A stretch of DNA of 62,777 bases, the filler included, from Collodictyon triciliatum (Eukaryota), in NCBI GenBank assembly GCA_043381765.1. It is 25 parts of 25 records of this genome, joined end to end, with 100 filler letters (N's around TTAATTAATTAA, not from the genome) between each part and the next. Parts side by side here need not be neighbours in the genome. Positions count along the whole stretch, not along the records: positions 12,603 to 15,021 come from JBHJMP010008927.1; 24 more parts are not named here. One strand, 5' to 3'. Within the stretch, counting starts at the first letter, position 1. Every line of letters starts with the position of its first letter. The notes under the pieces are model-generated. The model made no database searches, was not told where the DNA came from, and worked only from the letters and a program-made list of their open reading frames with translations. The position numbers were made by a program, and so were the translations under genes. Below, one piece after another: positions 1-62,777 of the stretch.

Positions 1-345
1 GAAAAAGAGAAAAGAAAAAAAAGAAAAGAAAAAAAGAAAAGAAAAAAAGAAAAGAAAAAAAGAAAAGAAAAGAAAAGAAAAAAAGAAAAAAAGAAAAGAG
101 AAAAGAAAAAAAGAAAAGAAAAAAAGAAAAGAGAAAAGAAAAAAAGAAAAGAAAAAAAGAAAAGAAAAGAAAAAAGAAAAGAAAAAAAGAAAAAAGAAAG
201 AAAAGAAAAAAGAAAAAAAGAAAAAAGAAAGAAAAGAAAAAGGAAGAAAGAAAAAAAAGAAAAGAAAAAGGAAGAAAAAAAAGAAAAGAAAAAGAAAAGA
301 AAAAGAAAAGAAAAAGAAAAGAGAAAAGAAAAAAGAAAAAGAAAT
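1..345. repeat. (GAAAA/GAAAAAAA)n purine-rich low-complexity repeat at contig end
   Basis: Seen directly in the sequence. Confidence 0.95.
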
Positions 346-533
346 AAAATGGTTGCAACAGAGATCGATCAGCCTTGCTTTCAATTTTTTATGGTTTTAT
401 TCTGTTTTCATGGAGCGTCCTTCTGGGAAAAATGCGGAGGTGTGCTTGAAAAAAACCCAGAGAATCTCTCCATCTAAAATGATTATAATTAACGAATATA
501 TATTAATATGCATTTATTTTACTACTTACCTTG

Positions 534-2420
534 TTAAGCTGCGGCTTTCTGTCTCCACCCAGCTGCCTTCTCAGTGTCCCTCTCAACACCCCATCCATTC
601 TCATAGCACTCAGCAACAATAGGAATAGCCTGTGGATATTTGTATCTTCCATATTCCATCATTTCAGCCATTTCTTTCAAAACATTGAATGCATCCTTTG
701 AGCCTTGTTGAGCAAGTTGCTTCAATTCATCAAAATCTAATGATAATTTCAAAGGAGCGATAACTTTCCAAAAATAAGCTCTCTCATTGTCCTTCTCAAC
801 ACCCCATCCATTGTCATAACACTCAGCCATCATTTGAGCCTGGAACTTGGTGAAGTTACCCTGCCCACAATAGGCAGCAAAGTCCGCATCATAGGAAGCA
901 GCACCGATTGAAAGTAGAAGGGTTTTGTTGAATCGACTCAATGCCGTGACATTTCTGATTTGGATGTTTCCACCTTGCAGCTTTCTTGGGCCGATAATCT
1001 GGACTGTCCTTGCATCTTGGATTCTGTTGGTGTCAATCAGATTCATCGCATCGCTTGTTCTATTGAATACTGCGATGACTTCGTCTGGATTTTCTTTGTT
1101 GACAAGATATTTTCCTTGGGTGTAGGTCACTTCTGCTTTTTGCAGACTGTGTGTTTGGCTTCCTGTGGCTAAATCCCAAATACGTATTGTATTATCACCA
1201 CTTCCAGAAGCCAGCCAATTTTCTCCATTCGGTCCTTGAATACTGCAAACACTATTGACATTGCTTGTATGACCATATAATGATTTGATTTGGTTTCCTG
1301 TGGTTACATCCCAAATACGTATTGTTTTATCAACACTTCCAGAGGCCAACCAATTTTCACCATTCGGTCCTTGAATAGTGCAAACACTCATGACAGTATT
1401 TGTATGACCTTCCAATTTTTTGATTTGGTTTCCTGTGACTACATCCCAAACATGTATTGTTTTATCATCACTCCCTGAAGCCAGCCACTTTTCACCATTC
1501 GGTCCTTGAATACTGCAAACACTCATGACAATATGTGTATGTCCTTCTAATTTTTTGATTTGGTTTCCTGTGGCTACATCACAAATACGTATTGTTTTAT
1601 CAACACTTCCAGAAGCCAACCAATTTTCGCCATTCGGACCTTGAATGCTGCAAACACTAATGACAGTATTTGTATGACCTTCCAATTTATTGATTTGGTT
1701 TCCTGTGGCTACATCCCAAATTCGTATTGTGTTATCCTTACTTCCAGATGCCAACCAATTTTCACCATTCAGCCCTTGAATACTGCAGACACTCTTGACT
1801 TCGCTTGTATGGCCTTCCAGTTTATTGATTTGGTTTCCTGTGGCTACATCCCAAATACGTATTGTATTATCTTCACTTCCAGAAGCCAACCAACTTTCAC
1901 CTTCCGGCCCTTGAATACTACAAACACTATTGACAGAATATGTATGACCTTTTAATGTTTTGACTTGGTTTCCTGAGGCTACATCCCAAATACGTATTGT
2001 ATTATCCCAACTTCCAGAAGCCAACCAATTTTCACCATTCGGTCCTTGAATGCTGCAAACACTACTGACAGTATCTGTATGACCTTCTAATGTTTTGATT
2101 TGATTTCCTGTGGCTATATCCCAAATACGTATTGTTTTATCCCAACTTCCAGAAGCCAGCCAATTTTCACCATTTGGTCCTTGAATACTGCAAACACTCC
2201 AGACTTCATTTGTATGTCTTTCTAGTTTATTATAAGGAATTCCGAATTTCACATTATTCATATGCGCATTATCAAAAACACAATCACCAAGCATCGAATT
2301 CGTGAAATCAACACCATCCAAGTTGGCACCAGTGAGGTTTGCACCATCAAGGATTGAATTACTGAGATTTGCATGCGGAATTTTGATGTTTGATAAATCC
2401 ATCCCACCGAATGAAACGTT
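534..2420 (-). CDS. Pentapeptide-repeat / WD40 (8 near-identical repeats) / Sel1-like protein; C-terminal part of a probable NACHT-WD40 NLR-like protein (5' truncated)
   Basis: Intronless ORF open to the contig edge (NVSFGGMDLSNIKIPHANLSNSILDGANLTGANL...VKFGIP). Eight 45-aa GH...WD repeats, then a cap motif IRNVTALSRFNKTLLLSIGA, then two AECY(D/E)NGWGVE(K/R)D Sel1-like motifs and TAA. The NACHT domain itself is not visible. Confidence 0.88.
   Translation of the reverse strand, partial: NVSFGGMDLSNIKIPHANLSNSILDGANLTGANLDGVDFTNSMLGDCVFDNAHMNNVKFGIPYNKLERHTNEVWSVCSIQGPNGENWLASGSWDKTIRIWDIATGNQIKTLEGHTDTVSSVCSIQGPNGENWLASGSWDNTIRIWDVASGNQVKTLKGHTYSVNSVCSIQGPEGESWLASGSEDNTIRIWDVATGNQINKLEGHTSEVKSVCSIQGLNGENWLASGSKDNTIRIWDVATGNQINKLEGHTNTVISVCSIQGPNGENWLASGSVDKTIRICDVATGNQIKKLEGHTHIVMSVCSIQGPNGEKWLASGSDDKTIHVWDVVTGNQIKKLEGHTNTVMSVCTIQGPNGENWLASGSVDKTIRIWDVTTGNQIKSLYGHTSNVNSVCSIQGPNGENWLASGSGDNTIRIWDLATGSQTHSLQKAEVTYTQGKYLVNKENPDEVIAVFNRTSDAMNLIDTNRIQDARTVQIIGPRKLQGGNIQIRNVTALSRFNKTLLLSIGAASYDADFAAYCGQGNFTKFQAQMMAECYDNGWGVEKDNERAYFWKVIAPLKLSLDFDELKQLAQQGSKDAFNVLKEMAEMMEYGRYKYPQAIPIVAECYENGWGVERDTEKAAGWRQKAAA
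1143..2222 (-). repeat. Tandem array of eight 135-bp WD40-coding units
   Basis: The motif ATCCCAAATACGTATTGT recurs every 135 nt (for example near 1848, 1983, 2118). Confidence 0.93.
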
Positions 2421-2520
2421 NNNNNNNNNNNNNNNNNNNNNNNNNNNNNNNNNNNNNNNNNNNNTTAATTAATTAANNNNNNNNNNNNNNNNNNNNNNNN
2501 NNNNNNNNNNNNNNNNNNNN
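2421..2520. other. Artificial contig-joining linker N44-TTAATTAATTAA-N44 (first of 24)
   Basis: The identical 100-nt linker starts at 2421, 4941, 7461, 9983, 12503, 15022, 17542, 20060, 22576, 25092, 27608, 30123, 32638, 35152, 37666, 40179, 42693, 45205, 47716, 50227, 52738, 55248, 57758 and 60268. The intervening contigs fall from about 2420 to 2410 nt. Confidence 0.99.
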
Positions 2521-2525
2521 AAGCG

Positions 2526-2840
2526 CTAGGCCGTCGCCCTGCGGGGGTACGCAAGGCCCAGGCCGCTCGACAGGTCGGATGCCAGCAGCACAACGCCCTC
2601 CGTGGCGCACTCGCGGGTGCGGTGGACTTCGCACAGCTGCTCCAACAAGCGCAGGCGAGTGGTGTGCGTCAGTGTCCCAGTGGTTTTACCCACAAGGCGC
2701 ACCACGCAGCCGGCCGGGTAGAGTGCCTTCTCCTGCAGCCCCGCTGCTCGCTCCACCGGTCGCATCCGGTAGTGCTCGTAGACCACATTCTCGTCGTCAA
2801 GTTGAGGCACCCCGCTCTTGTGCGTTTCGCTTGCGCTCAC
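2526..2840 (-). CDS. GC-rich ORF fragment of unknown function
   Basis: 104-aa ORF within a GC-rich island (2521-2880) in AT-rich flanks; no recognised motif. Confidence 0.25.
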   Translation of the reverse strand: MSASETHKSGVPQLDDENVVYEHYRMRPVERAAGLQEKALYPAGCVVRLVGKTTGTLTHTTRLRLLEQLCEVHRTRECATEGVVLLASDLSSGLGLAYPRRATA

Positions 2841-5040
2841 CGCACCTTAGCAAGGTTTCAATGCTATCGGCTTGGGCTTTGCAGTCAATAGATGAAGGAT
2901 ACATATATATATATACACGGTTGTTTGTTGACATCCTCGATCTAATCTTATCTCTTGAATTTCATTTACTTCCGAAATAAGAAATAATACTCTTTAATTG
3001 TAAATTACGCCAAAATATCGCTACGCAAATTGTTTGCAAAACACCACGTTCGCTTAAATTGTTGTCCAAATGAATCGAATAAAGGAAAAAAATGTTGATT
3101 TTTAAAATAAAGGTGTCAATTGAGAACGGAGTGATACTTATGAAAAAAAGGAATAACTAAAAAAGAAATAAAGAGTCAAATGAATGAACGGGTGACGCAT
3201 TAATTTGAAACTAAATGCTCACTTCTCCTTTGCGCACTGCAACGCAATTAAGTATTTCGCAGACTTTCCTGTCTCATTAGCGTTGCACTTTTCAGCCCTA
3301 TCTATCATTCACAAGGACGATAGAGAATTGCAAACGCGGATACAATGCGGCCTCAGGGAAGGTATACGACGGCATACTCAGTCGTTTCACGCAAAAAAGT
3401 CTATGACAGTTCAAATGCGCAAAAAAAAAAAAAGAATTGATCCGCAAAAAATTAAATCTCACATGCTCGAATGGATATTCGCAGTACTCACCTCAGAACC
3501 ATGCTGACCATACGCGAGTGTAGAGATAGCTCTCATCGTGTCAGGAGAGGATTGTGATAGTTTCACATCATCCAATTCCTTAAAAAAACAAAGCTTTGGG
3601 CGAGAAGAGGCCCGTAAAGAGGGGAAGAGCAGCAGCGAGAAGGGCAGATTGGTTGAAGTAATGAGGCATGTTGCAAAAGTAGGGGATGATGGGAAAAAAA
3701 AGGCGAGACGGGAATAGAAGGCCGTGGGGAGCGAAGGCATTTCGCAGTGGTTACTATTTGGCTATCTGCTGTATATATGGGGGTAGTTCTGCGCTAGTGT
3801 ATGTTATTCTGAAATAAAGTTTTACAAAAATATGCTTAAAAAAGGGTATGTCATATAACAGGTGTTGTAGCAAGCCCAAGCAACCGAGCTTCACTTTCCC
3901 AGAAGGCTCACTCGTCGTGAGATAAAATAGAGCTAGGTGCAGCTCACTAGCCTATAACTGTGTATCAGTGGAACATACATTACCCGCGCTTTCTTGATTA
4001 TGTGCCGAGCTCCCTGAATAACATAATATCCTTGCAATGCTCCCGGAGTGAGAGAAGAAGCTCGGGTTTACTGCGTGGATATTTGTGCCACACCTTCCTT
4101 CTGTTGAAAGATAATTTTCAATTGTGTAGGAATTTCAAATGGCACATTGGGGTACGTTCAGGAAAATGCATCTCAATTAATACGTGGCCATGCGAAGTCT
4201 GTCTTGATCATGAAGTACACAATAATTGTGATGACTCTCGAAACACCCCACATACCCAAGCCATCCAAGCGGTGAGTGAGTAAATGGCGTCTGTAGTCAT
4301 GCTGTTACTTTCTCACAAGGGGTCGCCTGCGTTCCTGGCCAAAAAAATAGGCGTTCTGTCCGGGCGTAGCAACAGGGCAAAATCCTAGAGGAGGAATATA
4401 TTTACTTGCTTTGAAAAAGAGGTACCCCTTAGGGTTCTGTTGTTACTCTGCATTTGCCGTTTACGCTGACTCGCGAACAAATATCTTAAAAGAGCGTGAA
4501 TAGCTAGTAATGTGGCCTAGTCCACCTTTATATGAATTTATGAGATTATTACCCATGGGCCAATAGGAGCGCTTTGAGTGAATATCTGTGTGCCATAGCG
4601 GAAGTCGCTGCAGGTCATTGTTTTTCCGCAACGCCACCTCGGTATCTGTGAGCAATTTATGCCTTTTAGGTTATCAGCTCAAGTTTATACATATTGCGCC
4701 GCTCTCATGTAACAAGTATGTTTACTGTAGAGATATTGATTAAAAAAGTGAAGGAATAGCACATGCGATGCGTAGGAATAGGTTCTGAATGCCTGACCAT
4801 TAAAACCATCAGGTGGCTTTGTATCTCTCTCGTCCTGGACTCACTGGCAAAGGCGCAGGTAGCAAAGGAGCTAAGTGTATAATGAATTAGTGGGCGAAGA
4901 GAAAGTGGAGTCATGCTAGTGCGGATGTTGGATATGTGCGNNNNNNNNNNNNNNNNNNNNNNNNNNNNNNNNNNNNNNNNNNNNTTAATTAATTAANNNN
5001 NNNNNNNNNNNNNNNNNNNNNNNNNNNNNNNNNNNNNNNN

Positions 5041-5222
5041 AGATTGGGATTGGGATTGGGATTGGGATTGGGATTGGGATTGGGATTGGGATTGGGATTG
5101 GGATTGGGATTGGGATTGGGATTGGGATTGAGATTGGGATTGAGATTGGGATTGAGATTGAGATTGAGATTGAGATTGAGACTGAGACTGAGACTGAGAT
5201 TGGGATTGGAATTGGAATTGGG
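5041..5222. repeat. (ATTGGG)n grading into (ATTGAG/ACTGAG)n hexamer microsatellite
   Basis: Seen directly; reads as QS or PN dipeptides on the minus strand. Confidence 0.95.
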
Positions 5223-7290
5223 ATATGATGAGTGACATTGTATTGTCATCTGACAATTTATCTGTTGGGTTGAATATATCTGATTTATATGTTGAATTGA
5301 TTTCATATGTATTATCTGTTTGTTTGAAAACTTGTGTTTTTTCTGTTGGTTCGAATATATATGATTCATCAGTTGGTTTGAATATATTTGTTTGATCTGT
5401 TGGTTCAAAAATATATGTTTTCTCTGTTGGCTCGAATTCATTTGTTTTATCCGTTGGTTCGAAATCTTGTGTTCCATCTGTTGGATCGAATTCATAGGTT
5501 TTATATGCAGTTTCATCGGTTGATGTTTTTTGGGTAGGTTCGTAAATATGTGTCTTTTGCGCTATGTCGTTCTTGTAAGTATTTATTTGTAGTTCTTTTT
5601 TATTCATATTATGTGTCTGTTTTTGTATATTTGTATCGTTTATTAGTTTTATAAAGAACCGTATTTTTTGTTCTGTCTTACATGAATTTATCATTTCATC
5701 AACTTGAATTACTTCCATATCTCTTTTATTTTCTGGGTACTTGATATCTGAAATGGTTCGATGTGAAGACTTTTTAGTAATGATAGGTACTATTTGCCTT
5801 GTTCTGTAAGTTATATCATTATCAACATGTGTCGTACACCCCTTTGAATCGAATAAAGGAAAAAAAACATTTGTCGTACACCTGGCATGTTTCGTTGTGG
5901 TTTTTGAATTGGATGAGTATTTATCCTTTTTTAATTCTGGAATACCAATATACTCGTTGTCTACTTTAGCTGGTTTATTGTTTTCGTTTCTTTTGTGTTC
6001 ATTACACTTCGATATATATTTTGTTTTTATTCCTTGTAATTTTCTTGTTGCTTTCGTTATTTTTTTGTAAATATACTCTTTTATTGATATATAAAGACGA
6101 GTAATGCGTATTTTGTAAGATATTTGATATTTTGTCACTATAAAAATGAGCTGATGCTGTTCTATGTTGATTGAAATCTTTAATAAATTTGTCTTGTTTT
6201 GAGCATTTTGGTTGAAAAGTCCATTTAAATTCTCTTATTAGGGAAATCATGGCTCGTCTAGGGATTTCAATTGGCTCTCTAATTTCGTTCTTATGTTCAA
6301 CAATCGGTAAGTCTTTTGCTTCACGTTGCAAAGGTCGGGGATGGGTTTCATTTTGTTGACTATTCTTGTATATATTTAGCTTTTCGAGACTATTTTTTAT
6401 TTAATAATCGATCCAGACGGTATATTTCGGATGTGATTCTGTTTTGGATACACAATTGGTCAATAGATTTTTTTGTAGAAACCTATGTTATGGTAACGGA
6501 AATGAACCATATTCCTCGAATTTTTCATCGTTTGCAATACGACTAGAATATGTCCAAAAATTGAAAAGGTTTTGCTCTTTTTTTTTGAATACTTGATGCA
6601 GCATTTTGATTCATCCTGTGTTGATTTACAATAGAGTATACAGGGCCATTTGAGTGTCTCACTGGAACATATCTAAATGTTTTGAGAGGACGCTGAGATT
6701 CTGGTTTTCCAAGGCTGGCTGGCTGAGTCCTAAATCTAACATCCTTCCGTGAAATAATCAATCCGTTCTTTGTATCTATTAGCTTAGAATGGATATTAAT
6801 GCCATCATCAGGAGGTGTTGAAAATGAAAATACTATAAAGTGTGAATTTCCCAGATAATGTGAAAGAGTATTTCTATCATTCGTCATTGACACTAGCCTT
6901 TGTTCCATGTGCCACAGATTGATGGCTTTGATGTGTTTATAGAAATAAATGATATCACTTGTGTATCCATATTGACTGCTTTTACTATGAATCACTAAAT
7001 ATTTACTATGGTTTTCTATTTTGAATGCAAACATGCTCTCATTCGAAGAATCCATGGGTATGAACATCTGTCGTATCTTGCAAGTCCAAAAATTTTGATT
7101 GCATAAATAGCTCAAGACCCTGTTCTCAGAGTGATTTCCATTCTTATTTCGCTTTTGTAAAGCAAAAAGATTTCTTCTTATGCACTTGATTATGTGCGAG
7201 TTCCCTCTGAGTGATTTTAAGTCGAAATATGCATATGTCCTTATTCCATCTACCAATGGTATTTGGATTATTTGTACGCCTTCATCCCCT
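5041..7290 (-). pseudogene. Long intronless AT-rich coding-like region broken into successive ORFs; contains 27-bp FEPTD(K/Q)T repeats
   Basis: Same-strand ORFs 6543-7460, 6002-6331 and 5041-6138, the last two overlapping in different frames. 9-aa repeats YEFDPTDGT/QDFEPTDKT/NEFEPTEKT/YIFEPTDQT. No homology recognised. Confidence 0.4.
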
Positions 7291-7460
7291 TTGGTTTTGC
7301 ACAAAAACCACACGTTTCCCTTTGGTTTTGCACAAAAACCACACGTTTCCCTTTGGTTTTGCACAAAAACCACGTTTCCCTTTGGTTTTGCACAAAAACC
7401 ACGTTTCCCTTTGGTTTTGCACAAAAACCACGTTTCCCTTTGGTTTTGCACAAAAACCAC
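7287..7460. repeat. 29/31-bp palindromic minisatellite CCCTTTGGTTTTGCACAAAAACCAC(AC)GTTT
   Basis: Two 31-bp units, three 29-bp units and a partial unit cut by the contig end; internal stem TGGTTTT-GCACA-AAAACCA. Confidence 0.95.
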
Positions 7461-8054
7461 NNNNNNNNNNNNNNNNNNNNNNNNNNNNNNNNNNNNNNNN
7501 NNNNTTAATTAATTAANNNNNNNNNNNNNNNNNNNNNNNNNNNNNNNNNNNNNNNNNNNNGAAAAAAGAAAAAAGAAAAAAGAAAAAAGAAAAAAGAAAA
7601 AAGAAAAAAGAAAAAAGAAAAAAAGAAAAAAAGAAAAAAAGGAAAAAGAAAAAAGGAAAAAAGAAAAAAGGAAAAAAGAAAAAAAAGAAAAAAAAGAAAA
7701 AAAAGAAAAAAAGAAAAAAAAGAAAAAAAAGAAAAAAAGAAAAAAGAAAAGAAAAAAGAAAAGAAAAAACCCCAATTATGCAAACCAACTATCCGCGAAA
7801 GCTATTCAATATTGCCAGCAGCTCCACTATCCTGCACAAAATTGAAAGGAAGAAGGATAAAAAAAAATAGCTTTTCAACATTTCCTTTTCTTTTTCTTTT
7901 TGGTGTTTTCCCAGTTATATTTGTTGATCTTGACCCACGACCCTGGTCGCCTGTGATCTAGAAACAAATTCACATTCTCCGCTAGCAAACTAACGTGTTA
8001 TTTCTCTAACTTGAAGAGTTAACGAACGGCATAATCCAAGCGCGAAAGTACAAC

Positions 8055-9869
8055 ATGGGCGAAGCAACTATTATCTGGTATGTAACTACCCAGCCCACCA
8101 CCCGCCTTTATTCCCTCTTTTTGTAAACCTGCGAAAGTAAATACCTTTGGATCTTGTTTCTCACGATGTACTTATTACTTGCCTCCCCTTTTTCTGTTTT
8201 TTTTCTTTTCTGTTTTTTTTTTTTGTCGGGACTCATTCATTCTCTATTTTATTTCACCATTTCATGCAATTCCCCTTCCCATATCCCATCATCTTTATTT
8301 CTCATTACTATGACAGATTTTTACTGACGTTACTCTAGTATGGATACCAGCGATTGGACCAGAAACTGCGACTTTGCACCCTCCCGAATGGACGCCCAAC
8401 AAGATGCTGCGTCCAGGATATGTGATGCGAAGTTGCAGTCAAGCCCTGAAAGTGTTGTTGGGCTAATGAGTATGACAGCCACTGGGTAAGAATGAGATGC
8501 TATTAGGAGCAATATATTTGTTCCAAAATAGCCCCTTTGTTTTTGATTTCTCTTTTTTATTTCTTTCGAGCACATATGTGCTTTTTGTGCGTTGAATCTC
8601 ACACGCTTAATCTAGTTATAAAGATGTATGAAAAAAGGAGCAAAAGTAGGCCCTTTACTGAGGTCACCAAATCTCTCCTTGGTCATTAGTGTCAAGGTTC
8701 TCGTCACTCTAACGACCGAGCAGACGAAATTAATGTCGTCTGTCTACACCCTAAAGCCTAAAGGAGAGTCAGATTTCGTCACTAGCCTTCAAATTGCCCA
8801 GGTTAAATAGTGTCACATAATACTGTAAAGGAGTTTTCGTATCTCTTCTGCTTACTTATTCCAAAATGAGAATGATTATTTGCCTTTCCTGCGCAAGTTC
8901 CCTAAATGCAGATAAATCTGGATAGTTGGCCTTGAAACATCGCCAAAACGAAAGGCTTCGCACGAGAATTATCGCCTTTGTTGCGAGTCCTATTACAGCC
9001 TCCCCGGAAGTCCTTGTAAAGACATACCATTGAGCTATTCGAATCACAAAATATATTTGGTGCGATTGTCACGCCGTTCTTATGTTATCCAATCCTAATT
9101 CAGGAAAAACTCGGAAATGACCTCAAGAAGAACGGAGTGGCGTTAGATATAGTAAATTTCGGTATATTTACAATTCGAATTTTTATAATCCTCGATGCAG
9201 TACGCTTCACTTTACATCCTAGATACTATCCATGTTAGGTCATAACTTTCCTTAATGTACATGCCATCGCCAATTACCATCTTTTAATGTTTAACCAGGA
9301 GTTTTTCCCACCAAATTTAGGCGAGGAGGGTGAAAATACAAGTAAGCTTGAAACACTTATCAACAAGGTCAACAACAACGGAAACAGGTTCGCCCTCAAA
9401 AACTTCAAAAGAATGCTGTGATTACTTACCTTCGCATGAGATTTCTAGTGGCATAAATTATTCAATCTTCCACAATATTTTGGTCTTAACACATATACCC
9501 ATATCACCAACAGAAACGAACAGTAGATAAATGATAAATAACCAGTTTAACTATTTACAATCATTTTCAGCAACTTGGTTACAGTCCCTGCTGGACCTCA
9601 TATCCTAGCTGATATGTTAATGACTTCACCTATATTCGTATTATTAAATTATTTCTCATGTATATTTGCGTGTCCTCGGATACACACCTTTATTAACCCT
9701 TGGAGAAACACATACACCATATAATTATTTGCTAGATCCAATTCTATTCCCATCCCGAGCTAATCAATTATCTCTAACATATCAACTCAAGGGAGAAGCT
9801 GGAAATGCTGGCGGATTTGGTGGAATTGGAGGAGGTTTTGACCAGGCAGAAGACCCGGAGCTTGCAGCG
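8055..9869 (+). CDS. PSMD4: 26S proteasome regulatory subunit Rpn10/S5a (vWA domain, start of UIM; 8 exons visible, 3' truncated)
   Basis: Spliced: MGEATIIC-MDTSDWTRNCDFAPSRMDAQQDAA...PESVVGLM-VKVLVTLT...LQIAQ-LALKHRQN...RIIAFVASP-KLGNDLKKNGVALDIVNFG-...NLVTVPAGPHILADMLMTSPIF-...EDPELAA; all introns GT-AG. Confidence 0.95.
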
Positions 9870-9873
9870 GTGT

Positions 9874-9982
9874 GATATCATATCATATCATATCATATCA
9901 TATCATATCATATCATATCATATCATATCATATCATATCATATCATATCATATCATATCATATCATATCATATCATATCATA
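9874..9982. repeat. (ATATC)n microsatellite just inside an intron donor
   Basis: Seen directly. Confidence 0.95.
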
Positions 9983-10601
9983 NNNNNNNNNNNNNNNNNN
10001 NNNNNNNNNNNNNNNNNNNNNNNNNNTTAATTAATTAANNNNNNNNNNNNNNNNNNNNNNNNNNNNNNNNNNNNNNNNNNNNGCTTCGCTATTTGTGCGA
10101 ATTGGTTCATCCGGATGAGTTTTGTGTTTGTTTGTTTGTTTGTTTGTTTGTTTGTTTGTTTGTTTGTTTGTTTGTTTGTTTGTTTGTTTGTTTGTTTGTT
10201 TGTTTGTTTGTTTGTTTGTTTGCCATCCCCGAGATATTAGGTACGATTTCATGGTTGACTCTACACCAATTTTGATGCTCTCACCATCTCGTGAACTAAC
10301 AGCGAACAAATTAAACACAAATGTGATTCTACAGCTTTTGGCACCGGGCGAACTTTCTCGAGGGCTCAAAAAGTCTATAATCGAGTATATGCATTGCTTC
10401 TGCCTCCATGTGGTTGGGTACAATTACGATAGATTCAGTAACAAATTTAAAAATAAAGGCACAAATGAACAAGGAAAGTTTATAAGCAGGTCGATACCAA
10501 ACACAACTGAAGGAATCTTAGAACGAGTTGTGAGCACAGAGAATAAACCAAAATAGACGCAACTATTGTCATCATCTCCTTTATTTGACGTTCTTAGAAC
10601 T

Positions 10602-12450
10602 TCACTTGGGCTGGATAGCGTCAGGAGAATGAATGGTGGAGCTGACGTTCGGTAGAGACTCATCGTCTTTGATTTCTTCGTATTGTGACTTTGTCTGTCG
10701 ATTCTGAGCGTAGATTGTGCAGCCCAGTCCGACGACGATGCACAAACCACCCATGGACTGCTCTAATGTGATTGACTCGTCTCGGAAGAAGTAGGACAAG
10801 ATTGCTGCTGCAATGGGCTGGACTGTAGATGCCAGAGACACAAGAGGGGGATTTGTGCGTTTCATAGCCTGCATCATAGGTAAAAGCAAAAGGATGGGAG
10901 AATGAAATAAATGAAGAAAGTAAGAAAAGTTAGATTTTAAGTTAGATGTATTATCTCAATTAAGATTTTTTGTTCAGAAATTTCATATGGGCCACGGGGT
11001 TTATCGAATGAGCATGAATATCCTTCAAAATATGACCATATATATGATTAATGTCTACCCACAACGTGTATGCTCACATTCTTCACAACATATTAATAAT
11101 TCAATACAACTTTCAGGAGGAAAACTCACCCAAAGAGACAAAAAATAACCCAACCCCGAGGTGATGAAACCAGCATAAAGAACAGCAAGCCAGGTATACA
11201 CATCAAACTTGCTGAAGTCTGTGACAAAGAAAAAGTAAATTGCACCTAAAACCTCTCCAATGGCACCATATATGAACGCATAGAACCCAATAAATGTGGG
11301 GTGGAGAATATTCAGCAAAGGCTTCTGGTAAACCAGATAAATAGCATAGCTCAAGGTGTTACAAAGAAAGAATATGACTCCCAGGACAAAGAGGCCATCT
11401 GAATTGTCGCTGTCATCGTCGTCCCCATCAGCAGGATACAGAATGACAACAACAGCACCGACAATAGCAGAGACCAAACCAAATACTTTCAAGACAGAAA
11501 TGCTCTCTTTCTTCAACAAGACACACAACGCCATCTACAAACACCAAGGGAGCAAATTGGTCAGAGTGTTGCCACCACTACTAACAAAGGCTGAAGAAAA
11601 AGGCACACGCGTAGAAAGAAGTTCATTTTAAATCAGGACGCTCATATGACCCGCATGATAAATATATGGATGTTTTCTCATATTTCAAATATGACCGAAG
11701 AGGCATATGAATAAAACATAAACATAAACATGGCCAGAAAATTATAATGGGGCTTACAGTCCAGACTGCCATCGAAGGTTGAATGATGGCCTGGACAGTT
11801 GGGTTGGTCAAGTCCAGGCCGTAGATGTTAAAGACTTGATTTCCTATGACGCCAAATACGCCCAACAAGGCGAGCTTTGGCTGGTATTCGCGGGGCACAT
11901 GTGGAAACTTGGAGCCGTTCTGGTAATAGGCGGCGAGGAACATGCATGAGAGTGCGATGGTGACTCGGAAGGATGAAAAGAGCAAAGGCTCAAAATCCTT
12001 TCCTTCCAGTGCCCCTTTGACGATCAGGCCGTTTGCTGAAACAAGCATGATTGACCTTAGCCAGTGTCGACAAAAGTGTAGATATAAACAAAAGAAAACA
12101 AAAGAAAACAAAAGAAAATAAAAGAAAATAAAAGAAAATAGAAGAAAATAGAAGAAAGGAAAAAGAAAGGAAAAAGAAAGGAAAAAGAAAGAAAAGAGAA
12201 AGAAAAGAGAAAGAAAAGAGAAAGAAAAGAGAAAGAAAAGAGAAAGAAAAGAGAAAGAAAAGAGAAAGGAATCACCCGCAAATATCAGCTGCACACAGAC
12301 AATGGCGCCATAGGGGATAATCTTCACAGCGACAGCCTTCCAACGCGGTTCCTCCAGTATTTCTGTCGACTGCGCCTCGTCTGACAAAGGTAGGTCGAGG
12401 GGACTTCTGTCCTGATCTGCGTTCACAGACGATCGGTGCGGGTTCGACAT
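10602..12450 (-). CDS. EamA/DMT-family (WAT1/UMAMIT, nodulin MtN21-like) transporter, 4 exons, apparently complete
   Basis: About 10 TM helices; motifs LALLGVFGVIGNQVFNIYGLDLTNPT, KESISVLKVFGLVSAIVGA, YLVYQKPLL, WLAVLYAGFITSGLGY, VQPIAAAILSYFF.DE; TGA stop. Confidence 0.9.
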
Positions 12451-12602
12451 CCCTTCGTAGCAGTATTTCTTTTTTTTTTTAAAAAAAAAAAAAAAAGAGA
12501 AANNNNNNNNNNNNNNNNNNNNNNNNNNNNNNNNNNNNNNNNNNNNTTAATTAATTAANNNNNNNNNNNNNNNNNNNNNNNNNNNNNNNNNNNNNNNNNN
12601 NN

Positions 12603-12674
<72 letters not shown>

Positions 12675-12710
12675 CTAATGTGTATTTTTTATGAATAATT
12701 ATTTTTATAG

Positions 12711-13775
12711 GCATGATAAAGCTCTTGAATGCTACCGCAAATCACTTGAAACTCGACTGAAAGTATTTGGAGAAATACACCCTGACGTCGCTGGGTCTTA
12801 TAACAATATTGGAAGTCTTTATAACCGTCTCGGGAAGTGTGTATTATTTTATCATTTATGTTTATCCTTTCATTAAATTTCATTAAATAGACATGACAAA
12901 GCCCTGGAATACTACCATAAATCTCTTGAAATCAAACTGAAAATATTTGGAGAGATGCACCCTGATGTCGCGATTTCATATCTGGGTATTGGAATCGTTT
13001 ACAATCGAATCAAACAGTATGTTATATTTGAAAAATAGGTATTATAATATTTCTTCATTTCCTTATTTTGTTTTATTTTATTTTTAATAATTTTTTGATT
13101 ATTTTTGATTATTTTTGATTATTTTTTGATTATATAAAATATTTGACAGGCATCAAAAAGCCCTCGAGTACTACCACAAATCACTTGAAATTCAAGTAAT
13201 TTTTTTTGGAGAAATGCACCCTGACGTTGCAGCGTCATACAATAGCATCGGAGCCGGTTACGACAATCTTGGAAAGTCTGGTTCATTTTCTTATATACTA
13301 CGTGTATTTTCATTTAATATATTATTTAACAGGTATGAAGAAGCCCTGGAATACTACCACAAAGGGCTTGAAATTCGACTTTATGTGTTTGGAGAAACGC
13401 ACCCTGGTGTTGCAGCGTCATACAATAATATTGGAAACATTTGCTGTCAACTTGGAAAGTATGCCTTATTCGTTTCATTATTTACTACTTGTGTTTTCAT
13501 TTAATATATTATTTAACAGGTATGAAGAAGCCCTGGAATACTATCACAAATCACTTGAAATCAAACTGACAGTGTACGGAGAAATGCACTCTGATATTGC
13601 GGTGTCGTATGGACATATTGGTGATGTACTGGTAAATCAAAAGAAATACCAAGAGGCTGTGGACATGTACCAAAAAGCCAACACGATATTCGAGACTGTG
13701 TATGGTGCAGACCATTCCGAAACCAAAGATGCAGAGAAGCGAATGATGACTGCGCAGATAATGCTGACCCAATAA
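12711..13775 (+). CDS. TPR-repeat protein (42-aa kinesin-light-chain/TPR_12 type), one repeat per exon; 5' truncated
   Basis: Exons 12711-12836, 12891-13016, 13150-13275 and 13333-13458 (each 126 nt), then terminal exon 13520-13775. Consensus KALEYYHKSLEI.L..FGE.HPDVA.SY..IG..Y..LG. Confidence 0.92.
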
Positions 13776-14963
13776 GTGACTCACCTGTTACCCACCCCAT
13801 CTAAACAACCCATTCATCCATCTCCATACCACCTTTTCCACAAAAACAAGTACAAGTGAGCACCATTCCGATGACCACCAAATCGAATGAATGCAGATGA
13901 TTGCTAGCATGTTTGCAGGGGCTGGATGAAAAGAATTAAAAAAAAAATTACCTAACCTTTCCAGCACTTGCCGATAAGCGTGACACATCTGCTGTTTGTT
14001 TGGTAATCGACCTCGAGTATATATCACAGGCTAAAAGAATGATTATGTGTTGGTTATCATTGTGCTACGGAGGTTGTATGCTTTCATTTGGTTTTTCATA
14101 TTTTACTTGATTTTTATTTTTCGCCTGGTTAAGTGTCGCAATGTCAGCTTCATGGACACAATATTTTCTTTTTCTTTTTGCGCCCATGACGATGGTGGGC
14201 TGTAATGATACATGCACTTGCTTTGTGTGTCTTTATTATGTCTTATATTATATTCATCGACTGACTTGAAGGCTGTCCATATCCTTGATTGACTGTACTG
14301 TTGTCCGTTGCATCTGCAGTTGTTTAATTATTCGGCGAAGTGTTTTGTTGTTTTCTATGTGCTTGGTTGTTGACCCAACTACAATTTTTTCATTTCTTCT
14401 CTTTTTGCTTTTGTTTTTGTTTTTTTGTTTTTGCTTTTTTGTTTTTGCTTTTTTGTTTTTGCTTTTTTGTTTTTGCTTTTTTGTTTTTGTTTTCCTTATC
14501 ATCTGCAACTATAACTTTTGATACATAGCCAACCGGAGGAAGCAAAAAAGCAAATAAAAAACCTTTCGTTCGTGCGATTTCTGCTCATCAATTAATGGAA
14601 AAAAAAAAAGGCTACTCAAGTATGTTTTGCTTGTGTTGAGAATACTCATCGCTACCCTTCTTTTTGCGTTTGGGTAATGTAATAAAGGCTTTTCTGTCGA
14701 CCTGCTTCGACCTTTGTGTAGTTGTGTGAGCGGTGTTGTGAGACTGTGCCCTGAAGCTGAACACCGCTGACGTGATTGCCCATGCGTTGTTTGTCATGTA
14801 TAATTATACAGAAGACATTCTCCCGCTATGACAGACTGGCAAATACACAACTCTATGGATTGACCTTGCCTACAGTTTCCTCACACAACACAACACGACA
14901 AATAAAAGAATATGACTCACAGAAAAGAAACATGTCGTCTTTGTTGTTTTCTATTTTCTTTCT

Positions 14964-15003
<40 letters not shown>

Positions 15004-15121
15004 TTTTTTTTTTTTTTTTTTNNNNNNNNNNNNNNNNNNNNNNNNNNNNNNNNNNNNNNNNNNNNTTAATTAATTAANNNNNNNNNNNNNNNNNNNNNNN
15101 NNNNNNNNNNNNNNNNNNNNN

Positions 15122-17541
15122 CCATAGTGAGGTAGAGCTTTGTATGTCGGTGAATATAAGGGCGATTCTTCCTGTAGGTGGAACTTCCTTTGTTTTACTG
15201 TTCTTTTTTGTGTTTATCATTGAGCCTGAGCTAAAAGACGCAGAAGCTGATTCGTTTCTTTTGATGTTAATTTGGTTTGTTATTTCACTAAAGTTGGGTC
15301 TGTCTTTGGGGTTTTGAGCCCAACACTTCTGAGCTAGGGTCTTTAGTTCCAGTATGTCATCATGTTCTGGAAGAAACGTTGGTCGCAGATGTCCTTCTTG
15401 GACTCTGTAAATGACGGATTCAGCAATCTCACCCTAATTCAGAGAGAGAGAGAGAGAAAAAACAGCAAGCAGTCAAGCTTTAAGATTATCAGTTTACATG
15501 TCGTTTTCAAATATAATGGTACTTGTTTTTTTTCTTTCTATTGGTGAAATTTAAAGTACTGAATATAATTCCTGTCGACAAATGATCTCCCATATTATGA
15601 TTCCGAAGCTGTAAACATCAGATTTGATGGTATACTCTTCCCCTCTGATTACTTCCGGTGCCATCCAAAGGAGAGTGCCTGGTGGAACAGAGTCTTTTTT
15701 GATATTTGTTTGGACCCCGCTCAATCCAAAATCACTGCCAAATAGAAAAATATACATTATTTATTTGCTTTTGCATATAAATGTTTATTAATCACAGCAT
15801 CAAAATATTGGTTCAGTTTTGATCTTTTTTTTTTGTAAAATATAATAACAGAACCTGATTTTGCAATTCAGTCTTTCATCAAGCTATATTGTTTTGAGTT
15901 GAGAGTGTTTATAAAAGTATTGGACTATTACATGTGATATTATTTTTACTATCATAAAATAAAGTTAGAATAAAGACAAAAAACCAGAAAATAAAATTAC
16001 AAGTAGATTTGGACTCTTCAGATCTCTGTGAAGTATCGAGGGGTTGGACAAATGAAGGTACTGTAGTCCTTTTTTCCCGTTTGTGTCGACATCGAATTTT
16101 AAAAATATTATTGTATTGATTCATACTGTGAGCAAGACAGAAATCGAAACCTTGTTCAAATCGAGCAGATGATTACGAAATAAAGTAATCGAGGCTTTCA
16201 AAACTAACCCTTTGCAGCATCACTGACAAACGAATATTTCATGGCCTCGTCAATTTCCACAGAAGAATTATGGATAATCTGCACAATATCGATTTTAATC
16301 ATTGTATCATACAAATTATTTTTAAAAAAAATCATGTATATTCATATCCTTTTAAATCGACCGACTTACATCATAAAGACTCCCATGAACCATGAACTCG
16401 GATACAATACACAAGAACTTTGGATCTACACACGCTGCCATGAAAAGGACAATATTTGGATGTCTCAGTTCTCTGTGATTAAAAATTAATAAAATCGTTA
16501 ATCCTTATATTTTAAGATAAATAAATAAATATTGATGACATGTTTAGAGAGAGAGAGAGAAATCGATGGAGGTATCAAATGGGTGGAGTGCATGCCATTC
16601 AAAAAAAATATATCGTTTTTTTTTGAAATTGTTTTTTACTTACACCATAACACTGACTTCAGCTTCGAATTCTTGGATAGCTGCTTTTGTAATGTTCTTG
16701 TTCAGGAGCTTTTTAATAGCCACGTCGGTGCCTCTCCATGTCCCTTTGAATACCTGTTGTTTAAATATGAAAGACATGAATTATACTTTATTTCAGCGTT
16801 TATGTATATGTGTAAGATGGTGAAGAATTTTGGGTTTGGGTACGAAACATACAATGAATGATAATGGCTTTTATTTGAAAGAATAGTTTTTTTTGAAAAC
16901 ACAAACCTCTCCAAATCCACCCGATCCCAATAATTTACCATAAACAAGCTCGTTGTGATCAATAACACCATAAAGTTTCTTTTCTGCGTCTTTCATTTTC
17001 TTTATGATTTTTTTCCGATAAAGATAAAACATAGACGCTAGAATCAAGACCATGGCTCCAACAACTCCTCCGATGATAGGAAAGTAAGGAAATTCTTTCG
17101 ACTGGTTATCTTTTGATTGTTCAAAATTTTAGTACTATACATCAAAATTTCAGGTGTAGCGTCCTTAATGAGAATCGACTAATATGTCACGAGCCCAAAA
17201 CAATACGAGAAATTTCGTTACCTTTTTTACAGACATCCTGTATGGATTGTTTGATTTTTTTTTGAAAGTTAATCATTGATTATATTGACGCAACAATGAT
17301 AGAAGAAAAATCATGTATTTCAGAATCATTTTGGGGTTTACCTCGTTTAACGTGAATCCTTTATCACAGATGCATTTGTTTTCTTTTGGTTCCAAGTATG
17401 CATGTTCAGAACACTCTATTGTTTTTTATTTCATATTATACACGAATTTTCATAGTAATTTTTGTCAAAAGGTTCAAAATGTCAAAGAATTAGGATGAGT
17501 TTTTTTTTTGTACTCATGACTTACTTGCATGGTAAATTTCA
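15122..17541 (-). CDS. Receptor-type TKL protein kinase fused to a class III nucleotidyl cyclase domain (both ends truncated)
   Basis: Cys-rich ectodomain ([20 protein letters not shown]), TM helix ([20 protein letters not shown]), [79 protein letters not shown], then [19 protein letters not shown]. Confidence 0.9.
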
Positions 17542-17937
17542 NNNNNNNNNNNNNNNNNNNNNNNNNNNNNNNNNNNNNNNNNNNNTTAATTAATTAANNN
17601 NNNNNNNNNNNNNNNNNNNNNNNNNNNNNNNNNNNNNNNNNTACTATTATTATTACTATTATTATTACTATTATTATTACTATTATTATTACTATTATTA
17701 TTACTATTATTATTACTATTATTATTACTATTATTATTATATTCATCATCATCATCATCATCATCATCATAAAAGAAGACTGGATAGGATTCGATTAGTA
17801 GACTTTATAAACCTCGTCATAAAATTGTCGGGCAATATTAAAAAAAAAAAGGGAAAAAAAGTTCGGTAGAGGAATGAAAAGGAAAAGGTGTAATTGATAT
17901 ATCTAAGAGTTAAAATTTAATAGCATTTGAATACTAC

Positions 17938-19624
17938 CTTGGCCATTTCAATAATTATGGTGTAGTCCCAAAAGAGTCTCCATGCTTCATTATCCAGAAC
18001 TGCAAGCTCCATTTTGTTGATGGCGAAGTATTTCTCTTCATCAGGCGGGAATATGTCTCCTCCCTTTCCTACCCCAAACAGCCCTATATGCTCATATGCT
18101 TTCAGTAGTGCAGACACGGAATTGCAATGGATGGGACCAGAAATGAGCTATGCTGTCAAAAAAAATAAGCGAATCTACTCACCATTACACGCTAACTCAA
18201 GCACAAGATTGATGATTTCTCCACCATGGGCAGCACTCGTCAGTCTTCATGTAGTGTTTCCACAATTAAAAGAATGTTTATTTTTGTTATGTTACATGAG
18301 CGACGATTAGAATGGGACACATTCTAGGAAAATTAAAAAAAATATTTATAGAAAGAAAGCAAAAAAAAAAAATTAAACAAATTGTAGATTTAATCATAGA
18401 GTAAAATAACGCACTTGTGTGAAAGTCTTTTATCATGTCGATCACCACCACTTAGGCCTTGAATTGGCTTTCCATCTTTCCATATCAACGCTTCACAACC
18501 AGCATCGAAAATGAAATGAACCGTTTCACCAGCCCATGCAGAAGGTATTTGCAGTGAAACTTTTAACCTAATTTCAATTCCCGAAAGATTTTGACTTCAA
18601 ATAGAACAAAAACGTATTTCTTCTCTATATTGATGTTTAGTATATACATACCAATGGCTGGACCAGGACGGGCCGATGGATTTCCCCATAGATGCTTTTT
18701 CGTAGTCGCCCTGATTAACAGAAAGAAATGATTCATCGATACATGATACATGATACATGATACATGCAGACAGCCATCATAACGAGGTTTTTTTTAAAAA
18801 AAAAATAATAATTCAAATGCCTTATATTCGATTTCACAGGTATTCTATTCTCTTAGAAATTGTAGCCACTGAACATTAAATGAATCGAAAAGAAAATCAA
18901 TTTTTTCTTTACACTTGAATGGGCAATATAATGAAAATTGTAACGAAAATATTATGAAATTAATGAAGCGTTATTTAACACACTTGGTCGTAGGAATGTG
19001 ATACTTTGGTATTATTTCATTTCTTTGTCTTGCTTCATGAGCTATTTTGATTTTATAGGAGTGGAAGTGAAAAAAAATCTTACTTGCATGGCCTCTTCGA
19101 AGGATATCCTACCGTCCAATCCTTCATTTGGGCGATAAGGAGGTGAGAAAATCTCGAAAGATGGCACCTACACGAGTCCGGATGGGCGTAAAAGATTATT
19201 TCCAGTTGGTTTGATTCAAGCAATATACACGAGAAGCAGATTTCATTTCTTTATTATAGAAGAGAATATTTCAGGAATGATAAATATGTTACAGATAGGA
19301 TATTCCATATATATGCACTGAGCAGAGAGAATTTGCGTGTTAGTATAAGTATACAAGAAAAGGATAATTAGATATAAAGTCAGAGAGCTATTGAATGCAT
19401 TTATGAAAAATAAAAAAAATCTGATTTCAGGGAAGTAGATAAACTGAACAACGAAATAGAAGGGACAATGCAGCACAACTTGTATCAGGCGGGGACAACA
19501 AACATACCGTGCGGCTTTCCTTGTAAAGTTTTCCTCGAAGATTTGCGTCCAAGAATAGTGAGTCAGAAACAAACTTCTCGCAGCGCTCGAGGGTGATATT
19601 CCTGTGCTTTAGAACACTTTCCAT
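17938..19624 (-). CDS. MAN2C1: Cytosolic/vacuolar alpha-mannosidase 2C1 (Ams1-like, GH38), N-terminal exons
   Basis: KHRNITLERCEKFVS...DANLRGKLY; GPSWSSHW; IPSAWAGETVHFIFDAGCEALIWKDGKPIQGL; ELACNGLFGVGKGGDIFPPDEEKYF. Confidence 0.9.
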
Positions 19625-20188
19625 CTACCACATCAAGAGACAAGAAAAAGAAAAGAGAAAAGAGCTGTTATTGATCAACCGTATAAACTATCTTGAAAAG
19701 AGTGACTATTTTCGTGATGAGCAAGTAGGACGGGCGAGGAAGCCACTGGGGTGGTGGAACACTCAAGGTTTCAATATGATTCAGTCCGATCATCCTTAAG
19801 CAAACGGCTTCGGCCACGACTCTGGCGCGCCTGATGGAAAACATAAGCAAAACGTAGAGGCTTTGCAAGTTGCAGCCAGTTCTTCTGGTTCCAACACTGG
19901 CGCGGAAAACCCCGAGTTTCGTGTAAGTTTAGGAAGACTCGTGCAAGGAAGCCGCCTGCAAGTCTGTCTGAGCGGAAAGTATTTTTGCACGGGGTCGAGC
20001 AAGTCGTTTACAACAAGAACAAGGCCCGCAGGCTCACAGATGCGCTCGCCTCCTTCTTGNNNNNNNNNNNNNNNNNNNNNNNNNNNNNNNNNNNNNNNNN
20101 NNNTTAATTAATTAANNNNNNNNNNNNNNNNNNNNNNNNNNNNNNNNNNNNNNNNNNNNAATAATGCTTCGAAAAAAAATTTACCTAA

Positions 20189-20221
<33 letters not shown>

Positions 20222-20523
20222 TAATGCAGTTTGACACCAGGGGGTATTGAAAAAAAAAAAAAAAAAGGAAAACAGTTTGGCTACAATAAATGAAGAAACA
20301 AATAAACAGGCGAGATATACACACAAAATGTATATAAAAAAACATCATTAACATAAATATAGAATCCAAGACAAAGAAGAATTAAAGGAAAGAGAAAAGG
20401 TAACAAAATCGAATAACCAAAATGACGTAATATCAACATCATCAAAATTCATAGACATGTCCGTGTCAAATATATGCCGCCCCATGATTTATCAAGACAG
20501 CGAGGCAGAGGCCCGTGAGCGGA

Positions 20524-21206
20524 TTAGGAGGTCCCAGGAGCAGAGCCGGGGGCCATGAGCGGAGGCTGCGAATTGGGAGGACCCAAAGGGATGAAGTTTG
20601 GCGGGGGTGGGAATGCGCCTTGGCCGGGAAGCGGGAAGGGGAGTGGGCCGGGAGCGCCGGGCATAAAGCCGGGGGGCGGAAGGCCAAAGACGCGGGGTGG
20701 CGGAAGGGTTGCGGGAGGGAGGCCTTGCGGAAGGATGGGTGGCTTGTGCTCCAGGCCTGCCTGGCCGGACTGCAGCAGGGGAGATGCAAAAGGTGAATAG
20801 GGTAGAGATGTATACACGAACGAAATATGTCCATGCCCATATCCATATCCATATCCATATCCATATATGTGAGATCAAGGAAAAGATGTAGATGCGAGTG
20901 GAGGTAAATGCGTATATGTAAGTGGTGGGTACTAGGTGAATGGAGGAAAGATGCAAGAAGGGTGCGGCATGACAGGGTGTGGCGCAGTTGTGGGATTACC
21001 AGGAGTGGTGGCTGCGGCTGGCCTGCACCTTGTGGCGGGACTCCGGCTAAGGTGTGTTGTGGTCGTTGTGGGGTGATGTTTGGTGGCAGATTAGAGGGTG
21101 AGCACAGAGATATGTAGAAAAAGGATATACCTTTTCATCACTATTTTCAATACTCCAAATATGTGTAAAAAAATGTGCGATATGCTGAGGAAAATCATGA
21201 TAATCA

Positions 21207-21288
<82 letters not shown>

Positions 21289-21670
21289 TTGGAGGATAGT
21301 AAAAGTGGTGTGATGCGGGATGTTGAGTGCGAGAAGTGTAGATATTCACGTACCCATCGGCATGGGCTGATAGAGGAACTGGGCGTAGTACTCTCGGACG
21401 GCAGAGCGGTGTTTCCATCCGATGTTGTGGGATTTTCGGACGGAGGGTGAATCGTGTGTTAGGAAAGCATCGCAGTAGTCGCAATAGTCTAGTGGTCAGT
21501 AGACAAACAACTGAATAAACAGCTGGAAAGCGAAGACAAAAAACAAAAACAAAACCAAAAACAAAACCAAAAACAAAACCAAAAACAAACAAAAGCAAAA
21601 AAGAAAAAGAAAAAGAAAAGAAAAAACTTATCGCTGTATTTGTCTAGGATGACCACTTACACTTCGGCAT
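20524..21670 (-). CDS. SNRPC: U1 snRNP protein C (matrin-type zinc finger plus Pro-rich tail), 4 coding exons
   Basis: [38 protein letters not shown]; Pro/Gly-rich C-terminus; TAA at 20524-20526. Confidence 0.95.
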
Positions 21671-23518
21671 GGTCGTCGGTTTGTCGTAGGCTGCGTCTAG
21701 TTGAACAAAAAAAAGGAAAAAGAAATGAATAAAAGGATAAAAAAGAAGGAAAGGGTCCAAAGCCAAAACCTGCACCAACTTGCACAAACCGAAAGGTAGA
21801 AAAAAAAAGGAAAGATGAGTAAACCAGATAATAGGGAGAGAAGGCACTAACAGAAATAGCAGCGGGGAGATGCTGTTGAAAGAAAAAAACCAACAACAGA
21901 CGGTATACGCTTATACCTAATTTTTTCCTCATTATTACGCCTACAAAGACATAAAAAGACCCCTTGTTTTGTTTTGCAAACGGCATAGGAAGGAAGGAGC
22001 AGAGAGCATAAATAAAAAAACCAACAAAGAAACAAAGATAGAAAAAAGAAAAATAAAAGAAGAAAAATGAAAAATGAAACAAAATAAGTCTGAAATTAAA
22101 AAAAAAAGAACATAGAGACAAGAGAACCAAGAAAAAAGGAGGGTGATACAGCGGTTGAGGGGGCAGAGTAGCCGAAGAGCGACACATAACTCCCCAGCTG
22201 ATTGATCTCAGCGGTTTGGTCAAGCTGGTCTTTTTGATCAAAACAGAAAAATCAAAATAAGATGCATACCTTTTTGTGGAAATTATACTAAATTAATTTG
22301 CTCCGTGTTTCGTGCCATGTTTTCGAGATATCCGCCCCCACTTACCCACCCCGCTTTGGCTATATCTCTTCGCTCACCAACTAGTGGGACGGTCCTTCAC
22401 TTCCTGCTGCCCTCATCAAGAAGGACAAAGGCATCCCATCGAAGATAGTGTCGGGAAGATTAGATCCGATATTGCTCTACGAGAGAGGAAAACAAAAAAC
22501 AAAAAACAAAAAACAAAAAACAAAAAACAAAAAACAAAAAACAAAAAACAAAAAACAAAAAACAAAAAACAAAAANNNNNNNNNNNNNNNNNNNNNNNNN
22601 NNNNNNNNNNNNNNNNNNNTTAATTAATTAANNNNNNNNNNNNNNNNNNNNNNNNNNNNNNNNNNNNNNNNNNNNATTGTTATTATTATTGTTATTATTA
22701 TTGTTATTATTATTGTTATTATTATTGTTATTATTATTGTTATTATTATTGTTATTATTATTGTTGTTATTATTATCTAATGCTCGGCCCAAGGTAGGAG
22801 TAGAGAGTGTGGCTTAGTTTTTTTGAAGAGGGAAAGGGCGATGGGAAAAGGGAAAAAAAAAAGCTGAATTGATGGTTATGACTCCGCAACTGCTGATTTT
22901 TCCATTTTCTTAACACTCTCTTATCTTTTTTTTTTTTTTTATGGTTTCTTCAGGTATTCTTTCGACTTCGTTAATTACAGTTTATCTCGTACGATCTGTG
23001 CAACTCTCGTCTGCATTCTCCCATACCTTTCCAAAAACAAAACAAAAACAAAACAAAAAAAACAAAACAAAAAAAAAACAAAACAAAACAAAAAAACAAA
23101 ACAAAAAACAAAACAAAACAAAACAAAAAAACAAAACAAAACAAAAAACACAGAAATAGAAATGAGAATAGAGAAAGGAGAGGCAAAAGGCTCCCAGCAA
23201 CCGACCCGCAGACGATCGCCTTTGCCAGGCAGCCAACCGAGCGGACAGTGCGCATCGCCCTTTGTCTGCCTCTGCGGCTGCCAACTTGTCGGATTCTCGG
23301 TTGGGAATGCCCGACAAACAAGAAAAGAATGGGCAAGTAAACGGTTTATGGGAATGCGGCCTCAAATACGGAAACGGGAAAGCGCGCCCATTGGTGGATT
23401 CGCGTACGTCGCCTTTGAATATTTCAGTGCATTTGGCTGAGTGCAGTAATGTTAGCCAATGTTCTGTGTTGCGAACAAGTCTGTATAGAGACCAAAATAC
23501 GGTACTTATTATACGGCT

Positions 23519-25091
23519 TTATGGGCTTTCCTCCTTTGTGTAGTTCTGAGGGAACAAGCCGCGCTGGCCTTTGCACTCGCCGAGCCACCAGCCGCTGTCG
23601 TCTACCTCAAAGACATTGATTTTGTCTCCTTCTTCGAAGCCAATTTCTCCCTCCTCCTCGGGGATGTAGCTGAATATAGCTGTGAGGACTCTATTGTGGT
23701 ATTTCTCATTAGCAGATGCCGTGTCTCGGATGCAAAAATAATAAACAAGGGCTGTGTGCGAAGGATTACGAACGAAGAGAAAAGGAAATGGAACGCCGGA
23801 AATGATGAGAAAGTTGAAATCGAGAGTCACTTGATAACAGGCAAGTCCTCTTCCGCGACTTCTGCGAGACTTCTTGATTCGCATGGTTCATCAGGAAAAG
23901 CCTATATACGTTTTAAAGAAAAAAGTTAAAACGCAATTAAAGCATGAACGAAGGAGACATCGCTAAAAATCAAGTATGAATGTTGGAGTGAGACTTGGGA
24001 GCCTAGAGTATTTTTGTATGACTATCATTGGTTTACAAGCGAGAAGACGAAGCTAAAAAATCCATGGTCCAAATAATATCGGTTGATTGCTCATTATATG
24101 GTATACCTCGCTTGGATACTCGGAAATGGCACCATCGGAAATAATTCGAGCTCTGTTTGCTTCAGAGCTATCCTCGTGAGGATTGCCCAATTCATCAAAT
24201 GAAATTGGTTTTGACAGACTCATGGTCATGCGCTGTGCCTGCTTTATGAGTGACTGGTACCTAATTAATATTGAAAATAGAATCAAAATTGATATCATTT
24301 TACTGCGCTCTTTCCTGAGTATTTATTTGGATTATTTTAAATTGATATGTCAATCATATATTATGAAAATTGCAGTGTGCTGTGTCAATAGATTTTCTTC
24401 TTACTTTTCAACTTCCAGTTGCTCTGGTATGAACAAACTTATCGAACCAAGCATCGAGAAGCATTCACCACTGTATTTCTGTGATAAAAGTATATTTATA
24501 TTTGCACAAGGAGGTTCCCATACACCATTCAAAAAAAAATCACAGGACAGAAAAATAAGCTAAAAAATATCCATGTATGCGTATAAACTAGGCTAACCTT
24601 TCTAGATTCAATCAAACTATTAAATATCTGTAGGATTTCAATCAATCTTCTATCATATATAGTTGCAACCATCTCGGTAAACTCTTTGACAATATTGTTT
24701 TTCTTCTTTGTCACCTCGTCCAGCTCCTTTTCAGCCTGTTAGAGGTTGACGAGACGGGGAAAATAGTAATAAAAACAGTTTGAAGTATCTATTAGTCGCT
24801 GAATTTATCCAGATTGAAAGAATGAAGGCATTATATTATGTAGAACTACTTAAACAAAACAATTAAAATTTATTTTATATCAGAGCATGGCCAACTATTC
24901 ATTGTGATATATAATACATAATTAAACTGTCAATAGTACCTGTATTGTTTTGGGTCCAGGCCTTTGGCGCAAATCTCTCACCTGTAACAAATATATATAT
25001 ATATATATACATTTTATTGACCGGTGATTAAGAACATTTCCGTCGTGATGAAAAGAAAAAACCTTGGCCTGATGAGACTCAACCTCTAAGG
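23519..25091 (-). CDS. C-terminal SH3-domain protein with an upstream helical (probable BAR) region; 5' truncated
   Basis: AIFSYIPEEEGEIGFEEGDKINVFEVDDSGWWLGECKGQRGLFPQNY; upstream exons AEKELDEVTKKKNNIVKEF look coiled-coil. The BAR call is inference. Confidence 0.8.
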
Positions 25092-25230
25092 NNNNNNNNN
25101 NNNNNNNNNNNNNNNNNNNNNNNNNNNNNNNNNNNTTAATTAATTAANNNNNNNNNNNNNNNNNNNNNNNNNNNNNNNNNNNNNNNNNNNNAAGATTGTT
25201 TGGTAGAAAATGAAAAAAAAAAAGCCGTAA

Positions 25231-27264
25231 TCAGGGGTGCAGATTTGAGTCGATGTAACTCTGGACAGAGCACATTCGGAACTTTCTTGACACAAACTGC
25301 GACCGCATAGGATTTTTCCAAAAGCCATATAGAAACCGCGTCATGAAAAGACACCATGAAAACATACTCCCTGAAAACGTCGACCTCACATCAAGGATAT
25401 CGACATCTCCCCATTTAATGGTTATATCCTCTTCAAAAGCAGGCCCGTGTCCAAGCTTACAAAGAAAAGCCGTTGCAATACTGAAAATAATAGCAAATAT
25501 CGAGAAGTAAGTCATTTTCCGAAGCTTTGGTGAGAACGAGTCTATAAACATGTACCATTGAGCCACAACAAAATGCCACATCCAAACAACGAGTCGCCAA
25601 TCGAAGCTCATCAATATTCCCCCACTGAAGCACACTTGAGCTGAGAGCCATGTGACATACCAGTAATCAAAAGACATCAGCATTCTCTTGACCATCAGTA
25701 CGTTGGATGTGAGAGTGATTTGAGTAATAAGGTTTATCATCGACAATGTCATCCAAATGACACACATCGTTTGATTGATGGGATTAATTCTGTGTCCGAT
25801 AATAATTATCGTCAAATACATAATTGACGAAGTCATATTGATGAGAATACCACTATATGAGTACACTTTTGAACTTATGATTTTTTGGATGGATGGGAAT
25901 CGGTCTTGGAGGTAAATGTGGTATATTGTGTGGTGCCTATTCAATATTATTGTGTGTTCTTTGTATATTCCGAAAATCATGTAATCCTGAGGGTTTTGCA
26001 TAACGTGTGGTGGTATGGTCAGGTCACAGGTGTCTATGCTTCCAACAATATTGTCTTGGTTCCCTGGCTCTACTGGGAGAAAGTCTCTCACGTCACCACT
26101 CTTTTCTTCATGTCGCTCACGAGGTAATGGTATCACTTTTCGGGTTGGTTGGCTGGAGCTTTGTGATGATGGAGCTTCGAGTTTGAATGGTCGAGAGAAA
26201 AAGGGCTCAATTTGATTCATAGGACGCTCCTTGGCCAAGAATATAGTATAGTGGTCTTCTAGTAGTGTCATTGATGAGCGGTCTCGCATCAACTTGAAAA
26301 CAAGAACTCGGATTGTGTAAACTATTATCACACTCATGCTATCCACTGCTTGTGACTTGAAGTTTATCAGCTGGATACCAGAGTACACCAGCGATTTATC
26401 TTCCAAGTCTATGAATAGATACGATAGCTTGATAATCAATATTATCACAAGTGACCCGAGAATACTAAAGATGCATGTCATTATCAGGAAAGTGGGTTTT
26501 TTGAATACAAATGAATCAATGAGTAGTAAATATAAGCAGCTAGAAAAGTAGTGCACACATCCCATGGAAACTGCAATGTCTCCTTCCCAGATGTATATAA
26601 TGTAGATGTTGGATACGACCATATGGAATAGTAAATACCAGAAGTTGAATGACACCAGGGCATATTTGAGAGTATGCATATTAACAAATGCAAAGTGACA
26701 GGAAAGAAAGTATACCGTGAATACCATTTGCAATGGAATGTAAACGCTGATTGGTAAATGGCTCATTTTGCAAAGAAACAGAAACCCCATCACAGTTATT
26801 GTAATCCAAACGATGTGATTTATGATAACAGTAATTTTATTATTCCAAACCCATTTGTACATAAATTGCATGATACTAGGATTCAGGAATCTTGAGTAGA
26901 TTGTATATCTCTTTTTGATGAGTTGACAGTTGAGACCCAGCACAAGCTTTATGTTTTCCCTACGTCTGGCTGAAATGGTTCCTGCAGGTATCTCATCACT
27001 GATTTCCTGCTGTTCTTGTACCTTTGTTGTTGAAGAGTGACCGGTTTGTGGTCTTTTGTATTCAGCATTTTCTTGGGGTATATCCTGTCGATTCTCACTC
27101 TCCTTTTCAGTGGGAACGCGGTGTTCGTCATAATCCTCTTCTTCTTCTGCAATATCTGGTTTTTCTTTCAGTGTGTTCGTTACTCTATTTCTGTCTCTGT
27201 CTTGAAGGATATCCATATCTTCGATCTGAAGCTGGAACAGGCTAGTATTTGTCACCCCAATCAT
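25231..27264 (-). CDS. Multi-pass membrane protein with two internally homologous TM blocks; large terminal exon
   Basis: 677-aa ORF preceded by an acceptor (GCAG). Duplicated motif KYALVSFNFWY...LLIDSF / KRMLMSFDYWY...MFIDSF. Confidence 0.8.
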   Translation of the reverse strand: MIGVTNTSLFQLQIEDMDILQDRDRNRVTNTLKEKPDIAEEEEDYDEHRVPTEKESENRQDIPQENAEYKRPQTGHSSTTKVQEQQEISDEIPAGTISARRRENIKLVLGLNCQLIKKRYTIYSRFLNPSIMQFMYKWVWNNKITVIINHIVWITITVMGFLFLCKMSHLPISVYIPLQMVFTVYFLSCHFAFVNMHTLKYALVSFNFWYLLFHMVVSNIYIIYIWEGDIAVSMGCVHYFSSCLYLLLIDSFVFKKPTFLIMTCIFSILGSLVIILIIKLSYLFIDLEDKSLVYSGIQLINFKSQAVDSMSVIIVYTIRVLVFKLMRDRSSMTLLEDHYTIFLAKERPMNQIEPFFSRPFKLEAPSSQSSSQPTRKVIPLPRERHEEKSGDVRDFLPVEPGNQDNIVGSIDTCDLTIPPHVMQNPQDYMIFGIYKEHTIILNRHHTIYHIYLQDRFPSIQKIISSKVYSYSGILINMTSSIMYLTIIIIGHRINPINQTMCVIWMTLSMINLITQITLTSNVLMVKRMLMSFDYWYVTWLSAQVCFSGGILMSFDWRLVVWMWHFVVAQWYMFIDSFSPKLRKMTYFSIFAIIFSIATAFLCKLGHGPAFEEDITIKWGDVDILDVRSTFSGSMFSWCLFMTRFLYGFWKNPMRSQFVSRKFRMCSVQSYIDSNLHP

Positions 27265-27707
27265 CTGCGACTTAAAAAAGAAAACGTATTTGTTTTGAGT
27301 ATCAAAGAATATTGGAGAGGGTTATGGTCTTTATTTTCTCAGTCATTTATTCACTATTATTCTCAGTTCCTGAATCTCTGTTTTAATTGCGCTGGTTTTT
27401 ATGCCGTTTTCTTTATTTCTCTCTTTTTTTTTCTCTCTTTTTTTTTCTCTCTTTTTTTTCTCTCTTTTTTTTCTCTCTTTTTTTTCTCTCTTTTTTTTCT
27501 CTCTTTTTTTTTCTCTCTTTTTTTTCTCTCTTTTTTTTCTCTCTTTTTTTTCTCTCTTTTTTTTCTCTCTTTTTTTTCTCTCTTTTTTTTCTCTCTTTTT
27601 TTTCTCTNNNNNNNNNNNNNNNNNNNNNNNNNNNNNNNNNNNNNNNNNNNNTTAATTAATTAANNNNNNNNNNNNNNNNNNNNNNNNNNNNNNNNNNNNN
27701 NNNNNNN

Positions 27708-27800
<93 letters not shown>

Positions 27801-27822
27801 TTCTTTCTATGTGTCCCAAAAG

Positions 27823-29125
27823 TTGGGCTGGAATTCACAACCTACACGAGCTGTCATTTTTGAAAATTGCAAAGGTTGAACAAATTGATTTGGTGCATGA
27901 GCATTTCGACTGTGTTTCTTTTGTGCATGATCTCCAATACCATCTGCAATGGACCATTAATACGAGCGATTGTACACACAGTTCCCGTATCAAACTTGAT
28001 TGGACAAGAAGGGCAAGGATTCTCCATCGCCATGAAAGGACTTGATGGAGGCCGCATCAACATAGGTTTGCATGATTTAGCCAGCACCGTCAGCAGATGG
28101 TTCCAACACTGATGTAACTCTGCAGCTCTGTCACTGAATGTATGGAATGGAAAATCCAGGCACTTGTAGCGTCGGCGGGGCCATGGCCTGTTTGGAACAC
28201 GCTCGCAACCATTCGGCCATCCGCAAGCAGTTCGGCCAGCCTCTTGCCAGTTTCCAAGTATGCACTTTTGGTTTTATTTTACGGCAATCATAAATTTGTG
28301 CGAGACGAGTTGAATCTTTCAATTGAAGATGTGATGTCATTCTATACATATTTCTAATAATTTAATAAAAAAAAAAACGTATAAAAATAATTACAAAACA
28401 ATAATGTGTCGCAGAATGTGCAATTTAACCTGGCTGAAATGGCCATCAATCTTGAAGCATCGCGCCTATTGATTCGAAGGTGTCTTGTTTGATTAGAATG
28501 CCCACATCATTCCGTGTATGTTATCACAAAGTTACCGCTGTCTTTCTTACATTCGTACTCTTTTTCTTTTTTCTTTTTTCTTTTTTCTTTCTTCTTTCTT
28601 CTTTTAACAGGGCGGCAGAGCTTCTCGACAAGAACGACCCGGCAGCCACACACTTTGCAGCGATGGCAAAGAAGTTTGCAACCGAAAACTGCTTCGACGT
28701 ATGGTTCATGCTGTGTTCCTTTTGTCGGGATTTTGCTTCCTTCTCCAATCCTCGAATCTTTGTCAAAGACAAGCCTTGGCTCCTTCATCTTCGCGAACCT
28801 GCAACTTACCGATTGATGCTCACCCGCTTCAAATACATACTTCCAAAAAAAAAAAAAAACTCATAGATTTGCAACTCGGCACTTCAGATTTTCGGCGGAT
28901 ACGGCTACCTGAAGGTTTCTGCAACACAAACACTACCACATAATGATAATCGCATGAATGTAGTCACTCACATACATGAAAGCAAGCGCTAAATGCAATC
29001 CCATATGGATTCTGCAGGACTACCCCATCGAGCGCTACGTCCGCGACCTCCGTGTGCATCAAATCCTTGAGGGCACAAACGAAGTGATGAAGATAATCAT
29101 TTCACGCAACCTTCTCAAGGACTAG
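27823..29125 (+). CDS. ACAD8: Isobutyryl-CoA dehydrogenase (acyl-CoA dehydrogenase 8), 3' half
   Basis: [100 protein letters not shown]. Confidence 0.93.
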
Positions 29126-29449
29126 ATGCGCAGCGCCATAAACCATACGCAACAGAACTAGACCCGCCTCCTCTTTGCATCGGCCCCCCAGCGTGCCTGG
29201 TCATCTCCCGGCGAGGACGGAACTCGCGATTTATGACTTTTATGACTCATGAATGATGATTTAATATGTGTACCCGCCCTTTGTCTACAGAGATTCGTTG
29301 CCAACAAACGCATGGTGGAAAGGCCATTGCTGCAAGCAGAGGGGCTGCAGAATGCTGACGAGCCAACCACCGCAGCGCCCTGGCACAAGAAGGAAGAGCA
29401 GCAGCTCCCCTTTGAGACGTGCCTGTCAACATCGCAGCTGCTGCAGTGC

Positions 29450-29999
29450 TCACCACAGCTTCTTGTCTCGGGCCAGCTGCCGCTCAATCATCGGGTCGCC
29501 TTTCATGCGGGGCTCCAGGAGCGAGTAGTTGACATCGTACGACTGGCGAGATGCAGGCCCAAAGCGGGAGAGAGAGAGAAAGGAAGAGACGGATGGTGCG
29601 CATGTGGGATGGGACCGAGTTAGTGCGTGTTTTGCTTGGTGCGTTGCGGATTGAGTTCAACTAGCGTGTAATTGTTGGGCTTTTCTTTTTTTTTTTTTTA
29701 TCGTCATTATCGGCTTCATTACCACGTCAAGGCTGCGAGTCATGGTCCGGGTGGAGAAGGAGGACGCTTGGTCCCGGGCAACCTGCTTGGTCATGTCCAC
29801 GGTCGGGGTTCTGTTGTGTATTTATATGCGTGTGTGTGAAAGAGGGAGGAGAATGGGAGCAAGGGTGAAAGTGATTAATTGATGCACGTTGGTGGCCATT
29901 GGCCGGACCAGTAAGTTTGTGGATGTGCGAAAAGGCTCTCACCTGCGGAGGTTCTTTGTGTCATAGACGAGGTCATTTGAGTGGCGTATGGTCATATCT
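29450..29999 (-). CDS. 3' exons of a hypothetical protein with repeated (M/I)x(K/R)Qx-ARD motifs, convergent with ACAD8
   Basis: Three GT-AG bounded exons give ...LVYDTKNLRRTPTVDMTKQVARDQ...SYDVNYSLLEPRMKGDPMIERQLARDKKLW*. Confidence 0.5.
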
Positions 30000-30222
30000 C
30001 TGCAAGTGACCGTAGATTGATTGATTTATGTATGTATGTATGTATGTATGTATGTATGTATGTATGTATGTATGTATGTATGTATGTATGTATGTATGTA
30101 TGTATGTATGTATGTATGTATGNNNNNNNNNNNNNNNNNNNNNNNNNNNNNNNNNNNNNNNNNNNNTTAATTAATTAANNNNNNNNNNNNNNNNNNNNNN
30201 NNNNNNNNNNNNNNNNNNNNNN

Positions 30223-30405
<183 letters not shown>

Positions 30406-30611
30406 AGAAAGAATGGCGAAATAAAATGCTTTTTAAAGAGAAAACGCTCAAAGTAAAGACAATAAAACTGCATGATGTGGGCACAAAGTGTTTGGGATCT
30501 GCTGAGAAAGTACCACACGAGCTGCTTTCAAGTCCATCTTTTGGCTTCCAAAGCGGACTTTGCAGAATGCATCGAAGCGTGGTGAGACTGTGAGTGTTTG
30601 CAGGTTTAGTT

Positions 30612-30767
30612 TCAGTGGGGGTTTGCTTTCATGGTTGCATTGTTGTGTGTGTCTTCAACAATGACTTTGCTGGTCGTTTCTGGGTCGGCCTGGACGATCA
30701 GCTGAAGGCAAAGCAAGGAAAAAATGGAAATCAGAGTGAACGAGACTAACCTCCTTGAAAACGGCAT
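30612..30767 (-). CDS. Possible first exon of a secreted protein (signal-peptide-like)
   Basis: MPFSRRLVSFTLISIFSLLCLQLIVQA-DPE; the downstream exon structure is unclear. Confidence 0.3.
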   Translation of the reverse strand: MPFSRRLVSFTLISIFSLLCLQLIVQADPETTSKVIVEDTHNNATMKANPH

Positions 30768-32539
30768 TCTTTCAGCACCAGGCGGAAAAGCATCTTGTCT
30801 AGTATGTTCTTTTGCTCGCAGTATGGCGGAGAAAAGGCTGTGTGGCAGCGTGTATGGTGGCTTGAAGGGAAATGGGGGTGTTGTTGTGGTTAGCTGTTGT
30901 TTTTGCTGCGGTATTTCAAGGAAGTTGCACGCAAAAGCGAAAAAAAAAAGCGAAAAAATGTCAAAAAATGAAAAGTGAAAAGTGAAAAGTGAAAAATGAA
31001 AAATGAAAAATGATAAAATGAAAAATGATAAAATGATAAAGTTATCAAATGATAAAGTGATCAAATGATAAAGTGATAAAGTGATAAAATGATAAAATGA
31101 CAAAATGATAAAATGGAAAAATGGAAATCGACGTTACTACATCTGTGATTGGTTCGGGGACATCAGAGCAGAAGAGAAAAAAAAAAGAAATTGATCAACC
31201 AAGCCAAGTTCGAAGGGACTAAATCCTGGGTGTGTAGCGAAATAATGGTCGGGCTGTAACATCACTCATATGAAATCCCTCTCTGATTATTCGGTCAATA
31301 GCAATTTTATCAAAAATTCTTTATCGGCGGATTTCGATTAGATTTTTTTTACATTTGGTGTTGCTTTCCACATGTTTTTGATGATTAAAAAGGCGAACAG
31401 CTCACACTAAAACATCCTTCTTTTTTTTTTTATTGTTTGTTTATTTTTATCCAGTTTTTGAGTCTGAATAAAGACAGAGCGTGTGCTTTCGGATTGTACG
31501 AGCAGAAACCGATTTGTTAATCTCATCGATTGTAAACCACGAGGATTAAAGTATGGTTAGCATCTTCGAGGAATTTTATACAACTTCAGCCTGAAATTCT
31601 GGCATCCGGAATGGTGTTTCCATTAGTTCCGGTTTTGGGTGGTTCATGACATCAACCCACCTTAGTTCCTTTGTCTTCACCCTTTGATAACTTTTGGTGT
31701 ACGTTTTTGCTTTCCAAGTTTTGCATGAGCTCAGAATTATTTGTATCTCTCATGCCTGCCGTCCTCTCTAACAAATGCATGCCTGGCAGTGTATTGGGAG
31801 TCCAAGACAACTCAAATTGAAGATGTCTCGCTTTTCTGTGCAAATGATATCACGCGTTATAAATTAAATACGGGTATGAAAAATGGCAGACGTAGGTTTT
31901 AATACGTAAAAGCTGTTTCTTCAAACTCAATAAGCTCTGCATAATTGCTATACTCATCGGCTGGTTCTCTATAAAAAGGAAGATAGATGATTCCTCGAGA
32001 GGTTCTTAAAATACTCGCTTCACCTGAATTGTTTCTGTTTCGCAAGTGTGAGAGTTGTCTCAGGGAGGTCATTCTAACTGGAAGAGTTCGTATCTGGATA
32101 TTCGTATTGAGTTCATAATTAGAAATCACGAAAAGAAAACATATCGGACATAGCATTAAATCAAACTGTGTTGTTAAGAATATCCAATCGAGAGTCCTGT
32201 CAATTTGGATATGCCAGATAGTAACGAAGAAATCAAAAGAAAATAAATTAAAATAAATTAAATCATTAATTTGTTCGTAGTATTTGAGCAGGTCACTTTT
32301 TGTAGGGAATGCTTGTTTCATGTAATAAAATTTTAACAATTAGAAAATGTAGATAAAGGGAAAAAAGAGAAAGGAGGAAATAGAAAAATCGAGGTAAAGT
32401 AAAAAGAATACTCTGCTTACCCTGTTATCGTATAAGTCAAGCAAGAACGACTTTGTCTGTATATCGCATTCTTAAGGGAATGAACGGACCATTCTGTATA
32501 TATTTCATTGCCTTTGTATTTAATTAGTTCTTTATAAGT

Positions 32540-32637
32540 ATCATTTTATCATTTTATCATTTTATCATTTTATCATTTTATCATTTTATCATTTTATCAT
32601 TTTATCATTTTATCATTTTATCATTTTATCATTTTAT
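32540..32637. repeat. (ATCATTTT)n octamer microsatellite
   Basis: Seen directly. Confidence 0.95.
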
Positions 32638-32746
32638 NNNNNNNNNNNNNNNNNNNNNNNNNNNNNNNNNNNNNNNNNNNNTTAATTAATTAANNNNNNN
32701 NNNNNNNNNNNNNNNNNNNNNNNNNNNNNNNNNNNNNTTTTTTTTT

Positions 32747-32779
<33 letters not shown>

Positions 32780-32786
32780 CTTTTTT

Positions 32787-32819
<33 letters not shown>

Positions 32820-32934
32820 CTTTTTTTTTTTTTTTGCGATGGTGGATTTTATTTTATTCTGTGGATAAAATTGACCTAGGTAATTGGCTAGTTTTTGCTA
32901 ATACTATCATATCATATCATGAATTATCATCTAG

Positions 32935-33552
32935 GAATTAAGTAGTTTGGACAAACAGATATCAACAGCTGACGTTGTTTTAAATCACCTCAGAAAAGAG
33001 AGGGTACGTTTAAATTCGACTCCCCCCTGCCAAAATGCAAATATAATATTGCATAGAGGAGGCTGTTATAATCATTTGTCTTTAAAAGTAAACAAAATTA
33101 GTGTGGCAAAAAAAAAAAAAGGATGATTTTTAAGGATACTGTATATGAAGTACATATATCCTATCTACTCTGTCATAATTCATAAAAATGTGCAATAAAA
33201 ATAGCTATTATATTACTGATGTATCGTTCATTATCAATAGACTGGGTTGGAAGACCTGGTTCGTCAGATTTCAGCCGAAATCGAAGTTATGAGAGTACAA
33301 GAACAGGAGCAAGAAAAGAAGGTTTTTGTTTCAATCTCTGTGCATGACTAAAACAGGCAAGTTTACAGGCTTTTTCAACTCAAATCCAACTGACTTAGCT
33401 TTTCTTTTTTTTTTCATTATGCCTAGCAACAAACTCTCACTAAGCAAAGAAAAGAGACAGAAACCAAAATCGAGCTAATTAAAGAAGCACTTCAGCCACT
33501 CGAGCAGCAGATGGAAAAGGCGCGAATCATTATCGAAAACATGCCTCGTTAA
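32935..33552 (+). CDS. 3' exons of a coiled-coil hypothetical protein
   Basis: Exons ELSSLDKQISTADVVLNHLRKER / TGLEDLVRQISAEIEVMRVQEQEQEKK / QQTLTKQRKETETKIELIKEALQPLEQQMEKARIIIENMPR*. Confidence 0.55.
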
Positions 33553-34406
33553 ATCTTCTTTCTTTTTTTTTTTTATTCTAGCGTGATATGCACTTTACTT
33601 CAAGTCTTCTCTGAAACATTTGTCCATAAATAAATAAATCAATTGGGTTTACAAATTACGAAACTATACTGCTCTCTTTCTTCCTAAAGATTTGTACCTT
33701 CTGGGACCAATCACTAGTTGTACCACCACATTTTTTTCTTTCATCGTAATGTTAACATTCGCGTTATGTTTTATTTCCGTTTGTTTATTTACTTATTCAG
33801 CCAATTACTGCTTTTTTCATCTTGACTTTTTTTATTCTTCCTTTGAATTTGTGCAATATGGTAGGTATTCCTGGTTTATTGCTACTTTTTACATACCTTT
33901 ATTCGATTCATTGTTCATCAGGGTCAAGCCGTGTAACTAGCAGGTAAAATGTGAATGGTGGGAAGCAGACTCAGCAAGGAAAGTGATATGTTCTTTCCAA
34001 TATAACCTCATCCTGTGGAATGAAATAGGATGTAAACCTTGTCTGAGATAGACAGTTGAAAGGACTCGTCGAAATCGATTTTGAGAAGTAACTTCCGTGT
34101 GTGTACTTTCATCGACCCGACAACTTTATCCGCTCTTCTGTCAGTCTCGAATACAACCAGAAATGTATATGAACACAAAACACCGGTTACATATCCTGCA
34201 ATCACTGGCGCACCAAAAAAAGACCGAAACCGTCGAAGATAAAGCCTCGCCCGAGGAAAAGAGAGTGAATCAGTCAAGTACACCACCGAATATAGCGAGC
34301 CAGAAAGCAAACCAGAATGAAAGCGGAAACATGGGTGGCCCTGCCTACCGCGTGGATGAGGGGGAAAAATTGGAATCATGATTGCTGATGACCAACAGAG
34401 TGCATC

Positions 34407-34756
34407 NNNNNNNNNNNNNNNNNNNNNNNNNNNNNNNNNNNNNNNNNNNNNNNNNNNNNNNNNNNNNNNNNNNNNNNNNNNNNNNNNNNNNNNNNNNNNN
34501 NNNNNNNNNNNNNNNNNNNNNNNNNNNNNNNNNNNNNNNNNNNNNNNNNNNNNNNNNNNNNNNNNNNNNNNNNNNNNNNNNNNNNNNNNNNNNNNNNNNN
34601 NNNNNNNNNNNNNNNNNNNNNNNNNNNNNNNNNNNNNNNNNNNNNNNNNNNNNNNNNNNNNNNNNNNNNNNNNNNNNNNNNNNNNNNNNNNNNNNNNNNN
34701 NNNNNNNNNNNNNNNNNNNNNNNNNNNNNNNNNNNNNNNNNNNNNNNNNNNNNNNN
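34407..34756. other. Internal scaffold gap (350 N, no linker)
   Basis: Seen directly; it lies immediately upstream of the retrotransposon endonuclease. Confidence 0.95.
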
Positions 34757-35151
34757 ATGGAAAGGTCCACAAATGTGGTCCTGTGACGATAACCAGCAGA
34801 GACATGCAGGTGTAGCGTTTTTATGCAAGAAATGGATAGCCAAACTCAATCCTCGCTTCAGAGAGATTATTCCTGGCCGCTGCATAAGTCTCGATATCCA
34901 AATAGATGGAGCTGACACTCGTATAATGACGACATACATGTCGCTCCAAACAGCAGGCTCAAATACTAGAATACACGAGTATGAGCTTATCTCTAAGGAG
35001 ATGGAGTCTGCGAAACGTATGATCATCTGCGGAGACTTCAACGCTCTTCTTGATGCCAGCACCGAGTGGTCTGGGTCTTCGACACGCAATGACAAACCTT
35101 TCGTCGACTGGACAATCAGGCACAAGCTGCAAGACCCTTGGAAGACGCTCA
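34757..35151 (+). mobile_element. Non-LTR retrotransposon (L1/Tx1-like) ORF2 APE-type endonuclease fragment
   Basis: Intronless WKGPQMWS...AGVAFL...PGRCISLDI...TTYM...IICGDFNALLD...LQDPWKTL, matching the EEP endonuclease motifs GVAxL, GR, GDFN and D.W. Confidence 0.85.
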
Positions 35152-48174: not shown

Positions 48175-49150
48175 TTAATTGGCCGCGTGGGCAGGAGGGC
48201 CGAATATATTGCGGGAGATATCTTGCGACATTTTCCCACATCTTTGATGGGATACCACCGGCTTCAGGGAGTTGGTAATCTTGGTAGCCGATGATGTCTT
48301 CCTCACACTTTCGATAAAGCCATTATGACTCTGATATCGCCTCTTTCGTGTTGGTTGGCAGCCTTGGATAAGGACTTCAGACAAATCGACGGGTGAGTCA
48401 ACCATATTTTCGATATCCATATTTCTTGATTTTGATGCCTTTCATAAACGATTGTCTTGGTTGAGACTTCGAGTACTTTGTCCGCGAGATTCCTATCATG
48501 ATTTTCCTTCCTCTGGTATTGGAAAATGAATTGGTGTGCCTTTTTCCTTGTTGTTGGGTTCTAGGCTTATTTTGCGCACACTAATTCTAGACTCTTGGCC
48601 AGGGTTCATGAGCTGTAGTTGGCTGCCGTTGAGTTGGTGTCCAAGATTCTCGTGGTAACATCGTGTTATTCGGTGGTGGTCATCTTGGCGGCAGTTTTTT
48701 TTTTTTGGGGTGGATGGGTTGGCCTTGTGTGTCATTCGCTCCTATGTTGAGGAGAGTCGATGGGATATCAGTCTCTTTGAGGGTGCGTATCTCCACACGA
48801 CGGCGTCTATCATGAGTGAAGGTATAGGAGGCTATCTTTCCGCAATCTTTTCCTGTTCTTCTTCAAACGCAACTAGTGCATAATTCGTGCAAATTCTTGC
48901 AAGATTTATCCAGTTGACTTTGGTTGGGGTAAAGCGCTTGTTGCAGACTTCGAATATGTCAGTCTAGTAGAAGCCCAGCGATATATTGGATAGATGCTCG
49001 ACCTTTGCGATAGTTTTAGCAGGCGCGGGGAGGGGGTGCATTCGTGATTGAGGAGCCGAGGTTAGGCTTCTTTAATGAAGGCAGCTGCGGTTTCTTTTCT
49101 TGGGAAAGCAACTCCGAGCCTGAAGGCAGGGTTGTATTCGTAATGTTGAA
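48175..49150 (-). pseudogene. Decayed intronless coding-like stretch, possibly a retroelement ORF1 remnant
   Basis: Repeatedly interrupted frames (RLGVAFPRKETAAAFIKEA*, TNYALVAFEEEQEK) and no intron signatures; identity is inferred only. Confidence 0.25.
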
Positions 49151-50165
49151 GACAAAGAGTAAACCGGTCAAGCTTTTGAATGTATTTGACAAGCCATTAT
49201 AAGGAAAATAGCGAAGCCACAGCGTTAAGTCCCATATTTCACAAACACACAATTTAGTTTTACTTATCAAATGTGCCATCAGAATAGAAGACACAATGCA
49301 TAACATACCAAACAACACACATGATGGGAAGTAAAGAGTATAATGATATAAACATACAAGAACATAAACATACATAATGCTGAAGTGGATTACTCATTTT
49401 ATTTTTATTTTATCTCATGTCTTAGATTTCAGAAAGGTCGAGGGAGCCAACCGATTCTGTGGGTCCTTCGATTGGATGACATCTTATATCTGTCGCTGCA
49501 GAATTCCTCTTCGAGGTTGGATAAACCGCTGTTGTGAAAGTAGCTTCATTTTGCAGTGTTTTTGAGGCTTCTCGTCCCTGCCGATAATATAAATATTAAA
49601 ATAATACATAATTCAAATAAATGAGGTCCTTCAATCCGGGACAAAATAGAGTTCTTTAAGAGACACTAAAAAAGACATACATTAAATTCCAACATGCGAT
49701 GTCAGAAAAAGAAAAAAGATTCAAATTTAAATTGACCTCCAGTATGGCTAATATTCCCAGCGGCGATGCGATGTTCAAAACTATCCAATCTTTCCAATGG
49801 AGGGGAAGAAAGGCATATATTGTTACAAACACGAAAATACCTGGATGTGATGTATTGTTATCGGCTTATAATTCGGTCACTAGCATTTTAAGAAAATGAC
49901 TAAAGTAAACCCTGCCAATCAAATGAATATTTCACATTACTCACCAATCGTAATAGCGTTCAATGATACCATGAATGTGGATACAGAATGGTGATAATTT
50001 GACGAAATTCCGTCCACATGCATGATGACAGCAAGCTAAAATGTCATATATTGACGATATACAATTAGAAATAACACATCATCTCATTCAGAGAAAAGAG
50101 AAAAAAAGAGAGAAAAAAAGAGAGAAAAAAAAAGAGAGAAAAAAAAAAGAGAAAAAAAAAGAGAG

Positions 50166-50226
<61 letters not shown>

Positions 50227-50381
50227 NNNNNNNNNNNNNNNNNNNNNNNNNNNNNNNNNNNNNNNNNNNNTTAATTAATTAANNNNNNNNNNNNNNNNNN
50301 NNNNNNNNNNNNNNNNNNNNNNNNNNATAATAAATAAGTTCTTTTTTTCAGCGAAAGTGACCTAAATGGAAATTTCCTTAC

Positions 50382-52281
50382 GTGATAAAAAGGAATTTAT
50401 GCATGCAAAGTCTGTGATACTTTGGGCCTCTGATGATAATTTCACAACTGATATATATATATATACTTATTGTTATTCCGGAACCTGTTTTTACATTTTT
50501 ATTACATTTATTTCATCGATTTGAGAGTGTGTTATACATACAAGGATATTAGAGCAAAAACATCCTCTGAAAGGTCCCATTTAAGATTGCAAGGCTTTCT
50601 TTCGCCATTACCGAAGGAGGTCGTCTTTAGGGGTTTCCTCAATCACGTATTTGTACCCAATCAACTTATTGCCGCAGCTAAGAAGAACAAATTTATCCAT
50701 ATAATAGAACTTTGATTGCCGAATTGGGCCTGAAAACTCTGGATTTTCCTTCATTTAATTTTTTTTTAAAAAGAGTGTAAAAAAATATTAATTCAAGAAA
50801 ATATATAAATAGCTATATTTATGGCCGTGCTTGGAGAGTCCGTTTATGCATATGAACATGAGCATTATGTTTTTAAAAGAAAAGACGGAGAATTCCAATA
50901 CCCTTGCATCATCCTTTGTGTTGTTGACAACGTTCCGAAAAATGACCAAAGGGTCGGGATTTCCACTGCCCCAGAGCCGAACCGTTCTATCAGCAGAGAA
51001 AGTCAACAAATAACATTCTTGAGACCATACGCAACTAAAAGAACCGGGGCGCTGTGTCCTATCCATAAAGTTGACAAGCAGATTATGGACAAGTGGTATA
51101 ATGAGGAACTTCGTCCGCAATCCAGTGGCACTATGTAGTGTTGGATACACAAGCAAAAACTGATGAGCTGAATGTCACTTTATAAAGTACCTCAATACTC
51201 TGTTCCTTCTCCTTTAAACTTTGCTAAAGAGAGCTTTATTTCACGAGTGACTTTATCAGACCCGCAGCTGGTTATTCTCTCTCAATTGCCTTTATTGATA
51301 CAAATCGACAACATTAAGATTCGCTTTCTCTTCCTTTTCTTTTAAAAACCATCATCACACAAAAACATCCAAGTGATAGGATAAAAACAAGAAGGCAGTG
51401 ATATTGGAAAAATATTCACATGAATGAATCAGGCGTAGAACGGCGCCGGATTGTGGCAGAATAGCATATCCCCCAAGGTTGAGGGAGATGAGGAGGCCCG
51501 CAATTTATGGGGTACTTTTTTTCCAGTAAATTCCTAGAATGTCAGATGAAAGAATGCAATATCAAAACATATCTCAAATCTCATCTTTCCCCAATACATA
51601 CGATTTTTTTCAATTTGAAAATCAGCTATTATTCATTCAGTCACATGCTTTCCTTGTAAAACAATTTAAAGAAAAAAAAAAGAAAAGATGATTATTATGA
51701 ATAAAGCCACGTGTATGTATGTGATTAACTCTTTTTAAAAAATTTTGTGATATTTTCTATATATAATTAAGTGCTGTTATAAATGCAAAACCCTGATGAG
51801 CCTGATATCTTTAAAGTTGTCTTTGGTTTTGTTGAGTTGACTGACGCAGCTCCGTATTCTGACGACTTTATCCTTGAGGGAAATGTGACTGGGTTGTTAA
51901 CAATCTTTGGAACTTTTTCCTTCATAGTTGAGGAGGCTGAAGCCATACATGCAAAAAGAAGCGAAAAAAATGGTTGAGATTGGGTTATAACTCATGTGAC
52001 TTCTTCGTGTCAATCAGCCTAATATGTAAAGAAATATTGCACAATACCCTTATGAATTTACCTCCATTATTAATCGTCTTGTAAACGAAATTCATGAGAA
52101 ATGGGATGAAGAAAAACATAATAACAAGGAGACATGAATAAAGTATAAAAGAACTCCTCTCAATGTTACGAAGGGGCATTTCATCCGCCTTGGGCTCTAG
52201 TTTGACTACAAAATCCGTCATAAGGTAAGAATTGGCCTGCAGTGGCTTTGAAGGAAACACTGAAATGACTTCGTCACTTTG
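50382..52281 (-). pseudogene. WDR27: WDR27-like WD40 gene with multiple disablements (unprocessed pseudogene)
   Basis: NNPVTFPSRIKSSEYG; YPINCGPP; SKFYYMDKFVLLSCG; AQSITDFACINSFLS. In-frame TGA at 51282-51284 and 51192-51194, with apparent frameshifts near 51040 and 51470. Confidence 0.72.
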
Positions 52282-52837
52282 CTAGGTATTACAAAGAATG
52301 TTGAAGTTTTGTTTATATTATATATATAACTAATTTTTTTTTATTCACACAGATGCATTTTTAATAGACTATTTATGATAATATTTTTTTTAATCGTAAG
52401 AAAAGGTAAATATATTAATATACAATTTGAATAGGATTTGTAGTCACGATGAAGCTAAATACTTTTGGATGAAAAGGATTGGCCACGCAGCAAACGCACT
52501 TTATTTAAAAAAGAAAAAGACGGTTTAAATTTCTTACCACTTTCGAATGCCAGTCATTAATATTAGTAAACGAGAAAAATGAGTTCCGATCAACGTTATC
52601 ACGACAAACCGACGTGTCAGTGAAGGGACAAACGATATAATTTGATGCAGTAAACCCGACACTGGGAGATGCTAAAGATGCCGATGATGGTGCTACTGGT
52701 GATTAAGTGGACGCTTCAAGAAAAAAAAAAAACAAAANNNNNNNNNNNNNNNNNNNNNNNNNNNNNNNNNNNNNNNNNNNNTTAATTAATTAANNNNNNN
52801 NNNNNNNNNNNNNNNNNNNNNNNNNNNNNNNNNNNNN

Positions 52838-54726
52838 TTGGGCTCCCTAGAGAAACACTTAGTATCCCCAAAAGCTGGATAATGGATTTACAGGTCATGG
52901 AAATGTCAGATGGTTATAAATTGCTTGTGTCTGGAAACAGTGACCATGTGATTCGGTTTTGGGATGTTGCAACTGGAAACGTCGTCAAAGTATTAGAAGG
53001 TCATTCGGCGACGATAAGTTGTGTGCATATGTTGCAAGGGCCAAACGATGAGAAGTGGTTGGCATCTTGCGGTGATGATACCACTATTCGTATCTGGGAT
53101 GTGTTATCCGGTGACGTTATAAGAGTTTTAGAATCCGATTCATTCAGTCCAGTGTATAGCCTTATCGGCATAAAGGGTCCTAATGGAGAGCGCTGGTTGG
53201 CATCTGGGAGCAAAGATAACACGATTACGATTTGGGACTTTGCTACAGGCGACCGCATCAAAGTACTAATTGGACATTCTCACTATGTGCTCACTATGTG
53301 CTATGTCAACACCCAGCCTGGGGTCGACTGGTTGATATCAGGAGGCGGAGACAAAAAAATCCTTGTCTGGGATATCGAATCCGGTACTGTGGCTAAAACT
53401 TTTGAGGGACACGCAAATACTGTAAATGCGATTTGCCCTGTGAAAGGTCCCAAGGATGAAAACTGGCTCGCTTCAGCAAGTGATGACAAGTCTGTCCGCA
53501 TTTGGGACATCAACTCTAGTTCTTTGGTCATGGTCATGGAAGGACACACGGACTTTGCACGGTGTGTCTGCGGAATAGAGGGTCCGCAAGGAGAAAGATG
53601 GATAGCTTCTGGGGGGAATGATAACGTGGTTCGAATATGGGATTTGGTGACAGGAAATGAGCTGGTTACATTCCACGGACATCAGCGAGCTGTTATCACT
53701 TTATGTGTCATGGAGAATTATAACCACTGTGAAATGTGGCTGGCCTCTGGGAGCTTCGACGGCTTTATACGCTTTTGGAGCTTAAAGCCAGATGATTGGA
53801 CTTTGCCCGAGCAAAATATTGGTGTTAACAATCACGAAAGAGCAAGGGAACTTAGTTCTGTAAAAGCTTCCTTATCTTCTGAAACAACCAGGGCCGAGTC
53901 CTGCCGGCAACAAGCCACGCAATCAAAGAGTCTACAAGGTGGCGATATATCTTTAAGAAATGCACGAGGTTTGAATACGTTTAATAAACGTGTTTTGCTA
54001 TCACACGGCGGGGTCTCCTTCGACGAGGACTTTGTCCAACACTGCTTGGCTTCAAATTACACCCCTTTCCAAGCTATAATGATGGGGCACTGTTATGAAA
54101 ATGGGCTGGGAATCCATATGGATGCAGATAAGGCCGTTCTTTGGACAACCGTTTTGGCACTCAAGGCTGCGTCTGACTATGCCAGTCTGACAAACATGTG
54201 TGAAAAAGGGTCTGTGGCTGCATTTGAAGCTTTGGTTGGCTTGGCTAAAGAAGATTCGGGAGGGACCTGCAAGCGCCCTTTGGCCGCAAAATCTGTAGCA
54301 GGGTGCTTTGAGCGCGGGTGGGCTGTGGAGAAGGACATAAAAACCGCAGTCGAGTGGTATGACCGAGCAGACGATTTTGCAGAGCTGAAAAGACTGGCCG
54401 TAGATGGGTCGGCAGAAGGTTTGGAGAAGCTGAAACACGCGGCTATGAAGAAAACAGCCACTGGTCCGAAGCATCCGATGGCTGGAAAATTACTGGGCGA
54501 GTGCTACGAAAACGGATGGCTTGGAGAAGCGAGTCTGTCCTCTGCGATAGACTGGTACGGAAGGGCAAAGTGCTTTCCTGAGCTAAAACGTTTGGCACAA
54601 CAAGGCTCTACCTATGCTTTCGATACAATTAAGGATATATCTGAGGCTAAGATGGGGCACCAACTGAGATATCCGGAAGCTGCTGCAATCGTCGCCGAGT
54701 GCATTCAAAACGGATGGGGTTGTTAA
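52838..54726 (+). CDS. WD40 (7 diverged repeats) / Sel1-like protein, paralog of 534-2420; 5' truncated
   Basis: Frame open to the contig edge (GLPRETL, equivalent to GIPYNKL). GP(N/K/Q)(G/D)E.WLAS WD signature, cap LQGGDISLRNARGLNTFNKRVLLSHGG, four CYENG(W/L)G-type motifs, TAA. Confidence 0.88.
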
Positions 54727-55149
54727 ACCGCTGTCTCTCAATAAAGAAAAGGATGGGAGGAGAATATATAATCTTCAGACCATTTTCAAGCTAGAAGGGA
54801 TTACAATAAGTTGGCGTTACTTCCCATTTTGCTCTCATTCTACCTCTTCCTTTTTCTTTTACTAATTTTGAACTATCAGATACACTACTCTCGCGATTGT
54901 AACAAGTATATCATATGTATGTGATGTAGCGAATCATAGACTATGATTATTTTTTTTATCTAAAGAGTGGACAGCATCTACAAAGGTGCATTTGATCAAC
55001 ATATGGAACAATATATTCATAAGGAATGCATGAATATGGAGATGAATATGTGCGCTTCTTTTCAGTGGTCGAGAAACTGGCTTTGGCCCACAAGACTCTC
55101 TTCTCCAGCAGATTTCGGCCGCACATAAGCCACAGGGATTTTCTCCTGA

Positions 55150-55247
<98 letters not shown>

Positions 55248-56270
55248 NNNNNNNNNNNNNNNNNNNNNNNNNNNNNNNNNNNNNNNNNNNNTTAATTAAT
55301 TAANNNNNNNNNNNNNNNNNNNNNNNNNNNNNNNNNNNNNNNNNNNNTATGTATGTATGTATGTATGTATGTATGTATGTATGTATGTATGTATGTATGT
55401 ATGTATGTATGTATGTATGTATGTATGTATGTATGTATGTATGCTACTTTTGTGTTTTCATTTTTTGTTTTTGTTTTTCGCTTCATCCTTAACTCGATTT
55501 TTTGAAAGGAGTCTAGAGGTTCGCTGACTTTAAAAGAAAAAGGGCGAAAAAAAAACAAGAAAAACAAAAACAAAAACAAAAACAAAAACAAAAACAAAAA
55601 CAAAAACAAAAACAAAAGGAAAAAGAAAAGGAAAAAGAAAAAGAGAAAGAAAAATGAGAGGAAGATATGCCAAGAAAAAGAAAGCCGAGAAGCCGCACTC
55701 CGATGGAGCGCGCAAGGGTCGAACAAGGAAAAACAAAGTGCGTGGACTTCTCAGGGATTCTTGTGCCTTGGCCGGGGTGATCAAATGCGGTTTCGCCAAA
55801 GGGGATAGATTATGGAAATATTGCTGGCAAAGCCCAAAGAAAAGAATAATCTGGCTGAATTGGCGAACACAGTGGCTTCTACAGCGACAGCATAGCCCGA
55901 AGAAGGTATCAATACCTCGCACCGAACACCCAAAACCCGCACTTCTTTTTTGGTTCTTTGCTGCAAACCCTTTGGTTGGAAACGGTAATTTTTGGCACAC
56001 AGTCTCTGAACATGATTTATTCGCGCTTCATCAATTCCTTTTCGCTCGACTCATGGCACAGCATTTACTAGCACGGTTGAGGCAATATGACTGAGATATG
56101 CATTCAATCGGGAAAAATGGCGAAGCATACTTTCATTATCATTATCATTACAATCATCATTATTGTCAATGTCATGATTAGTAACATTATTCTTTTTCGG
56201 TGCCAAATTAGAGCACTTGTTTATCTGATATCTTTTGAAAGTGTGATAAGTACAGCGAACCATACAATCA

Positions 56271-57401
56271 TCACCAAGTAATCAACTTGCTCGATGAAAT
56301 GGCTACCAGCTTCCCACCACCCGAAAATGCAACAGCTTGTGGGTTCTGGGCCACCAGAGACTTTAGGAGCTTTCCTGCCGAATCATAAATGTTGATTCGA
56401 TTGGCGTTTTGGAACGAAATAATGAACCCACCATTTGGCCCTCGTGTCATGTAGCTCCATCCCTCACCGTATGCCTGTATCGGTATACTGCGAGTGTATT
56501 CGCCGTCAGTATTGAATACATGAACACTTTCATTAGACCTTTCAAGGACCAAAATCTCGTTTTCGTCATTAACAGTAATACCAACTGGATGGACGAGCTT
56601 CTTCGTTAGAGAACCAAGGCTAGAAAACGCGCAAACAAAATCACCAGTCTTTGTAAACTTCTGAATTCTGCAATTTCCTTCATCTGTGACATAGAAGTTC
56701 TCATCAAGGTCAAATGCAATATAATTTGGAAGGATAAACTTTCCAGGCTCAACACCTTTGGTACCGACTATCCTTACTAGATTGTGGCTGCGGTCAAATA
56801 TATGAACACAACAATTCTGCTTGCAAACCACATTGATATACTCCCCATCCAAGGAAATCGCTATTCCGTTCGGTCCAATCATGTTACATCCACGTGTCAT
56901 CCCGCGCGACATGCCACCTATGTCCCGAAAATGTTTGTCGAATGCATGAACAACGTTTTGATAGTTATCTGTGAGATAAATGTTCTCCGTCTCGAGCCCA
57001 AAAGCTATCCCCACATTAAACCCACGAAGATGCATCAAGAGCGAGTGCCTGGGACTCTCCACATCATCGGAAAGCAAGTGGCCTTCGCATTTGATTAGTG
57101 GGAAATTCGCGTCGTACACAAACTTGAATGACGCATAATCGCAGCCAGGATGGTTATCTAAGGCTCTTGGAATCTGCTTTCTAATAGCTCTGTGATCAGA
57201 TGGCTTCTCGATGGTTGCTTCAACAATCTTAAGCATTCGCTCATAAACCATAAACATCTGAATCAACTGTGTTTTGCTTTTGTTCTTTTCACTCATTGTG
57301 AGATACAGCAGCTGACGCTTTGGGTAATGCTGAAGCTGTTGTATGCAATAATATTCTCCTGCACTTTGACATTTTAAATGCTTATGTCGGATACCATAAA
57401 C
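56271..57401 (-). CDS. NHL-repeat beta-propeller protein, paralog of 46250-47410
   Basis: GPNGIAIS; GTKGVEPGKFILPNYIAFDLDENFYVTDEGNCRIQKF; PVGITVN. The frame stays open upstream to an acceptor near 57402. Confidence 0.88.
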   Translation of the reverse strand, partial: VYGIRHKHLKCQSAGEYYCIQQLQHYPKRQLLYLTMSEKNKSKTQLIQMFMVYERMLKIVEATIEKPSDHRAIRKQIPRALDNHPGCDYASFKFVYDANFPLIKCEGHLLSDDVESPRHSLLMHLRGFNVGIAFGLETENIYLTDNYQNVVHAFDKHFRDIGGMSRGMTRGCNMIGPNGIAISLDGEYINVVCKQNCCVHIFDRSHNLVRIVGTKGVEPGKFILPNYIAFDLDENFYVTDEGNCRIQKFTKTGDFVCAFSSLGSLTKKLVHPVGITVNDENEILVLERSNESVHVFNTDGEYTRSIPIQAYGEGWSYMTRGPNGGFIISFQNANRINIYDSAGKLLKSLVAQNPQAVAFSGGGKLVAISSSKLITW

Positions 57402-57857
57402 CTGGGGAGGAATAAACGGGGATGTGTAAGAATTATTATATATGTCGACGCCGTGATTAATTCCGGCAATCGAATAATATTAAGAGAAATGGCCAATAAA
57501 AAAAATTAATTATCTGATCATTTTCAGGGTAGAGGTTGGGACATGTACTCTTTCAGGAGAATAAAAAGGTATCCATAACAAAAAAATGAGAAAGAAAATT
57601 AAAACATAAATAATCCACTTTTCATGTTTTTGACAGCGATATATCTCTTTCTTTTTTATTTTTATTTTTATTTTTTATTTTTTATTTTTTATTTTTTATT
57701 TTTTATTTTTTATTTTTTATTTTTTATTTTTTATTTTTTATTTTTTATTTTTTATTTNNNNNNNNNNNNNNNNNNNNNNNNNNNNNNNNNNNNNNNNNNN
57801 NTTAATTAATTAANNNNNNNNNNNNNNNNNNNNNNNNNNNNNNNNNNNNNNNNNNNN

Positions 57858-57972
57858 AAAGAGACAAAGAGACAAAGAGACAAAGAGACAAAGAGACAAA
57901 GAGACAAAGAGACAAAGAGACAAAGAGACAAAGAGACAAAGAGACAAAGAGACAAAGAGACAAAGAGACAAG
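57858..57972. repeat. (AAAGAGAC)n octamer microsatellite
   Basis: Seen directly. Confidence 0.95.
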
Positions 57973-58007
57973 ATACACGAGAATAGATAATGCTAGTCAA
58001 GGCTCAC

Positions 58008-60127
58008 ACAAAGCCGCATTTGGGATTTGTGCACTTGTAGTAAAACTTGTAGTCGATTTCATAAGTGTGACACTGTGTTATTTTCATGTCAGAGTAGAGT
58101 CTCATAGCAGCGTTCGCCCTGCACAATGGATAGAGTATGAAAAGAAAAGTAGAGTAAATCCACTAAATCGATATATAAGCAGGCGATGTGTTTTTAGAGA
58201 TCTCTTTTCAGCAGCAGGACTGCATCACTGATGATAGAATGGAATGAATATAGTTTGTGTTGGAGTGTGATTAACATGGCACCACATCCCCCCTCTCCTA
58301 CAAATCACAATGGATGGGAGAAAAGGAAAAAGTGAATGGTTACCAGCGAAAGAACAGGCGTCCATGGACTTCCTTGAGATTTTTGTCCACCAAAGCAACC
58401 GCAGCGTGACAAAGTTCGTGGCACAATGTCGTTCTTAATCTCTCTACATATTTGCGTTCATCATGAAAAGTTCAGGTTCGAAGCATGATTATGACTGTAC
58501 CGTAGGTTTGGAGAATTTTCGAGCTGAGTTCAACATACACCTTGTGCTGCCCAGCCATGGAAAGATTCAGTAAAATCGCCACTTGCTCATGCATGACACT
58601 TTGCTATCAGGATTACAGCCGCATGTGAGATACAAAAGTACCTTGCGTTTTTCCCGATCGATCATTGTGCGTCCGGCGCATTTCCGAAGATGATCTGACC
58701 ATATGATTTTCAAGTCCTTCGGAATCTTTTTCTGAAATATAGTTTGGTTAAATTCTTTGAAGAGTACGTGAGTATAGTAATCCCGACGAAGAAGGAAATC
58801 TTTGGGTTCGTTGCTGCTGCAGCTTTTCTTCAGTCCCTTGTCAGAATCTATCCATGATTTACACATAATTATTACTTATTTTCTCCTTTTTTTTTTTGGA
58901 TAAAATATACGATTAATGAGGTCACAGTAGAAGCTACACATACCTGGTTTCTTTTTTAATTGGTCGCCCGAGCCTTTTGGTGCAGTCTTGGAGCTACAGG
59001 ATGAAATGAGTTTTTTTTTCGCCCAAAAAAAAAGATGATTGATTATGCAGAAGTAAAAATAAAATAAAATGAAGGAGAATGAAAAATATATAGAACTACA
59101 AGTAAAAGGCAAGGAGAAAATGTCAAGTTTGCAGGGCTGAATTGATTATCTGATGCAAACAATTTGGTCTGTGTGTTCTGAGAGGACGAGCCTGGGACAC
59201 TTCTAACACTAGAGAGTGAGCGCATCTCTTCAGATTTCGACTTTTCCATATTCCACAGAGATTTCAAAGACTCACTGGGATTCTTTCGGGCCACTGATCC
59301 TGATAAAACCGGATTGAGATGCGTTTTTACTTTCCGCACTTTCATAGGTAGGGTTCAAGTATAACGATGGAAGGTAGAAATCGAAAAAGGAAAAAAAATT
59401 GAACCTTCTTTGGGTGTCATCTCTGTCTTGGTTGGTTTGGCGGACTTGATCGCTGACGAATAATTATTTTCACTAAAACTGTATTCAGAATCTTCATCGC
59501 TTTCGCTCTCGGTATCGACTTGAGTGTCATATTCTGATTTACTCAGGCCATCATCACCACCATACTCACTATCATCATCATCATCATCATCCTCTTCCTC
59601 TTCATGGTCTCCGAAGTCGTCGTATTCTTCCTCTTCATTGTCTCCAAAGTCGTCTTCTGTACCGCCACTTTCAAATCCGGAGTCTTCAGATGATTCTACC
59701 TTGTGTTTCTGTCCAAGCTTAGATTGCTTTGGTCTTGTGCGAGAAACTCCATCCAATAACTGAGGTGGACGGTGAGCAAGTCTGGAAGAATGCCGAAGAG
59801 CCTTCTCCTCCGTGGGCCCTCCGAGATCTACTGCTTTGAAGCATTTCAGAATACGACATATCGCATGGGTCAATTCCAGTGTTTATGGACGACTTAATAT
59901 GAAACTACCAGTAGCGGTCGCCTCTTCATCCTCGTCATCGCTTACAACAATCCGCCGTTTCTTTATCGAGGCTTTTTTGACAGCAGAGTCATCCGAGTCT
60001 GAGTCAGATAATACTACAGCACAAATACAAAGTATGACCAGCCAAGTTGAATGGTTTATTAAGATCGGTTGTTTATTGATCGACCACTTTGCGAAAGAGA
60101 CCAACCGATCACGTCTGTGTCACTCAT
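58008..60127 (-). CDS. GCNA: GCNA/ACRC-like protein: acidic disordered N-terminus plus SprT-like metalloprotease (3' truncated)
   Basis: MSDTDVI-VLSDSDSDD; long D/E tract; FKEFNQTIF...IIWSDHLRKCAG; VELSSKI; RLRTTLCHELCHAA (HEXXH); HG..F..W; CHTYEIDYKFYYKC...C. Confidence 0.85.
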
Positions 60128-60236
60128 TCCCTTTCCGGCACTGGTTGATTTCGATCCCTACACCAGAACAAAATGAACAAGTCAAATCGCAGCAAGGTTG
60201 GCGGTAAAAAACAAAAAAAAAAACAAAAACAAAAAA

Positions 60237-60267
<31 letters not shown>

Positions 60268-60367
60268 NNNNNNNNNNNNNNNNNNNNNNNNNNNNNNNNN
60301 NNNNNNNNNNNTTAATTAATTAANNNNNNNNNNNNNNNNNNNNNNNNNNNNNNNNNNNNNNNNNNNN

Positions 60368-60459
<92 letters not shown>

Positions 60460-60809
60460 TTATCTCCCTATATTCGATAGGAGGTGGTGGCATTTCGAGT
60501 CACATAGAGAGCTGAGAGTCAGGCGGTTCCGGAATGGGAGATTGTGAAGGGGCGCCACGGGTAGATTTGCCTGACGACCCAAGGAATACAGCTTCAAAGG
60601 CTGCTGAGCATGACCAAGGTATCCGAGTACATATCAATTGGGGCTCCTCATCGATCGTTCCTTACTGTTTAGGTGTTATTAGACTATGGTTTAGAGAAGC
60701 TGTTTGTATAGAGCTTTACTTTTTTTTTTTTTCACTATTTTTCTTGTTTTCTTTTTCTTGTTCCCTTCTGACATAAATAGCAACGAATGAACTCACCCCT
60801 TCATATGGG

Positions 60810-61696
60810 CAGTAATCAGAGATTGTATAGACGGAACCTCTCCGAAAAAAGACCCACACAATGAAGCATGTGCTTTGAACCCAAGAGAGTTGGTGAATCG
60901 TCAAGTTACACTAGTTGATGGGTGAGACTTTATGCTTCTGTGACAATAAAAAAAAATCACGGTTCCCTTTTTTATTTCCATTTTCCACTCTCCGTTTTTT
61001 AATTGTTTTTTATTCACTCGAATTATAATTGTTTTTCCCAATTAATTCTTTGGATAATTCTTGGTTGAATCTAAATAATCTTAAGGTATTGTCCATATGT
61101 TGGGGTGGCGAGAATTGTGAACGACATGCATTGTATCCTGAATCAAGTAAACCTCAACACTAACAGCAATAAGTTTTACATAATTCAAGTATTGCAAGTT
61201 AGCGGCACGTATGGTGTTTGGTGTAGATGGGGCAGAGTGGTAGGGGTTTTTCCATTCTCGCATATTATATATTTTGACACTTAATTCACTACTTGATCCG
61301 GTAATCCTTTTACCAATATTTTTAATTTTAAGCAACAATTTCGATTCATCTTGTACCTAAAAAAAAACTGGTAATGAAAAATGTATACAAAGAAAAATGA
61401 AAATTGCTCTTTTATACGGTTGTTTGATGTGAACTTCTCTCCGGAAACTCTTGTTTCTTTCTGTAAAGGGTTCTGATGGTCAAGGGGCCTATACCTCATG
61501 TGAGAGTCTAGAAGATGCTGCGAAGCTCTTTGAGAGGAAATTTAGAGATAAAGTATGTATTTAAAAAATAAAACCAAGACTAGTTAATCCTTTAATAGCA
61601 CAATTCATATTTCAACAGACATCTACTGAATGGGCAAACAAAAACATACATACTCCTGTCACTGGGAAGTACATATACTTGAAATCGGCGAATTAG
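60810..61696 (+). CDS. Protein ending in a PARP-type WGR domain (no catalytic domain after it)
   Basis: VDG-YCP...LNQVNLNTNSNKFYIIQVL...VWCRWGRV-G..GQ...AKLFERKFRDK-T..EW....TPVTGKY then TAG. Confidence 0.8.
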
Positions 61697-62725
61697 CGTC
61701 GCTAAGAAGGCGTGTACTATTTTATTTTATTTTATTTTTGCGTATATTTTCACACTATGGGCTTTCACCAAGAATCAGTTTATTCGTTAATTTTTCTGCT
61801 CACACCATTATTTTTTCCCTTTATTCGATTCAAAGTCTGCTACCCCATTATGATTGCCATGGAAATTCAAGATTACATTAGTAATCTTCGACAATCATCA
61901 TCCAAGGTATAGGCATGTCAATCGGCATGTGCTTTCTCCCTGCCTATCTACCGTACTAAAATGCTCGAAATAAAACAAAAGAAAACGACCAGAAGTCCCA
62001 TAATATGATTACACATTTAGCTTTTCACGAGCTTTAAACGAGAGAAAAAGGAAGAGTGCTGGTAAAGACAATATTTAATTATTTTATTTTCTGCGCTTTG
62101 AATCGAATAAAGAGGGAAAAATTAATTATGTTCTGGTAAGAGCATATCTGACACTTCAATCCATCACATAATTCAAATTCCTTTGTTGATTTTTTATTAT
62201 TGATTTGCCCAGATTTCTGGATCATTTTCTACGCATAATTAATACGGCGTTGATAAGACGCCTGCCTATTATTTTCAGTATTGTCCATTTGTTGTAAAAA
62301 AAGAATCAGTAGTCCAAATATCATCGACTTGTTTAATAAGCTTATAAAAATATCTTGCTTTAATACATATTTTTGGTAATTCTTTATTATTATTGCAGGT
62401 TTTTTAACTAATTTATTGAATATATGATGCCCAAAGAAATGATAGAATAGTGTTTAATATCATTTGGTGGGTGAATGAGGATTTCAAGTATCCATTTAAA
62501 TGTGATGGCTTGTCAGAGTTGTCTTCAGTTGTCGCAAATGCGTTGTGAAGACGAAATTCCAAAAATAATGTCTGCATGTCTACAATCCGCGCACTGTGAA
62601 TGTCACCAGAATATATACCTTGGTAAATATTTATATTGCTTTTCGATACTCCCCTTCTGAAGGGAGAGTTGCCAATTGGCCGAATATATACGGCTGACTG
62701 CATTACAATGCCTAGAGGCTCTTTA

Positions 62726-62773
<48 letters not shown>

Positions 62774-62777
62774 AAAA

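Follow-up and report, generated by a model that had tools for sequence, protein, structure and literature searches.

Serial 126-nt TPR exons at the 3' end of a spliced and probably multi-copy gene in the freshwater protist Collodictyon triciliatum

Positions 12711–13775 of the stretch of Collodictyon triciliatum DNA analysed here (62,777 bases, hereafter the window) probably represent the 3' part of a transcribed and spliced gene whose protein carries, at its C-terminus, an array of 42-residue TPRs of the kinesin-light-chain type (Pfam TPR_12/TPR_10). The same explanation, held as a whole with the same good confidence, makes the gene a member of a multi-copy, expressed family and its splicing constitutive in the available data, save for one unproductive alternative donor. 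Four of its exons have exactly the same length and the same phase, and RNA-type contigs from public runs agree with the borders read from the genome for introns 1–3.

Results

The contig and its 5' edge

The window consists of 25 pieces, sorted by falling size from 2,420 down to 2,410 bases and separated by spacers of 44 N, TTAATTAATTAA and another 44 N; pieces that adjoin in it are unrelated contigs of a fragmented assembly. The TPR gene lies on a contig of 2,419 bases (positions 12603–15021). At the 5' edge of this contig there is a (TAT)24 microsatellite (12603–12674; period 3, 24 copies and 100% matches according to TRF), which falls within the intron that precedes the first visible exon, and it is at this microsatellite that the assembly breaks. 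The 3' end of the same intron follows on the plus strand (12675–12710), with an acceptor AG at 12709–12710 that was assigned from the sequence. As the contig starts only 108 nt before exon 1 (12711), the N-terminus of the gene is off the contig.

A search of the whole window against Rfam returned 0 matches. Elsewhere in the assembly, on other contigs, there are WD40 arrays that lack introns and have an internal repeat identity of 86%; their best hits are bacterial and fungal. On a further contig, an aminotransferase exon (44130–44489, minus strand) is 70% identical to a protein of the collodictyonid Diphylleia rotans, in which aminotransferase and prephenate dehydrogenase are fused; its identity to EukProt proteins from two amoebozoans is 57%. 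Taken with the matches to freshwater-metagenome runs described below, this single exon gives a slight hint of an origin in a freshwater microbial eukaryote.

Four symmetric exons of identical length

All the features of the gene model are on the plus strand. Exons 1 to 4 of the visible part (12711–12836, 12891–13016, 13150–13275 and 13333–13458) are each 126 nt long, with AG before and GT after, and once joined they have one open frame only. In every one of them, a codon split by the preceding intron is completed by the first base, and another is left unfinished after two bases (AA|G, CA|G, AA|G and AA|G at the exon ends), so that the introns are in phase 2 and the exons are symmetric (2-2). 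The four GT..AG introns in between measure 54 nt (intron 1, 12837–12890, 19% GC), 133 nt (intron 2, 13017–13149, 13% GC), 57 nt (intron 3, 13276–13332) and 61 nt (intron 4, 13459–13519), and their GC content ranges from 13 to 23%, as compared with 37–42% in the exons. Intron 2 also has a second donor, the GT at 13039, and a short tandem repeat. The terminal coding exon (13520–13775) comprises a fifth 42-aa unit and a C-terminal capping TPR-like stretch, and closes with the stop codon TAA at 13773–13775. The 3' untranslated region that follows (13776–13979) is given as the extent of cover by X1 RNA-type contigs, whose last bin is 13899–13979.

A preliminary description of this DNA had proposed four consecutive 126-nt phase 2-2 exons, flanked by GT-AG introns at the same codon, and had pointed out that such exons can be skipped, duplicated or swapped without a frameshift. 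Lengths, borders and frame, together with the joints seen in the runs X1 and X2 (see below), agree with the first of these proposals, and an exon length of 126 nt with 2-2 symmetry permits the second. In TRF, the array is reported as a tandem unit of 183 nt (126+57) at 13140–13594, with 2.5 copies, 79% matches and a score of 543. We propose that the array may have grown by tandem duplication of a module in which one 126-nt exon is coupled with one short intron, and such duplication would explain that every intron sits at the same phase-2 site, in the turn between helices A and B of the repeat.

Repeat family and register

The five units all match the Pfam families TPR_12/TPR_10, that is, the 42-residue TPR of kinesin light chains, and align as 42 codons each without any gap. 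TPR_12 scores were 32.8 bits for exon 1 (E = 7.8e-08; TPR_10, E = 2e-08), 32.8 bits for exon 2 (E = 8.3e-08), 26.1 bits for exon 3 (E = 9.9e-06), 36.1 bits for exon 4 (E = 7.5e-09) and 67.7 bits for the terminal exon (E = 1.1e-18); with a cut-off of 30.1 bits, exon 3 falls below it. Among natural proteins of solved structure, the TPR domains of kinesin light chains 1 and 2 come nearest, with a best E-value of 1.6e-10 over 70 residues, and there is a partial match to Pfam TPR_NPHP3 at 29.9 bits, against a cut-off of 100. Judging from the TPR fold, the protein is predicted to form a TPR solenoid.

When the units are aligned with the 34-residue model TPR_1, exon residues 1–13/14 correspond to model positions 17–29/30, and unit residue 27 corresponds to model position 1. 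Because the model places the exon start at position 17, each exon runs from helix B of one TPR through the linker to helix A of the following one, and the intron site within the repeat is the helix A/B turn. The earlier statement that each exon encodes one 42-aa TPR is therefore right with respect to the period but not to the register, which is half a repeat off.

Transcript evidence and splicing

Eight public runs match the window, all with small shares, and four of them (X1, X2, X3 and X5) were compared with the contig. None of the runs that match is recorded as RNA; X1 and X2 are RNA by guess only, and we infer their RNA nature from joints that lack the introns. In both of them the joint 12836 to 12891 skips 54 nt (GT..AG) and has sides of 125 and 126 nt, and in X1 the joint 13016 to 13150 skips 133 nt, with a side of 29 nt. 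Both runs use the donor at 13275; the 22-nt stretch to which it is joined is compatible with 13333 and with 13520 alike, and was mapped to 13333 in X2 and to 13520 in X1. Since exons 4 and 5 have their first 24 nt in common, this stretch cannot separate one from the other. Exon 4 itself is present in RNA-type contigs of X1 and X2 (13334–13463), and intron 4 is bridged by none of the listed contigs. Intron 3 is in frame and free of stops, with an open frame (13130–13504) that spans it, so that its removal rests on the RNA joints and on the logic of the repeat. Intron-bearing DNA contigs from freshwater metagenomes (X3, X5) cover 13204–13354 with 0 differences and 12848–13053 with 2. Parts of the contig, such as 13980–14627, have no cover in X1, X2, X3 or X5. 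The gene is expressed and correctly spliced. In addition, the genomic contig lacks 112 nt that precede 12711 in one X1 contig, and hence at least one further exon lies past the contig edge.

An alternative donor of intron 2 was found in X2, where a joint from 13036 to 13148 (with the cut moved by +2, 13038 to 13150) uses the GT at 13039. This form is the one present in the sole X2 contig across intron 2. As the 22 nt that it adds end in an in-frame TAG (13036–13038), the alternative form would be unproductive or give a truncated product.

Two other sets of joints were rejected. An apparent skip of exon 4 in X1 (13275 to 13520) depends on the 22-nt side described above, within the 24 nt shared by exons 4 and 5, and was set aside as mapping ambiguity. 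Joints that go back along the contig or make a long skip, with foreign letters between their two sides, were attributed to paralogous units at 88% likeness rather than to back-splicing or shuffling. Combinatorial splicing, as put forward in the preliminary description, finds no backing in the X1 and X2 contigs, which are without any unambiguous exon skip or swap; Logan contigs lose rare variants and break at repeats, and rare exon-skipped isoforms would thus escape.

A family of expressed copies and a trace of exchange between units

Matches to the gene's contig were found for 71 contigs of X1 and 56 of X2. In X1, likeness was at least 99% in 7 of the 71, between 90 and 95% in 36 and below 90% in 11, and position 13909, in the 3' untranslated region, is crossed by nine different X1 contigs. 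Many paralogous units are expressed, and membership of a multi-copy family is an integral part of our preferred explanation.

Neighbouring units also bear a trace of exchange. A tract at 13294–13362 (plus strand), which takes in 39 nt at the 3' end of intron 3 and 30 nt at the start of exon 4, is the same as 13481–13549, that is, the 3' part of intron 4 and the start of exon 5, in 65 of 69 bases. The remainder of exons 4 and 5 is identical at 54 of 96 positions, the lowest value of all unit pairs, and in the other nine pairs the 69-nt window with the most matches has 52–58. For a match at 65 of 69 bases, the binomial tail is 7e-7 if the background identity is 70% and 9e-4 if it is 80%. Most simply, this is a gene-conversion or unequal-crossover tract whose edge falls inside an exon, and since it shows recombination or gene conversion between units, the array is not purely static. 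As for the exchange of exons suggested previously, one genomic trace of it is thus present, between units 4 and 5, but swapping at the transcript level is seen in none of the X1 and X2 contigs.

We also searched the whole window with the five units (tblastn, E up to 10) and recovered the units and the cap only. Dead or antisense TPR exons were not detected in it, and neither were the orphan or inverted ones envisaged earlier.

Variable positions, selection and age of the units

Across the five units, entropy is highest at unit positions 28, 31–32, 35–36 and 38–39. In the Pfam register these are positions 2, 5, 6, 9, 10, 12 and 13 of helix A, which we take to be the concave binding face of the TPR fold. 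From what that fold implies, the concave face, lined by the variable helix-A positions, would bind a partner, either a protein or a peptide. In six unrelated TPR_12 arrays without introns, the same positions vary most (Spearman correlation of entropy 0.52, p 5e-4), and because they vary alike, the variable-helix pattern belongs to the fold in general and does not single out this gene. The concentration of variation in the helix pattern, which had been noticed before, is accordingly real in terms of entropy, but it loses its value as a sign of diversification. Together with symmetric exons, and with nothing further, it does not signal diversification.

The units are 64–75% identical in DNA and 48–67% in protein. 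Pooled over the ten unit pairs, the Nei-Gojobori method gave a dS of 1.12 and a dN/dS of 0.27; the ratio was 0.89 at the seven variable codons, which were chosen post hoc, and 0.19 at the other 35. These values indicate old units in which purifying selection prevails. The excess of nonsynonymous change at the helix positions that had been anticipated was not seen among these five units, in which dN/dS at those positions approaches 1 without exceeding it. The listed differences that separate RNA-type contigs from the window number nine, of which 5 leave the amino acid unchanged and 4 alter it.

Relatives of the array and its possible N-terminal partner

A word-based search with the terminal exon gave 6 hits among 31 candidates, at 29–45% identity and none from the source organism; three of the 6 carry CHAT (PF12770). 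With the same exon, a full library search gave 42,378 hits (E up to 0.001) and no orthologue. The best 150 of these are at most 52% identical, and their rank follows repeat number. Pfam analysis of 36 of the best 150 (ranks 3–41, longest omitted) revealed no common non-TPR domain, and the 25 families listed for these 36 include, spurious ones aside, no non-TPR family. The first library member has DUF4062 and AAA_22.

A metagenome scan yielded 80 loci, at up to 54% identity, none of which extends this gene. Every locus among the 80 with at least two units shows mainly contiguous 126-nt spacing, and the per-repeat intron layout was seen in none of them. In the window itself, no NB-ARC or NACHT domain was found in 99 of the 130 filtered ORFs of at least 85 aa (91 + 8), which lie on unrelated contigs. 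A STAND NTPase (NB-ARC/NACHT-like) is a plausible N-terminal partner of the array, at a probability that we would put at about one chance in three.

Discussion

At present, what these data offer is a gene model with good support, covering the tail of a TPR gene that has multiple copies. Among the alternatives, the one that fares best sees in the array the sensor end of an NLR-like (NB-ARC/NACHT-TPR) receptor, with exons that are shuffled or combinatorially spliced as proposed for Ectocarpus. We consider it unlikely, while several observations lend it some weight. The exon design equals that of Ectocarpus, 126 nt and 42 aa (PMC3341825); 2-2 symmetry tolerates the loss or gain of exons, many paralogous units are expressed, and the mosaic tract of 65 of 69 bases points to exchange between neighbour units. 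In the study on fungal NLRs (Dyrka et al, 2014; PMC4986451), the variable helix residues of their TPRs are on the concave face, as are the variable residues here, and C-terminal 42-aa TPR arrays often follow NB-ARC. The intron-less WD40 arrays on other contigs, with their internal repeat identity of 86%, are moreover in the style of fungal HET-E-type NLRs.

Other observations speak against it. The apparent exon skip, the sole one, is ambiguous (22-nt side against 24 shared nt), the introns are without dead or antisense TPR exons, and unrelated intron-less arrays vary at the same positions. The units share 48–67% of their protein sequence, whereas more than 85% internal conservation is typical of fungal NLR repeats (PMC4986451), and a dS of 1.12 with a dN/dS of 0.27, or 0.89 at variable codons picked post hoc, also runs against the receptor reading. 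Nor was an NB-ARC or NACHT domain found in the 99 of 130 ORFs of the window, and the contig of this gene ends 108 nt upstream of exon 1. The fullest form of the idea, to which we give an equally low probability, is that a deep-branching freshwater protist has arrived independently at the 126-nt exon design of brown-algal NB-ARC-TPR genes, within a large, expressed family of STAND-NTPase-TPR receptors in which recombination of modules, of the sort seen in the 69-nt tract of units 4 and 5, reshuffles the ligand-binding helices. If this were true, then, together with the self-similar WD40 arrays, it would amount to an NLR-like repertoire for non-self recognition in a lineage without a described one.

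It is quite improbable that the gene began as a bacterial-type TPR_12 array, for instance of a CHAT-protease-TPR or NTPase-TPR protein, which was acquired horizontally, gained an intron and expanded by duplication of the module. The closest relatives of the terminal exon are indeed intron-less, contiguous 126-nt arrays, many of them on bacterial-looking contigs, half of the six word-search hits carry CHAT (PF12770), and the intron-less WD40 arrays of other contigs have bacterial and fungal best hits. However, identity to such TPR arrays is 29–54%, no closer than generic TPR_12 conservation, and both the GC content of the exons and their codon usage fit the host. Finally, a housekeeping TPR protein (for instance a kinesin light chain, or a scaffold like nephrocystin-3), in which the exon pattern would be irrelevant to diversity, is very unlikely: kinesin light chains 1 and 2 as nearest natural solved structures, the sub-threshold partial match to TPR_NPHP3 (29.9 bits vs 100) and overall purifying selection are in its favour, but kinesin light chain is matched in a generic way only (E about 1e-10 over 70 residues), no close orthologue appears (the best 150 of 42,378 hits are at most 52% identical and ranked by repeat number), dozens of diverged paralogous contigs occur in the RNA-type runs, and the units number six or more in addition to the cap, and continue upstream.

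Comparison with known systems

Our preferred reading, a spliced and probably multi-copy gene with a TPR tail built from serial exons, can be set against four known types of array. By sequence, the nearest fold class among natural solved structures is that of kinesin light chains (PDB 3NF1, 5OJ8, 3CEQ and 3EDT), which have 42-residue TPRs and the same conserved linker pattern. The similarity is generic only (E about 1e-10), the gene described here belongs to a multi-copy family, and its repeat number, upstream exons counted, is above the 6 of kinesin light chains. Intron-less TPR_12 arrays from metagenomes (L001, L003, L005, L010 and others) resemble it in their 126-nt period, scaffold and variable positions. 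In these arrays, unlike here, the units are contiguous in one frame, and they are at most 54% identical to the terminal exon.

For fungal NLRs, Dyrka et al (2014; PMC4986451) describe most TPR motifs as 42 aa long and NB-ARC as pairing preferentially with TPR. The array described here has in common with these NB-ARC-TPR proteins both the 42-aa TPRs and the variable residues at concave-face helix positions; such concave-face variability is common to unrelated arrays and hence does not discriminate membership of the fungal NLRs. According to the same paper, the fungal arrays of interest are more than 85% conserved internally and polymorphic in repeat number, in contrast with units that are 64–75% identical in DNA and 48–67% in protein here, and fungal repeats lie, as far as described, within exons, as opposed to one exon per repeat.

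The nearest parallel in gene structure is the brown alga Ectocarpus siliculosus, for which Zambounis et al (2012; PMC3341825) counted, across 13 NB-ARC loci, 124 TPR exons of 126 nt/42 aa, and described introns that contain inactivated TPR exons as well as modest signs of positive selection. The background on Ectocarpus and on fungal 42-aa TPRs cited in the preliminary description is borne out by both papers (PMC3341825, PMC4986451). The two systems share serial 126-nt/42-aa exons, a size that is a multiple of three, a multi-copy state and kinesin-light-chain-type 42-residue repeats. They differ in that tblastn found no inactivated TPR exons in the introns here, in that the visible part here is the TPR tail alone, and in the host, an AT-rich freshwater protist and not a brown alga. 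The Ectocarpus paper also describes the exon as a 34-residue TPR plus linker, whereas the exon border here is inside the TPR, at the A/B turn. Compared in this way, by the paper's description only, the different border hints that the layout may have arisen independently of that in Ectocarpus.

Should the upstream half of the gene prove to be NB-ARC/NACHT, it would be a second, phylogenetically distant case of a repeat-per-exon TPR receptor after Ectocarpus and, if the receptor reading were true, the differing intron site within the repeat would argue that eukaryotes have come to modular receptor arrays by this layout more than once. The layout of 126-nt TPR exons is known from Ectocarpus, and the gene described here is a further case of it in a distant protist.

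Splice variation in the TPR gene tail

In the tail of the TPR gene, only one contig from X2, a public sequencing run presumed to be RNA, spans intron 2 (13017–13149), and this contig uses an alternative 5′ splice site, a GT at 13039 (site region 13017–13039). The 22 nt gained through this donor have an in-frame TAG at their end. Intron 3 (13276–13332) is 57 nt long, in frame and free of stops, with an open frame running from 13130 to 13504; its retention would keep the frame and add 19 residues.

Origin and assembly of the contigs

For an exon of an aminotransferase class I/II on the minus strand (44130–44489), the top match was a Diphylleia rotans EukProt protein (70%), in which a prephenate dehydrogenase domain is fused to an aminotransferase, followed by two amoebozoans (57%). 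These matches hint at the taxon.

The window is made up of 25 contigs, ordered by length from 2,420 down to 2,410 bases and separated by spacers of the form N44-TTAATTAATTAA-N44; their neighbourhood is artificial. A gap of 350 N was also present at 34407–34756. Most contigs have a perfect microsatellite or a homopolymer at their start or end, such as (TAT)24 at 12603–12674, (ATATC)21 at 9875–9982, (AG)44(GT)47 at 30223–30403 and (TATG)24 at 55348–55443; simple repeats are evidently the places where the assembly broke.

Other genes and repeat proteins

An intron-split EamA-like transporter gene was found on the minus strand at 10083–12502 (ORF pieces 10605–10955, 11058–11534 and 11626–12501), with long purine-rich tandem repeats inside one of its introns (12086–12268). 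Two long minus-strand open frames, of 696 aa (25231–27321) and 398 aa (5041–6234), had no Pfam match at E ≤ 0.001.

NHL repeats, an additional repeat-protein class among the short contigs of the window, were found in two long minus-strand ORFs, 56271–57479 (Pfam E 4.8e-11) and 46250–47428 (Pfam E 1e-07). WD40 repeats were found in two intron-less ORFs, one on the plus strand (52840–54726) and the other on the minus strand (534–2420; 628 aa), which continues past the contig end. The array in the latter (1154–2198) comprises 7.7 copies with a period of 135 nt, 86% matches and 0 indels, and this strong internal conservation resembles that of the WD repeats in fungal NLRs of the HET-E type.
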